Positions 1 through 64,000 of a DNA stretch of 64,000 bases are shown piece after piece. A program made the position numbers and the translations under genes. The stretch lies in NCBI GenBank assembly GCA_020891255.1, contig BQFW01000013.1, positions 868,001-932,000 of the forward strand. The letters run 5' to 3'. This DNA is from Entomortierella parvispora E1425 (lineage: Eukaryota; Fungi; Mortierellomycota). The notes below the pieces were generated by a model. That model did no database searches and had not been told where the DNA came from. It worked only from the letters and a program-made list of their open reading frames with translations. Each line of letters opens with the position of its first letter. Position 1 is the first letter of the stretch.

Positions 1-1197
1 CTACAGCGTCAGGGAAGCAAGAAAACAGTAAACAATCAGTAAATAAACGTTACAGATCATCGGTCAGTCATTTGCTTCCATCAATCACCCAGGGCTTTTG
101 CGTTCCCCCCCTGAGAATTGATTTTTGTTGTTCCTTACAGCGGTGGAGAGACGACTCGCGAGGTTCATTTCCAAGTTTCCTTTCAAGTTCAGAAGGATGG
201 GTATCAGGATAATGAGCTCTGAAATCTCGATGAACACTGGCCAATGCTGTCATATCATAAATAAAGGAAACGAATTGGGTCAGCTCTCTTTTACAATTCT
301 AAGCAGCCATACACATCGTTGTTCCAGATGCAATTGCACGAGATAATCGAGCCCTACCTGAACTTCATCTAACAGCCAGCCTGCACAAATCAATCCACTG
401 ACAGCGATCACAAGGGTCGTCGATGCCTATCATGACAAGTGTCCAACGGAGAAAAGTTTAGCGAAAAAGAGTCTCTTCTCGAGCCCAGTCCCTGTGAGAG
501 CCGAGTCTTTTTCCTTTTTTCTTCATTTCTTGAGTTTGAGCGCTTAATCCAATCCAATTCCTTGGAGAAGCTCCCCTCGTGCCTGTTCGTGTCACAAAAA
601 TAACACAAACGACGATTGTTTACGTCGCTCCCTCTGAAGAGAGAATTCACTCACCTGCATCCACAGACCCTTCTCCGAACTGTCGTCCGTGCCTACAGCA
701 TCCGAGCTACCGCCCATAATCTGGCCACGTTCCTCGTCCTCAAAGTGATAACTATCCCTGTCATGGCCCGGTTCTGAATATTCAAAGCTCTCGGGTCGAC
801 CCTTCTTGAGCGGGTAGGAAGAATCTGGGTCATGAACCGACTCGCCGTCGTGGACAGAGACGATGGTGCTCTGACTGTCGCTGGCTGGATCGGACGCGGG
901 ATGAACAAAGCCATCGGCATGATGATCAAATTCCTGGTCGTCCGAGTCACTGTCGCCACCGAGGGTATGTTGAGTAGGCTGGTGGTTCATGGAAAAGGAG
1001 GTGGTTCGTGTCCTCTGTCGGTTGTTTTGGGATTGCTGACGGGAAGAGTGTGGTGAGGAAGACGGCGGATGACTACTAGAGTCTGGATCGAGGTCGTCTT
1101 CGTCCTGCGTTAGGTCTTGGGAGTGACGAGAGTTTAAAAGAGGGGTGTAAGATGCCTGGGCAAAGGAAGGCCCCGCGGAGGAGAGTAACCTTGACAT
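1..1197 (-). CDS. SLC41/MgtE-family divalent cation (Mg2+) transporter, 5' part; gene continues off the left edge
   Basis: Exons 1197-655, 426-358 and 246-139 are joined by GT-AG introns in phase 0, and the third intron ends exactly at base 1. The spliced product has an acidic disordered N-terminus, then [59 protein letters not shown]. This matches the SLC41 signature P-x-LLGLKGNLEMTLASRLST. Confidence 0.85.
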
Positions 1198-2027
1198 GAC
1201 TAGGCTAGTGTTTCTGGGTGGATGTTTGTGAGCGAGGAGAGACTGGGTATCGGACAGATAGACAGGATAGAGATGCGAGATAAGAGTACAAGCAAGAAAG
1301 ATGGAAAAGAAGAGAGAGCTAGTTTCAGGCTATAGAAGTCTTGTATTGTGTGAAGGGAGCAAGGAGGAGAGGGAGGAGTGGGGTGCAAGAGAAGGAAAGA
1401 AGGAAGGAGATGCGATGGGTAATGAGGTCAGTTGTGCAAGGAGATAGTAGAGAGGAGAGTGAAAAGGGAGGGGACAAGAGGAGAAAAGAAGGGAGAAAAC
1501 ACACAGAGAGAAGGGCTGAGAGGAGGGAAAGAACAAAAAAGAGAAAGAGAAGCAGCGATGGATGCAGATGGATGCAGATGAGGGGTGAAGTGGAGTGAGA
1601 GAACAAGGGAGCAAGTACAAATGAACACAAGGGATGGTCTCCGTTTCTTGTGCATGCAATGCAGCAACGCAGCCGCCAGAGGGTATGCAGATGAGCGGAG
1701 AGCAGCAGTGAGGCGGGCAAAAAAAAAAGACAGAAGGATCGACATTAAGGGTGTATTCCCATGGCTTATCACGTGATCTTCATTTTGCAGCACAGATCGA
1801 GCCATGGCCACTGCAGCCAATCACCGCGCTTCACTCGACGGGATCTGCCCTGGATCAAGCTCTCTTGTTGTTGTGTGTGTTGTGGGTGCTATCTTGAGAA
1901 CGAACAGACAATCACCCCACTTTCAAGACTGTGCCATTTCTCATCTCTTTTGTTTCTTTTCATCTATTTTCTCATCCTCATCTTCTCCTTCTCATCCCTC
2001 CCTTCATCCCTCATTCATCCCTTCGCC

Positions 2028-3221
2028 ATGACCGTCTTTGAAGCAACCTGCACCGCTCCCGTCAACATCGCCGTGGTCAAGTACTGGGGCAAGCGCGATA
2101 CCTCCTTGATCCTCCCCACAAACTCGTCCCTCTCCGTCACCCTCAACCAGGACCAGCTCCACTCAAAGACCACCATCCGCGCCTCGGCCGATTTCACCTC
2201 GGACCGTCTCTGGCTCAACGGCATTGAAGAGTCCATCCCCTCCAACAACCGTTTGGTCGCCTGCTTGCGCGAGACCCGTGCTCTCCGCACAGAGATGGAG
2301 GCCAAGGACAGTGCCCTCCCCAAGCTCGCCCAGCTCAACATCCACATCTGCTCCGAGAACAACTTTCCCACGGCCGCCGGTCTCGCCTCCTCGGCCTCTG
2401 GTTACGCTTGCCTCGTCTATACCCTCTCCCAGCTCTTCCAGCTGCCCCTGGACCACTCGGATCTTTCCATCGTTGCCCGCCAGGGATCGGGATCTGCCTG
2501 CAGGAGCTTGTTTGGTGGCTTTGTGGCCTGGGACATGGGCGAGAAGGCTGACGGATCTGACAGCAAGGCTGTCTTGATCGAGGATGAGAAGCACTGGCCT
2601 GATTTGCAGGCTTTGATCTGCGTCGTCAGCGATGCCAAGAAGGGTACTTCCTCCACCGCCGGCATGCAGTTGACCGTCAAGACCTCGCCCTTGTTGCAGC
2701 ACCGTATCAAGGATGTGGTCCCCAAGCGCATGGAGGACATGATCGCCGCCATCAAGGAGAAGGACTTCCCCCGCTTTGCTGAGTTGACCATGCGTGATTC
2801 CAACCAGTTCCACGCCGTCTGCTTGGATACTTACCCTCCCATCTTTTACATGAACGACATCTCGCGCTCCATCATCCGCATCATCACCGAGTACAACAAG
2901 GATGGCGTCAAGGCCGCTTACACTTTTGATGCCGGTCCAAATGCTGTCATTTACGCCCCCAAGGAGAACATGGCCGAGATCTACGCTATCTTGTCCCACT
3001 ACTTCCCTGGACATGTCTTTGACGACTCTTTGTCCTTGTTGAAGGACGGCGCTTCGGTCGCGGCCTTGCCCGAGAACTTTGATACCCGGATATCGACTGT
3101 CTTTGCCGAGGGCAGCGTCAAGCAGATCCTCCACACCGAGGTCGGTGACGGTCCCCGTGTCCTCGCCAGCCAGGAGCATGGACTCTTGAACGCTGAGGGT
3201 CTCCCCAAGCGTCTTGCTTAA
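2028..3221 (+). CDS. MVD1: Diphosphomevalonate decarboxylase (GHMP kinase fold), intronless, 397 aa
   Basis: True start taken as MTVFEATCTAPVNIAVVKYWGKRD at 2028. Motifs include NNFPTAAGLASSASGYA, ARQGSGSACRSLFGGF, DSNQFHAVCLDTYPPIFY and AYTFDAGPNAV. Strong C-ending codon bias. Confidence 0.97.
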   Translation: MTVFEATCTAPVNIAVVKYWGKRDTSLILPTNSSLSVTLNQDQLHSKTTIRASADFTSDRLWLNGIEESIPSNNRLVACLRETRALRTEMEAKDSALPKLAQLNIHICSENNFPTAAGLASSASGYACLVYTLSQLFQLPLDHSDLSIVARQGSGSACRSLFGGFVAWDMGEKADGSDSKAVLIEDEKHWPDLQALICVVSDAKKGTSSTAGMQLTVKTSPLLQHRIKDVVPKRMEDMIAAIKEKDFPRFAELTMRDSNQFHAVCLDTYPPIFYMNDISRSIIRIITEYNKDGVKAAYTFDAGPNAVIYAPKENMAEIYAILSHYFPGHVFDDSLSLLKDGASVAALPENFDTRISTVFAEGSVKQILHTEVGDGPRVLASQEHGLLNAEGLPKRLA

Positions 3222-5102
3222 GAAGGAAATAGGATACCCTTTTTTTTTCTTCTTTTCACCTCTCCCCTTCTTATCGCTATCTGTAATTTTCTTGCCATAT
3301 TTCTTTACAAGTCATTCCACTCTTCATTCCCTGCCATTCAAGAAAAAATGTTTAAACATTAAAGAGTGATATCACTTTTTTTGCAATTCGCTGCTTTTGC
3401 TTTCAAAGAGAGAAAAAAAGAAAGAGAAAGATCAAAGTCTTTGGCTCAAATGGTTCTTTTTTTTTGGTTTCGCTGTTTTGTCGACTCTTATCGCCTCTCA
3501 TCTATTTGGGTTCAAAAACAGAAGGAACCAAAAAATTGCAAGTGGAGAAACGTGCGGCAGTCGGTTGGTGGCGATAAAAAGACCTTGACAGGCCATATTT
3601 CACTTTGACTTTTTTTTCATTTGTGTTTTTTCGGTCCCAAAAAGATTCAATTGAAGATCAGGAGAGAGAGAGAGAGAGTTGCAGGATGAATTGAGCGCGG
3701 AAACTTTTAATAGTGGTATGCTAGTTATGAGGACAGGGGTAAAAAAAAAAGAAAAAAGAGAGATAGAGAGAGAGAGACGCATTGACAACGCTGTACAAGA
3801 TGTGATGGATAAAAATAACGGATATGCAAAAGGATGTGAGATGAGAGGATGGGGATGTGGTGGGATATATGATTGATACAAACAACAAAACAGGAAACCA
3901 AAGAAGAAGGGGCGGCAAACGTGAGGAGAGAAGAAAGAAGGACGAAAAAAGAAAGAAAAAGAAAGAAAAAAGAGATGTTTTTCTTTTGATCCTCGCGTCT
4001 GGTCTGGACCAAGCAAGGACAAAGAACGAGAGGGAGGAGGCTGATTCCATCTCTGAGCATCGCGTCTTGCGTTATTTTTTTTTTTTTTTTTGCTTGTTTT
4101 TTTTTTTTTTGCTTTTTTGAATCAGATGAACGCAGAAGAACAAGAGACAAGATATGCAAAAGGATGAAGGATGAATAGAAAAAAGGGACATGAACACAGG
4201 ACAAAGAAGCAGAAGAAGGGAGATAAGCACTTGATAGGCGATCCAACCGCAGACTAACGAGCGAATGAACGGGATCCATGCAACGCAAGAGGGTCATCCA
4301 CGCGTCCGTGCCTTTTTTTTTTTTTTTTTTTTTTTTGCACAGGAGTCGAGGGTCGAGGACCGTGGATCGTGGGGCACGGTGGGCCCTTTGTGCTTGATCT
4401 TTGATGACAACATGCATGCAAAGCAAGGCGGCTTCTTTGTTTCCTCCGACGGAGCATGGGGCTACACACAGCACGCGCACAAAGCTGCACGAAAGGGACC
4501 AGCCCAATTCACCTCTCCTTCCTTCCTTTTCGTCCATCCAGGCTCTTTAGCGCCATTTGGTCCTCTCTCCCTAGACCCGCTGACGTCGCTTCTAGTTGTC
4601 GTTCCTGCCGGTCAAAAAGAAGCGCGTTTGAGGGAAATATAGAGAGAGAGAGAGACTAAAGCAAGGACACTGATGATGACTTCCGGGCAATCGAGTAGAA
4701 ACAAACGATGAACAAGGTATCGGGTCCGACCTTCTTAGGCCACCTTGCGCCGATCCTTCTCGTAGTCGAAATGTCTCGTGGCAGTAGAGACGGGTGGTGT
4801 TGGCTGTGGGCGGTTGGATAGTTGTTTGTCGTTCCCTTAGACGCGTCGATCGGTTGCCCCCGTCTCGTCTCCCCTTGGGCGTCATGGTTGTTTGTTATTT
4901 TTGGGCCTGTTGTTTGAAATGGGGGGTGGGGGGGGAATATAAAACGGTGTTGTTGTTGATGATGATGATGATGTGCGTGGTGTTGTTTTGTTGTTTGTTG
5001 GTACAAGAGAGAAAGAAAAAAAGATAGTGGTTGCGCAAGCAAAGCAAAGCAAAAGAAAAGAAAAGAAACGGACGACAGAGAAGAAGGGGTTATTTCTCAT
5101 TC

Positions 5103-5699
5103 TCATTCGCTGAGCTTGGACTCAATGTCTCTGATCCTCGTCTTTGCCCGCAGAATGTAGTCGTTCAGACGCTTCTTTGTCTCCTCGGCCTCGGCCTTGT
5201 CCCGGAGGACCTGGGAGAGTTTTAAGCCCAGGTCGACATGTTCTTGCTCCAAGCGATGCAAATCCCGCTCGTGAGCATCCACGACTTCAATGAGAATCTC
5301 GTGTTGTTGTTGATGCATGTGGTTGTTCAATGGGGACGAGGGGGAAGGTGGCGAGGAGGCGTTGGAGGTGGTGGCAGAAGAGACCATGGAGGCCGAGGAC
5401 GAGCCGGTGGAGGTGATGCCCTTGGCCCTGAGCAGGGCCTGTTTCGCTACTGCGACCTGGGCATGGGTGGTGAGGACTAGCTCCTGATAGGCGGGGATCG
5501 ACGCATGGGCGACATTGTACGCGTTCTGCGACTCTGCAGAGCTCTTTCGGATCTGGTCCAATTCCTCCTGGAGCTGTGCCCGTCCCTCGGCCGAGAGGGG
5601 GCCCGAGGGGATCGGTGTAAACAGCAATGTAAGGTCCAGGGTGGTGATTGAAGATGCGGGTGAGGGAAGGCTGTTGTTGGTGAATGTGGTGGCCGTCAT
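5103..5699 (-). CDS. Hypothetical coiled-coil protein, about 198 aa
   Basis: ATG at 5699 (MTATTFTNNSLP) follows a CT-rich leader. Heptad-like helical segments (RAQLQEELDQIRK; LHRLEQEHVDLGLKLSQVLRDKAEAEETKKRL) flank an S/P-rich linker. No family recognised. Confidence 0.65.
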   Translation of the reverse strand: MTATTFTNNSLPSPASSITTLDLTLLFTPIPSGPLSAEGRAQLQEELDQIRKSSAESQNAYNVAHASIPAYQELVLTTHAQVAVAKQALLRAKGITSTGSSSASMVSSATTSNASSPPSPSSPLNNHMHQQQHEILIEVVDAHERDLHRLEQEHVDLGLKLSQVLRDKAEAEETKKRLNDYILRAKTRIRDIESKLSE

Positions 5700-6125
5700 G
5701 ATGTTGTCTAGAGCTAACGTTTTTTTTTTTGACGAAAGACAGAGGAAGAGGGGGTTGAGTGATTTGTTTGTAAACCGAAAGGTGAGAGAGAGAGAGAGGA
5801 AGGAGAGAGGAAGAGAGAGGAAGAGAGGAAGAGGGGGGAGGAGAAGGAGAGAGAGAGAGAGAAAGAGAAGAGAAGGAAAGACAGAAGATAGAACAAATAA
5901 ACAGTAAGACAAAAGAGTAAAGAACGAATGTGGTTGTTCGAATGGTGTGGGGTAAAACACAAAGGTGCTCGGAGATCCACTAGTTCAAAGACAAAACAGG
6001 TACACGCACACACCACCGCACTCACAGGAAACACTGGCTGTTGGCAGTGTCGAGAAGAAAAGGGATGGGAAGGAGAGGACGGGAAGGAGTGAGAAAGGAG
6101 GGTTGACGTTATCAAAAGGAGATAA

Positions 6126-6133
<8 letters not shown>

Positions 6134-6188
<55 letters not shown>
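6134..6188. repeat. (GA)n microsatellite
   Basis: Uninterrupted GA dinucleotide run of about 27 units, embedded in a purine-rich tract from about 5780 to 6340. Confidence 0.95.
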
Positions 6189-6192
<4 letters not shown>

Positions 6193-6502
6193 AAGAGAGA
6201 AATGGAAAAGGGAAGAGAGGGAGGAAAGGGAAAGGAAAGAAGGAAGGAAGGAAGGAAGGGAAGGGAAGAAAGAAAAAGTAGGAGGGAAGGGAAGAAGCAA
6301 AGATTATAAAAAAAAAAAATAAGAAAAAAAAAGAAAAGGTAAACAACCAGGGTTGCGGGTTGGGCAGAGCAATTATTGTTTGATTACCCTGTTGTGTTGT
6401 TGCTGAGAACACAGGAAGGGGGTGGGGATGAAGGTGGGACAAGGAGGAAGACGAACGAACAGAGGAAGGAGCAGCAGCAGGATAAGAAGAGCAGAGCAAC
6501 AA

Positions 6503-6503
<1 letters not shown>

Positions 6504-6534
<31 letters not shown>

Positions 6535-6640
6535 GGGGCGGATTGGATTGGAAGTCGAAGGAGTGAGTGTTGATGATTGAATCAAACATAAAAAAAGAAC
6601 CTTGGACGCGATGCTCCTGCAGCAGCAGCAGCAGCAGCAA
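6504..6640. repeat. (ACA)n and (GCA)n trinucleotide microsatellites
   Basis: caacaacaac... at about 6504-6534 and gcagcagcag... at about 6616-6640, both in non-coding sequence. Confidence 0.9.
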
Positions 6641-9600
6641 CAAGTGCGAAGCAGTTCTGTCTGCACGTCCGTTCCAAGGGAGCAAAGGGCGGGGCGTTGT
6701 TTTCCGAGAGAGTGGGCGAAGGGTAAAAAAAAATTGTTTCGGTGGCAGACAGAGATCGAATAAAGCGCGGGGTCCCTTTCCCACCTGTGGACAACCGGAC
6801 CAAAGAGGGAAGAGTAAAACGGTTTTGAAGACCGTGGATTGGAACAGAGCAGGGTCCCTGCACTCCGCCCGAGATGAATTCCTCTCTTCTCGATCGTCGA
6901 TTGGAACGAGTCCCTGTTCTGGGTGTGAATCCAAAATGGCAAATGGGGTCCACATTCTCCCCTGCCCGTTCTTGTTTTTTTTTCTCTCTCTCTCTCTGTC
7001 CACTTCACTCTCAGTTCCCCCGTTATCGCTTTGTTTGTGTTCTGTGCAGAGGCTGAGTTCCCATGTGAATTTCAAAACTTACCAACTGGACTTGTTGAGG
7101 ACATGAGATGGGGCGCGAAGGACTACCTTTTAAGATTTGATCGCTGGCGTATCGGTCAAATCTGCAGAGACGGGGGAGGGAGACGTGCAAGAATTCGACA
7201 CGGGAGGGTGGAGTTAGAGGGGAACAAGGGGATTGAAAATGAGATCGAGAAGGGGGATCGTCAGTCAGCTGGATAGGAATGTAGGAGAAAAAAAAGTTTG
7301 AGAGAAAAGAGATGGGAAGAAGAGAAATAGAAAAGGAGAGAGATTCTTGTTCTTTTTACTTGCTGCCCTCCCCCTGCCCCTGCGGAAAAAAAGAGGTTCC
7401 CTGCCCTCCACTTATCTCAATCTGCCCCTTGGCCTCTCCTTGGGTACATTATTGTGGACCAGTCCAGGACGACTACATTTGGAGCTTGTGTATCTTTCTT
7501 TTTCTTTTTTATGGAGCTGGAGTGCATAGGGGGGAAGGGGGCAGCGGGTACAAACAAACGCTCGGCATGTCCCCACAGCCATTCCGTGCGACAAACAGAG
7601 TGGAGAGAATCTCTCATTGCATTCAGCCTGAACGACACGGGCACTGTAAATGCCGGTGGTACAAGAGGTCAACATTGAAATTGTCGCCATTCGCAATTAT
7701 GGTACAAGAGAATGAGCGAAAAAAAAAGTCAAAGAGAGGGAGGAAAAGAAGAAAGAACGGGACGGGATGTTCACTGGGGTCAATTGAGGGTATGTGAGCG
7801 CTCGAGGGACTAAGGTAATGACCAATATATCCATCAATAATTACCGAAACAAACCTCTCTCTCTCTTTCTTTCCTTCTCTTCTTGAACACTCAAAAAAGT
7901 CGGTGACCAACACCGTCCTCTAACCGAAAATGCAATGATTGGAAAGAGATTTTTCGTCTTTGGGTCTGAAAGAAGCAAATGAAGAATCAAAGAGCCCTAC
8001 ACCATCCTCACGATAATTAGCGTGCAACCAATCTGGGACGGGTCAACGTCTGGGGTAAAAAAATGGGCGACGAAGGAAAAGGAGAAAGGCAAAGCAACAG
8101 CGTCTGTCACTCATTGGTGCGCGTGCGTGTGCACAAGTCTGTTTTACGTGGATGTGCGCTGCTGCTGCGTCTAGAGCAAAGAAGGGTGGAAAACGAAAGA
8201 GCCAAACAAAACGAGAACGAATGGTTGATGTGCATGTGGAAAGGCAAGGATGGTTTGCATTTAGCTAGCTTCGCTGCAGGATCCAACCTTGCTGCAAATG
8301 GAACAAACTCTCAGGGGAACGGCTCGTTCCTGCAGAGTCTGCAGGGCCACCCAAAATCGTTCCTGGATTTCCTTTTCCGAGGTGTTTGAAAAAAGGGTCC
8401 AAAAAAAATCAAATCAAAGAAACAAAGCAAGCTTGAATGTGGCACTACTGTACAAGCCACGGTTCCCGCAACCTTGACTCCCTCTGGCTCTTCACTTACT
8501 CTCTCTTTGTCTCTCTCTTCCTCTCTCTCTTTGTCGATTGCTCACATTGCAATTGAAACTGACAGGCTGAGCACTGTAATTGAACTTCAATTAATTAATT
8601 TTCGCGCGCGATAGAAGAGTGGTGAACACAACGTGGCGAGAGAGCGGGAAGGAGGAACGAGAGCACAAAGAAATTCACCCCCTTAGAAGATTAGCCCCAA
8701 CACACCGCAATTTTTTTTTCATCGCCACTACACGCGATGAGGGATGAAGGCAAGGTGTGAAAAACGGGTGCGCCCATCTCGAACAGATGGGGTCGACATC
8801 TCCCGGGGCAGTAGAAATAACAAAAAAAAAAAAAAAAAAAAGGACGCTAGTGGGATCTTGGGATCTGGATCGAGAACCGAGAGGAAAAGGAACGGAGATT
8901 TTTTATATCTTCTCACTTGGAGAGAAAGAGAGAGAGAAAGAGAGAAAGAGAGGAGATACGGGGGGAGTGATGAAGGGGAGGGTCAATGCAGGACCCCGGA
9001 CCAAAACAAAATTTTCTATTTTCTTTTTGAACGCGTCGTCCATGCAAGAGGATTGAAAGGGCAAAAAAGTCTGACAGCATTGCATTTTCATCACCCGTTT
9101 CTCATTTGACTTGTCAGATGGTCTTTCTCTCTTTCCGCCCTCTCTCTCTTTCTTTTTCCCTCTCTTGTACCTCTTTCTTTCATTTGGCGCCATTCAAGGA
9201 AACTCGCACCTGTTTTTCCAGCTGCTGCTGCTGCCACCACTGCTTCTGCGCGTGGATACTCTAGGATTACCTTCTTTATCTCTCTCTCTCTCTTTCTCTT
9301 TCCCTCTGTTTCTCTCTCTCTCTTAATCTTGACCTTATCCTCTCCTTGACTCCCTGTCTTTCAAAGCTCATTGAATCCCAAACACCCGTCCCAAGCTGAC
9401 ACAACAAAATCGCTCCCGTTCTCTCTCCGATATATGAACTCGTAAGCAACAAATGATAAAAGGAGTTTTGGACTGTTCCTTACCTTTTTTTTTATGTTCC
9501 CTTGGCGTGGACACGTGAAGAATATCAAATATAAAAACGATTGAGAGGAAAGAAGGAACAGACCCCTGTCGCGGTTTCGGAGAAAAAGAAATAAAAAAAA

Positions 9601-12600
9601 ATAAAAAAAAAGTCGAGTCGGGTCACAGCGAATGCTCGGTGAAATTTGAAAAAAAAGATGCTGGAGAGAGCGATCGTAGATACGTTGGGGAAAGGGCCGA
9701 GTCGAGAGAACGTGAGTGTATGTAGGAGCCCAGTAAAATAAAGAATATGAGATGAGAGAGCGGGAGAGAGATAGAGAGAGCGGAGGAGAGAGAGAGACAG
9801 GGTTTGAAGAATAACAGATCGTTAGATGCAGGACAATCGCCTCTTTTGCATGAACGTACAAGGAATATGTTTAAACAACTGTTGAAGCGAGGGGAGAAGA
9901 AGAAAAGATGTGCTCTCAAAAAAAAAAAAAAAAAAAAAAAAGGCGAAAGAGAGGAAAGATATAAAAAAAATCGTTTCAAGTGCAAGCAAGAGGTAACTTG
10001 AAAAGAGAGAGAAAGAGAGAGAGAGAAGTGCAAGAGGGGACGGAGAAGGGAGCGGGAGAGGAATAGATAGACGTCGATCCTGTTTGAGCGAAAAGAGGGA
10101 AGGGGAAAAGGAGGAAAGAGGTGTGTGAGAGAGATTGAGAGTGAGAAAAAGAGACGGGAAGAGAGTATGTCTCTGTGTGTGTGTTTCCTTGAGGAGAGGC
10201 GGGAGAATGGATTTGTGTTGAATTGTGTATCTACCTTTGGTCTCGGAGTGTTTTACGCACCTATAGGATGCGGTCGCGCTTGTCTCTTGTTAGGCTGATG
10301 AGTTGAAAAGAAAAAGAGGATGGCGAGAAAGGAAGCTTGCAGTAATGAGAGGAACGTGGAAAGTGCGGCTGAATGGTTGAAAATGGTTGCTTTTTGGATG
10401 TTGTAGCTGATTGACAAAAAGGTCAAGGGCTGCAGGGAGACTGAAGGCGGGGCAAGGAGGAAACAACGAAGGTGGGGTGGAAAATCAGACAAAGGAAAAG
10501 TCGTTTTCGCCGACAGGTTTGGCCGCCCCTTTAAATGAAAAACCTGAGCCACGTCCTTTTGTCCTGTACCACAACAACATGATGAACACGCTGATACACA
10601 GCTCAACCATGGCACCACTCAAGGTTGCTTGCCCTGTTTCTCACAACAGCTTGTTCCGCCACATGGGAGGGTGGTAAGGCAAAGGGGGGCATTGAAATGA
10701 TTACGTTGGTATACCGACATTATCAATATTTGCCAAGGCGTCAATCCGTTGCAAGGATCAGATCGGGTTCTTCCAGCACTTTCCTTGCCTTTTTTTCTTT
10801 TCTTTGGTCAATCAACGAATAAAGTGGTCAAAGAACCAAGCTAAGGACCAGGGCAAAGGGGGAGGGAAGCGGAGTGGATAGCTCCATCGCAAATCAAGGT
10901 CAACGAAAAGACTCAAGTGCGATCTGTTTGGACCAACCAAGGCCCTAGGCAGTAATCTTGACCATTGCACAACAACAAGAAAAAGGGACCAATCACCGTC
11001 GATGCTCAGCCCGACATTCTTCTGCTCGCTTTTGTCGCTCGTGTATGCAATGCCTCTTTTCCGAGAGTGTTTGCCTTGCCTCCATTCAATAAAAAAAATC
11101 ATCACAATAGTCATCCATGGAACCGTGCCTTGTGTCTTCATCCCGCAGGTTTGGAGGACTGGACCTTTTTTTTCCTTCCGACGACTTCAAGACCGACATC
11201 AGTTGACGGAAAGACGGGTGTGTAGACTTGGTGGTAGGTGCGTTCAAGGGTGCCTGGTCGGAGGCTGAATATTGGTGTGGTCGCCTGAAAGAATCTTTTC
11301 AGAATACAGGAAAGCTCGCGTCATTCCCTTGAAAGGATCTTGGGGGGGGGGGGGAAGGAGGAATTACCGACGGCGTAGCCAAAGGCAGCTAGCTCCAATC
11401 TGTCTCTATTCGGACATGTCATTGGTTTCTTTGTTCTCGGTTGCCACATCCAACAACGATGTGATGGTGCTGCCCTGGGTGGGGAAGGGGGCAAGTATGT
11501 GCCGAAATCAGGCCGGGACATGATGAATGTCGATTCAGAATGGCAGAATGGTATTTTCCGAGCACTTGCCCATCTATCCCAATCATTCTCGATGGATGTC
11601 CGGAAGAAGAAGAGAGGGGGGGAACGATATCAGGGAAAGAAAAAGGGAGAAAGAAAAAAGTAAGATGGAGGTCGAGGGCAACCAAAAGAGAATGACAAAA
11701 AGGACTTTCTTTCGGATTTCGCTCGAGTAGATCTGTCTTCCTATTCCGAAGATGGGTCGCCCCTGATCACAGTTAACATCCTTACGATCTTTGTCATCCG
11801 CCAAAAACGAAAACGCGAAAATTCACTCAAAAGGCACTACAAACACTTGTTTTCTGATGATATCTCATTGTGTTTTTGTTGTTGTTTTGATATTTTGCAG
11901 TGGTTATTGTTCTTGATGTTATTGTTGCTGGTCTTTGATCTGTTTACCAACTTGCACGCATCCTTCCTGTGAGAAGAATCCATCAAGCCCGAGCGCACAG
12001 GCGGAGGAGTAGGATGGAGTGGAGTGAGCACACAAGAAATCAACAAAGCAGGAATTGGAAGCAGGCTACCATGACACCGCCTGCAGTCAGAGACGATCGG
12101 AAAGTTGTCTTTTTCGCGCGTTCGCACCATGGGACAATTCACGTGATACCAGAACAATTGATGGCAAGAGTCTGTGCGGGTGACGCGTGTTGGGGTAGTT
12201 CTCAAAGTCCTGTTGCCGTCCTTACCTTGTCTCACCAAGAGCTGAAAGTGCTTACGGTGGGGTGCATTGACAAATGCAGCAGCGTGGAGGTATATCAATC
12301 CTCTTCGCAACAGCAATGTGATCGGTCTCAAAAAATACAGTAGATTCCTAGTTCCGCCATTATACGATAGCGATGGACCAAAAGATCTGTGCTGCTCTCA
12401 CATAAACCTTCCAATTGCACCATAGCAGTCTTAGGCGAGTACCTAGGCCGTTGCCGTCGAGCCCAATACCTTCCTCAGGGATAGAGTTACGGCGTAAAGT
12501 TCCAATACAGCATTGAGACTCTCAAGAATCGCTACTCCGATGGGAGTCATCATGCACCATGCCCTAATACCCATGCTGTCGTTCACAGGCATTTTGCATT

Positions 12601-12907
12601 GCTCGTTTCAGTGAGGCGAAAAAAGAAGCAATAAAAAGTTGCATCCTCAGTATGGTTACAGAAAAAAAAAAAAAAAAAAAAGTCTACGTCACCCGTACGG
12701 GGTTCACGTGATTTTATCATTCTGCCGTTCTTTGGGCGATGCACTTTTTGTTTGCTTCCCATCCATCAACGCGCCTTTGCATCACGCTCCCTCGACTCAT
12801 CCAGGACAGGATTCGCCAGTGCGCCCCGATTGCCGATCTATTCACGTTTGCGCCGGGACAAAACACCAGGACAGGACAGGATAGGACCGGACTGGAAAGC
12901 ACACGGC

Positions 12908-15900
12908 ATGGAGCTGTACGATGAGCGACTGAGATCATTCTCGACCGGGAATCGCCCCTGGCCCCATCCTCCAACATTCCAAGCTCGGCCGGAAACTGTA
13001 AGGGAGCCTTAAATTCATGAACCCCTACCCCCATTATCGAGGAATGGTTATTATCAGGGCATTGGTATTTACGTCTATGTATGTGTGTTGAATAGCTTGC
13101 GGACGCAGGATTCTATTTCGCGCCTAGTGCAGGATGGCCCGACAATGTTGTGTGTTTTCTCTGCAAAAAGGAGCTGGGAAGTTGGGAGATGTCCGAGAAG
13201 CCTCTCGAACAACACCTGGGTCATACCAAGAACTGTGGATTCGCAATATCAAAACTTCCTCCGAACCCTTTCGACTGGGACAATCCAAATGAGTTGCCGC
13301 AGGGCGATCGGATGTATAGGGCTCGTTTGCAGACCTTTGGCAAGTGGTGGCCTCATGACCAGGTCAAGGGCTTTAATGGAACTTCAGAAAAGGTATGTAC
13401 CAGGACACGGGTTGATATTCGTCTCTTCCCTCCTCATTTTGTTCAAGCAACGGATTCTAATCGTCCTAGATCTGACATGGAACTATTTTCTAGATGGCCA
13501 GAGCTGGATTTATTTTTTGTCCGACAGATGAGTCAGCCGATAATGCGCAATGTTCCTATTGTTCGGCAGCACTAGAGGGCTGGGAGCCCGACGATGATCC
13601 TGTGCATGAGCACAAGAGACGATTCCCGCACTGTCCGTTCTTTGCCGTTAGACCTACCGGACCTACTACGAAATCGACATCCCAAAGTGCGGCTTCATTA
13701 AAGCCTACAAAGAAGAGATCTGGAGTGACCAAAACAGCCGTCAAGAAGGAACAGGTTCGGCCTTGACTATATGCCTTTTAGACTGGACGCTCCTTCAGAC
13801 TGAAAGTTATGCTGACATTATTTGTCTTTTCCCTTATAGACACTGCCCAAAGCCACCGCTGCGCCAACACGTCCAACGCCGACAATCGTGAGTGCCATGA
13901 AGGGGCATTCAAACAGGAAACCCGATTTATCTCCGGCACGATCGGTGGACTTTGAGTTGATCGATGCTCTGTTCAATGGATCCGACTCTCAAACTGGAGA
14001 CTCTTCTAAAAGCAAACCCCTAACCTCTACGCGAAGCAGTGGAGCATTAAGCACCAGGTCGGAAACTAAAAGCAAACCCAAAGAGTCGACACCTGCAACG
14101 GTCGCTACCGGCAAAGCATCCATGGACACCAAATCAACTGAAGTTACCGGCCTCAAAGTACCATCGCCCCTGCAGGAACAAGCACCATCAGAAAAGCAGG
14201 TCAGCAGTAAAAAAGCTCTGTCTGTTGGCCGTAAGCCAAAGGAAGTCGCCAACCTCCGGAAACAGCCATCGTCAGATGTCCATGCAGCCAGCAAAACACC
14301 CAGTGATTCAAAGAGTGAACCGAGCAGTTCGAGGAACTCTACATCCTCTACTTCGTCGCTAGCTACTACATCTTCAATCACATTATCACAGTCAAGGAAT
14401 GTCGCCGTATCTGTCGTCATCAAGAAGCGAAAACTTACTGAGGATGAGCGGGAATTCAATAGGGAGAGGTGGTCCCATGTCGCTGAATACAATGGAGAAG
14501 ACGCACATGCCGACATGGTCGTTGGATCACCATCAGATCGAGTGACGAGTCCAGGAACTGCATCTGAGAGCTCCCCTTTTATGGATGTATTGGAGACGTC
14601 TGCGCAGAGCGGCACCGTGGCGGAGGAGCAAACTCAATCTTCAGACCAAGCTATGACAAGACAAGTTGCGAAACGAAGAACGGGTCGCCCGGGTCGCCAT
14701 CAAAAGGCCATCAAACTAGAGGAAACCGAAGTGAAAACGGTTCCTAAAACCAGGAGGCGGCCAGCGGCGAGAACTGCTACAAGGAGATCGACTAGGAGCA
14801 CCAAGAAAGCCCCAAAACCTCTCATTGAAATCCTCATGGAGGACGACCCAATGGAATCTCTGTCGGCAGTTGCTTCGGAAGAAGATGCAGCCAATAGAGC
14901 AGAACTTCCGATACAGGAAGATGCTGAGCCTCATATGGAAAGTCAGAACCAGGATGTTGAGGATATCGTTGTTCAGCAGGAGACGTTCGACCAAGAGTTG
15001 GAGCCTCATCCGGATGAGTCAGCCATGCCCCTAGATGAGGTTGATCTTGCATCTCCATCACCACCTTCAACACCGCCACGCCTCACTCGACAGAGCTCTG
15101 TATCTCCACCGTCAACACCGGTGAGAGACCCTCCTTTGTTTACAATGATGATGACACCAGACCGGGGTCCTCCATCAACACCTCTCCTCTCGACGCCAAT
15201 TCGTGGTACACCTTCTATTCCGCTCCTCGCAACACCTGTGCGTAAGCAAGCCGTATCCTTACTGGACATTGAGAACGCAAAGGTTGTCGTTGTGGATCCT
15301 TCGACTCCTATACGAAGACCTGCATCACGAGCAGATATTGACGATTGGGAAGATGAAGAACAGCCTGGGAGTGCAGGATCCGGATCACATATCTCCAGCC
15401 CGTTCATGTCGCCATCTCGTTGGGAGCTGGATGGAGCACTGGCGACATCCACACCAAAATCAAAGAGAACAGCCCATATACCAGGAATAACGCCTCGACA
15501 GCGTGTCCGAGATTTCATTGGCAATGCCTCAATGAGGTCTTCCACCAGAAGGACGCCCGCCCACGACTCGCCTTTTCCCAAAAGAACAGAGGATCTTGTT
15601 GATCTGAACCCAGATTTAAAGAAAAGTCAATTGGTGGATCGGCTGGAGACTCTGATGCAGGGTAACGCGACATCTGAGGTATTCGCGGTAGCAGAGCAAG
15701 CACTCCATGAAGAGGTTGAGATGATGAGGCGTTCTCAAAACAAGGAAAGACGGCGAGCTGCCAAGATGTCTGCCTCTGTACAGTCCGATCGTGACATGGA
15801 GGAGGCCGTAATGGACACTAGTAATCCAATTCTGCGAACGCCTGTAAAACAAACGCGGTCGAATGATTTTGCAGGACTCGATGACATTGTCAAGCCAAGG

Positions 15901-16383
15901 ACTCCTCTTCATGGAACTCCCATTGCCACAGTTATTGCAGCTCTTGGCGCTGCGTCGCGCCGCAACAACCCAAACCCGTTCTCGCCCAGTGCCAGGAAGA
16001 CGACTGATATCCTAAAGTTGTCTGATCTGGAACCCATTCAGCCGCCAGCACCGAGTGCACCTAGAGTCAGACGTGAACATTTGGATCGGCCGAGCGCACT
16101 CAAAGCTACAAACGATATTGCGGACAGAAGCAAAGCAGAGAAAACTGCCCCAAGCCGACCACTTTTTGAGGATTTGGATCCAAAAGAACGCGAGCGTCGT
16201 TTGCGACTGATGGATGAGACTGGACTGACAGCGGATCAGCTTTCCATGACAGTAGAGGAGTTCCACAGGGCGTGCATTGCAGAACAAGTGCAGGCGTTGG
16301 AAACGGCGGCAGATGCTTGGATCCTGCAGTTTGAAGAAGAGTGCGAGCAGCTGCGAAACGCGCTGATGGACGCCTCTTGTTGA
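12908..16383 (+). CDS. BIR1: BIR-domain chromosomal passenger protein (Bir1/Cut17/survivin-like), about 1063 aa
   Basis: Exons 12908-12997, 13096-13392, 13494-13754 and 13840-16383 all join in frame. There are two BIR repeats (ERLRSF..WPH..LADAGFYF..DNVVCFLCKKELGSWE..EQHLGHTKNC and ARLQTF..WWPH..MARAGF..DNAQCSYCSAALEGWEPDDDPVHEHKRRFPHCPF). A long S/T/P-rich middle precedes a C-terminal helix MTVEEFHRACIAEQVQALE, typical of fungal Bir1. Confidence 0.9.
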
Positions 16384-16528
16384 TGTTGAAGAGCAAGAGA
16401 AAGATGCTTGCTCGTGTAAAATTAATCCTGTAAAATACCTCGCATAAAATAAACCACGTCACAAAATTGAAAGTTATTTATAATCAAGACCTTTTTTCGA
16501 GGTTCATTTGTTCTTTCAACTTTCAACA

Positions 16529-18259
16529 ATGTCAGAGTCGATCCTCACGCGGCATCTCGAACGTCATGGCTTGGAGCTCGTCAGCGACAGGAGCAAGTAC
16601 CGCAAAGTAGTGGCGACACGAAGGCTGCTGGCAGGCGAAGTGGTGATGCGATCTCGACCATTATGTAATCCGGTCCTGTTTCCAACCCACCGCTCACAGC
16701 ACTGCGAAACCTGCTTCAAGACGCGGATACCAGCCTCAGCAGCAGCAGCAACGACAACATCAAAGAGTGCGCGAGAGTTGGAGCGGTGCTCCGTCTGCAA
16801 AAAGCGATACTACTGCGACCGCACCTGTTTTACAGTCGCGTGGAAGGGATGGCACCGCTGGATCTGCGCGGACAAAGATATGGAGGATCTGGATTATGAG
16901 ATGCTCAAGATGATCGTCATGTCGATCGAGCGACTCCGTAACGGATCTTTTCGGGATACTATTTCATCCGCTGCACCTGATGCCTCGACCACGGCCACGA
17001 CTGCTGGAATGCCTTTGCAGGAACCGCTCGAGTTGACGGCCTATGTCTTCTCGACCCTCATGGGCCACAGCACCGTCTCTGATCCGGGCACCTTGGCGAA
17101 ATATGAAGAGATTGCGACCCGAGTCCGAGAGCAGTTGATCCAGATCAAATTCCCGTTCAAGAGCAGTGTCAGTCAAGGAGAGCCGCCCTCCGTCCAGGAG
17201 CTGATCCAGTATCTGTGTCGATTCCATTGCAACAACTTTTCGATCCACGATGCGCAGTTGTTTACGATGGCGGAAGGCACGTTCCCGGTCGGAGCCCTTT
17301 TCAATCATTCGTGTCGACCGAATGCGATTGTGATGTATGAGGGTCAGATCCAGATCGTGCGGGCGTTGGAGGATATTGAGGTCGGACAGGAAGTCTGCTC
17401 GTCCTATGTCGATAACGGCGTCCAGCGCCAGGAACGGAGATTGCTGTTGAAGGAAAAGTACTATTTTGACTGCCACTGCCCACGATGCGAAGAGGAGGAG
17501 GAAGGAGAAGGAGATGAAAAGGAGGAGAGCAAGGATATGGTCGAGAGTGAATCCAAGAAAACGGCTGATCAGCGGAAAACAGGGTTCAGGATCTTGGACG
17601 ACTTGATTGAGGGTGATCAGGATGGACCCAATGGAGATGGCAAGGTCGATGGGGAATGGTTGACAAAACAGTTTGAGGCGATCATCCTACCAGGTGCAAA
17701 GTCTTTGCAGATGGTGGGACCTCCACTGAAGGCACCCAAGATCTTTACTCGGGCATCCTTCACGAGCTATATTCTTCACTCTCTCGTGCCGCTGATTCAA
17801 TCCGGGGCGACCGAAGCCGAGTACAGGGCGCGACTCTTTGATGTATACGGGAAACTTCAGTCCACGGAACATTGTCAACCCAAGCCCTTTACGACCACCG
17901 TCATGACGCACGCGACTTCATTCTTCAACACGTGTCTGGAACATCAATCGTGGAGGCTGGCCTCGAAGATTGGATGTTTTATTTTAGCACAGTATCTGAT
18001 GATTTATCCCCGACACCACCCGCTGGTGGGACTGCACGGATTTACTCTTGCCAAAAGTCTCTGGAACGATGTGGAAGCCGGCATGACGTCGGTCCGGTTG
18101 TCGTATGAGATCTTGGGGTTGACCCGGAGGATCTTGAAGGTCTCACATGGCATTCAGAGAGGCGACGAAAATGGGGATCTGGTCAGGGAGGTCGAGGCGT
18201 TTATGAAGACGGTCGAGACTGAATTGGGCTCCTCGCCTTTGCCCTCTCCCTCTGCTTAG
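16529..18259 (+). CDS. SET and MYND domain lysine methyltransferase (SMYD-like), intronless
   Basis: Split SET domain (VVATRRLLAGEVV ... GALFNHSCRPNA ... YYFDCHCPRC) is interrupted by a MYND zinc finger (CETC ... CSVCKKRYYCDRTC ... WHRWIC). A TPR-like C-terminus follows (YPRHHPLVG). Confidence 0.9.
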   Translation: MSESILTRHLERHGLELVSDRSKYRKVVATRRLLAGEVVMRSRPLCNPVLFPTHRSQHCETCFKTRIPASAAAATTTSKSARELERCSVCKKRYYCDRTCFTVAWKGWHRWICADKDMEDLDYEMLKMIVMSIERLRNGSFRDTISSAAPDASTTATTAGMPLQEPLELTAYVFSTLMGHSTVSDPGTLAKYEEIATRVREQLIQIKFPFKSSVSQGEPPSVQELIQYLCRFHCNNFSIHDAQLFTMAEGTFPVGALFNHSCRPNAIVMYEGQIQIVRALEDIEVGQEVCSSYVDNGVQRQERRLLLKEKYYFDCHCPRCEEEEEGEGDEKEESKDMVESESKKTADQRKTGFRILDDLIEGDQDGPNGDGKVDGEWLTKQFEAIILPGAKSLQMVGPPLKAPKIFTRASFTSYILHSLVPLIQSGATEAEYRARLFDVYGKLQSTEHCQPKPFTTTVMTHATSFFNTCLEHQSWRLASKIGCFILAQYLMIYPRHHPLVGLHGFTLAKSLWNDVEAGMTSVRLSYEILGLTRRILKVSHGIQRGDENGDLVREVEAFMKTVETELGSSPLPSPSA

Positions 18260-18498
18260 ACATTCAACATGCACTCCCACGTCCTTCCTGTGCTAGTGTC
18301 ATTAAAGTTCACATTCTCACGAAGACACACGTACTGTTGCAGCCATTGCTTTTGAATTGAGAAGTTCGGCTATCAGAGGGTTTTCTTTATGATTAGGTGA
18401 CAGACGACTAATTAAGAATGCTAATTACAGGGGCGAAAGGAGAGAAACGATGCGAAATAATAAAAAGGTCGTGGACGACACGAGTCCTTTTTCCCTTC

Positions 18499-19127
18499 TT
18501 AAAAGAGGAGAACGGCAGCACCGACGGCAGCGGCACCAACGAGGCCGAGGGAGGCAGAGACACCGGAAGCAGCGCCAGTGGGCTTGGGGGTGGTGCCAGA
18601 GGTGGTGGAAGGAGCTGGGGCGGTGGCGGAACCAGAGGCGGCGGTGCCTCCGTTCTTGTTGGCGGCGTACCAGTCAGCCTTAGCCTGGTACTGGGCGTTG
18701 TAAAGATCCAGTTGGTCCTGGGGGCACTTGGAAATGCACATGCCGGTTTTGGTCATGTAAGTGATGTACTTGGGGGTGCCACGGTCATGGGCGTAGCTGA
18801 GAGACTCCATGAAGTAAGGGCTGTTGGGGTCCGAGGTGAAGTTGGGGTTCATGTCCTTTCCAACAGACTATTAGTATAAAAAAAATGAGCCAAGGAGGAT
18901 TAGTTTTCTATGTATTATATTCACGACGTCCACTCTTTGCAGAAAAAAATCCAACAGGAGGGGGACGAGGGGCCAAAAAGTAGGAGAAGGGCGAGATGCA
19001 CTCCAGGGTCAAATTGACTTACGTCCAAGCATGTCTGAACGCAGGCACCGTTGGGCTTGAAGGGGTAATCAACGGCGCTGGCAGCGGCGACGATGGATGC
19101 GACGATGGCGATAGTAGAGAAACGCAT
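18499..19127 (-). CDS. Small secreted, probably GPI-anchored protein, 157 aa
   Basis: Exons 19127-19023 and 18867-18499. Signal peptide MRFSTIAIVASIVAAASA, four Cys in the mature domain, an S/T/P/G-rich stalk and a hydrophobic C-terminal tail (ASLGLVGAAAVGAAVLLF). Confidence 0.8.
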
Positions 19128-19257
19128 TTTGTTGATATGGGTTTGAGTGTGGGAAGGGAGGGGGGGGATGGACGATGCTAAATGAGGAGAGAGAAAGAGA
19201 GAGGAGAAAAAGAGAAAAAAGAGAGGGGAGGGGTCGCCAGGCTGGGGAGGAAGGGGT

Positions 19258-19264
19258 TATATAG
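19258..19264 (-). promoter_or_regulatory. Candidate TATA box for the secreted-protein gene
   Basis: Minus strand reads TATATAA about 135 nt upstream of the ATG at 19127, followed by a CT-rich leader. Confidence 0.45.
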
Positions 19265-22035
19265 TGCGAACAAAGCAATCAGATAATTCGATCGTGAGTG
19301 AGTGGCGCGGATCTGATATAAACCGGTCAATACCCAGGGACAACAACAGTCCACGGAGGGAGATCAATTCAGGAAGGGGATGAACGAGGACCGTCTTGCC
19401 TGTGGCACAACTTATCAGATCCCAGACCGCCAGAAACCCTTCTCTCTTGGCTGAAGTAAGTCTGTCATGTTCCCGGGTCAACCCCGCCGCCTAGCCTTGC
19501 TCTGGAGGAGAAGGGAAGAGAGATACAGGAAGAAAATAGAACAAAAGAATCCGGGCAACAACCAAGAGGAGAGGAGAGGAACCCAGGAAAGGTAACGAAG
19601 CCGTCTCTGTAGTTGTTTCTCATTGTATTCCAAGAAGAGCAGCCTGACGGTATCGGCCAGATGGAGCAAAAGTGAGCTGAGCTTGAGGAGGATAAAAAAA
19701 TGTCTCGCATTCATCCGCAGCCAGAAGGAAAGGAATGAACTCTGCGAGATGAATGTGTCTGTTTAGTCTGGGCGGCGGTGTTTTCTCTTCTTTTCCATTG
19801 TTTGCGTTTAGCCTGGTGGTCATGGAGACGAGGAAGAGGTCAGCCAAAAACCAGTTTTTTTTTGTTACTTATGAAGAGTGGAAGCAAGCAACCAAAAGAG
19901 AAGAGAGTAAAAAAAAAAGTGGATCTCAAAGACATCAGACAGACAGGCAGGCAGGCAGGCAAACAGACAGGCAGACAGACAGACAGACAGAAAGGAAAAC
20001 ACACGCATCTGGAATTTCCATCTGATAACTTTTAACTTTTCAGTCCACTAATCAGATCCAGGTGCGGTCCTTCAATCCCCGGGGACAAGAGCACAAAGAA
20101 CAAAACCTTGTGTGTGTTTGTTGACGCATTTCCCCCTTTTCAGACACCGCATGCGTCTGCGTGTGTCGAGGCTGGTTCGAGGCAACAGACGATGCGCGCA
20201 CATCTCTTTGTCTGTTTGTCTGTCTGTCTGCCTTGGCCTGCATCCCCCTTTTTCAGTCGTCCTTCTTTTCACACGAGAACCATCCTCGCTGCAAGACTAC
20301 TGTAGGGACCCAACGGCTACCAAAAAGAAGCTCCTAGGCATTCCGCCCATTCCTCCCCTCGCCCTCAAATTCCTTCCTTTCATCGCGTCTCTCTCGTGAG
20401 AGCCGTCGGGCATAGATCTCTCAACTATTGGATAGCGGGGGGAAGGCGGTCCACAAGAAAAAAGGAAGGATCAAAGGAAGGCAGATCAGAAAAAGCGCAC
20501 CCCAGCAGGTGACACCTTGCCATTGAAGGTCAGCAACAACAGATGGCGTGCCAATGAAGCACAGACTTTTGTTTTTCCTTCTGGCAAAATGATGACAAGA
20601 ACGAGGACATTTAAGGACAAACAGGGGTAGCATGACAAGGGGAGGGCGGGGAGGAAAGGAAAATTGGATCACAAAAGATGGCGACCTTACTAGATGTCAG
20701 CTTCTGCCCCCCCCCTTGAGGCGCCAATAGGTGAATACCCGTTCTGTTCTATCGTCTCATTGTCGTCGTCGTTTCGTCGTTCTTCGAAAAATGAACGCCC
20801 AAACGCCCATGACTGTCCCACACTTTCTTCCGGCTAAATCGGAGAGCTGCATTGGGAGGGACCCGTTAGTCATCCCATGTGCGAGTGAACAGGCAAAAGG
20901 GTACATGGACCCAAGCCACCATGAGGACTTTTTGGAACTAGCCTTTGCCCGTGAGAGTCCCGGTACAGAACGTGAACAAACCCAAGGAAGAAAAAAAAAA
21001 GTGTAAAAAACTGACTTTGTTGGCTCGGGTTGAGAGCCGCCTGGACCGTCTCTGCTGTTGTGCTCACTGCAAGTTGTGGACCGAGGGTTGACTGGGCCAA
21101 ACTTTGGGCGCGCCTTGATCCCCTCCTCTCCTTGCACAAATGAACCCACTCTCACTCCGCAACCACCCGCTACATGGTCCGCAAGGTTCAACGTAGAACC
21201 TGTCTCCTCCTTGACGTCTGTTTGTCGCTGATGTTCTCTGCCGCGTCATGACGGGTAGGTTTACCCCCCCTCCATTGAGGCATTGAGGGAGAGGATCAAG
21301 AAAATATGACTGACACGGCAGCGTTGCAAGTTCGACACTACAAAGTAATTAAAACGCCCCCTTTCCTCACCTCGTCATGAACTTTTTCTCTGTTTCTCGC
21401 GTGGCTCGAACTTGTTTATGGGGGATCCTGCCCCTTGGGAACCCAGGCTGCAGGAAGGAGCGAGCTGTCTCGTTTGTGCCCACTCAGCTGCACCAGCAGG
21501 GTGGGTGGTATGTTGTTCCATTTTCAATCTCCTTTGAGGATGTTCTGTTGAGAGTTGAGACCTGAGAAGGAACAACTTTGAAAAGAAAAAAAAAGATGGG
21601 CCAGTCTCGGGACTCGAAACTCAGCTCGAAGGGAGGATCTGATAAACCAGAACGAACAACCAAGGAGAGAATCTCTCCTCCCTGCAGTCTCGCCTCAGCG
21701 GAGAGGCGTAATTGCAGCTGAGCTATCCCTTCTTGTAATCAGATGTGAATGAAAGCCAGTTCAAAGAAGGATCTGATATCAGTTCCCTCTATTTTTTCTT
21801 CTTTCTTGCTTCGTATTTCTACTGCGTTGTTTCCCCCCTTCTTTTTTTTTTCTTTTTCTCTTTTCTTCTTCTCCTTGTGCTTCTTCACCCTCCACACTCG
21901 CCACCCCCATACCCTTCACCCCCACTCCCCATCTTCTCCTTTCTGGTCTGTTGCTGCCCATCTTTCTTCCCCCACACATCTCTTTGCGTACAAACACCCT
22001 CCTCTCCACCCCCTCCCCCCACACAGCAAACAATC

Positions 22036-23811
22036 ATGAAAACTGAAATAGAGAGCTACCCCAGCGATTCTAAGGAGACCCCTGTTGAATACGTTGATGG
22101 TGAAGCCCCTTCCAATTCCTCGGATGGCTCCCGCACCATCATTAGTCCCTCGAAGCACAGGCTTTTCAGGATCTTCATCGTGAACAAGAACATTGGTTAC
22201 TTGAACTTGGTCTCGTATCTCATTGCCTGTTTCGGTACCATTTGCTTGGTGGCCTACTTGTCCATTGTTCAACCGTTCGTCTTGACCGTGCTCTTGGGTA
22301 TCTCTGCAGACAAGGGTAACTTGACTGGTAACTTGGCCCTGTACGATGAGATCATTGCCCTCCCTGCCACTTTGCTCTGGGGTATCCTCTCTGATCGCAT
22401 TGGTCGTCGCCCTGTGTACTCCATGGGATTCACCTGCTTGGGTGCTGCTCTCATCCTGTACTCCACTGTCAAGAACGTCTACCCCCAAATGTTGCTCTGC
22501 CGTTTGCTCTTCTCTGTCGGTTCCGCCGCCTGTACCTGCATGATGACCGGTACCCTGGGTGATATCGCTGGTGGTCAGCATGAGCGTGGCCGTGTGAGTG
22601 CCATTGTCGGTATGTTTGCCGGTTTCGGTGGCTTGGTTTCTGGCATGGTCTTGATCCAGATCCCTTACCAGTTGGGAGAGAAGGTCAATAACGAGGTCGA
22701 GGGTATTCAGTTGGCCTTGACCATCGTCGGTGGTTGCGCCATTGGTTTGGCCGCCATCTTCTTCTTCACCATGCCCAATGTCAACGTGCCCGATGGTGCT
22801 ATCCGTCGTTACATGAAGCGCTGCGTCGGTTTGTCCAGAAAGGAAGATGAGGACCCTGCCCTCAAACCCCTCAAGATCGCCAACCCTTTTACCATGCTCA
22901 AGTATGGATTCTTGGCTGCTCGTGATCCTCGTATTGCCTTGGCTTACATCTCCAGTTTTGTCGTAAGTTTTTTTTTCCCTTTCTGTTTGTCAATTGAACA
23001 CTCCGATTTGAATACCCTTGAAGAATTCTTTTTCGTTCAGTTTGTGTTTCAAGCCCATTAATCGCCGCTCCCACACCTTTCTGTTCTCTTTTGTTCTTCA
23101 AATCACACGCAGGCCAGAGCTGATACCGTCCTGTTCACTTCCTACATGTCGCTCTGGGTCATCCAGCACTACATCGATTTGGGCTGGTGCAGAGGTACCA
23201 ACAGTTGCATGGCCGCTGCCGGTGACACCCACATGTTGACTGGTATGGGCCAGGGTATCTCCTTGGCTTTTGCCCCCATCTTTGGCTTTGCCAGTGAGCG
23301 TTTCAAGAAGTCCACCGTCTTGTCCGTGGCTGGTTTCATTGGTGCCATCGGCTCCTTGCCCTTTGCCTTCACAAAGATGCCCCCGGCTGACAAGTCCAAC
23401 TATGCTTTCGTGACCATGATCGGTATCGGTCAGATTGGTATGATTGTCACAGGTATGACCCTGGTCAACGGTACCTACATGGACCCCAAGTTCCGTGGTT
23501 CCGTCGCCGGTGTCTTCTCCTTCTGCGGTGCCATCTCCATCATGATCATGGTCAAGTTGGGTGGTTACCTCTTTGATGTCTGGATGCGCGGTGCTCCCTT
23601 TGTCCTCATGGGTATTGCCCATTTGGTGGTGGCCCTCGTCAGTATCTATGTCCGCATCGTGACCCCCCGATTGGAGCGTCATGACGCAGAAATGTTTGCG
23701 CTCGAGGCCGCGAGAAAGAAGGCTGGGCTTGAGGAGGAGGAGGGCGAGAAGGAGAACACTGAGGTTTGGAACAACGCCATGTTGTCCCTCACCCCTGGTT
23801 TCCATAAATAA
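22036..23811 (+). CDS. Major facilitator superfamily transporter, about 541 aa
   Basis: Exons 22036-22962 and 23113-23811 join in phase 0. MFS motif A (GILSDRIGRRPVY), a second-half equivalent (GFASERFKKSTV) and about 12 hydrophobic segments. Substrate not assignable. Confidence 0.9.
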
Positions 23812-24031
23812 GTCATCCATACATGCCTCCCCACCCCTTCCCCTTCTATCTTCTCTCCCTTCCATCTTTGCATAAAACTCCACCTCCATTACTCCGACTA
23901 CCATGTATATATAGTCCAGTCTGGCCGTATCCCCTGCATATAATTTCGACCGCAAGCATTAAAACTGTCCTCAGTCATCACCATTTTTTTTCAGATTCAT
24001 ATATGTAGAGTTTCTCGACTCTTTTTTATTT

Positions 24032-27000
24032 TTATTTTTGTTTTGTTTCTAAAGTCATATTGGTCTTGGAGGGTTTTTGTCGCGCTCTTCGAGAGGCAGT
24101 TGTGGTTGTGGTCGTGGTTGTCATGATGGTCGAACGACTCGACCTGCTTCCTCCATGGGTGTTCTTGGTCGCCATGAGTGTTGCGCGACGAGACCGTCGA
24201 GTGAAACGACGCGCCAAACCGCCTTGCTGCTGCTGCTGTTGTTGTTGCTGCAGGTGTTGCAAGTGCTGCTGTTGAATCTGCTCTTGCAACTGCTGCTCTT
24301 GAAGCTCGCGGTACTGCTGCAACAACTTGAGCTGATGTTGCTGAACCTTCAATTGCTGCTGTGCTTGCTTCTCCTGCAATTGCTGATGCTGTAAAGACAA
24401 GCGCTCCTGTCGCCGTCTTAGCCATTGCTGTTGCAGGTGCTCCTGTTGATATTGCTGCTGCTGTGGCAGGGAAGAAGATGCAGCAGCGGATTGTCTCTTC
24501 TTCCGTGAGAACAAAGCAAGCCACCGTTCATAAACTTCTTTGGCCCTCCAGAACTGAGTCATGACAGACGATGCATTCTCGGATTGCAAATTAAACTCTT
24601 CCAAGAACCGGTTCGCAGCATGCAACGTTTGCAGATGGTGTCCTACCAAAACTGAAAGCTCAAGCTCGCTCAGAGGGAATGAACTTTCTCTAGCCAGAGC
24701 AACGGAAGAGCACGATTCACCAAGACCGCCACTGCTGCCTCCAAGCTGACTTCTCATGGTCGGGGTAGGAAACAAGACCTGCTGTTGGTGGTAACGGCGT
24801 AGAGTAGGGTGTCGACGGCTAAAGGATGAAAAGGGTAATCCGTTGCGCAGCTTCTTGCTCTTGCCCCTTCGGACGATCGTGGGGGAGGTGACAATCAAGC
24901 CGGGCGGGGATAAGACGGCGGGTGGACTATCGACCGCAGCGGCGCTATTCTTGAGACTTGTGGAGGAACCAATACTCGTCGTGGAAGACTGAATGACCAA
25001 AGGTACAAGTACTGGCATTGAAGGAGACGATGGGATCGAAGGCGATGGGTATGGAGAAGATGACCTCGTAACCATACAACATGAGGAGCTTTCGTCGCCC
25101 AGGGCTACAAAAGCTGGGTCTGGGAACGGTTTTGTAGCGGCGGCCGATGCTGTTATTGGTGGCAAGGGCGGCAATGGCTTTGATAATGCAAGTCCAGCGA
25201 TACTACCAGTCTCAAGGCTGGGCAGCGAACCAACAACACTAACTGATGGTACCGTCTGGGCGGGAGTGGAAAGGGACGCGACAAAGGTAGAATTCACTGA
25301 CGGCACCGGGATGTTGACAGTAGGCGTATTCAATGGGGATGGTGTCGCAGTCGATTTGCGTGATCGGGAGCGTGGGATCCGGATACTTCGACGGAGTCGC
25401 GATGTTGTTGATATGTTTAGTTCATTCTGTGGTTGCTGCTTCTGTCGTTCGCGATCCAAACGTGTAATAGTCTCCATTCGTTGGCGCTCGTCTTCCTTTG
25501 GAAGCACTGTCTCCGAGTCGGCACCAAATCTGTCGACAGAGGCAGCAACGGAAGTAGCACTAGCACTAGCAGCAGGCACCTTTGGACGCGAAAAGATGCG
25601 ATTCAGCAGGTTTGTCTGCAATATCCCCACTCGCTCCAACTCATCCATAGTGACGCCTCCTTTCGCCGGGTCGCAATCCAACGCGTTGTCGTCTCCATGG
25701 AGCAGTTCGTCCTCTTTCTCAATAGCCTCAGGCCAAGGTTTGGACAAGGCAACACAGTTCTGGATGTACGCCAGGCTCCTGTGGACGCGGCGAATGGTGC
25801 GGATGTACCGACTGAGCCAATGACACATGTTCTGGTCCATCTGCCACAGATCCAGGACCATCGTTAGATATGCACGCGCGGCCTCCTCCCGTTTCTGCCG
25901 TCGTCGTATTCTTCGAAGCTGGCACTTGCATGGCGTCAACGATGATTCTTTTCCTCCATCATTTTCTTCCCGACGTCCGCTCGAGACCCTGGTCTCTTCT
26001 AGGGCGTTTTCTGTGTTGAGTAAAATCAGATCGTCGGGAGAAATCAGCGTTGTTGACATCAAAGAGTATCGCTCCGAAGGGGTTGGACTGCCAACGGTGG
26101 TGGTGTTGTTGGATCGCTTTCCTGAATACATGAGTCGTGTTGATCGACGAGGATCTTTGCTGCCTTGACCTGCCAGCCGCTCGCGCTCCATCAGCACGGT
26201 CATAAGCTCCACCAAAACCATTTGGTGTTCTCGAAGGGCACGGAGTCGTGTTTGGGCATAGGCTTCGTTTCTTTGAGCGTTCATCCCGAACTCGTCCTCG
26301 TCTTCATCGTCTTCATCGTCTTCATCGTCATCGGCCTCGGCTGGACGAGGTGGCGGAGGAGAAAGAGGTGGAGGAGGCAAGGACCGGATACAGACAGTCA
26401 TAGGGAGACGCAGTTCTTGACCCTTGCTATTGACGTCCACGACAATATGATCCAATTGACATATTGGTGGCGTCGGGCTCACAGCCGCTCGGGGCGAGGA
26501 GTACGATGTCTGGGGAACAATAGGAACAGAAATGTTGTGGCCGTGATCAAAAACCTCCTCGTACTCTCCACCCATTCTTGGACATTGAGGCACAGGAGCA
26601 GGCACAGGAGCAACGATAGACATCTTCTTTGACTTTTGCTTCTTTTTCTTGGGCAGAAAAGACGAGGATGAAGACGAAGACGCAGTTGCTGGTGCCGTCG
26701 TGGCTGGAGTGGGAAGAGTCTTGGACGGTGTTTTGTTGTTCAGAAATCTGGCGGACTGGGTGCTGAGGAAGCTCCCGAGACTGGAGGTACTGTTGTTGCT
26801 GGAGGTATTTCTCGAGAACCGAAATCCCTTTCGAAAGAACAGGCCTTTTTTCTTTGTCATCGCTTCAAGGCCAGGCTCCTGGCCACGATCGTCGTTTTCG
26901 TCTTCATCATCTGTCCAATCTGATTTTTCATCCTGGACTGTTGTAGCTTCTATGGTCGTCGGGGCGATGACTCTGTCGTGACTATTGTTGTGGTCGCTGA

Positions 27001-27679
27001 TCTGAGAAAGACCCTTCTGGTTGCTAGATGGGTGGTGGGGAACAGAGATCGAACTGGCCATGTTGTCTTCTAGGGTCGAATCCGTCGTTTTCGGTCTTGC
27101 TGTTTTCGCTGCGTTGGACCAGTTGTGAGAAAGATTGGCCGCGGTGATTGAAGGAGAGAAGAGAGAGCCAATGATGGAGGAGACCACTGTCGTGATGGCT
27201 TGAGGTAGATTTCTCTTTCTTTCTTTGCCCTTCTTATTTGGACTCGACGGCGACTCTTCCTTTCTTTTGTGATCTTCAACGGACGTCGTTGTGGTGGGTT
27301 TGGATTGGATGAGTGGTAGTAAGGGTGACTGTGGAGGATGAACGTCGACGGAGGGAGGAGTTGAAGAGGAAGGGGAAGAAGAAGTTGTTGTTACAGGAAA
27401 AGTTTCTGAGAAAAGGGGAGGAGAAAGAGTAGCCGAACTTGGAAATAGGGACGAAGCAACGAGGACCGTTGGTTTAGAAATGGGTGTTGAATCCGATGCC
27501 AATGGCGAATGGGTGGAGGGCGAAGCTGAAGAGGTAGATGTCAGGTTGGGCATGGACTGATTTGAGGACCGAAAGAGACGGTCGCTTTTGTTTTTGTTGT
27601 CCTTGCTCCGCCTGGTGCGACTTCTCAAGCTTGAGGAGATGGACCCAAAGAAACTGCGTGTTGGGGTCGTTGTTGCCAT
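24032..27679 (-). CDS. Large intronless low-complexity hypothetical protein, about 1215 aa, with a C-terminal poly-Gln tract
   Basis: Stop-free frame of more than 3.6 kb with likely start MATTTPTRS at 27679. S/T/P-rich, with two helical islands (QTRLRALREHQMVLVELM...; LVGHHLQTLHAANRFLEEF...) and a Q-rich end. No family recognised. Confidence 0.7.
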   Translation of the reverse strand: MATTTPTRSFFGSISSSLRSRTRRSKDNKNKSDRLFRSSNQSMPNLTSTSSASPSTHSPLASDSTPISKPTVLVASSLFPSSATLSPPLFSETFPVTTTSSSPSSSTPPSVDVHPPQSPLLPLIQSKPTTTTSVEDHKRKEESPSSPNKKGKERKRNLPQAITTVVSSIIGSLFSPSITAANLSHNWSNAAKTARPKTTDSTLEDNMASSISVPHHPSSNQKGLSQISDHNNSHDRVIAPTTIEATTVQDEKSDWTDDEDENDDRGQEPGLEAMTKKKGLFFRKGFRFSRNTSSNNSTSSLGSFLSTQSARFLNNKTPSKTLPTPATTAPATASSSSSSSFLPKKKKQKSKKMSIVAPVPAPVPQCPRMGGEYEEVFDHGHNISVPIVPQTSYSSPRAAVSPTPPICQLDHIVVDVNSKGQELRLPMTVCIRSLPPPPLSPPPPRPAEADDDEDDEDDEDEDEFGMNAQRNEAYAQTRLRALREHQMVLVELMTVLMERERLAGQGSKDPRRSTRLMYSGKRSNNTTTVGSPTPSERYSLMSTTLISPDDLILLNTENALEETRVSSGRREENDGGKESSLTPCKCQLRRIRRRQKREEAARAYLTMVLDLWQMDQNMCHWLSRYIRTIRRVHRSLAYIQNCVALSKPWPEAIEKEDELLHGDDNALDCDPAKGGVTMDELERVGILQTNLLNRIFSRPKVPAASASATSVAASVDRFGADSETVLPKEDERQRMETITRLDRERQKQQPQNELNISTTSRLRRSIRIPRSRSRKSTATPSPLNTPTVNIPVPSVNSTFVASLSTPAQTVPSVSVVGSLPSLETGSIAGLALSKPLPPLPPITASAAATKPFPDPAFVALGDESSSCCMVTRSSSPYPSPSIPSSPSMPVLVPLVIQSSTTSIGSSTSLKNSAAAVDSPPAVLSPPGLIVTSPTIVRRGKSKKLRNGLPFSSFSRRHPTLRRYHQQQVLFPTPTMRSQLGGSSGGLGESCSSVALARESSFPLSELELSVLVGHHLQTLHAANRFLEEFNLQSENASSVMTQFWRAKEVYERWLALFSRKKRQSAAASSSLPQQQQYQQEHLQQQWLRRRQERLSLQHQQLQEKQAQQQLKVQQHQLKLLQQYRELQEQQLQEQIQQQHLQHLQQQQQQQQQGGLARRFTRRSRRATLMATKNTHGGSRSSRSTIMTTTTTTTTASRRARQKPSKTNMTLETKQK

Positions 27680-28795
27680 CCCTGATGACCTCCCAAAGAC
27701 GTCAGTAAGGAGAAGGGACAGCTCAATGCGCTTATGACGCTGCTCTTTTGGAAGGTGGATGGAAAAGAGAATGAGGACCGAAAGAAAAAGAACAAGAAAA
27801 GATGGTTCAGGTGCAGCCTGCATATCCTTCATCCGTCAGATCAGTCTGCCTCCATTGATAACTTCAATTTTTCGCATCTCTTTGTTCCGCTGTCCCAGGC
27901 CAAACCGTCGATTCTATATCAGCCTTCTTTTTCAATTAAAGACGGTGGCGAACACACACACACACACTCTCTCTCTCTCTTCCTGCAGGCTGCCAAAGGG
28001 CAGGGGACAAATGAGGAGGCGTGTTCCATATTTGACAGCGCTATTTACTCTCTTCTAACTCTTGCACCGACAATTCTGCTGATGGGCAAGTGGGATGACC
28101 AAGAAGCCGGTTTTTTTCGTTTTCGATGGTTGCACAAGAGAACTGACAAAAATGGCAACATTCCTCTTTTACGCCCAAAGAAAAAGGGCTTTTCTGCCCT
28201 GACAGTCTTGGCTTCGTGCACTGCCATTATGTTTCGGATGCAGACATCCGTCCTCCGAGGAGAAGCAAATGAAGAGATGAAGAGAAGCTTTGTTCGCCCA
28301 AAAAAAAAAAAAAAAAAAAAAAAGAGGCGAAGCTCTCCACAAGCAGAAAATCAAAAAGTTTATTTCCCAAGGTGGTTTTGCCACCTCGTCTGATGTTGGA
28401 CAACAAAGAACACGAACATGTCATGTTTTTTCATTGTGTGTGTGCCTGGTTTCTTTTTTTTTTTTTTGTTTGATTCATTTTATTTTTTTTATTATCTTTG
28501 TTCCATGAGAGGGAGACATGCTCCCTCCCGCCATTGAAAACTAAATGGATCGACCAGCGACTTGGGGAAACGATGGCGAGTTTTTTTGGTTATGCTTCAA
28601 TGACTTTTTTTTCGGGAACGGTGGTACGACGGTGGGAAAAAGAGGGCGCGTGGCGTATGGTTGAAGAGTGGGGGTCTGGGTCGGCTGCGTTCAAGAATTG
28701 GAACAACAACAGGGCAAAAGCGTTCGACAAAAGAACCAGGGGACAGAGATGAGAATAAACAAAATGGAGATCCAACGTCAATTGGTTGTATTTTC

Positions 28796-30534
28796 TTACA
28801 ACAACTGGACATAGTTCTCAGGCACCAATCCAGAGTGCCCTTCCATCTCACCCAGGAACCAGCCCGGGAACTGACGACAGTGAATCCAAAGGGTATCGCC
28901 CTCCTTGAAGCTCAACTCGCTCGCGTTTTCAGCATCAAAATCGTACAGTCCACGGGCATGTCCCTGCGTTCGATCCTCCTCGTCCCCGACTCTGGCAATG
29001 TCGCTATCATCATCGTCGTGGTTGTGGTACATCTCTTCATCCTCGTCCACGTCCGAAGGCTCGTATTCGGGCTCTGGTGGGTACTGACCCAGGTGGTAGG
29101 GATGCGTCTTTGGATATGCATAGTCACGGACCGTGATCACTAGTGCAGGAACGAAAAAAAAAGAGATAATGCAATTTATGAGAGCGTTAATTGACATTTT
29201 CTCTGGAATCCCCTTCTCTCATCCACGGAGGAATAAAATCATTGAGCTAACAAGCAGGGCCTCTTTGGACTTGTGCAACAAACACAGGGAGACAAAACGT
29301 ATGAGAGCAATTGAGAAACGGAGCAGAACGAGGAGAAGTTGCAGGGAAGACGTTTGCCCAATCCACCAAAAGAGGATGGATCACTGTGAGCCCCTCGCTC
29401 GTATTTTCGGCCGGCTCGCAAGCGAAGCTCTATCGTGTCCCCATGTCCCTTGTCCACAATTCTTTCTCTCTCTTTCTTTCGCCCACAAACAAGTCGGCAG
29501 GTTGTTGTCGCTCCCTCCTCTCTTTAGTATTTGTTTGTCCTGGGACTCTCCTGTCATGAGGGAAGCGTCCTTCCACATTTGTTTGATCAGGGAGGGATGT
29601 GTTGTAGATCATTATTTTTTGTCTTACCAAGGTCACCGGCAGAGGATGTGTTGACGCCGGTCTACAGGGAACACAAGAGTAAAAAGGCGTTAGTGCATGG
29701 ACAGCATGGAAAAGGCCTGCCCCTTCTTTCTCGAAAGGAACAATGCATGCAACGCTGCAGCGTCGCGTGTTCGCCAACACGCCCACGACACCAGGCAGCG
29801 CGTGACGAAAAAACCAAAAAAGATAATGCAGAATTGGGCGCATTTTGGAGGAAGGTGCAAGTCGACGCTAACGACGTTTAGCTTGCAATTGATCCATAGC
29901 CCAGGAACAACAAAAGACCACAGAACACAAAACATACCGGGCCAGCCGATCGGGGACGAGTTGTAGAGGTGGATGCACTAGAGATGTTGCTTGTCGAGAA
30001 TGAGTCCTGCGCATTGCCCTCTCCCCGGAGAAAAGACGCCAGGGTCTTTAAAAGTTCCTGATTTGGCTCGTCGTCTTCTGGTTGTGATGTTGACGGTGCT
30101 GTTGTCGTTGCGGTGGTTAGTGATGAGGATGTGAAAGGAGACGTGGAGGAGCGAGCGGAGGAGGAAGGAGAGGAAGAGGTAGAGTCGGAGGACAAAGAAG
30201 CTGCAGGCGTGGTGGCTGCTGACACGGAGTCGTCCTGGGTCTTGCACTTTTCGGGAAACTCGGGGACAACGGCCGAGGTGAATGCAAAGGACTCTGAGAA
30301 GGAGCGGCCCCGGGGGCCAAAGTGCAGTGACAAACGCTTTGCCAAAGTCGAATCTAGAGGAGGAGCGGAGAAGAAAAGAAGAGTCAGGCAACGTGTCTTT
30401 GAAGAAAAGACAGAGCGAAAAGGAAGAAGGCGGCAGGTACCATCGGGGTAGTGGACAGAGGCGCGCTTTTTTGTGCAGAGAGGAGGATCAGCAGGGCTCT
30501 GGCATGGCGGGAGCGAGACCGGGGCAACAATCAT
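28796..30534 (-). CDS. NBP2: NBP2/Skb5-like SH3 adaptor protein
   Basis: Proposed exons 30534-30441, 30353-29938, 29661-29628 and 29139-28796, with compatible phases. The segment VITVRDYAYPKTHPYHLGQY resembles the Nbp2 pre-SH3 motif (yeast ISIKDYAY..NPLHYGY). It is followed by an acidic linker and an SH3 domain (ARGLYDFDAENASELSFKEGD...GWFLG...GLVPENYV). Confidence 0.72.
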
Positions 30535-31029
30535 TTCGCGTGCGAGATGGGGGAGGAAGGGATGAATGGATGAAGCGTTTGAAACTGAGCGGGCACGCGG
30601 ATGGGGAAGAGCTGACAAGAGGTGATGGTGAAGCGGACTTGGCGATGAAAGTTTGCGTCCGTGGGGGCGGCGGGGGAATGCAGGCGGGGACGACAGGGTG
30701 GGCGGATTGGAAAGAGAAGGAGGGGAGACACGGGGTGGGGAGGAGAAAAGAAAAGGGAGGGGAAGTAAGGAGCCGGAAAGAGGACGACGGCGACAATGAA
30801 AGAGGGAGGCGGATGGAAGGACAGAAAGGATGGACGTGCCAACAGGAAGGGGGTAAATGTGGATGGAGGCTGAATTGATTGATGGATTGATTGATTGATT
30901 GGAGGATTGGGGATTGGGGATTGATTTGGATTGGGTGAGAAAGAAAGAGAGGGAGAGAGAAAAAGAAAGGAGAGCAAGAGAAGAGCAGCCGTGGCAGGGA
31001 AAGGAAGAGGAAGCGGAAGGGAGTGTGCC

Positions 31030-31085
31030 GTGTGTGTGCGAGTGTGAGTGCGAGTGTGAGTGTGAGTGTGAGTGTGAGTGAGAGA
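31030..31085. repeat. (GTGAGT)n/(GT)n microsatellite
   Basis: gtgtgtgcgagtgtgagtgcgagtgtgagtgtgagtgtgagtgtgagtg upstream of the SH3 gene. Confidence 0.85.
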
Positions 31086-32778
31086 GAACGAGAACCCTGT
31101 TGTGTCCTTTTTGCTGTTCTCGTCTCCGCCCGCACAGCCCGGTTGCTGTCCCTCCCGTCCGTTTGTTGTTCCCCTTTAAATGCTTTAATGCAAAACCTGC
31201 CAAATGCAGTGTGACGTGGGTTCGCATCATGGGCGCCCAATCACTGTGTCTGGCAATAAACTCTGTTTTTTGTCTGCTGCCTCGCTCGCAACGTTCCTTC
31301 TTCGCATGAACCTTCCCAGGGCTACAGTTCCGCCAGGTTGCTCTGCCACCACGCGTTGTAATGCATCAAACGTGTACATCCTGCCTTTGTTCTACAATAA
31401 ATATTGTATATTTATTTAGCAGAGTCTACCTTTTGGGATTGTTCGCGTTCTTGAAGGAAGATGGAGAGGAAAAGGCACAGTTTGGCCCTGTAAACCCAAA
31501 TGCCAACCGCCATGTCCGTCGTTGAACAAGGTGCGAAAAGGACGACAGAGCAAGAGTCACCAGTAGCTCGTGTTGTATGATCGTCTCAAGATTGAGATGG
31601 ATTTGGAGGGTGCGTTCCTTCTTGACTTGACTCTCCTGAGACCGCAGACAACCTGCTCAGCAGCTTGCTTACTGTATTCCCCACAGTGGCATAGATTTTT
31701 TGGACCGCGAGAAACCTCCCGAGAACTGGTGTCAGACCAAGAAGCCTTCGGCACGAAGGGTACAAACCGGTGCCTCTTGGACATTGTTAAAAAAAGACGA
31801 GTCCTTTCTGGATGAGTTCAGTAAAAAACAAATAAGACACATTGAGAGTATCTTCGCGGCAGTAGCCTTCTCGGCACACGTGTCGACCCTTTAATGGAGG
31901 AGATTGGGTGACTAAGCCGCTGAAGCACTCCAGAACAGATGCTATCTAGAATGAGAAAGAACCGAAAACAACAGAAAGCCACTTTACATGATATATAAAG
32001 GCCAACAGAGGGGAGCTAGGACGATGTACAAGCTGAACATCAAGTGAACGAAGGAAGCAATCGTCATGGATGGAGTGAGGTAAGATGCATGTTTGCATTC
32101 ACTTGCGAAAATGCATGCTTGCAATGCCCTAGCACATCACCCAGTGGCTTAGACACCAAGAAGTTAACGCGTGCAGCTCTCGTTATTGCTTTCACGCGTT
32201 GCCATCCCCAGGAGTCGATTCCCTTTGCAATCGAACATGAGCCCGAAAAATAGTACCGACCTCAAGAAGAAAAGGAAGAGAAGCCAACCTCTCACACTCG
32301 TTCTCGTGCGCAACCACAGACAACTCGTTCTGCTCCGACTCCGCCAAGGACTACTTCAAGACATTGACCCTTCACCATCTGACAAGCGGAGGCTATACAA
32401 CGAGTGGACAAAAGCATTCGCTTCTTTTGCGCGCGCTGCGATCAAGGACAACAGCCATCCCATATGTCCACACGGTCGCCAATTTTTTAGATTGATGAGG
32501 TCGGTTCTCAAGGACAAAACACAACATATCATTCAATTGAAACGAAATATGGGGTTCGTCTGTGCTTTCCATCCTCTCTGTTCTTTCCATCCTCTCAGTG
32601 CTTCTATTTCACTAGATCGTTCGAAGAGGGCAATATTCCGATCCATCACCATCCAAGACGCGCTTCCTTTTTTTTTTTTGTATCTCACATTCAGAAATCA
32701 GGCATAGATAGATGTTCAGTTCAAACATGAAAAATGCCAAGAGTCTCGCGCACGAACCCTGCACTCTGATACACACGT

Positions 32779-33260
32779 TCATTTATGTCGTCCACTAGAG
32801 GATATAACTCGTACTGATGTCTGGAAGAGATTGCTCTCTCCATCTCCAGGAAGGTACGTTAATTCCCTGTGTTGCGCAGCTATCTGGAAAACCCTTTCCT
32901 TGAAAGGTCTGCAAGCGCGGCCCAAATTCTTCACCACCCAGTTTATCTCTGCGCCCCCTAGATTCATTGTCCAACGATTGATCACAAGCGTTTCCAGCTC
33001 TCGCAGGGTTGACAACTGCTCTAGGCCTTGCCCCATTTTGAAATCCAGGCTCGCAACTCTTGGATTTGCCGCTGGATAGATTGAAAAGATTTCTGAGATC
33101 TGAAGGTGGAGATCCGCTGAGGGAACATGATCGCGGGCTTGAAATTCCCTTCGTTTCTGACTCGTCTTCCATTAATGAGATTGAGAGGGCGCCAGGGTCA
33201 GGAGCGGCGCCTGTCACCTGAAACGGTCGGTTGGAGCCGTTCTAGTTTCAAAAAGACCCC
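32779..33260 (-). pseudogene. Decayed C-terminal fragment of an LRR/F-box-type protein family
   Basis: One frame reads ...ASLDFKMGQGLEQLSTLRELETLVINRWTMNLGGAEINWVVKNL, resembling from recall the C-terminal motif of an expanded Mortierellaceae LRR/F-box-like family. The frame is closed upstream by a TAA near 33172 and no start or N-terminal half is visible. Confidence 0.4.
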
Positions 33261-33535
33261 ACGGTCGAGGATCACCCCCAAACGCATGAATCTCGGATCT
33301 CGCAAGGACTTCTTGGCAGTCATCGAACTCTGGCATCCATCTTCCGAATCCCTTTCAATGGAATGAAAAGTAACAACAAGGAGGGCAGTGTGTCCTCATA
33401 CAGAGCGGTTCGCGGTTCCTTCGCCCAAAAAAAAAATAAAAAAAAAATGATGCTGTGGAGTCTCCGGGTTCAGGGTGCTCCACTATTTCATTCGTGCAGT
33501 TGTCAAGGATTGGTATTATAATGGTACATGCTTAT

Positions 33536-35340
33536 TTAATAAAGATATCTGAAGTCCAGACGATCGTCGCCTTCATCCTTTGTGGTCTCGTCATACTGCT
33601 TCCAATCCGCGGCTGTCCAATGCCTCGTCTTTTCCTCTCTCTTGGCATTGATGTATTTGAGATGGTATCTTTGGAAGATGAAGAGCACGATCGTGAACAC
33701 GATAGCGCCAAAGAGGATCCAGAATCCCGTGATGAAACGAGGCGCGTCTTTGTCTCTGAACAGGTTGACAGAGACCATGTCGCAGGCGTTGACCGAGATG
33801 ATGTACATGGCCAAAGCAATGGATCGTTTGCCCACAGGAGCAGTGTTTCCTGCAATCCAAGCGGCCTAGAAGGGTTTTTTTTAGGGGAATCCAGAAAAAG
33901 GGAGTTAAACATCTTAGTCTATCAACATTAGAGGAAAAAAAGAAAAGACCAAAAAAAAAAAAAAAAAAATCTCCCCGACTCGCACTTACATTCACAGGAT
34001 GCCAACAGGTTTGTCCACCCATGGCAAAGATCAATGCAAAGTACAAGCTGAACTTGCTGGCATCCTCGGGCAAGACAGCCAGAACCAGCAGACAGATGGC
34101 GTAGTAGGTACTGGCGACTGCTCCATGCAACGCACGTTCGTTGTGTTTGTCGGAGCTCCAACTCACAAATGTCATGATCGATAACGAGATCACGTAACCG
34201 GGAATCACCAGCAGGTTCGACACCAAGGGTGCAACGCCCAAGTTCAGGTTCTTGATAATCAAAGGCGACAGGATCGTCAAGGGGGAGAAAGGCAAGAGAC
34301 CAAAGAAGCCAATCAAGACATTAGGCCAGATCTTGGGACTTGTCAGGGCACTCACGAGTTGCTTCAATGGCACTACTCCCTTGGTGGTCTCGGCCTTGGT
34401 GGGGTCATCTCGGATCAAGCGGGTGATAGCAATCTGCTCTTGGCGGTCAGTGAGATAACCATTGAAACGGAACCCCCCTCGAGTCGTCGTGGGACCTTCG
34501 GGCAGGATGAAGAAGGAAAGGAGACCGATCAAGACGGTGACGAGACCCTCAAACAAAAATAGCCAACTCCACCCGGCCTTGCCTGCGACACCGCGCATGT
34601 GAAGGATACCAAAGGAGAGGACGCCTGCCACAGCGTTGGCCACGGCGAGGGTGCACCAAAAGATGGACAGACGAGTGGCCATCTCATGTCGCTTGTAATA
34701 GGAGGTCAAGTAAATGGCGATACCGGGGATGTATCCCGCTTCAAACATGCCCACAAGTGCGCGACAGATCAAGAAGGTGACACGGTCTTTGAGGAAAAAC
34801 TGACAGGCTGTGGCCAAACCCCAGCAGACCATGAGAAAAGGGATCCAGCGCTGAGGGCCCGCCCGGCGAATGACCATGTTGGAGGGGATTTCAAACACAC
34901 AAAAGAAACTGGTAAAAATGGTCGAGCCCAGGGTGACCGTGTTGAGGTCGATATTCAGGTCCTCCATGAAGTTGTCCGTGAGTGCGTTGGCCATGTTGCC
35001 TCGATCCAATTGCATGAAGAAGACTGGGTAACAAACAAAGTAAGGGGGGAGACCGGTGAGTTTTGACTCTGTCCGTTCCCAGAAAAAAAAATAGCCAACA
35101 AACACGGACACAGATGAACCTACACATGACGCCGATCCAGGCTAGAATCTTAAAGTCAAAGGTCCTGACGATCTCCTTTTCTTCGGCCTCTGTCCAGCTG
35201 AGGTCGTGGACGTAGTAAGGGTTCTTTTCGCCCTGGAGTCTTAACCGCTCGTCCAGTGAATCTGCTCCGTCAAGCGTTGATGTGTCTTGACTGTGTCGCC
35301 TCCGCTCAAGGTCGTCCTTGGAATCCAAAAGTTTTGACAT
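33536..35340 (-). CDS. MFS anion:cation symporter (Dal5/Tna1 allantoate-nicotinate permease-like)
   Basis: Exons 35340-35124, 35023-33990 and 33865-33536. Motifs include LDRGNMANA, FEIPSN, GMFEAGYIPGIAIYLTSYYKRHEMATRLSIF, AGWSWLFLFEG and a C-terminal DFRYLY. Confidence 0.92.
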
Positions 35341-36787
35341 GACGCTCGACTCTTTGGTTATAGGGTTGAACGTGTGGATAAATGATGAAAGAAAAGAGTT
35401 GCAGTAACAATGGAAGTTTCTGTCGAGAAGAGATGAAGGTGGGTGCCGTGTACAAAAGCGGTGGGGAGAGGAAAAAAGAAAGAATGAAGGAGGTGAGATG
35501 CAGTTAGTCGATCTGTGGGACTCAGGAGAGAGAACTATGAACAAGAAGAAAAGATGAAGGAGACGGGAGGACTTGATGTGCCCTTTTATACCAAGCAACT
35601 CTTGTACCTCGACTTTTTTTTGTTTGCTCTTCGAGATGAGAGGGCAAAGACCGTTACAAGGATGATCACACCCTTTTCTGCCCAATGGCCAGACTATCGG
35701 TTGCATTGGATGGTTTCAGCAAGCAGTAAAAAGTAGCGTGCAATCCGGGCAGATAGAAACTTTGATTGGGATAGGGAACCCATTCACCGCGCTTGGATCA
35801 AGAGATTTCCTCTTCCGCTATGGTTTTCCCTGATGAACAATTGAGGACATCTGTTTATTTCTATTTAGCGGGGACCTTTCCATTGGATCACCTCCAGGGT
35901 TCTATGGCCGACTCCGGCGCCAGGTATGTTCCATCCTTCCACAGGCGGGCAGCCAAGCCAATATCAGCCAGTTTCTCAACTCTTTCACCTTTTGAGCTCC
36001 GTCTGTCCGAAAAGCAATCTTGTCATTCTCATGCTCGGTACTAACAAAACAGTCCCACACTCCGCCTTGGTCTGGCGGATTTTTTGTTTGTCCCCGCCCA
36101 ATAGTCATTTCGCGACATGGCCGTCCACTATGGTGCGATTGCGCTCTGTCCTCTCCAACCTTAATTCTGGTCAAGAGCGTGCACAGGGTACGAAGGAGGG
36201 GGGGGCGTTATCCCGGAAAAGGGTACTTGAGCACAGCACGCCAAAACACAAACAGGGTGCAGATGCCCCAAAGTGACAAAAGGGCTGTTCACAACATATG
36301 GCAACAAAATGTCAGAATGATACCATCATCCTCAAGGAACGCGTCTTTTGGAGGCCATTGGAACTCTCCGATCTAACACCTATCTTACTCTTTCCTCTCC
36401 TACTTTCCGCCGTTTTGTCCACAGGGACTCTGCTTTTTCAAAACGTTCATCGCCATGAAAGTGGTTTCGCAAGCGCGATGAGAACACACCACAACAAGAA
36501 CTGAAGGCGGGCAACGGCCATCCTCCTACTTTCTCCTTGAACGTCCAAAAAGGGGCACGAACGACCGCCAATCATTCATTCAACGAGATGGCAAGAGAAT
36601 CAATAATGACAAGGAAGGAGAAGGGGAGGGGGGTTAGGTAGGAAACAATATGATACAACTTTTTAATGAAAGTAAGGGTGCTGATGAGTAGGGTGTTCGC
36701 AAGATGCTAGGATGAAAATGCTATGTAGTATTTTTGTGTTCTTGTGTGTTTGTGTCCCAGGGCAAGAAAAAAATGGGGTTTTTTTTC

Positions 36788-39700
36788 TTACTCCTTGACC
36801 TCATCATAGACAGAGTCACCGCAGGTGCGCATGCGCTGCATCTCGAGCTCAGAGCTGTTCTCGAGGCACAAGGGCTTCATGACGTTGCGCTTGATCATCT
36901 TGTAGATCTCGGCAAAGGCAATGAAGATGAAGACGGCGGCGACGACGAAGCCCCACTCGTAGGTCAAGCCAGAGTGCTTAAAGACGTTGCGGTTCAAACC
37001 GGGGATATAAAGCATGGGGAAGACCAAGAGAACACCGACAATGATCGACAACCACAACATGCGGTTCTGGCGCAAAGTAGACAAGTTGGCGCGGGACCAG
37101 CCAGGCTCGCGAAGGGAACGGCAGTTGATAGCGTGGGCCAAGATCAACAAGGTCAAGCAAGCATAGGCGGTGGCACGGGCCTTGAAGACACCCTCGCACG
37201 CCTCAGAGTAGTGAGCATTGCACTCGCTACCCAAGTTGCCGTGGTTGAAGCCAAAGATGACGATGCAGAAGTTGGCGAACGAGAGAGCACCCATGGCAAG
37301 ACCATAAATAAAAGTATCCATGATGACCTCGAAGGAGAAGAGACCCTGCTTGGCGGAACGAGGGGGCTCACGCATGTTGGAATCACTTGGAGGCTCGAGA
37401 CCGAGACCCATGGCAGGAGGAGAAGAGGTGATCATGTTCAAGAACAAAATCTCGACGGCACTCATGGGGAAGACGGCGTTGCCATCCGAATCCTTGAAGG
37501 CCAAACCAATAATCAAGACAACAATCTCAGCCACGTTGGCAGACATGAGATGCTGGACAAACTTCTGAATGTTGGCAAACATACGACGACCCTCGGCAAC
37601 AGCCTGGACAATGGTGGCAAAGTTATCGTCCGTCAAGACAATATCGGCGGCCTGCTTGGCGACATCGGAACCAGACTGACCCATGGCAATACCGACGTTG
37701 GCAGCCTTGAGGGAAGGAGAATCATTGACACCGTCACCAGTCATGGTGGCAAAGAGATCACGGCGATGGAGGGCAGCGATCATCTTGACCTTGGTGTTAG
37801 GAGAGCAGCGGGCAACGACACGGGGCAACTCGGCCAAGGCATCAATTTCCTCCTCGGACATGGCATCGAACTGACCAGCAGTCATAATCAAAGGGTTGTT
37901 GACAACGTTGACATCCTCGGGAATGATGGCAACCTCCTTGGCAATGGCAGCAGCAGTCGAGGGATGGTCACCAGTCAACATGTGGACACGGATACCAGCC
38001 TCGTAACACTTGAGCACAGCAGGGCGAGACTCGGCACGGGGAGGATCGTAGATACCAACGAGACCCAAGAAAACCATCTCGGACTCGACCTCGTCACGGT
38101 TCAAACCGTGGACAAGATCCATACCGGGCTTGGCATGGAACTTGCGGTAGGCCAAGGTCAAGACACGGAGACCGCGCTCAGCGAGAGCGTTCATCTTCTC
38201 GGTGATCATAGCCTCGAACTCGGCACGGCCAGAACCCTTCTCACCTCCGAGGCTGAGCTCGTCATCGCCGCTGCGCCAGTAAGTGCAGCAGGGGAGGACA
38301 CGCTCGGTAGCACCCTTCATGAAGATGAGGTGCTCACTAGCGGGGGACTTGTAAAGGACAGACATACGCTTGACAGAGGAATCAAAGGGGAACTCGGCAA
38401 TCAAATCAAAGCCAGACTCGACCAAAGCGGGCTTGGACAAGCCAGCCTTGTAGGCAAGGACCTGGAGGGCAATCTCAGTGGGGTCACCAATGGCAGTCCA
38501 CTCGCCGTGGTCGGGGTTCTGGGTACGACGGAGCTCGGACATGTTGCAGAGTGAAGCAGCCTGGATAGTACGAAGGTAGTGGTTGGTGCCGGAGCCGATG
38601 GGGACCTGCTCCTCCTGGGCCAAGAACTCGCCGTTGGGGGCAGTCTCTCCCTGGCAAAAGATATCACCCTCGGGAACGAAACCGGTACCAGAGATGCGGT
38701 AGAAACCATCCTTGGGGAACCACATGCGAACAGCCACCATCTTGGATTGGGTCAAAGTACCGGTCTTGTCAGAGCAAATGTTGGTCACAGCACCGAGAGA
38801 TTCGAGGGAAGACAGACGACGGACAATGGCCTTGACTTCGGCCATACGGGAGACACCAAAGGCCATGGTCAAGGTGACGACAGCGACGAGACCCTCGGGA
38901 ATAATAGCAATGGCGACAGAAATGGCATAGATGGCAGTCTCGTTGGAGTACTTGAAACCGTGGACGGCAAAGACAATCAAGACCAGGATCAAGGCAGCCA
39001 GGAAGACAAAGTAGGCCATACGGTTCAAACGCTTCTGGAGAGGAGTCTGCTCGTTGGCGTCAACGTTCATCAAGGTGGTGGCGATCTTTCCAATCTGAGT
39101 CTTCATACCGGTGTTGGTGACGATACCCTTGGCACGGCCCTTGACGACAGTGGTCGAGGCAAAGACCATGTTCAAACGATCACCCAAGGCCTCATCGGCC
39201 TTCTCAATGTGCTCCAAATTCTTCTGGACGGGGAGGGACTCTCCAGTCAACAAGGCCTCGTCGGTCTCGAGGTTGAAGACCTCAAAGAGACGGCAGTCGG
39301 CTCCGACAACATCACCATCCTCAAAGATCATCACATCGCCGGGAACGGCCTGGTTGTTGGGAATCGTCACACGGGCCTCATCACGAATGACCTGGGCAGT
39401 AGGGGAAGACATGTTACGGAGAGCCTCCATGGTCTGCTCGGCGTTGAACTCTTGCCAGAAACCAATAGCGGCGTTCATAACAATAATAAACAGAATAACT
39501 CCTCCCTCAGCGAAATCCTTGGTAGCGAAAGCAAGAGCCTGCGCAAAAAGGATGAGGAATGAAGGATTAATAGCTGATACTTGACAGTTGTGGGGGAATG
39601 AGATCAAGAGCAAAGAAAAGAGAAGAGGGCTGTCATATGTACCGTGGCGATCAAGAGAATGACGACGAGAGCGTTGGCGACCTGGCGCCAAAGGACTTTG

Positions 39701-39879
39701 TACCATTTGACACCACCGTCTCCCTGGAGCTCGTTGCTGCCATACTGCTTCAAGCGAAGGGCAGCCTCGGCAGAGGAAAGACCCTGGATAGAGCTGGTGG
39801 CGTAGTGCTCTTCAGTCTGTGCGACCGAGAAGGTGTGGAAGGGCGTCTCGGGTTCGAGATCGACGACTTGTTTACCCAT
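36788..39879 (-). CDS. ENA1: P-type IID Na+/K+ efflux ATPase (ENA/Cta3-like), about 995 aa
   Basis: Exons 39879-39643 and 39538-36788. Motifs include LTGES, IIPEGLVAVVTLTM, ICSDKTGTLT, KGATE, MLTGDH and TGDGVNDSPSL. Family is clear, but orthology to a specific ENA paralogue is not established. Confidence 0.93.
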
Positions 39880-41280
39880 GACAGCGTAGAAGAGTGGTTG
39901 GTTCTTTTTTTTTCAATATGGGAGGGACAATGTGAGAAAAAAAAATGAGTAAAAAAAAAGAGTGTGGGTGACAACTGCTTTTTTTTTTAGTGAGAAAGAG
40001 TGGGGGATGGAAGGGAGCGGGTGGATGTAGACAAGGAGGAAAGGAAAGAAAAGAAGAAAAAAACAAGAGGTGAGGAGGAGGGGAGGGTATTTATTTGCTG
40101 AGTAGAACCAGAGGCCTCAGCGCGTTTCTATGGAGGGTAGCAGGATAAAAAAAGAAGGGCGGAAATCCAAGAAGAGAGCCGACGGGCAGATCCAGGGTCA
40201 GAGTGACATACGAGAGAGAGAGAGAGAGACTAGTCCTCGGCCAAGTCTCTCTTCCAGGAACAAAAAGAAAGACCGTGGGGGCCCTTTTGGCCCGCGCAAC
40301 CGAGCGAGCGAGTCGCTGGGAATGAAAAGCACCGAAATGAATCGAGCGCACAATGAGCCAACAAATCGGTACGGCTACGTACACGCATGCCGACTGTCCG
40401 TACGTGGGCCATGTCTCTCTTTTCCTTCCCGCCGTTCGATTCCATCGTTTCTTCTGGCGTGTCTTGGTCCATCGAGTGCCTCCTCGAATCGCAGGCCGGG
40501 GCCGGGCGGCGTGCGCACATGTACCTTTTCTCGCTTACTCTTTCTCCCTTTTTCGATTCTCATCATCATCGTAAAACACGCACGACTTGTGCTTCACAAA
40601 CAAAACAAATTGATCGATGGGCGGGGGCTGGACTACATGCCGTGCGCAACAAGAGATTGGCATCGCTATATGTAGGGTTCAGAAAGAAAAAAATCGACTC
40701 GGTTTCATGTTGCTCCGGAAGAGTCCAGGGACGATCGTCTCCTTCCCTTTGGGTTCACAACCACTGTCGCCATCGACTCTTCAATTTGTCTGTACTCTGG
40801 ACTTTCCGACAGATCTCAAATCTCAGTTGCAGATTTCCCATGAAGCCCCTCTTTGGAGGGAAAGCAGGGGCAAGATCTCCCTCCTCTTCTATTTTGTTTT
40901 GAGTGTCTGCTGGACATTCCTGGGAATGTTCACGGTGAGGTCCTCTGGCCAATGGTACTCGACACAGCACAATTTGACTTTGATTGTCACACAGACTCAG
41001 TCAGTCGAATCTTCCCTTCCTCCTCTTCATCATCATCCTTCTTTGAAGTCTGGTCGCGTGAGGACCCATCGTTGTTCCGCTCTTCCGCCCACTCCCTCAT
41101 CTTCACTCTGGTCTGGCTCTTCCATCCTTGCTCCTCTGTCCAACTTAAAAAAGGCAATGATGATGCTCCTCCTACTGTCGGCGTGGGAGAATAAATGATT
41201 CAAACATTGACTTCAATTGGGCGAGCGACATTGATTGTAAAGTTTTTTTTTCTTTTTTAATGCTTCTTTGAATGCAAAGA

Positions 41281-43618
41281 TTACACACGGAGTGGCGTGG
41301 GGGAATGCACCTGATTCGAAGAATCAGATATGGTCCGAACATGGGAATGCAGACGAGAACGTCCATGTGCCGCACCAGCGGCCATAACAGGCGGAGCCAT
41401 GGCAGGGGTTACAGGTAATTCGCCCGCTTCTGTCTGATCGTTGCTACTGCTGTTGCTACTATGACTGCTGGTGCTTTTAGTGCTGTTGCGGGCCCTCACA
41501 GATGAGCGTTCTGGACTAGCAGCACGGCTGCCATTGCGGCTTGCATTCCGACTGTTGGATTCCTCTTCCGACTCTGCATAGGTCGGCAAATGGATCCTGG
41601 CCGTGAGCATCGCTCTCAGCAGATCCTCATCCTCATTCAAACGAGACCGCTCCAACAGATCCCGCTCGGAATCGACTGGCACCCTTGGGGTCGTGAACGA
41701 GGTCAAGTACGAAGGCAGTCCATGTCCATCAATGCCCCCATCCTCCTCATCCTCTGACGAGGGCGAGACTTGATCCTCCATGGCCAACACCTTGAGCTCC
41801 ACTTCACTCTCAGCCCTGAAGCGTTTGTTGGCTCCTGCCCCTTCAGTGCCCAAGATGGTAAATCGCAAGAGATGACTGACCTTCATCAATCCATTGTCCG
41901 CCGAGGGGTTGCATTGGCTCATCTCGGTTCCCATCGGGGGCATGTCGAACAACAGGACCTTGTTCCAGGTCACAGAGTCGCTCTCCAGTGTGTTTCCATG
42001 ACGATCCACATGCGGCCAGCCTTCACTCTTTTGAATCTTGATCAGCCGCATGTCCACCCTGCGCCTGTCGTCTGCTCGGTACACTACTTTTTCCCACAGA
42101 CCGACTTGGAGCACATTGACTGTGGTGAGATGGTTGGGAGAGGTGATCGAGACCTGAAGGGGCACCTTGGTGGAGTGGGGCACCCGGACCTGGGGCAGCG
42201 TGATCTTGTATTTGATCCTGTCCTCGGGTGCATTCACCACACGCCCGCCTCGTTGGTACCGACGGGATCCGGCTCCATTGGCCGAATATTGGCGCAAGAT
42301 TTGGACGGGTGCGGTGGCGTTGGAAGAAGTGAACGTCAGACCGGGCTTGATCAGCGTGGCGGAGAGTCTGTAGGCAACTTTGCCGTGGGTGGTGGTCAAG
42401 GATTCGGGCAAAGAGTCGGGCAATTCGAGCGAGAACGGGTAGGCATGTTGACCGGCCAGCAGTTGCGTCGGGGGCTGCTTGGGCTGATGCGAGATCAAGG
42501 ACCAGGTATGTTCGATGTGCGGTGCGGTGGTGTGGCGGGTGGCTGGAGAGTAGGCGTTGTCTACTTGGCACGTTTTTTTTTTTTTGAATTGAATTGAATT
42601 GAATTGGTCACGGGAGAAACAAAAAAGAAATAGAAGCCATGTGGTGTCAGTTTGGGGAAACCACGTTTCTTTCTGAAGAACAGACCCTGTGGACAACAAA
42701 AGAGATAAACGACAGGACAGGCTTACCATCCACCCAGGTTACCGACGATCGGCCCGAGAACTCGAGCTGCAGAGACTTGACCTTGGTGTTGTTCTTCAAG
42801 TTCAAGTACAACGTTCCTTCCAGCTTGGTCGTGCTTCCTTCAATCAGGACAACCTGACTCTTTGCCAGCTCGATTCTCAGCGTCTTGACATGCGGTAAAA
42901 TGTGGTGCTCTCCATGTGCCAACGAAGAGTTGGCAAAGAACGAGAAGGGCGAGGACATGTGGTGATGATCCGTCCTGCTGAAATGGTGGCTCGCATGGGG
43001 GGCTGGAGCGGTAAAGATACTGGTGGTCGAAGAAGAAAAAGTAGGGGTGAAATGAACTCGCTCACGGCATGGCGATTCTGGCTCAAGGTCTGTTGCGTCC
43101 TGTCGAGCCTCATAAATAGCCGCCGCCTCTGCCTCTGCCTCTGCTACTGCAACAGCTCGGATATTCCGTTCTGCTTCACGCTGGGCGTCCTCGTCCGTTC
43201 CTGAACGGGACCCTGATGCCCGGAGTCCTGCTGCTGTGAACGAGTTGGACAGCGGATGGGGGTTCACGATCAATGTTGTCGTGGTCGTACTAGGGGGTGT
43301 TGGTGAGGTGGGTCGACTGATCTCGCTGAACCCTGGTGGGGGAGCGTGATGAATATCCTCAAAGCTGTCTTCGTCCACGACCACGATCTCGGAATGATGG
43401 GAGACCATATCCGCGTGGGTATCACATGGTGCAGGTGTGGTGCACTCGGCTCTGAACGCCGGGGGCAATTGATCGACTGAAGACGTTGAAGACGAGGCAG
43501 AGAGGGCGATATCTTCGGGCGAGGAAGGAAGAGGCGAGTCAGGCGGTGAGGATTGGGTATAACCGCTGTTGTACACTGAATTATCCATAGATGGAACCTG
43601 CTGTGTTGCTGTTGACAT
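41281..43618 (-). CDS. Alpha-arrestin (ART-family ubiquitin-ligase adaptor)
   Basis: Exons 43618-42727 and 42560-41281. Arrestin-N elements include LEGTLYLNL..KVKSLQLEFSGRSSVTW and GQHAYPFSLELPDSLPESL..HGKVAYRLSATL. An arrestin-C region follows, then C-terminal PY-like motifs LPSY and LPTY. Confidence 0.88.
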
Positions 43619-45298
43619 TATTATTTGTTTGTTTGTGGGGCGCGTGAAAATACCAGGCGCAGGAGCAACTGTACAAGGGGGAAAGCAAGAATGAAAGAAG
43701 CGGGGAGAATGAAAGGGAGAAAAAGAACAAGGGAGGCCAAGCGATAACAACAAGAGGAGAACGAACGAAAAGACAAGACGAATGAAAGTCAGAGGCCAGT
43801 TGAGTTTGCGGGTGAAGGGAAGGAAAAATAATATTTTGAAAAATAGAAAGAAAAAGTGGGAAAAGAGCCACGGGCCAGGAGGTATTTATGGGGATCGGGC
43901 CATATCCATGCAAAAGAAGAATGTTTTCTTTCTTGTGCAATTGATTCTTTCGTATTCGTTCACGGCCCCTCGAAGGAGATGCACATCTTCATGACTGCAT
44001 GACCACTGATCGACTCGCTCGGATAAAGACAGTAGCCATCTCGATCCTCATTGGCCCATAGAGACCACTTTGACCTTGCCATCCAAGACATCCTTGATAC
44101 TTCCACTTCCCTTCTCTTTTTGCCCCCTCTCGGGGTTCATTCATCCGCCCGTTGAACGTTGACGATTATCTTTCTCAATCCAGGTGGACACTCCCATGAA
44201 ATCTGGAACCCCGGAAAGAAACACCATCAGAAACCGCCCTCGCCCTCCCTGCGCGACTATGATCAAGTGAACCAAGCGTCAAGTGAACCAAGCATCAAGG
44301 TCTCCAGAGCAACACCTCGATGACCTTTTTCTTTCCTCTCTCTCTCTTTCTCTTTCTTTCTCTCCCTTTTTCCTCGCTACTTTGTTGGCAAGCTTGAACA
44401 ACAACAACAACATCAAAGAGAATAAGAGAAATCAAGGCTTTTCGGATGTCCCAAAAGATCGAGTGTGCTTTGATCGGCGTTGTCATCATACCGCCTGTCG
44501 CACAAAACTGGGCAAGGTGGATTCAAAAAGGGGACATCAAAAAAAAAAAAAACTCTTGCGGTTCTGACACACACTCTTGCAATGGGTGGACTTTTGGCCG
44601 AGAAACATGTTGGCTCCTACCATGATTCAGAAGGACAGAGAGAGAAAAAAGAGAGAGAGAGAGACAGAATGCACTGGCGATGCATCCTCGGAGAAGGAAT
44701 ATTGCTGTTGCATAGAGCTCAAAACATGCAAAGAACAATCTAGTCCAGCGGACCCTGGGGTGGCACCAAAACAAACAAAACAAAGGGTGAGGGAAGAGCG
44801 GGTGCAGGTTGGGCGAAGTGCTTTCCAGTCGTTCACGCGCCCGTACCTCTGACTCAACGTTTTTGCCTCTGCGCACGTTGTCAAAAATCCTACTTTGGAC
44901 ATTGTGCCGAAGTATCCTTTTTTCTTTTTCCTTGCATTTTTCTTTGAGAGCTAACAGAGAGGGAAGGGAGTCATGACGAAGAGGTACATGCACCCCTTGG
45001 GCGAAATACCATCTCAGGGGCCAAGCGGGGTACGAACGTAAATCACCCATTCAAGTCCGCAGATGGCCTCATCCCGAATTATTTTCGGTCAGGACCCAGA
45101 ATCCAAAATTAAAAAAGTGGGTCCAAAAAAAAAGTGGGTCAAGGTGGGTTTGTCATGAAAATAGGGTGGAGCGTTCACGTTCCTGGGTTGCTTTGTCCTT
45201 CATCTTCCGTCTTTCCGTGGATCACCATGGTCTGTAGTGTAGTTCTAAATAGCGCGAATAAATATATTTCTTGCAATGGATGCCTATGACTAGTGCTC

Positions 45299-47334
45299 CT
45301 AGCTCAAATCCAACCCTGTGCCGTCAATCAAGTGTCGAATCATGACCAAACTGTTGAAGGGCTGGTCCATGGGCGTATAGTGACCTCCGCCCCACATGAC
45401 AATCCGGGTCAGTCCACTTCCATCATCACCACCAGAAGCCTCTGCCTCTACGTCCTTCTCTTTTGTTTCCACCTCCTTCTTTGTCACGCCTCCGGCTGGT
45501 GCGCTGTTCACATACCCAGCCACGAATCCATTCACCTTCCAAATCCTTCTCTTTGATTTCAAGAACGCGTCCTTTCCTTCCCAATCCAAGCCCTCGATCC
45601 ACGGTGTCGATCCAGCTGGTGGGTCCCTGACATCAAACATGCCCTGATAGGCCAACACCTTGACTTTGTTCTTCAAAAGATCTCCCACCAAGGGCTTGGT
45701 GCTCCTCATGATATCGCCTCGCATTGCCTGCTTGACCTGAGGATCCGTCTTGAACTTTGTTTGTTCTCTGCCTTTCTCGATCGCCTGAATTTGTTGATTT
45801 GAGAACCGACTTGGGTTGTTTTTCATATAGGAAGTGCGAGGGCCGTAAATGTTCAAGCTGTCCTTGGTTTTGGGCAAGTTCAAAAACTGATCCATAAGAC
45901 GCCAGTTCATGGGGTGCGATCCTTTCCGGATATCAAACGTGTTGAGCTCGGTCGCATTTCGGAACATGTTGAAGATCTTGCCACGGTATCTGTTCGCTTC
46001 CAGGAACTGTCCCTTTTCCACCAAGGAGACGGCCGAGCGCTGATGTTCTTTCATCAACTTCCATTCGTCCGAGGTCAAGAGGCCCAGGTAATAGGCTTGG
46101 TCGGCATAGTACTGGATCTGAGTGATGGGGTCCGTCATGGAGTTTCCGAGCGAGAGGCCTTTGATGGGGATCACGGCCTTTTTGGGTGTCGGAAACGCGG
46201 ATGTGGCAACTGGGGACGGGTCCTCCTCGGCAAGGTCCTTTTGACTGTAGCGTTTGTTTCTCTCCATGATAGCATGGGCGATCGAGGGCACGAATTTTCC
46301 GGCGTAACTTTGTCCTGCAATGTAGAGATCCGCCTTGAGTTGTTCTGGATACCGCTCATAAAACTGATCCAGTACAAAGAGCATGTCCTGGACGACTCCG
46401 GCCTCGTCCTTCACAAATCCGCCCTCTGTAAAGCTAGACGAGTTTTGCTGTTGACGGTCCTGTTTACTGGCCAGAGATTTGGCATAGAACGACTGGTCAG
46501 GCGGGAGGCTGGAGAAGAATGCCGATTCACGCTCCTGATCCTTTTCTAATTCTCTATCCAGATCATCTTTGGAGCGCGTTTCCTTCTCGTCTTCATCGTC
46601 GTCGCCATCGTCGTCATTGTCCTTATTTTTGGAACCCTTCTTCTTCTTCTGTGCATCGCCATTGTCCACGAAACTGAATCCTGTGCCCACGGGCTGATCA
46701 ACAAAGAGCATCGAATATTCCTCCGCCCAGGTGTTGTTGTTCCGGGCCAGCTTCATGTTGTCCGTCATCTTGATCGGTCCGTTTTCGTAAAAAAGTCCAA
46801 TCATTGAGCTACTTCCAGGACCTCCCTGGAGCCATCTTTATATTTGAAAAAAGAGCAACAAAAGCCGTTAGGGCACTCTTTATGTAAAAAGCATCACCCT
46901 CCTCCAGTCTCCAATGCAAACTTACATGATCAAAGGTGGGTTTTTGACCTTGGGCTTGATGGCAGGAAAAAACCAGTAGAATCTAGTACGATCAAGCAGA
47001 TGAGAGACTTGGCATCAGAACAACCACAGCAATAACCCAAAAGCGCGCGCACGAGAAAGACTCGGTCCTCATCTTACGTGCGGGCATCGCCCATCTTGCC
47101 GTCTTTTAGTTTCCACTCTCGGGTTTGAAGATGACCCGCGTAGCTCTCCTGAATGGGCGTCTGCCCCTTATCCCATGGCAAGGGTCCAACGCGTTGTTCT
47201 TGTCGATCGTATGTCATCGCCGCTACCCCTGCGTGAGCGGCCGATGTCAAGAGAATAAACGACGGGGGCGAGGAGAATGAGGAGGCCAGGAGAAGGGACA
47301 GTGGCAGCGCACTGAGGATCGTCCTGCACATCAT
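45299..47334 (-). CDS. Secreted serine carboxypeptidase, family S10
   Basis: Exons 47334-47078, 46982-46926 and 46835-45299. Signal peptide, [50 protein letters not shown], catalytic Ser motif GQSYAGKF and His motif GGHYTPMDQP. Confidence 0.92.
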
Positions 47335-48974
47335 TTGGATCCGGCAAAGGGCGGACGTGCGTGGATTGAAGTTTGTGAAAGAGAAGAAAGAGAAACAAAG
47401 AGGAAGGCGAGAGACCAGAGAGATCGGGGCAGAACTGAGGACGACAGATCGCATGGAAGCGAAACAATAAAAAAAAAAATGGTCTCTCGTGTTTTTGGTG
47501 GCGATGAGCGTCGTTCTGATCCATCCACATGTCAGCCTCTCGTCACTGAATTTCGGCACATTGGTCGTGATGCTGTTCGCACAACAGACATCCATCTCTC
47601 TCCCTCCCTCCCTCCATTTCTCTCCCTTCCTCCCTCCCTCTCCCTCTCTCTCTTCCCTCGACAACGAGGGAAAAAGTGTGCTGCGTGCTGATCTCGAGCA
47701 GGGACAGGGTGGTGATGGGCAAGAGACACACAGGCGCAGCTCTTTCTTCCCTCTTTCTCGCCCTTTGCACTGCACCCTTGGCCGTGTTTGCCAATAAAAG
47801 AGGCTCACGGCCGCTACTATTATTCAACAATTGCCCCTCAGTAAAGCTATATAGTTCCTCTGGGTGGACGTCTTAATCAGACGGCTGTCAAATATCTCGT
47901 ACCTGGATAACAGAGTTTCAACAGCACGGAGCTCCACATGTCCACTTCGTGCTATGGACAAAACTTTTCAGTGGACGAGCCTATGTAGAAAAACAACAGC
48001 GACGCTAGCCAAGTTGTGGTTAGCAGTGAGCGACCATGCCCCTGAAGTAAGAATGACTGGTCGCAACGTGAAAAGTCCTGCAGCGACAACATGACCGTCC
48101 CAGGGAGCAGCGACTGCTTGACTTGGAGGTCCGATCGGATAACCGCTTTGTGAAGGAGACAATGACAGACAGTTGGACACCACCTCACCCTCAGTAGTCT
48201 AGCAAAGAACATCCACGATCTTGAATTGCTTGGCATCGAAACTCAAACTCCCTTGTTGCTATGGACGGAATCCAAGTTGGAGTTCTGTCGCGTAGTGCCG
48301 TCTACGCTACCCAGAACACCTAATCTGCAGACGAGGACTCGCTGCTTCTACGACGGCCTGGAGGGTACTGGACCTCAATGGCCCAACTCAAGAGTGGGGT
48401 TACGCAGAGACCTCGCCGCGCCTCGAGCTTCCCATCGAACTTTTATATCCCGTTGTCGACAGCATTTTTTCACCGTCTGTTGTCGGGTATTGCTCAAAAA
48501 CGAGACGGTGCCACTGCGAGAGGATGAAGAGTCGTCCATTCATCCAACAATTGTGCAGCTTAGGCCAGCCCGACTCTATTGTTGGTTGGTCTTGTCACTG
48601 ATCATCTCTCCCTGTCTGACACTGCTGCATGCCCGAGTGTCAACAATGGGTCGCATCCCGTTCGCAGTTGATTGCCGCACGTTCCAAAAGAATCCGGAAA
48701 AAAATCTAGAATTTCATCAATTGTTGTTCGTTGCAAAGTTTCCCTTCTTTATGTATTTCTGGTTGTGCTGTCGTATAACTGAGAGTATCGTTATATTATT
48801 GCGATGGAAACCTTGGTTACAATTGAAACAAATCCTTAAGCCACGATAGAGGGAGCTATGATCAAAGGATTTCGTCTTGGGGTGATTGCTAACAAGCCGC
48901 CTTGAATAGATATAAGATGGACAAACTCAGTGAACTCGGTACAACTGAACTGAAGTCGCAACCTGCATTCAATA

Positions 48975-49005
<31 letters not shown>

Positions 49006-49073
49006 TGACATGGAATAAAGCGAAAACATACAGTCCAGACTCCGCCAGTATACCAGCCCTGGGAGTGACCAAC

Positions 49074-50539
49074 CTATTTTTTGCTGGAAAATTGATTGAC
49101 CAGAGAGGAAGAGAGGAATAAGGTCATCATGTTAGTTACAATCTTGCAATTGCAATTGTCATGTCTTCGGCGTTATGAGCAATTAGTAGGATTGTCTTAC
49201 AGGCTGATTAAGAAGAAAAGAAACACCAGGGAGAAATACAGGTGGCCATGTTAGTTCCAATGTGGCGATTGTCATGTCTTCGTCGTTATGAGCAACTAGC
49301 AGACATGACGTACTCGCTGATTGAGAAGAACAGAAACACCAAGGAGAAATACAGGTGGCCATGTTAGTTCCAATGTTGTGATTGTCATGTCTTCGTCGTT
49401 ATGAGCAACTAGCAAACTTGACGTACATGCTGATTGAGAAGAACAGAAACACCAAGGAGAAATACAGGTGGCCATGTTAGTTCCAATGTTGCGATTGTCA
49501 TGTCTTCGTCGTTATGAACAACTAGCAAACCAGACGTACTCTCTGATTGAGAAGAACAGAAACACCAAGGATAAATACAGGTGGCCATGTTAGTTCCAAT
49601 GTTGCGATTGTCATGTCTTCGTCGTTATGAGCAACTAGCAAACTTGACGTACATGCTGATTGAGAAGAACAGAAACACCAGGGAGAAATACAGGTGGCCA
49701 TGTTAGTTCCAATGTTGCGATTGTCATGTCTTCGTCGTTATGAGCAACTAGCAAACTTGACGTACGCGCTGATTAAGAAGAACAGAAACGCCAGGGATAA
49801 ATACAGGTGGCCATGTTAGTTCCAATGTTGCGATTGTCATGTCTTCGTCGTTATGAGAAACTGACAAACTTGACGCACGTGCTGATTGAGAAGAACAGAA
49901 ACACCAGGGAGAAATACAGGTGGCCATGTTAGTTCCAATGTGGCGATTGTCATGTCTTCGTCGTTATGAGCGACTAATGGGTTTGTCTTACAGGCTGATT
50001 GAGAAGAACAGAAACACCAGGGAGAAATACAGGTGGCCATGTTAGTTCCAATGTTGCGATTGTCATGTCTTCGTCGTTATGAGCAATTAGAAAACTTGAC
50101 CTACTCGCTGATTGAGAAGAACAGAAACACCAAGGAGAAATACAGGTGGCCATGTTAGTTCCAATTGTGCGATTGTCATGTTTTTGTCGTTATGAGCAAC
50201 TAATGGGTTTGTCTTACAGGCTGATTGAGAAGAACAGAAACACCAGGGAGAAATACAGGTGGCCATGTTAGTTCCAGTGTTGCGATTGTCATGTCTTCGT
50301 CGTTATGAGCAACTAGCAAACTTGACGTACATGCTGATTGAGAAGAACAGAAACACCAGGGAGAAATACAGGTGGCCATGTTAGTTCCAATTGTGCGATT
50401 GTTATGTTTTTAATCGACTGCTGGTGTTCATCCAGAGGCACCTGTAGTCTTGCGCTTTCCTATTCTATTCAACTTACGTTGGAGCAGCAATTGTTAGACC
50501 TAGAAAGGCAACAAGGACAAGAAGGAATTCGATTTTCAT
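49074..50539 (-). CDS. Predicted micro-exon gene: signal-peptide exon, eleven 3-nt exons and a short terminal exon, encoding a 34-aa secreted peptide precursor
   Basis: Exon 1 is 50539-50478 (MKIEFLLVLVAFLGLTIAAP + AC, then GTAAGT). The 3-nt exons start at 50333 CAT, 50220 CCT, 50107 CGA, 49994 CCT, 49881 CAC, 49768 CGC, 49655 CAT, 49542 AGA, 49429 CAT, 49316 CGA and 49203 CCT. Each is flanked by AATCAG and GT-R-N-G. The terminal exon is 49083-49074 (C AAA AAA TAG). Product: MKIEFLLVLVAFLGLTIAAPTILDLTAIDIDLKK. No transcript evidence available. Confidence 0.7.
49128..50410. repeat. Tandem array, period exactly 113 bp, about 11.5 copies
   Basis: The marker AAATACAGGTGG begins at 49234, 49347, 49460, 49573, 49686, 49799, 49912, 50025, 50138, 50251 and 50364, with every spacing 113. 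About 85 nt per unit are near-invariant and about 25 nt are variable. Confidence 0.98.
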
Positions 50540-50643
50540 TGAAATGTGGTTGGAGCTTAAGTTTGTTTGAAGTAGTTTGAACAAGGTCAAGATGGAGGGG
50601 AAGATGTGGATCATGCGACGGTCGTGGCAAAAGAAAATGGTGG

Positions 50644-50651
50644 TATTTAAA
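50644..50651 (-). promoter_or_regulatory. Candidate TATA-like element for the micro-exon gene
   Basis: Minus strand reads TTTAAATA about 105 nt upstream of the ATG at 50539, followed by a C/A/T-rich leader. Confidence 0.3.
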
Positions 50652-51479
50652 GGGCTCAGAGAAAAGAAAATGTCAGGGATGAAGATCAAAACTGGCATTG
50701 TTTTTCAGGAGATGATCAAAGGGGCAGGACTCCCCCTGTCCTTACTTTCTGGGAGGGAGCACTCAAAGGGGCATCTCCATGTCTTTACTTTCAGGGAGGG
50801 AGCACACAAGGTTAGATCACAGTCGTTCACTTTTACTCAGTTGCAGATGTCAGATTGCTGCAGCAAGCTGCTTTCCTTTTTTGTCAAAGAATGGTTGACG
50901 TCAACCGCTGGGTGTGGAGAGCATGAAGAACTCGATTTTGGGGCGCTGGAGTGTTCATTTGAAGCACTGGAGAATGGCTGGTGAGAGTGCGTCTTGTGTG
51001 TCTCTGTGAGTCTTCATTACTCCTTGCCGAGTTCTGACCATCATCCACTCAAAGCAAGCGTACCCTGGCGTTTCTCCATAAAAAAAAAAAAGTGGGGACA
51101 GGGAAGAGGGACAATGGGAAGACCTGCATCTCTTTTCATCATCATCATGCACACAGTGCACGTCAAGACACGTCCTCTACATGTACGCTGTTAAGAAAGT
51201 CGAGCTGTATGACTGGAAGGCGGCTTGTGGTTGTGTATCAACGGCACACCAAAAAAAAAAAAAAAAAAAAAAAAAAATAGATGGCGCCACCCGTTGCCGA
51301 TGGTTATGAGAATGGTCCTCCTCCTCCACATCTTTGCTCCCGCTCATGCTCCGCTTCAATGGTTGTCATTGCTGACTCGTACTTCAGCCTCACGCTGGAC
51401 ATCTTTCCCCTGAAAAAAACGGGGGGAAAGTGGCTGCGTGCTGATAATGGAGGACAGGACGGTGATGACAGAGGCATGG

Positions 51480-52087
51480 ATGACCTGCCTTGGGTGCTAG
51501 ACCTCACTGAATATACCCCACTCTCGACAACGAAAGTGAATTGTGAAGAGGCTTTTCATACGCAACCGCCAGCTCACGCGAGCCTGCATATCTATCAGGT
51601 GCAGGAGGGAGTTGATCGAGCTCACAAAGCATGCAGAGAGCTTGACCTGGGAGATTTGGCAGATTGATGGACAAGAGATTGATGGACAGGAGTTGAGCGA
51701 TCCGGGTTCAGATTCCAAGAGGGTGACCATTTCGGCGCCAAACGTCCCTTTTGTGAACTCGACTTTTCCAGTCAGAATCAAATCCAGTTGTTTAATTTGG
51801 ACTCGATGAAGAGATTCTTCGTGGACGACGATCAACCAACAGGATCTCCGTGTTTTCAAGTGTGGGCCTGGAGGTAGCCACTCTTGAGATGGAGGGTTAT
51901 TGGTCAGTGCCGTCTATCAGCGGCTTGGCCCTTGGTCAAACTCCAGTATCCGCTTCATAAAATGCAGATGACGCGCACTCTCGATCTTCGATGGATCGTG
52001 CATCGGATCGGCGTGCCTGAGCTAGAGTGGCTGAGCAAGCTTTGGCCAGATCTCTGTGCCCTATTTGGCCTGGCAGACCTACTCTAG
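51480..52087 (+). pseudogene. Second decayed LRR/F-box-type C-terminal fragment
   Basis: Family-like motifs are scattered over different frames: LPWV at about 51486, RELDLG at about 51635, and LHKMQMTRTLDLRWIVHRIGVPELEWLSKLWPDLCALFGL ending at the stop at 52087. This implies frameshifts. The assignment is from recall of motif shape, not a search. Confidence 0.45.
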
Positions 52088-52625
52088 GTGCTGGTCCGCT
52101 CCGTATCCTTAGTTCTGACCGTGCTGCTGATTGGGTCGTTCCTCCATCCACGCGAAGTTGGACGCAGTCACTATAGCTCTGCCTGTCCCCAATTCCTTTG
52201 TATATTTCTAGCTGCCAGTCGAATATACCTCCTGCGTATTTGCCAACCCCTCATTTGTTCTCTACCACACTGGCTTTCTACTATATATTTTTGAGGAGAA
52301 CAAAAAAAAAGTAAGTCTTTTCCGATCCATGAGGTGAGGTGGATGTGGTATGAGGTGATCGAAAGACATGGCACCTTTCAAAGCATTGAAAGGAATGAAG
52401 CATGAGCCACGTAGCTCGTGGAAACATGAGCAAGTCAAGAGGAGGAAGGCAATGTTCACGGAGGGATGAAAAATGAAAAAAAAAAAAAAAAAAAAAAGGA
52501 GGACGCTCTTGGACGCGCCAATACTTCGCGTCTATTTTTTGGTTTTTTTTTTTATTCTTTTTTTTTTTCTACAAATTCTCAGTTGCTTTTTGCTTTTTTG
52601 GACAGAGTATTTTTGAACGGGTAAA

Positions 52626-54998
52626 CTAGTTCAACAACAAGTGAATGGCGTGGGAGGGGACGCCATTGTTCAACATGTGGATATAGTGAGGACCTGGAGG
52701 CATGATGTTGGCGTTGGGGGGCATGTCGACCTCATAAGTGAACTTTGTGCCCGTGGTCGAGCTTCCTTCCTTCAAGGTCGCCACGAGCTTGGTCATCCTC
52801 TGGGACATGTGAGTGCTATGGGTCACAAACCCTTTGTGACCCAACATAAACACGACCTCAGGTTCGTACCGGCTCACGTCCTTCAGATCCACCACCAACT
52901 CGAGCTTTTGAGCATAGGTCACTGGCACGGGCTTGGCCTCGTTCGTCGTCACCTTGTTCTGGAAGAAACCCTCGGTCAAGACAATCTCGGGCCGGGCCAG
53001 ATCCGTGGTCAGGTAAGGGGGCGTGAAGGACTCGACTCTGTACTCGGTGGGGAAACGCACGTAGGGTCGCTGATGCAACGACAACTTGGTGCGTACCTCA
53101 CTGTTCTCGTTCGAACCCGCGACAAAGACAGAGCCATCGGGCAACAACATGGCCACAGAGTGATACATTCTGGCAATGTTGCTGGGGACCCACTCTGTGA
53201 AGCGGGAGCCCAGAGGTGCTTGAGGATCATAGATCAAGGGCGTAAAGTTGGGATCGTTGCCGTGCAAGAATCCAGCGAAACCGGTCTGGCAACCGTTGAG
53301 GAGCATGACTTTGCCATCGGCCAAGATGATGGCATCGCCCATCAAGCGACGACTGGGCATCTCGTCCATCTCCCATTGAGGGTCTGGGTCGGCCAAGTTG
53401 ATGCGTCCGCAGGTCTGCAGGGCCTTTGAGTTTTGTTCCATACGTTCCGATCCTCCACAGACCAAGATCTCGTGTGCGTAACCCTTGGCAGGGTCGAGGG
53501 GCAAGAGCACATGGGATCCCGTCAAGGGGTAGGAGCGAGGTCCTCCAGGGATATCGGGCAATCGACGGACGACCTCATTGCGGGCCACATTGAAAATCAT
53601 GGACTTTGTGTTGGCAAAGATATAAATGTCTCCACTGGGCAACGAGTAGACGTTGGGGTACAAGTTGTTGGGCAGAGCATCGACCATGAACTGCATGAAG
53701 TTGGGCTTGTAATCCGCGGCTGGCTTGGGCTTTGGGTACAACTCCCACGTTGGGTTATTGTACGCGTTCGCATTGATCGCCAAAGACTCGTTACTGCCTC
53801 CCAGGATAAAGAGCTCTCCAGAGGGCAGTGTCGTGATCGAGACGTACCAGCGGTTGCTCGTCATCATCCACTCGCGGTCGTTCGGGTTCTCGATCCATGC
53901 TCCACAATTCTCACCCTCACAGGGCAACCACATTCTCAAGGACTGGAAACCATCCTCGGGTCTGAAGGCCCTTGAGTTTCGAACCTCGGCACCTCCAGCA
54001 CTGATAAAAGTACCGTTGGGCAAGAAACCTCCACCAGAGCAAAAAGTGTTGGTCCTCACCTCCAAGGTTCGGAAGTCGTTTCGGGTCAGGTCGTACTCGG
54101 CATTGTAGGCCGAGAGACCGTTGGGGAGCTTGGGAGGGTTGGCCTCGGCCTTGTCAATGATCAACATCTTGGTCGGCGAGATCAAGACAATGTGTTGGGC
54201 CGCCACACCGGTCTGGCCCACGACCTTGAACGCTCCCTTGGGCAAGGAAGGGACGGGCTTGGGCTTTCCGCCGTTCGTGGTGATGTCGCTCAGGATGAAG
54301 CGTTCGCATCGACCATTGAAACTAGCTGATGCGTCACAGCCTGCGCTGCAGGCCAGAGGCGAATTGCCGCAGTGGCCATGCTACAGATAGAAAGGAAGGC
54401 GAAAGAAAAAAAAATATATAAATAAAAAAAGGCGTAGGGGTGGGGTGAGGTTGAGTATGAAATCGCGTGCAACGGAGAACAGGGCTGTGTGGGTGGTGTT
54501 GCACTGAGTTGATTTGTATTGTGACCAGACAGGCAATCAAGGCCAAATAGAAACAACACGAGAATGGGGTGTTGTTTTGTTCCGGGTATCTGGAATTCTG
54601 AGGGCGGTTGGTGGGATCAAGTCGCACTGTTACTGTCCGTTAGCCTCGAGGCAGTAGAGGCAGACGAGTTTGGAATATGACACAGTGCACGAGACGAATG
54701 GCGGAGGAATGAGATGCGAGCGTGTAAGGAATGCGCGGGGGGAGGAATGAGCAGGCGACAGTGTTTGAGGTGAGGGAACGTCGACGGTGGAGAGCGGGGG
54801 GACTAGAAGAAGGTAAAGGGGTCAATGGCTTACAGAACTGCAGCAGGGTGTCTCTTGCGGACATGCCAGTCCGTTGTTGTACTTGCAGCCTGCACCGTCG
54901 ACAGGGGCAACGACACAGACCGCAGACAGGACAAGGGCCGTCGTTGCCAGGAACCAGCCTAGCTTTCGGGTCATCTTGGTTGCAGAAATTATTGCCAT
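52626..54998 (-). CDS. Secreted copper radical oxidase (AA5, glyoxal/galactose oxidase fold) with an N-terminal hevein/CBM18-like chitin-binding module
   Basis: Exons 54998-54834 and 54380-52626. After a signal peptide, the junction-spanning sequence reads CPQETPCCSS|HGHCGNSPLACSAGCDASASFNGRC. AA5 active-site motifs are NTFCSGG (Cys), NRWYVS (Tyr), RMYHS (Tyr-His) and THSTHMSQR (His). Confidence 0.9.
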
Positions 54999-56568
54999 AC
55001 GAGGAGGAGAAAGGAGGGGGGACAAGGGGAGGACAGGGTGTATGTAGGATGCGTTAGGAGGTGAGCGAATCGGATATTCTGTCAAACAGATCAGGGGCGT
55101 TAAAAGAGTGGATAGGGTAGCGGTAGGTGGCTCAATGGATGAAAGGGTTGATGGGAAGGTGTGTGTGTGTGTGTGTGCAAGATGGAGTAAAGTCGTAAGC
55201 GTGCGTGCGTGAATGCGTGAGTTGAGTAAAGCAAAGAGAAAATGAAGTTGAAAACGAAGAATGATGGAGAAGGAAAAGGTAAAGGCCGCCCGATCGTTCG
55301 CTCTTATATCCAAATCTGCCCTCCACTTGGGCGCAATGGGTGGGGTATGTGCCTCCTCCCTCATTTCGCTTCGTATCAGTCAGCACCCGGACCAGGTTCC
55401 ATATGGGGAGCCCCAATCTCTCTTGCAGAGCACTTCCTTCTCTCTCTGCCTGTCTGCCCTCATTCATTCACATACGCGCTCGCTCCAACAAGATTGCCAA
55501 CACCAGGTTTCATGCTCTCAGTGCTTGTTTTTTCCTTCATGTCCGAAGTCGGCGAGCAGAGGAGCAAAATTTTGCGCCCAATCTCCGTTTGCACGAAGAG
55601 AGACCCACCTCAGAGTTAAAAATATCTTTCGCATTTCCATAAGTGACCATCCCGCCTGGCTGGTGTCACACACATGTTCCTCAATATTGTCATGTCATTT
55701 GTGAACACACGTCAAGAAAAAAAAGATAACCATTGTTTATTCGTGGTGAAGCTGTGTCGCCGAGAGACGCATCCATGGAGTTGCTGCACGTTGCTGTCTG
55801 TCCGGCAGGGTAACAAAAGGGAAAGAGGTGGCAAAAACGAAAAAAAAAGAAGATAGAAATAGAAAAAAAAAAAATAGGGAAAGACATCTTCAGTTTTGTC
55901 CTGTCTTCTTTTTCCCTTGGCGCAAGTTTGAATCGGTGGTCACTGGTCGATATTCTTATCCCTGTGCCATCCATTCGTTATCCATAGTCGAATCCATGGG
56001 TCCTTGAATGCTGCGGACTTGCAGGGCAATTAACGGATTGAGGTCCACAGGGCCAAGAGGGCGAAGTAAATTCTCGATAAAAAGACTTGAGAGCAATCAC
56101 CGAGCCGCTGGGAGAAAAAAAAAAAAAAGAGCTGTAACCACGACGTATCGGCAGTTCTCCAGATGGTTGCAGGCAGACTGGTAAAAATATAGACTCTTCC
56201 ACTCCTCCTTCCTTGTTTCCTGCAGCTGAGAATGTCCAAGTGCTTGATTTTTTTGTCGTTTTTTTTTGTATGTTTTTTTTTTGGGTCCACGAACCAAGAT
56301 CCAGTGGTCTTTACTCTTGTATCCCTCATTGCTTTGTTGTTCCAAAGTCAACCTTGCGCCCAAAGCGAGAAAAGAAAAAGAAAAAAAATCGTGTAGGCTG
56401 GCGTCTCCACAGACAAAGAGCTGCAGCTGATAGGGTCTTGCCGCATGTCCAGTGGGCTGATCCTGTAAGGGTCATAAAAAAGTATTTTCGGGTTTTGGTG
56501 ACGAGTCCCTGGGTTCAACCTCTTGTCGGGCGTCGAAAAAAATAGAGTGCTCGGTGTCGTCACAGGTC

Positions 56569-59500
56569 TCAACGCCAATCACGGTCCTGAATAACTTGAT
56601 GCTGTGCAGTTCCTGGTCTGCTGCGGTGAAGATACTCTTGCTGTTCCTGTTGCTGAGACTGAGGAGGCGACTGATATTGGAACTTGGGACGGACATGTGG
56701 AGCATACATGGGTTGACGCGACTGATGATGAGGAAAGGCAGGGTCTGCAAAGTAGGCTGGGGGGTCCGCGTTCAATGGGCTGGCTGGAAACGGAATCCCG
56801 GGCGGTCCACGAGAAGGAATGGAACCGAAACCATTGAGCACACTTCCATCACGGGGTTCATATGAAGTGGGAGAAATCAGGCCATTTCCAAGAGCGTGAG
56901 CAGAGAGTCCACCCCAGGTGTTTTCGCTCGGGCTAATGGCCTCCATGGTGCGCGAGGTACGAATGGAGCTGATGGACTGTCGCCAATCATCAGGAACGCC
57001 AAACTGGAAACCGCCAAAGACACTGTCCACACTCGGCGAGGAGTTCATTCTTGCACCACCCATCGAGCCACTGGTGCTCGGTCCATTTTCGTTCAATCCT
57101 GGGGAAGAGTGATTCGAGTTGGTGGGGGACAAGGATGATCTTCGTCCTCCTCCAATGACGCCGGTAGTCTTCAAATGAGCAGGTTTTGGTGTCGGCTTTC
57201 CACCAACAATGTTCTTGCGGCCAGTGAAAAGAACAACCTCCTCCTCTTCGTCCTCATCGTCTTCGTCATCTCGTCCGACAATCAAGGAGAGGTCGTTATC
57301 GTCATCGTCATCAAACACCAAGGCATCGACTGCCTGGCGCTGTTCACTGTCATCCTCGACATCCTGTGGCTGATCCTTTGGTGGGCGAGCAGAAGACGAC
57401 TGTGGGGTGGCCTTGACTGGATGGAACGGGTTCAGAGCCTCGTCTCCTGCCTCTCGTTCATAGTCGGTCTCTTCTTCCTCTTCCTGAGACTCTTCTTCAA
57501 AAGCGCGGACGGTGGTTTCGGCAGAGTCGCCGTGCTTGTCCTGCTCCTCCTCTGAAATGGGTTCCGTATCGAAATGAAGGATTCTGTTTCCATCCATGCC
57601 GTCAACGCTTCCGCCATAAAACTCGACCCATTCGACCCTGCCAAGCGACAAAGCATCCTGGAACATGTCGGCAACACGCATCTGCATCTCTGCCTTGGGA
57701 CTGATTTTGCTAGGAGGGATGATGGATAGGGGTCGTTCATCAATGGAGCGCTTCAGTGCGGCGAAACCTTGAATCTCAGCATCCTCCTTGAGAACATCAC
57801 GACAGAAGATGGTGTCTTCAGTGAAAGGATAAACGTCGGCGAGCAAGTTCAAGAAAGTCGCAAGGTTATCCCAAATCTGGTCGAGTTTGAAGGTCGCCTT
57901 TTCCTGCTGCGACAAGCCGTCAGTGAGTCGCTTCACATGGTGGAGGTTGACCTGCATCCACTTGAGAGAGAGGCGCAGGGTGGGCATGGAGCGATGCACG
58001 TTTGTTGGAAGGTAGTCGGCAGGTCGAGTCCTGTTCTTGCTGTCGCCGTTTCTATGCTGGTCCAAATCCGGAACAGAGTAGTGCAGCATCGTGGCAAACG
58101 TGGTAAGGATGAGCTTTAGTGCATGTCGCTCCGCAGTCAATTGATCCTGGGGAGTCACAGAAGGTCCATCATCTATTGTCACGGGATCATACAATGTCAG
58201 CGCAAGTATAAGATACGTTTACAAGTAGATACAAAAAGGAATGCGCAACTTACCCTGCAAGGGAATATAGCACATGGTATAGAGACTGGACATGTTGACA
58301 ATCTGGATCTTGAGCAACAAATCAGGGTCAATCTGGCGGTCCAAAAAGAGTCCCTCCAGTGGCTCGCACATGAGCTTGCCGTCAAAGCTCTCCACCTGAC
58401 GCAAAAAAAGGGATCCGTGCAACAGGATGAATTTCGCCAAAAAGTCGTTCAACAGACTGGAATCCTTGCTGTTGGCAGAGTTGCGGTCGTTGAAGCGTTC
58501 ATCCTTGACAAACTTTTTGCCCTTCTCAGGATCTGCCGACATCTTTTGGATCAGCACCTTGATGTTGTTGCGTGCAGTCATGAATGGAAGTCGAACAGCC
58601 AAACTTCTGTAGTAAAAGTACAGGGCCAAAAAGTTGTTGGGGGCGAAAGTGGCAATGACCGCCAACTGGTTGTAAGGGTTACCACTGGACGGCAACAAAT
58701 TCCTCGCCTCGTTGTAATAATCACGCGCCGCCGACCAATTCTTCTTGGGCGAGTCGTTGTAGGTCTGTCGATAACGAGCAAGATCTCCCAAAAAGATGTA
58801 GCACTTGTGGCAGCTGTTGATAGCACACTGCCTGGCAGCATCCGAGATCTCAAGAGTGGGGTTTTTGCCAGCCAGGGGGAACGACTGCATGTTGGCACCC
58901 ATCTCATTCAGGTCGTAGCAAGAGGCCAAGTTCTGAATCAGGCGATGGTAAAAGCCTGTCGCCTCCTGAATAAACGCTCGGAACTTTGTCGACACCTTTC
59001 GAAGTTCCACCGAAGGTACTGGCTTTTTGTTGCCTCTGGTGCCATGCTGTCGTCCACCACCCCCTCGACCGTCACGCCTGTCATCCCGTCTGTCACTGCC
59101 CTGATTGTTCTCTGGGCGCTCCAAAGTGGCGAGTTTGCGACGGTATCCGTCAATGACGATGTAAAAGACGTTCTTCCACAGGGCCGACTCGATTTCCTTG
59201 GACTGCGCAAGAACAATATCACTCAAGATTAGACGCTCATATTCCTCCCGCAGCCTAGAACCAGAGAACAACAGAAATACGGGGGAATTAGTCAGTACGA
59301 AGCGGGACATCTATTTCACTACCCAGTCCTCTTTGTGATGGATAGGCATAACTTGGAAGCAAAAAGGTTTTGCCGAGTGCCAAACACACACACACACACA
59401 CAAAAAAAAAGGTGCACCATGCCATACCTGTCTCTAGCGCTGGTAACACCACTGGCACCCTTTTGGTGCAGCAACTCCTTGAGGTTTCTCTCCTGCGCCT

Positions 59501-59707
59501 GGGTAGACCTAGTGGACAGAGTAGAGCAAGAGCAGGGCAAGTCTGTTAATGACAAATATCGCCAAAGAAAAAAAGGGGTTTCGATGGCAACACCAAAAGA
59601 TAGAACAAGCTCTGAAATGGTGGGGCAAACAGGGGTAGGTGGGTGGGCACTTGAATAGGGACCTACTGGTAGCGCTCCAGCCAGATGGACTGGGGATCCT
59701 CTGTCAT
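56569..59707 (-). CDS. Est1/Ebs1/SMG7-like protein (TPR-like Est1 domain; NMD or telomerase associated), no PIN domain seen
   Basis: Exons 59707-59667, 59508-59428, 59254-58254 and 58172-56569, with compatible phases. Motifs include IESALWKNVFY, FIQEATGFYHRL, CYIFLGDLARYR, ARDYYNEARNLLPSSGNPYNQLAVIA and ALYFYYRSLAVRLPFMTARNNI. Confidence 0.88.
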
Positions 59708-60195
59708 GATGGAGAAGGGGATGGGATGGAGGGGTGATCTCGCTCAACAGTTGGGATGCCGTCTCCTTTTCGCCCCTTTTTTTTTCAGTCCGAAGAGAAG
59801 AAAAGGCGCCGGGCGAGTGCTTTGTGGGGAAGGAGGAAAGGGAGAGGAGGGGAATATCTGGGTAAGCGAGCGAGAGAAGGAGCGAGCAAGGGGGCAAGAT
59901 AAAGAGAGTGATAACGAAAGAAAGAGGCGGTGAGCGCAGTCCGTGTCCGTCCGTCTTGTCCAGTCAGGTCGGTCGGTCGGTCAGTCGGTCAGTCAGCTTC
60001 AGCACATCGGTGGATGTGATGGGAGGAGAGTGATTGGAGTTGAATGGAGACAGATACAGCACTACAGCAAAAAAAAACATGTCAATGTGCATACAGGTGG
60101 CGGAGATTGAAACCCCAAAACGGGTGACGCAACCAAAAAAAATCTCCGCGCGAGTGCTGCGGCAGTCGTCTTCTTCTTCGTCGTCATGATCACGG

Positions 60196-60242
60196 GGCTC
60201 GTTCGTTCGTTCGTTCGTTCGTTCGTTCGTTCGCTCGCTCGC
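60196..60242. repeat. (TCGT)n tetranucleotide microsatellite
   Basis: ctcgttcgttcgttcgttcg... followed by (tcgc)n; a related (tcgg/tcag)n run lies at about 59962-59996. Confidence 0.9.
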
Positions 60243-60493
60243 TTCGAAATCATATCGAACAAAAAAACCCTTCCACCGCGTCAGATGGGTCACCGTGCAT
60301 GATACCAAAGAGTTGCTCTCGTGACACTTTTTCCCTTGACTTCCCCGCTCTTGGCTTCACTCTTCTCCACAAGTATAAAAAGCTTCCCTTCTTCACTCTC
60401 TTGTTTTCTCCTTAACACTTTCTCATCTCCCCCGTTCACTCGCTTCTCAAACCTCAACCCCAAACCCAAACCCACACTCTCTTCCCTTTCACC

Positions 60494-60718
60494 ATGTTCC
60501 AAAAACCAAGACTGACCTACTACCGCACGTTTTTCCCAAAAAACTCGCGCAATAACTACAACATCCCCACGGCCTACCACCGTCACCACGTCCCCACCCT
60601 TCGTCCCAACGCTCAAGAGAACGCCATGGCCAAGGTCATGGCTATCATCGGCAAAGCCAACCCCTTCGCCTCCACACCCAAGGCCAACGTTCCCGACGTC
60701 CACGTCAGACTCCTTTAA
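60494..60718 (+). CDS. Candidate small protein, 74 aa
   Basis: TATAAAAA at about 60374, a CT/CA-rich leader, CACCATG start context, C-ending codon bias and a downstream AATAAA at about 60982. No family recognised. Confidence 0.4.
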   Translation: MFQKPRLTYYRTFFPKNSRNNYNIPTAYHRHHVPTLRPNAQENAMAKVMAIIGKANPFASTPKANVPDVHVRLL

Positions 60719-61414
60719 ATGACTCTTCCCCAACCATAAAAACTCAACACAATCGGATACCCCTCCCAAACAGGGAGGCGCCAAGACGAACGCAGCTTGA
60801 AAAGGTCACCTCCTTGACTCCAACGGTCTTTCTAGAGGTGGTCGCGAGGGAGCAACTCCCTTTGCCCTTCCTGCCTCTGTCGCCCTCGGTCGTTTGCAGC
60901 GTGGGATAAGAACCGACGCTTCGACGACTTCACCCTTACTCCCCACTCCTTCTTTTGTAAATGTACTCGAACCAATGCTACAATAAAAACCTCCCTTTTT
61001 GATGCCCACCCTAACGCTCATTGCAGTCCCCGTTGATATGTCAAAGTAGCATAGCTCTGATAGTCATGACTCGAGTCATATGTCAATATTGGTCATAATG
61101 GGTAGAAACCCATAGAATTCGCATCACAGGATCACTCCATTTGAACTAAAAATTACGTCGCTCTTTTGCTCCACCTCATTTTTGGCTCAATTGACATCTT
61201 GGCTCTCTTTCTCATGACCAGTATTGACAGAGCACTTTTTTTTTTTTCTAGACGCCTGTCATGTCAGGGAAAGCGGGTGGGGCCATACACGCAACACAAC
61301 ACAAAATCGAGACCCAAAAAAATGAAATTCTTTGTGTTTGGGCGAAGCATTTTTTTTTCTTTCTTTTCTGACTGGACTCTACATTGAAACAGAGACAATG
61401 TCTATTGAGACTAG

Positions 61415-64000
61415 TTACAAACTCCCAGCAGGATGTCCATGCCAGGTCGATGTGGAGGACGAGGTTCTATGGAATCCCCGGCCCACCGCATGATGTTGCT
61501 GTTGTTGCTGTTGCTGTTGCTGTTGTAATTCCCGGTCTTGTTCTTGCTCCTCATCCGTCGCAAACACTGCCAATTGCTCTAGATCATCACGGTTACTGCT
61601 CAGACTCAATCGGCTCGGGTGCACCGGCACACTTGAGGATCCGAAAACCGCAGAGGACGCCATGCCAGGAGAATGGCCTCCTCCGGACGCGCTGCTGGTG
61701 TGACTGCCAGTCATAGCGGTAGTAGTGGCCCCAGTGTTCACGCTCACTGTGGTGCCCACAGCAGACACGGTCGAGACGCCAGTCTTGTGGGGCGACGACG
61801 AGAGCAGCATATTGCGGGGAGGACTGCTGGCGGCTAGGATCGCCGTTGCACTCGTGGACATGCCAGAGCCGGAACCCGAGCCACTGCCTCCTCCGAGCTG
61901 GTGCGCCAATAGGGACGAGATCGAGCCAGAGCCGCCAGATCCTGTACTGCCCACAGAGCTCGAGATAGCCCTCAGTGCATTGGTGGCTGCAGACTGAAAC
62001 GGAATAGAGATGGGTGCCGTACTGGAGGCTCCAGTGGAGTGACGATTGGAGGATTGTCCTGTTAGAGGTACGTGTGTGCTCGACGAGCCGGTCTCGTCAG
62101 GAAGTTCAGCCACGATATGTCCATGAGACGCGAGTCGGTCCTTCAATGCCTGGGATGACGATCCAACAGGGGTCGAGCTCGAGCCAGAGGCCGTGGTTGT
62201 CGTTGTGGCCAGGCTAGCCTGACTCTCGCCGAGTCCCTGACCTGTGGTAGGGTGCATCAGGCTCAACAACGAAGGGTTGCTAACGGAACTAGGGATTGTT
62301 CCAGGAGACGCAGCAGAGGCACAAGTTCCAGAAGTGGATCCTTTCCGTTCATGGGATGACTGAAGCTCAGAGACGGTCTCCTCCTTGTGCGTCGATAGTT
62401 GCGTTCCAGCTTCCTCGTCGCGGTGTCGCCTGCGGTCCGATTCACGCTCCTTGTCTCGACGGTCCTTGGAGCGTTCACGCTCATGTCTCGAGGAGCTAGA
62501 GGACTCTCCCAAAGCAGAAGTAGAGGAATGGTGGCGCAATTTGCTACTACTGCCCTCTCGTGCGCTACTCGAGTGGTAGGAGGATGAGGACTTTCCATGA
62601 CCATGACCATGGCCATGACTGTGATGTGCTGACCAACTTGTAGCCTCCAAAAGATAGTACTTGATACCCTCGGCCAACCCAAAAGGATTATGGGATGACA
62701 CTTCGCTAGAGGAAGACGATTCTCCTTCGGTCTGAGATTGCGAGGGCGCGTGGCGCTTGTCAACAACAGCCTCTGTAATAGAAGTAATCCTGGCCACAAT
62801 CCATTCGCGCCTCTGAAGCTGGGTTGCCATCTGAGGTGTCATCTGCAAAAAGTAGTGTGGGCAGTTGATGTTGAAAGCAGCCCAAGGTTTCGAGGCCGAG
62901 TTTCGCGTTGGCAAGAATAAAGTCAGGTCATCGACCTTAAAGTTCCTGAACGCAATCTTCTCGTGTGCCTCTGTCCAAGCTCGGTTGTACTTTTCCTTGA
63001 GGTTCTTGCACTCTCGTTGCCAGCGTTTCAGCAAATGTTCCGTATCCATGAGTTTCTTTTTGACAAGAGAGGTGGCCTTGGTGACATCCAGATCTGAAAA
63101 GTCAAAAGTTTGCAAGATCTCGGTGGAGAGTGGGATCGTTGTGCTGGAGCTTCTGCTGGAGCTGCCACTCGAGCCACCGGTCGTGGTAACGATGGAGGAG
63201 CCCATCTGAGCGGTAGTAGGGGTTGGTGTCAGCAATTCGCTTCTAGACATTGAGCGCTTCTCAGAATTATCCAAGAGGACTGAAGAGGTGGGTGACAGCA
63301 CGTCCGACAAATCATCAGCTTTGGACAATGTTGGCAGAGGGATACCAAGTTCGAGTGCGAGGGTACCCAACAAAATACGGTCCTCGCGGCTAAAAGTCTC
63401 TGAGGATCCCAAAGTCAAAGGTGCTGGCTGTCGCGAAGGCGGCACAGGCGTCGCAGGCGAGCAGGTCGAGAGGTCGGGCGATCCTGACTTGGGAGTGCTG
63501 GAGACAGGAACAGGAATGGCGGAGGCGCGTTGCTGGACCTTCATACTATCCATTTCCTCTTTCAATCGATCAATGGTAGACTGCAGTTGCAATTTGACTG
63601 CGTCGGCCTGAGAGTCGGCTTTCTGCAGCGATTCCTTAAGCGTGGAGATGGTCTGCTCAAGGATATCCTTGCTACTATCGTGCTCCTTGGTCAATTCGGC
63701 CAACTGCCTCTCGCTGTTAGCCTGCGCAAGGGCATGATCTGCATCGTGCTTTTCAACAAGGCTCTGGATGGAGCGACTGATATCCTGGATCCGTTCGCGC
63801 ACCCAGCTCAAGTCTGTAGGTTCGGGGTCCTCCTTTGGAGACTCTTTTCCGAGTGCCACGATGCAATCGCGGATTGGCTTTGCAAGGGCCTTGGTGGCAC
63901 GCACGGTCTGCTCCAAGAGTCTGGACTTTTCCTTCCAATCTTCCTCTGCGCGTCGAACCATTGTCTTGGCATCTTCCAGGCGCAGGTTGACGTCTGTCTT
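61415..64000 (-). CDS. ATG11: Autophagy scaffold Atg11/FIP200-like, 3' part; gene enters from the right edge
   Basis: Coiled-coil followed by the Atg11 C-terminal (Claw) signature KIAFRNFKVDDLTLFLPTRN...PWAAFNINCPHYFL...REWIVARIT...NPFGLAEGIKYYLLEA. The frame is open through base 64000. Confidence 0.88.
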   Translation of the reverse strand, partial: KTDVNLRLEDAKTMVRRAEEDWKEKSRLLEQTVRATKALAKPIRDCIVALGKESPKEDPEPTDLSWVRERIQDISRSIQSLVEKHDADHALAQANSERQLAELTKEHDSSKDILEQTISTLKESLQKADSQADAVKLQLQSTIDRLKEEMDSMKVQQRASAIPVPVSSTPKSGSPDLSTCSPATPVPPSRQPAPLTLGSSETFSREDRILLGTLALELGIPLPTLSKADDLSDVLSPTSSVLLDNSEKRSMSRSELLTPTPTTAQMGSSIVTTTGGSSGSSSRSSSTTIPLSTEILQTFDFSDLDVTKATSLVKKKLMDTEHLLKRWQRECKNLKEKYNRAWTEAHEKIAFRNFKVDDLTLFLPTRNSASKPWAAFNINCPHYFLQMTPQMATQLQRREWIVARITSITEAVVDKRHAPSQSQTEGESSSSSEVSSHNPFGLAEGIKYYLLEATSWSAHHSHGHGHGHGKSSSSYHSSSAREGSSSKLRHHSSTSALGESSSSSRHERERSKDRRDKERESDRRRHRDEEAGTQLSTHKEETVSELQSSHERKGSTSGTCASAASPGTIPSSVSNPSLLSLMHPTTGQGLGESQASLATTTTTASGSSSTPVGSSSQALKDRLASHGHIVAELPDETGSSSTHVPLTGQSSNRHSTGASSTAPISIPFQSAATNALRAISSSVGSTGSGGSGSISSLLAHQLGGGSGSGSGSGMSTSATAILAASSPPRNMLLSSSPHKTGVSTVSAVGTTVSVNTGATTTAMTGSHTSSASGGGHSPGMASSAVFGSSSVPVHPSRLSLSSNRDDLEQLAVFATDEEQEQDRELQQQQQQQQQQHHAVGRGFHRTSSSTSTWHGHPAGSL

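Follow-up and report, generated by a model that had tools for sequence, protein, structure and literature searches.

Between a glyoxal oxidase-like gene (GLOX, 52626-54167) and an S10 carboxypeptidase gene (S10, about 45299-47334) of Entomortierella parvispora E1425, the window (the whole 64 000-nt stretch of DNA analysed here) contains a segment of 5.2 kb in which the public annotation calls no gene. That annotation was made by AUGUSTUS with RNA-seq-derived hints (PMC8759367), and its silence at this place agrees with an earlier note on the same DNA, which had supposed that standard gene finders would probably miss the locus. An exact protein look-up assigns the window to assembly GCA_020891255.1, contig BQFW01000013.1, bases 868001-932000. 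A stranded RNA-seq library of RF type, read as 2x150 nt, exists for the same strain (DRA013164; PMC8759367). Within the segment, positions 49150-50407 form a tandem repeat with a period of 113 bp (11.1 copies, 90% matches and 0% indels in Tandem Repeats Finder), and this array is the sole long-period repeat of the window. The features of the segment, from the putative promoter to the predicted stop, are as follows.

47327-52506: segment of 5.2 kb between the GLOX and S10 genes, holding the array
49150-50407, minus strand: 113-bp tandem array, 11.1 copies (Tandem Repeats Finder)
50644-50651, minus strand: TATA-like element TTTAAATA, 105 nt upstream of the proposed ATG (recognised by reading the sequence)
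50478-50539, minus strand: proposed exon 1, 62 nt, with ATG, 20 codons plus 2 nt, signal-peptide-like MKIEFLLVLVAFLGLTIAAP, followed by GTAAGT
50334-50477, minus strand: predicted intron 1, 144 nt, GTAAGT...AACTAAC...AATCAG
49204-50333, minus strand: ten modules, each a predicted 3-nt exon plus a 110-nt intron
Minus strand, by first base: predicted micro-exons 1-5, CAT 50333, CCT 50220, CGA 50107, CCT 49994 and CAC 49881
Minus strand, by first base: predicted micro-exons 6-10, CGC 49768, CAT 49655, AGA 49542, CAT 49429 and CGA 49316
49084-49203, minus strand: predicted eleventh micro-exon CCT (49203-49201) and the last intron
Within 49084-49203, minus strand: predicted last intron, 117 nt, GTAAGA...TAACTAAC...TTCCAG, a diverged edge copy of the repeat
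49074-49083, minus strand: start of the predicted terminal exon, CAAAAAATAG, in which C completes Leu and is followed by Lys, Lys and a stop

On the minus strand the pattern CAG-NNN-GT occurs eleven times at a spacing that is always 113 nt, and the strand can be read as 12 introns (144 nt, 10 x 110 nt and 117 nt), all of the form GT...AG, with eleven 3-nt exons between them. The donors that follow the micro-exons are GTACGT (six), GTAAGA (three), GTAGGT (one) and GTGCGT (one), all 11 with G at +5, and that of exon 1 is GTAAGT. AACTAAC is found in 12/12 introns, with its branch A 47-48 nt from the 3' end; the tract between branch site and acceptor is free of AG and 70-75% pyrimidine in all 12. 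The acceptor is AATCAG in eleven cases and TTCCAG in one. Thus the donor hexamer, branch motif, AG-free tract and length characteristic of spliceosomal introns are present in each of the 12 units. The 3' 113 nt of intron 1 are themselves a diverged copy of the repeat (70% to the consensus). The earlier note had read this satellite as introns paired with 3-nt exons, with G at +5 in 11/11 donors and with CTAAC, an AG-free tract and AATCAG in every unit. Its layout proves accurate to the base, the donor count is the same in our hands, and the signals recur as described, with CTAAC in 12/12 introns and AATCAG in 11/12.

How readily such a unit arises by chance was judged with an intron test that demanded a donor of the form GTRNG[TA], preceded at 3 nt by the end of an AG, with CTRAY located 12-60 nt before this AG and the interval between them free of AG; control sequences were handled as tandem units and scanned on both strands. 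Of 20 000 dinucleotide shuffles of the unit, 48 (0.24%) satisfied these demands, as did four of 20 000 random genomic 113-mers (0.02%); the genomic passes numbered 29 when spacings of 3, 6 or 9 nt were allowed. The 11/11 regularity of the array does not count as eleven independent observations here; the layout is inherited from one founder unit. Native introns for comparison were the two of the neighbouring S10 gene, 95 nt (GTAAGA...CTAG) and 90 nt (GTAAGT...CCCTAACGG...AAAG), whose exon-intron solution is unique for the annotated 616-aa product, together with the one 81-nt GTAAGT intron of the EST1 gene. Other sources of native introns were set aside: ab initio sets built by ORF bridging and the CTRAC motif were too noisy, and the EST1 structure, with the annotated length of its protein to go by, admitted more than 200 solutions and was unusable. 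The donor hexamers GTAAGA and GTAAGT and the CTAAC branch of the array are the same as those of the native S10 introns. Because the control pass rate is only 0.02-0.24% and the signals match those of native introns, the repeat unit, judged by its signals, is a genuine intron copy plus 3 nt and no chance look-alike.

A gene-seeking reader would preferentially report those satellites that can be read in this manner, and this favours the suspicion that GT, CTAAC and AG merely fall in a suggestive order in a chance satellite. The suspicion is nevertheless disfavoured by the few passes among the genomic 113-mers and the shuffles. Neither does the array resemble a structured RNA, such as an intron-hosted snoRNA: in Rfam the top match scores 16 bits (E=3.9) where the gathering score is 100, and on neither strand is the predicted fold of the unit more stable than those of its shuffles (z=+0.6 to +1.5). 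We consider both forms of this explanation, the chance satellite and the small-RNA array, very improbable.

The sequences flanking the array extend its gene-like appearance. A pyrimidine-rich leader follows the TATA-like TTTAAATA, and the proposed 62-nt exon, which the earlier note had described as ending in GTAAGT, is indeed an ATG ORF (50539-50478) open into that donor. When the 13 predicted exons (62 nt, eleven x 3 nt and 10 nt) are joined, they yield a 105-nt ORF of 34 aa, MKIEFLLVLVAFLGLTIAAPTILDLTAIDIDLKK followed by a stop, which is exactly the translation given in that note. In the predicted model the eleven symmetric 3-nt exons make up most of the mature coding sequence, and every donor-acceptor pairing preserves the frame. 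With its unique first and last introns, its ATG ORF, its TATA-like box and its immediate stop, the locus is, as predicted from these features, a gene-like unit.

One explanation of these features is that the locus is a functional, selected gene resembling the micro-exon genes (MEGs) of Schistosoma, encoding a secreted peptide of about 14-16 aa (APTILDLTAIDIDLKK-type), with diversifying selection acting on the single-codon exons. Exon 1 is signal-peptide-like by a crude rule, under which about 1% of the window's ATGs qualify, and the spacing of exactly 3 nt fits a coding function. Also in favour, 10/11 codons that a micro-exon's first base completes have C as their third letter (9/11 among codons born in the array), an ending that is common among codons of the native genes here; against this, the conserved C is a fixed base of the repeat and hence no evidence of codon selection. 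The composition of exon 1 also speaks against a selected coding sequence. Its GC3 is 4/19 (0.21), compared with an average of 0.64 (64%) in eight native genes (binomial P=1.7e-4) and with 0.84 and 0.68 in the native signal-peptide exons of S10 and GLOX, respectively. Its codon adaptiveness of 0.42 is exceeded by 99.9% of native 19-codon windows and is no higher than that of the non-coding ORFs of the 5.2-kb segment (0.44-0.63), so the codon usage is non-coding-like. A T-rich tract underlies the hydrophobic 'signal peptide'. Two ATGs in the same frame lie upstream, at 50698 and 50614, and, if the transcript starts upstream of them, could extend the N-terminus and bury the signal peptide, a further point against a secreted product. 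Without the array, moreover, the ORF consists of the signal peptide and three residues only.

Comparison with relatives adds to these doubts. In Gryganskiella cystojenkinii the GLOX and S10 genes are 380 nt apart and the 5.2-kb segment is absent. A closer relative is represented by a metagenome contig, 81-83% identical at the DNA level in the GLOX region, whose alignment skips from 52507 to 47326 over 242 nt. Mortierella sp. AM989 has neither the S10 gene nor the array. At the orthologous loci of Mortierella sp. AM989, Gamsiella, Gryganskiella and the closer-relative contig, neither an array nor any long-period tandem repeat was found. Since the loci of two relatives are devoid of it, the segment is lineage-specific, and the array thus appears to lie in DNA peculiar to the E. 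parvispora lineage. The lack of an orthologue, in a species-specific segment, counts against an established MEG-like gene.

Searches for relatives of the sequence itself had similar outcomes. Ten ORFs of the 5.2-kb segment gave no match in Pfam, no ORF of the segment has coding-like codon usage, and a search of the segment for terminal repeats returned homopolymer runs only, a result that speaks neither for nor against a transposon origin. Neither the unit nor exon 1 recurs in the rest of the 64-kb window, at the relatives' loci or in JGI metagenomes. Scanning metagenomes for a two-anchor repeat pattern brought up 28 loci, which were rejected as chance hits, with no BLAST similarity to the array. 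In the metatranscriptome contig sets of four relatives (searched at 80% likeness) nothing matched the array, and matches of 36-113 nt fell on the S10 gene only. Neither the 34-aa peptide nor the 23-aa peptide expected from direct splicing of exon 1 to the terminal exon was found by exact look-up among about 15 billion proteins.

Variation between the copies is distributed very unevenly along the unit. Pairwise identity is 73% in the first 25 nt (the micro-exon and intron positions +1 to +22), compared with 96.4% in the other 88 nt, and the minimum number of changes per site differs seven-fold between the two parts. The donors are therefore located in the most variable part of the unit, as the earlier note had remarked. 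Even so, GT and the +5 G are invariant while 19/22 sites around them differ between copies (Fisher p=0.009; Poisson P(0)=0.04), and all of the 10 essential splice positions are invariant, compared with 31/103 variable positions elsewhere in the unit (p=0.03). Such changes as do occur in the donors, at +3 (A to G), +4 (C to A or G) and +6 (T to A), are all of permitted kinds. This is moderate evidence that the donors are under constraint.

Variability peaks at the micro-exon itself, with at least 1.67 changes per site (0.94 in the stretch of intron next to it, 0.1-0.2 in the remainder), and that the micro-exon positions are the most variable of the unit is what diversifying selection on codons would produce. 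The hypervariability, however, is not confined to the codons; it reaches about 20 nt into the intron in the form of linked unit types, CCT always occurring with GTAAGA-CAAACCCATTAG and CAT always with GTACGT-CAAGTTTGCTAG. Because the variability spans intron sequence and comes linked, it carries no codon-only signal. Furthermore, part of the micro-exon variation (CGC to CAC to CAT) fits CpG transitions, i.e. decay, which also counts against selection for peptide diversity. In the light of all these points, a selected MEG-like gene seems unlikely to us. What survives of the MEG-like claim of the earlier note is that the unit is an intron copy in a gene-like layout; the status of a gene of that kind is undermined by the non-coding-like codons of exon 1 and by the absence of the segment in two relatives.

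Interior copies match the consensus at 88-99%, compared with 70% and 53% (ungapped) for the two edge copies, and diverged edges around interior copies that are so alike are, as a pattern, the mark of concerted evolution. The 88-nt part is uniform beyond what splicing constraints account for, including the stretch upstream of the branch site. As this part is 96% identical between copies, the copies are young, and their intact signals could partly mirror youth instead of selection. This leads to a second alternative, namely that the array is an intron-derived satellite which lies outside any transcript at present, a founder intron, derived from a gene fragment or from a transcript of brief existence, having been amplified in intergenic DNA with its signals intact through youth. 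In its favour are the recency implied by 96% identity of the interior copies over 88 nt with no indels, the unannotated segment devoid of coding-like ORFs, the non-coding composition of exon 1, and the fact that a T-rich tract would read as hydrophobic anyway. Against it, the invariance of the donor core amid 19/22 variable sites is unexpected under neutrality (p about 0.01-0.04), a complete unit is present (promoter-like element, ATG, donor, and unique first and last introns), and the exact 3-nt spacing is unexplained unless a reading frame exists. We regard such an untranscribed fossil as possible, if somewhat unlikely.

The explanation that we prefer combines a young minisatellite with ordinary fungal splicing. 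Serial tandem duplication of a 113-bp module, consisting of a 110-nt intron and 3 flanking exon nucleotides, would have produced the array within a minus-strand transcription unit that is unannotated and peculiar to the species. The short introns would be recognised singly by the fungal splicing machinery, and the transcript would lose the units one after another, leaving up to eleven 3-nt exons and adding one codon per unit. Recognition of one intron at a time follows from the short native introns (81-95 nt), and the position of the branch site 47 nt before the acceptor means that early spliceosome assembly would take place about 50 nt from the next donor in spite of the 3-nt exon. Single-intron recognition, this branch distance and the exons of 1-3 nt already known in fungi together lead us to unit-by-unit loss. 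The array would also be frame-neutral, such that its growth or shrinkage never breaks the ORF: any donor-acceptor pairing remains in frame and each unit brings one codon, and the array could therefore have expanded inside an ORF, which would account for a period of just one intron with 3 nt in place of any other. Counted against this explanation are the lack of an annotated gene despite RNA-seq hints, the non-coding-like codons of exon 1, the absence of the peptide from the protein collection and that of the 5.2-kb segment from two relatives. Weighing both sides, we see an even chance that unit-by-unit splicing occurs in at least part of the transcripts.

A transcribed locus might also be processed differently, the array being removed en bloc or in large steps between the donor of exon 1, or any other donor, and a distant acceptor, with the 3-nt exons rarely or never included and the transcript maybe non-coding. 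The precedent is found in the amphioxus 'mirages', minisatellites at the intron-exon boundaries of the Adh3 and globin genes, where RT-PCR indicated that splicing ignores the repeats and the boundary duplicates leave regular splicing undisturbed (PMC3087553). A donor only 3 nt after an acceptor may hinder the use of that acceptor, and, with all pairings in frame, skipping would be free of cost. On the other hand, native introns of 81-95 nt argue against an intron of 1.4 kb, every unit is equipped with a strong donor, a branch site and a first-AG acceptor of its own, and internal exons of 1-3 nt do get spliced in fungi. Removal in bulk is accordingly a quite unlikely course of events in our estimation.

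A micro-exon gene is plausible at this locus and, if real, would be a young orphan. For the 34-aa ORF, an origin as such an orphan or as a by-product is more probable than the status of an established effector; even where the units are spliced singly, a functional peptide that is secreted would be doubtful. A broader conjecture is that E. parvispora, and perhaps other Mortierellaceae, have a class of genes with amplified introns between single-codon exons, of which the present locus would be an expressed member, and that minisatellite dynamics add, delete and vary the residues of small secreted peptides singly, all splice pairings remaining in frame; we rate this as speculative and improbable.

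Should the units be spliced, the eleven consecutive one-codon exons would represent the most extreme micro-exon architecture in the literature searched. They would offer a live case of intron multiplication by tandem duplication, a process that has been proposed but rarely caught, and would show that a repeat can grow within a reading frame at almost no cost. They would also reveal a blind spot, since gene finders and spliced aligners cannot place exons of 3 nt. Even if the locus is silent, it would still be a clean example of an intron that has become a satellite.

To our knowledge, some 11 consecutive complete introns with single codons between them have never been reported, in fungi or in any other organism, and our full-text literature search turned up no description, fungal or otherwise, of successive single-codon exons with duplicated introns between them. 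The birth of introns from tandem arrays in human genes was reportedly described by Zhuo et al. in PNAS in 2007, and the creation of introns by internal tandem duplication is said to have been treated by Rogers in 1989 and by Gao and Lynch in 2009. The array resembles such tandem-duplication introns in that each unit brings both a 5' and a 3' splice site, so that duplication multiplies introns.

The MEGs of Schistosoma have exons of about 6-36 nt and introns that are unrelated to one another, and they form expressed gene families with proteomic support. In predicted architecture the two are alike, a signal-peptide exon being followed by short symmetric exons of 3n nt whose skipping keeps the frame. 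In contrast to the MEGs, the predicted exons of the array are 3 nt long, its introns are near-identical tandem copies and it has no MEG homology.

Isolated micro-exons do exist in fungi, where a long-read annotation of Coprinopsis cinerea lists 27 internal exons of 3 nt in 26 genes (bioRxiv 10.1101/2024.05.10.593147). A fungal spliceosome can thus join internal exons of 1-3 nt, although these are single micro-exons in ordinary genes and not tandem arrays. The statement in the earlier note that no fungal example had been described accordingly needs qualification, given the isolated 1-3-nt exons of C. cinerea; it holds for a run of eleven, which was not found in the literature searched.

The introner-like elements of Dothideomycetes are dispersed in unrelated genes and have predicted stable folds (PMC4457414). 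Like the array, they represent the multiplication, in a fungal genome, of introns about 100 nt long that are nearly identical. An introner-like element was considered for the present unit and rejected: its copies stand in tandem, the 64-kb window contains none outside the array, and the predicted fold is no more stable than that of shuffles.

A close parallel in form is that with the amphioxus mirages, which have been proposed as a route to new introns (PMC3087553). Both consist of tandem units (about 10-160 bp) lying across an intron-exon boundary with AG/GT signals, and in both the interior copies undergo concerted evolution while the boundary copies are left out. Tandem repeats spanning a boundary, with diverged edges, are what defines a mirage, and the array has this form. 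The hosts differ, mirages occurring in conserved, expressed genes whereas the host of the array is an unannotated predicted orphan absent from relatives. Moreover, a mirage unit contains one boundary only, whereas the unit described here comprises a whole intron plus exactly 3 nt.

Within the array of 113-bp tandem units, comparison of the first 25 nt of each unit (window 49203-50333, minus strand) distinguishes two main unit types, which differ by six consecutive transitions at intron positions +10 to +15 (GTTTGC versus ACCCAT) and whose donors, GTACGT and GTAAGA, are two transversions apart, while the remainder of the unit is near-identical between them. The +10 to +15 difference is clustered and consists of transitions only. 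Both donors carry the G at +5 that is invariant in the array. A different nucleotide may be used at this position by another gene in the window:

about 39610-39900, minus strand: N-terminal exon of a P-type ATPase (MGKQVVDLEPETPF...LLIAT)

This exon appears to end at a putative donor GTACAT, with A at +5; if that donor is right, G at +5 is not universal in this genome.

The surroundings of the array contain one direct repeat and, on either side of the locus, long homopolymer runs:

48966-49016: T run, then a G run of approximately 14, immediately 3' of the stop codon
50731-50766 and 50774-50809: 36-nt direct repeat, copies 86% identical and 43 nt apart
51251-51277: A27 run, flanking the locus
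52475-52497: A22 run, flanking the locus

The direct repeat is located 190-270 nt 5' of the proposed ATG, and its two copies might represent duplication of a promoter element belonging to the putative transcription unit. The lengths of the homopolymer runs may be inexact, because the assembly is Nanopore-based and polished.

The neighboring glyoxal oxidase-like gene (GLOX) is publicly annotated as a protein of 513 aa that begins at an internal Met.

54167-55364, minus strand: GLOX 5' region, with an upstream exon and a second piece

Upstream of the annotated start lies an exon for a signal peptide plus a Cys-rich stretch (MTRKLGWFLATTALVLSAVCVVAPVDGAGCKYNNGLACPQETPCCS...). An intron of around 430 nt connects it to the second piece (HGHCGNSPLACSAGCDASASFNG...), which matches orthologues such as P0003 at their N-termini. 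Taken together, these two pieces make the annotated model look truncated at its 5' end.

No Pfam matches, ORFs of coding-like character or terminal repeats were found in the 5.2-kb segment (47327-52506) between GLOX and the S10 carboxypeptidase gene. Insertion, a transposon remnant and de novo expansion are candidate origins of this segment, which is missing both in Gryganskiella, where the GLOX-S10 gap is 380 nt, and in a closer relative, where it is about 240 nt and where the contig (L002) runs from GLOX straight on into S10 without the homopolymer runs.

Follow-up and report, generated by a model that had tools for sequence, protein, structure and literature searches.

Background

The closest described counterparts of the locus reported here are the nank genes of the truffle Tuber melanosporum and the micro-exon genes (MEGs) of Schistosoma. 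The micro-exons of the former reportedly go back to Iotti et al. 2012 (Fungal Biol 116:261), and DeMarco et al. 2010 are said to be the reference for the latter. The nank genes encode NLR-like proteins of the NACHT-ANK type and have tens of codon-sized micro-exons with alternative splicing, as described in three papers (PMC4986451, PMC3689799, PMC13449251). Our locus resembles them in belonging to a fungus and in having many consecutive one-codon exons, and it invites the same proposal that these papers make, namely that the choice of exons diversifies the protein. At the DNA level it has eleven consecutive 3-nt exons, and its host protein is not a NACHT-ANK protein. The nank products are large intracellular NLR-like receptors of an ascomycete, whereas ours would be a 34-residue pre-peptide of the secreted type in Mortierellomycota, from a gene that consists of micro-exons almost throughout. 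For nank those papers report alternative splicing, whereas our locus is known from DNA and one RNA-like contig.

The Schistosoma MEGs have a signal-peptide exon and short exons in multiples of three (6-81 bp, mostly 15 bp) between long, dissimilar introns of 100-5000 bp, and alternative splicing is thought to vary the protein (PMC10526429). Our locus shares with them symmetric internal exons, all 11 of 11 being 3 nt long, and by eye its first exon looks as if it could encode a signal peptide. It differs in having exons of exactly 3 nt and near-identical 110-nt introns in tandem, and there is no sequence relationship between the two, which belong to different kingdoms. Compared with both nank and the MEGs, the tiny peptide of secreted type, the tandem near-identical introns and the occurrence in Mortierellomycota set our locus apart, whereas splicing-based diversification at the codon scale is not new as a principle. 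A search of the available literature library for Mortierella together with micro-exons found no paper linking the two.

Two further phenomena share part of this architecture. At the ratchet points of recursive splicing, known from Drosophila Ubx and from long vertebrate introns, an acceptor abuts a donor and the exon has zero length. Our locus is similar in that each acceptor has a donor close behind it, so that introns would be removed stepwise. Ratchet points keep nothing and serve one long intron, whereas here each CAG is separated from the following GT by three bases, and these 3 nt would be kept at each step and translated. The second phenomenon is intron gain in fungi by tandem genomic duplication and by introner-like elements, as covered in two papers (PMC4974935, PMC4457414). 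Our introns are likewise near-identical copies made by duplication, but the cases in those papers are single new introns or copies dispersed among unrelated genes, and here an intron and a 3-nt exon have been amplified together head to tail inside a single gene. Within the window, by which we mean the whole 64-kb stretch of DNA that was analysed, copies dispersed among unrelated genes were not found.

Layout of the locus

The locus lies on contig BQFW01000013.1 of assembly GCA_020891255.1, and the best matches of the neighbouring glyoxal oxidase place the host, a soil fungus, in Mortierellaceae. The NCBI annotation has no gene between this glyoxal oxidase and an S10 carboxypeptidase (47334-52626 of the window). 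A tandem repeat occupies 49150-50407, with a period of 113 bp, 11.1 copies, 90% matches, a score of 2012 and zero indels in TRF, and the window holds no other large tandem array. A 29-mer from the intron matches 11 times in the 64-kb window against 0 expected, all inside this one array, which is thus far beyond chance. Outside the array a regular expression for the ordinary splice consensus found only 7 ACTAAC motifs in the window, an uninformative number. The exact look-up of a 74-residue ORF containing exon 1 returned no record, the most conserved 20-mer of the intron had 0 matches among metagenome contigs, and a search for related arrays through a spurious 59-residue ORF inside the units gave no candidate.

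Read on the minus strand, each unit consists of exactly three bases preceded by 110 nt with the full set of spliceosomal signals: the 110 nt open with GT, have ACTAAC some 45 nt before their end and close with a pyrimidine-rich tail that terminates in CAG. The whole can be read as a micro-exon gene running from 50539 to 49074, with one signal-peptide exon, 12 introns, eleven 3-nt exons and a terminal exon. The introns measure 144 nt, ten times 110 nt and 117 nt, and all 12 of 12 have the form GT..ACTAAC..CAG. The minus strand is the one correction that we make to the description in the original prediction. A long ORF through the array and a plus-strand gene were also considered and ruled out, there being no long ORF on either strand.

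The coding part of exon 1 (50478-50539, 62 nt) encodes MKIEFLLVLVAFLGLTIAAP, ends in ..GCTCCAAC and leaves the dinucleotide AC for the first split codon. It is followed by intron 1 (50334-50477, 144 nt, GTAAGT..ACTAAC..CAG), the 3' ~70 nt of which belong to the repeat, and by micro-exon 1 (CAT, 50331-50333), which completes Thr and begins Ile. Intron 2 (50221-50330, 110 nt, GTACGT..ACTAAC..CAG) leads to micro-exon 2 (CCT, Leu, 50218-50220), and intron 3 (50108-50217, 110 nt, GTAAGA..ACTAAC..CAG) to micro-exon 3 (CGA, 50105-50107), which gives Asp. Then come intron 4 (49995-50104, 110 nt, GTAGGT..ACTAAC..CAG) with micro-exon 4 (CCT, Leu, 49992-49994), intron 5 (49882-49991, 110 nt, GTAAGA..ACTAAC..CAG) with micro-exon 5 (CAC, Thr, 49879-49881), and intron 6 (49769-49878, 110 nt, GTGCGT..ACTAAC..CAG) with micro-exon 6 (CGC, Ala, 49766-49768). 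Intron 7 (49656-49765, 110 nt, GTACGT..ACTAAC..CAG) precedes micro-exon 7 (CAT, Ile, 49653-49655), the codon of which is ATA since the next exon begins with A.

That next exon, micro-exon 8 (AGA, Asp, 49540-49542), lies behind intron 8 (49543-49652, 110 nt) and is the sole one beginning with A. Intron 9 (49430-49539, 110 nt) is followed by micro-exon 9 (CAT, Ile, 49427-49429), intron 10 (49317-49426, 110 nt) by micro-exon 10 (CGA, Asp, 49314-49316), and intron 11 (49204-49313, 110 nt) by micro-exon 11 (CCT, Leu, 49201-49203). The last intron, intron 12 (49084-49200, 117 nt, GTAAGA..ACTAAC..CAG), is more diverged. The terminal coding part (49074-49083) starts with CAAAAAATAGG.. and reads C-AAA-AAA-TAG, completing Leu and adding Lys, Lys and the stop. 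A probable 3' untranslated region may extend over 48812-49073; it contains a T9 G14 tract at 48979-49001 (C14 A9 on the plus strand). The contigs of a sequencing run described below (X2) cover 48812-48965 of this region, partly by a paralogue.

Predicted product and start site

Full inclusion of the micro-exons, in the order CAT CCT CGA CCT CAC CGC CAT AGA CAT CGA CCT, places 33 nt, CATCCTCGACCTCACCGCCATAGACATCGACCT, between exon 1 and the terminal exon. The product would be a 34-residue pre-peptide, MKIEFLLVLVAFLGLTIAAPTILDLTAIDIDLKK, ending in TILDLTAIDIDLKK, in which a signal-peptide-like segment precedes (AP)TILDLTAIDIDL-KK; the tail has 14 residues. The exon 1 peptide combines a charged n-region with a hydrophobic core of 11 residues and with small residues at -3/-1 (T-I-A). 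Judged by eye from these features, exon 1 likely encodes a signal peptide and the product is putatively secreted. The exact 34-residue sequence is absent from a collection of 15 billion proteins. If the peptide is made, it would stand for a class of small exported products to which standard annotation is wholly blind.

The start site could differ from the one assumed here. Two ATGs further upstream, at 50698 and about 50613, are in the same frame, and a start at either could leave the signal peptide out of position. On inspection of the sequence we also noticed a TATA-like TTTAAATA (50651-50644) some 105 nt before the exon 1 ATG; it would put the transcript start between these two upstream ATGs. 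One X2 contig ends at 50538, within the ATG of exon 1, and continues into Illumina adapter; this end could mark where a fragment stopped or where transcription began, and in the latter case the reading frame would be left without its start codon.

Variation among the units

The units differ most at exon bases 2-3, where a coding reading would expect it. We compared the ten complete units column by column and found a pairwise diversity of 0.70 at exon bases 2-3, the top value among the 112 adjacent column pairs. The diversity was 0.26 at intron positions +7..+22 and 0.04 over the other 88 nt, and variable columns amounted to 19 of 25 as against 12 of 88 (Fisher 7e-9). None of the eleven columns that hold the signals GT, ACTAAC and CAG varies (P = 0.024), and all units are free of indels. 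The introns within the array are about 92-96% alike. Unit 6 (CGC, Ala) and unit 1 (CAT, Ile), for example, differ at both exon bases 2-3 and at only 1 of the 110 nt of the following intron. Variable triplets beside constant splice signals argue that the triplets matter. Introns that are homogenised or very young together with triplets that stay distinct would be the pattern expected from selection on the residues, and this suggests that each exon position has an identity of its own. An ordered, defined peptide thus fits the comparison of the units better than a random mixture does.

The much stronger conservation of the introns than of the exons could also be taken to mean that the introns are the product, the locus being a host gene for eleven copies of a 110-nt intronic RNA with the triplets as spacers. 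Tandem clusters of intron-encoded RNAs do exist, e.g. SNORD115/116, each intron of which holds a structured small RNA. In our introns we found no Rfam family at E <= 1, the predicted folds are no stabler than those of shuffled sequences (z -0.3 to +1.0), and by inspection they have neither a box C/D nor an H/ACA layout. An intronic RNA would, moreover, leave the signal-peptide exon and the in-frame stop unexplained, and we regard this explanation as very improbable.

RNA-like sequence data

With the locus itself as query we found no RNA run. The neighbouring genes led us to a run of DNA from the source strain (X1), a run of the same sample (X2) and a run from a relative that is ~10% diverged (X3). 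The label of X2 reads 'DNA?', and we treated the run as RNA-seq-like because of its depth, which is 561 over the gene for glyoxal oxidase but lies at 0-13 elsewhere and is often 0 there.

The most informative contig in X2 is record 12, with 165 nt and a depth of 3.3. It matches 49201-49316 exactly over 116 nt, covering micro-exon 10, intron 11 and micro-exon 11 with the unit-specific variable bases included. On both sides the match ends precisely at the outer exon edge, which upstream is the 3' end of intron 10, and 9 letters remain upstream and 40 downstream. A genomic or unspliced molecule would align past both edges into the intron sequence that the units share, so we read record 12 as a partly spliced transcript. 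The downstream remainder could be placed by means of the depth bins. The bins 49364-49560 (3.36) and 49167-49363 (3.10) are reproduced exactly from records 11 and 12, and the bin 48970-49166 (1.75) needs a 45-nt piece of record 11 and exactly 40 nt at depth 3.3. This requirement implies that the remainder of record 12 joins 49201 directly to the bin of the terminal exon. The joint to 49083 is deduced from this depth arithmetic, and it would match the prediction for the removal of intron 12.

Record 12 is thus probably a transcript that has lost introns 10 and 12 but still contains intron 11, and judging from this one low-depth contig the predicted splice sites appear to be in use. The retention of intron 11 between two removed neighbours also fits a stepwise removal of introns. 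Record 11 is ~90% alike and represents a paralogue. In it an intron-like piece joins a terminal-exon-like piece at the equivalent of 49083 with the six letters CTCCCT, i.e. two triplets, between them; splicing and a genomic arrangement both fit this junction. None of the X2 contigs at the locus is full-length and spliced or represents a skipped isoform, and the depth is zero over 49561-50348.

These data could also come from a minisatellite that mimics a gene, or from a decaying copy, with rare, badly spliced and degraded transcripts and no peptide. The RNA depth is indeed very low, the sole informative contig retains an intron that gives an in-frame stop, the locus is unannotated with an empty syntenic place in a relative, and one contig ends inside the ATG as mentioned above. 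Against a mimic, GT, ACTAAC and CAG are kept in 12 of 12 introns, exon 1 has a signal-peptide-like frame that runs to a stop 7 nt into the last exon, and the variation is concentrated on the coding triplets. We consider this explanation unlikely. The original prediction took the repeat for a micro-exon gene, which is supported by the variation on exon bases 2-3, by the invariant GT, ACTAAC and CAG and by the edges of the RNA-like contig. We put the chances at somewhat better than even that the locus is a real, lineage-specific and unannotated micro-exon gene, which is spliced and has a full-length product by default.

Frame arithmetic and possible exon skipping

The original prediction regarded the micro-exons as a stop-proof and frame-proof combinatorial code, and its arithmetic holds in every part that we recomputed. 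All introns are in phase 2, exon 1 ending in AC and every internal exon being 3 nt long. The final dinucleotides given for the micro-exons (AT, CT, GA, CT, AC, GC, AT, GA, AT, GA, CT) match our exon list exactly, and the first base of the next exon is C in 10 of 11 cases, the terminal exon included, and A once, in exon 8. Our enumeration agrees that one cassette specifies one residue almost irrespective of its neighbour, and Glu, the sole exception claimed, requires a direct junction of exon 3 (CGA) with exon 8. All 2048 of the 2048 inclusion patterns are in frame and free of stops. The expectation of 2^11 patterns with fewer distinct peptides also agrees with the enumeration, which yields 1298 different mature peptides with lengths from 3 to 14 residues.

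The property is real, but it does not in itself point to a purpose. The frame is safe because the exons are 3 nt long, which makes this part automatic. The neighbours hardly matter because the first exon base is a conserved C inherited by every unit. The absence of TA and TG among the 12 dinucleotides has a chance probability of about 0.30 given the local dinucleotide composition. The proofness comes as a side effect of copying a 3-nt exon whose first C is conserved, and it carries almost no evidential weight. As an arithmetic consequence of the architecture it adds little to the significance of the gene.

With an acceptor and the following donor spaced by a mere 3 nt, adjacent introns would probably be removed stepwise, each intron being excised individually with its own full set of splice signals. 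By default this would yield the full-inclusion 34-residue pre-peptide. Mechanistic considerations and the analogy of the truffle genes make it likely that some exons are skipped, and a heterogeneous peptide output from the same splice geometry is plausible. A donor and an acceptor at this distance can hardly be bound together, and eleven consecutive 3-nt exons would be an extreme test for models of splice-site pairing; the gene would reveal the order in which introns are removed.

The original prediction went further and proposed that skipping could make one locus a source of secreted peptides variable in length and sequence; read as skipping that is frequent and used, this would give up to 1298 forms by our count. 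Every subset of exons is in frame and stop-free as required. The internal donors hardly differ from one another, nor do the internal acceptors, so that each donor might be joined to any acceptor that follows it. From what is generally known of the spliceosome, the gap of 3 nt between acceptor and donor makes a simultaneous engagement of neighbouring introns improbable. There is also a precedent in the micro-exon genes of Schistosoma, which vary secreted proteins through alternative splicing (PMC10526429), and a combinatorial library is by this analogy a plausible candidate reading. However, the proofness has no statistical weight (P about 0.3). The exons have kept their identities amid strongly homogenised introns, which is a better fit to an ordered peptide. 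Short fungal introns are, as is generally known, normally paired across the intron with the nearest acceptor favoured. We hold frequent and functional skipping to be unlikely. Its stronger form, in which stochastic or regulated skipping of single codons would yield hundreds of secreted peptides (up to 1298) that may be tuned to conditions such as bacterial contact, and with them a library resolved to single residues in an early-diverging fungus, seems to us a shade less probable still. If skipping were used, the gene would be a second, independent fungal case of splicing diversity at codon resolution after the NLR-like genes of the truffle, and one for an exported peptide.

Possible unit turnover and relatives

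The gene lies in a block of 5.2 kb that a relative lacks. This was the only close relative reached by synteny through the glyoxal oxidase. Its contig (L001, identical in about 82% of nucleotides) runs parallel to ours on either side of the block, but the block with the gene is absent from it. Contigs from X3 also lack the block at the syntenic place. The syntenic site accordingly offers no sign of conservation, and within the window we found no terminal inverted repeats, target duplications or further copies of the block.

The order and similarity of the units point to a turnover of units at the DNA level. Unequal crossing-over and gene conversion, driven by the near-identical introns, may add, delete or shuffle single codons, with one peptide per array, in which case the diversity would lie between paralogous arrays and between strains. 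The units are exactly 113 bp long and free of indels, with introns far more alike than exons. The same unit types reappear along the array in mixed order: the type with CCT and GTAAGACAA occupies positions 2, 4 and 11, and the type with CAT and GTACGTCAAGTTTGCTAG positions 1, 7 and 9. The units of the relative (X3 record 17) differ by 8-16% from those of the array, as against a difference of about 4-8% within the array, which suggests concerted evolution or a recent expansion, and the 5.2-kb block is present here as a whole and absent in the relative. The same observations are, on the other hand, compatible with skipping at the RNA level. We consider modularity at the DNA level a candidate for the main source of diversity, with a probability not far below even, and it is compatible with our preferred reading of a gene with a default product.

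A micro-exon gene with a full-length default product would have originated by tandem amplification of the 113-bp unit, i.e. one 3-nt exon and one 110-nt intron. Its frame-safe modularity would then serve the gain, loss and exchange of units by unequal recombination as well as skipping in the RNA. If the peptide is made, this would be a route for building peptides residue by residue through the duplication of units. Another contig from X3 carries an exon-1-like piece followed by two units. Since units occur elsewhere in X3 and the block is absent at the syntenic place, a family of such genes is present in relatives, with this copy located in a lineage-specific block.

Genomic setting of the micro-exon array

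The micro-exon array is carried by a block of 5.2 kb (47334-52626) that is without annotation and lies between the genes for an S10 serine carboxypeptidase and a glyoxal oxidase. All of it is missing from the syntenic site on L001, a relative's contig of ~82% nucleotide identity, where ~240 nt stand in its place. In X3, a sequencing run from a relative ~10% diverged, one contig (record 15) skips 47507-52610, and a second contig (record 16) has the outer parts of the block and skips 48401-51932. We searched the edges of the block for inverted repeats and target duplications and found none.

The next gene downstream of the array encodes the S10 carboxypeptidase (45299-47334, minus strand; 616-residue gene model). 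Some members of this family trim C-terminal basic residues of secreted peptide precursors. The position of this gene beside one for a predicted peptide ending in Lys-Lys is possibly a coincidence. The gene on the other side (52575-54245, minus strand), which encodes the glyoxal oxidase, a copper radical oxidase, is very highly represented in X2, an RNA-like run from the same sample as the genome, with a depth of 561 over the gene versus 0-13 in its surroundings.

Possible transcript start and a paralogous array

One X2 contig stops at 50538, one base into the ATG of the signal-peptide exon (50539), and Illumina adapter follows; the stop may mark either the end of a fragment or the 5' end of the transcript. 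Two upstream ATGs on the minus strand (50698 and about 50613) share the reading frame of the signal-peptide ATG and no stop codon intervenes; a TATA-like TTTAAATA (50651-50644, minus strand) is located between them.

Another X2 contig (record 11, 354 nt) aligns at 48816-49503, and since it is about 90% alike its origin is a paralogous array. In this contig an intron-like piece is connected to a terminal-exon-like piece at precisely the position that corresponds to 49083, the first base of the terminal exon, with six letters between the pieces, CTCCCT, i.e. two triplets. The contig may represent a partly spliced transcript of the paralogue, or the genomic layout of that paralogue.

Short-read contigs break at two long homopolymer tracts, C14 A9 (48979-49001) and A27 (51251-51277). 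An A-rich tract of about 24 nt is found at about 52474-52497 (within 52470-52500).
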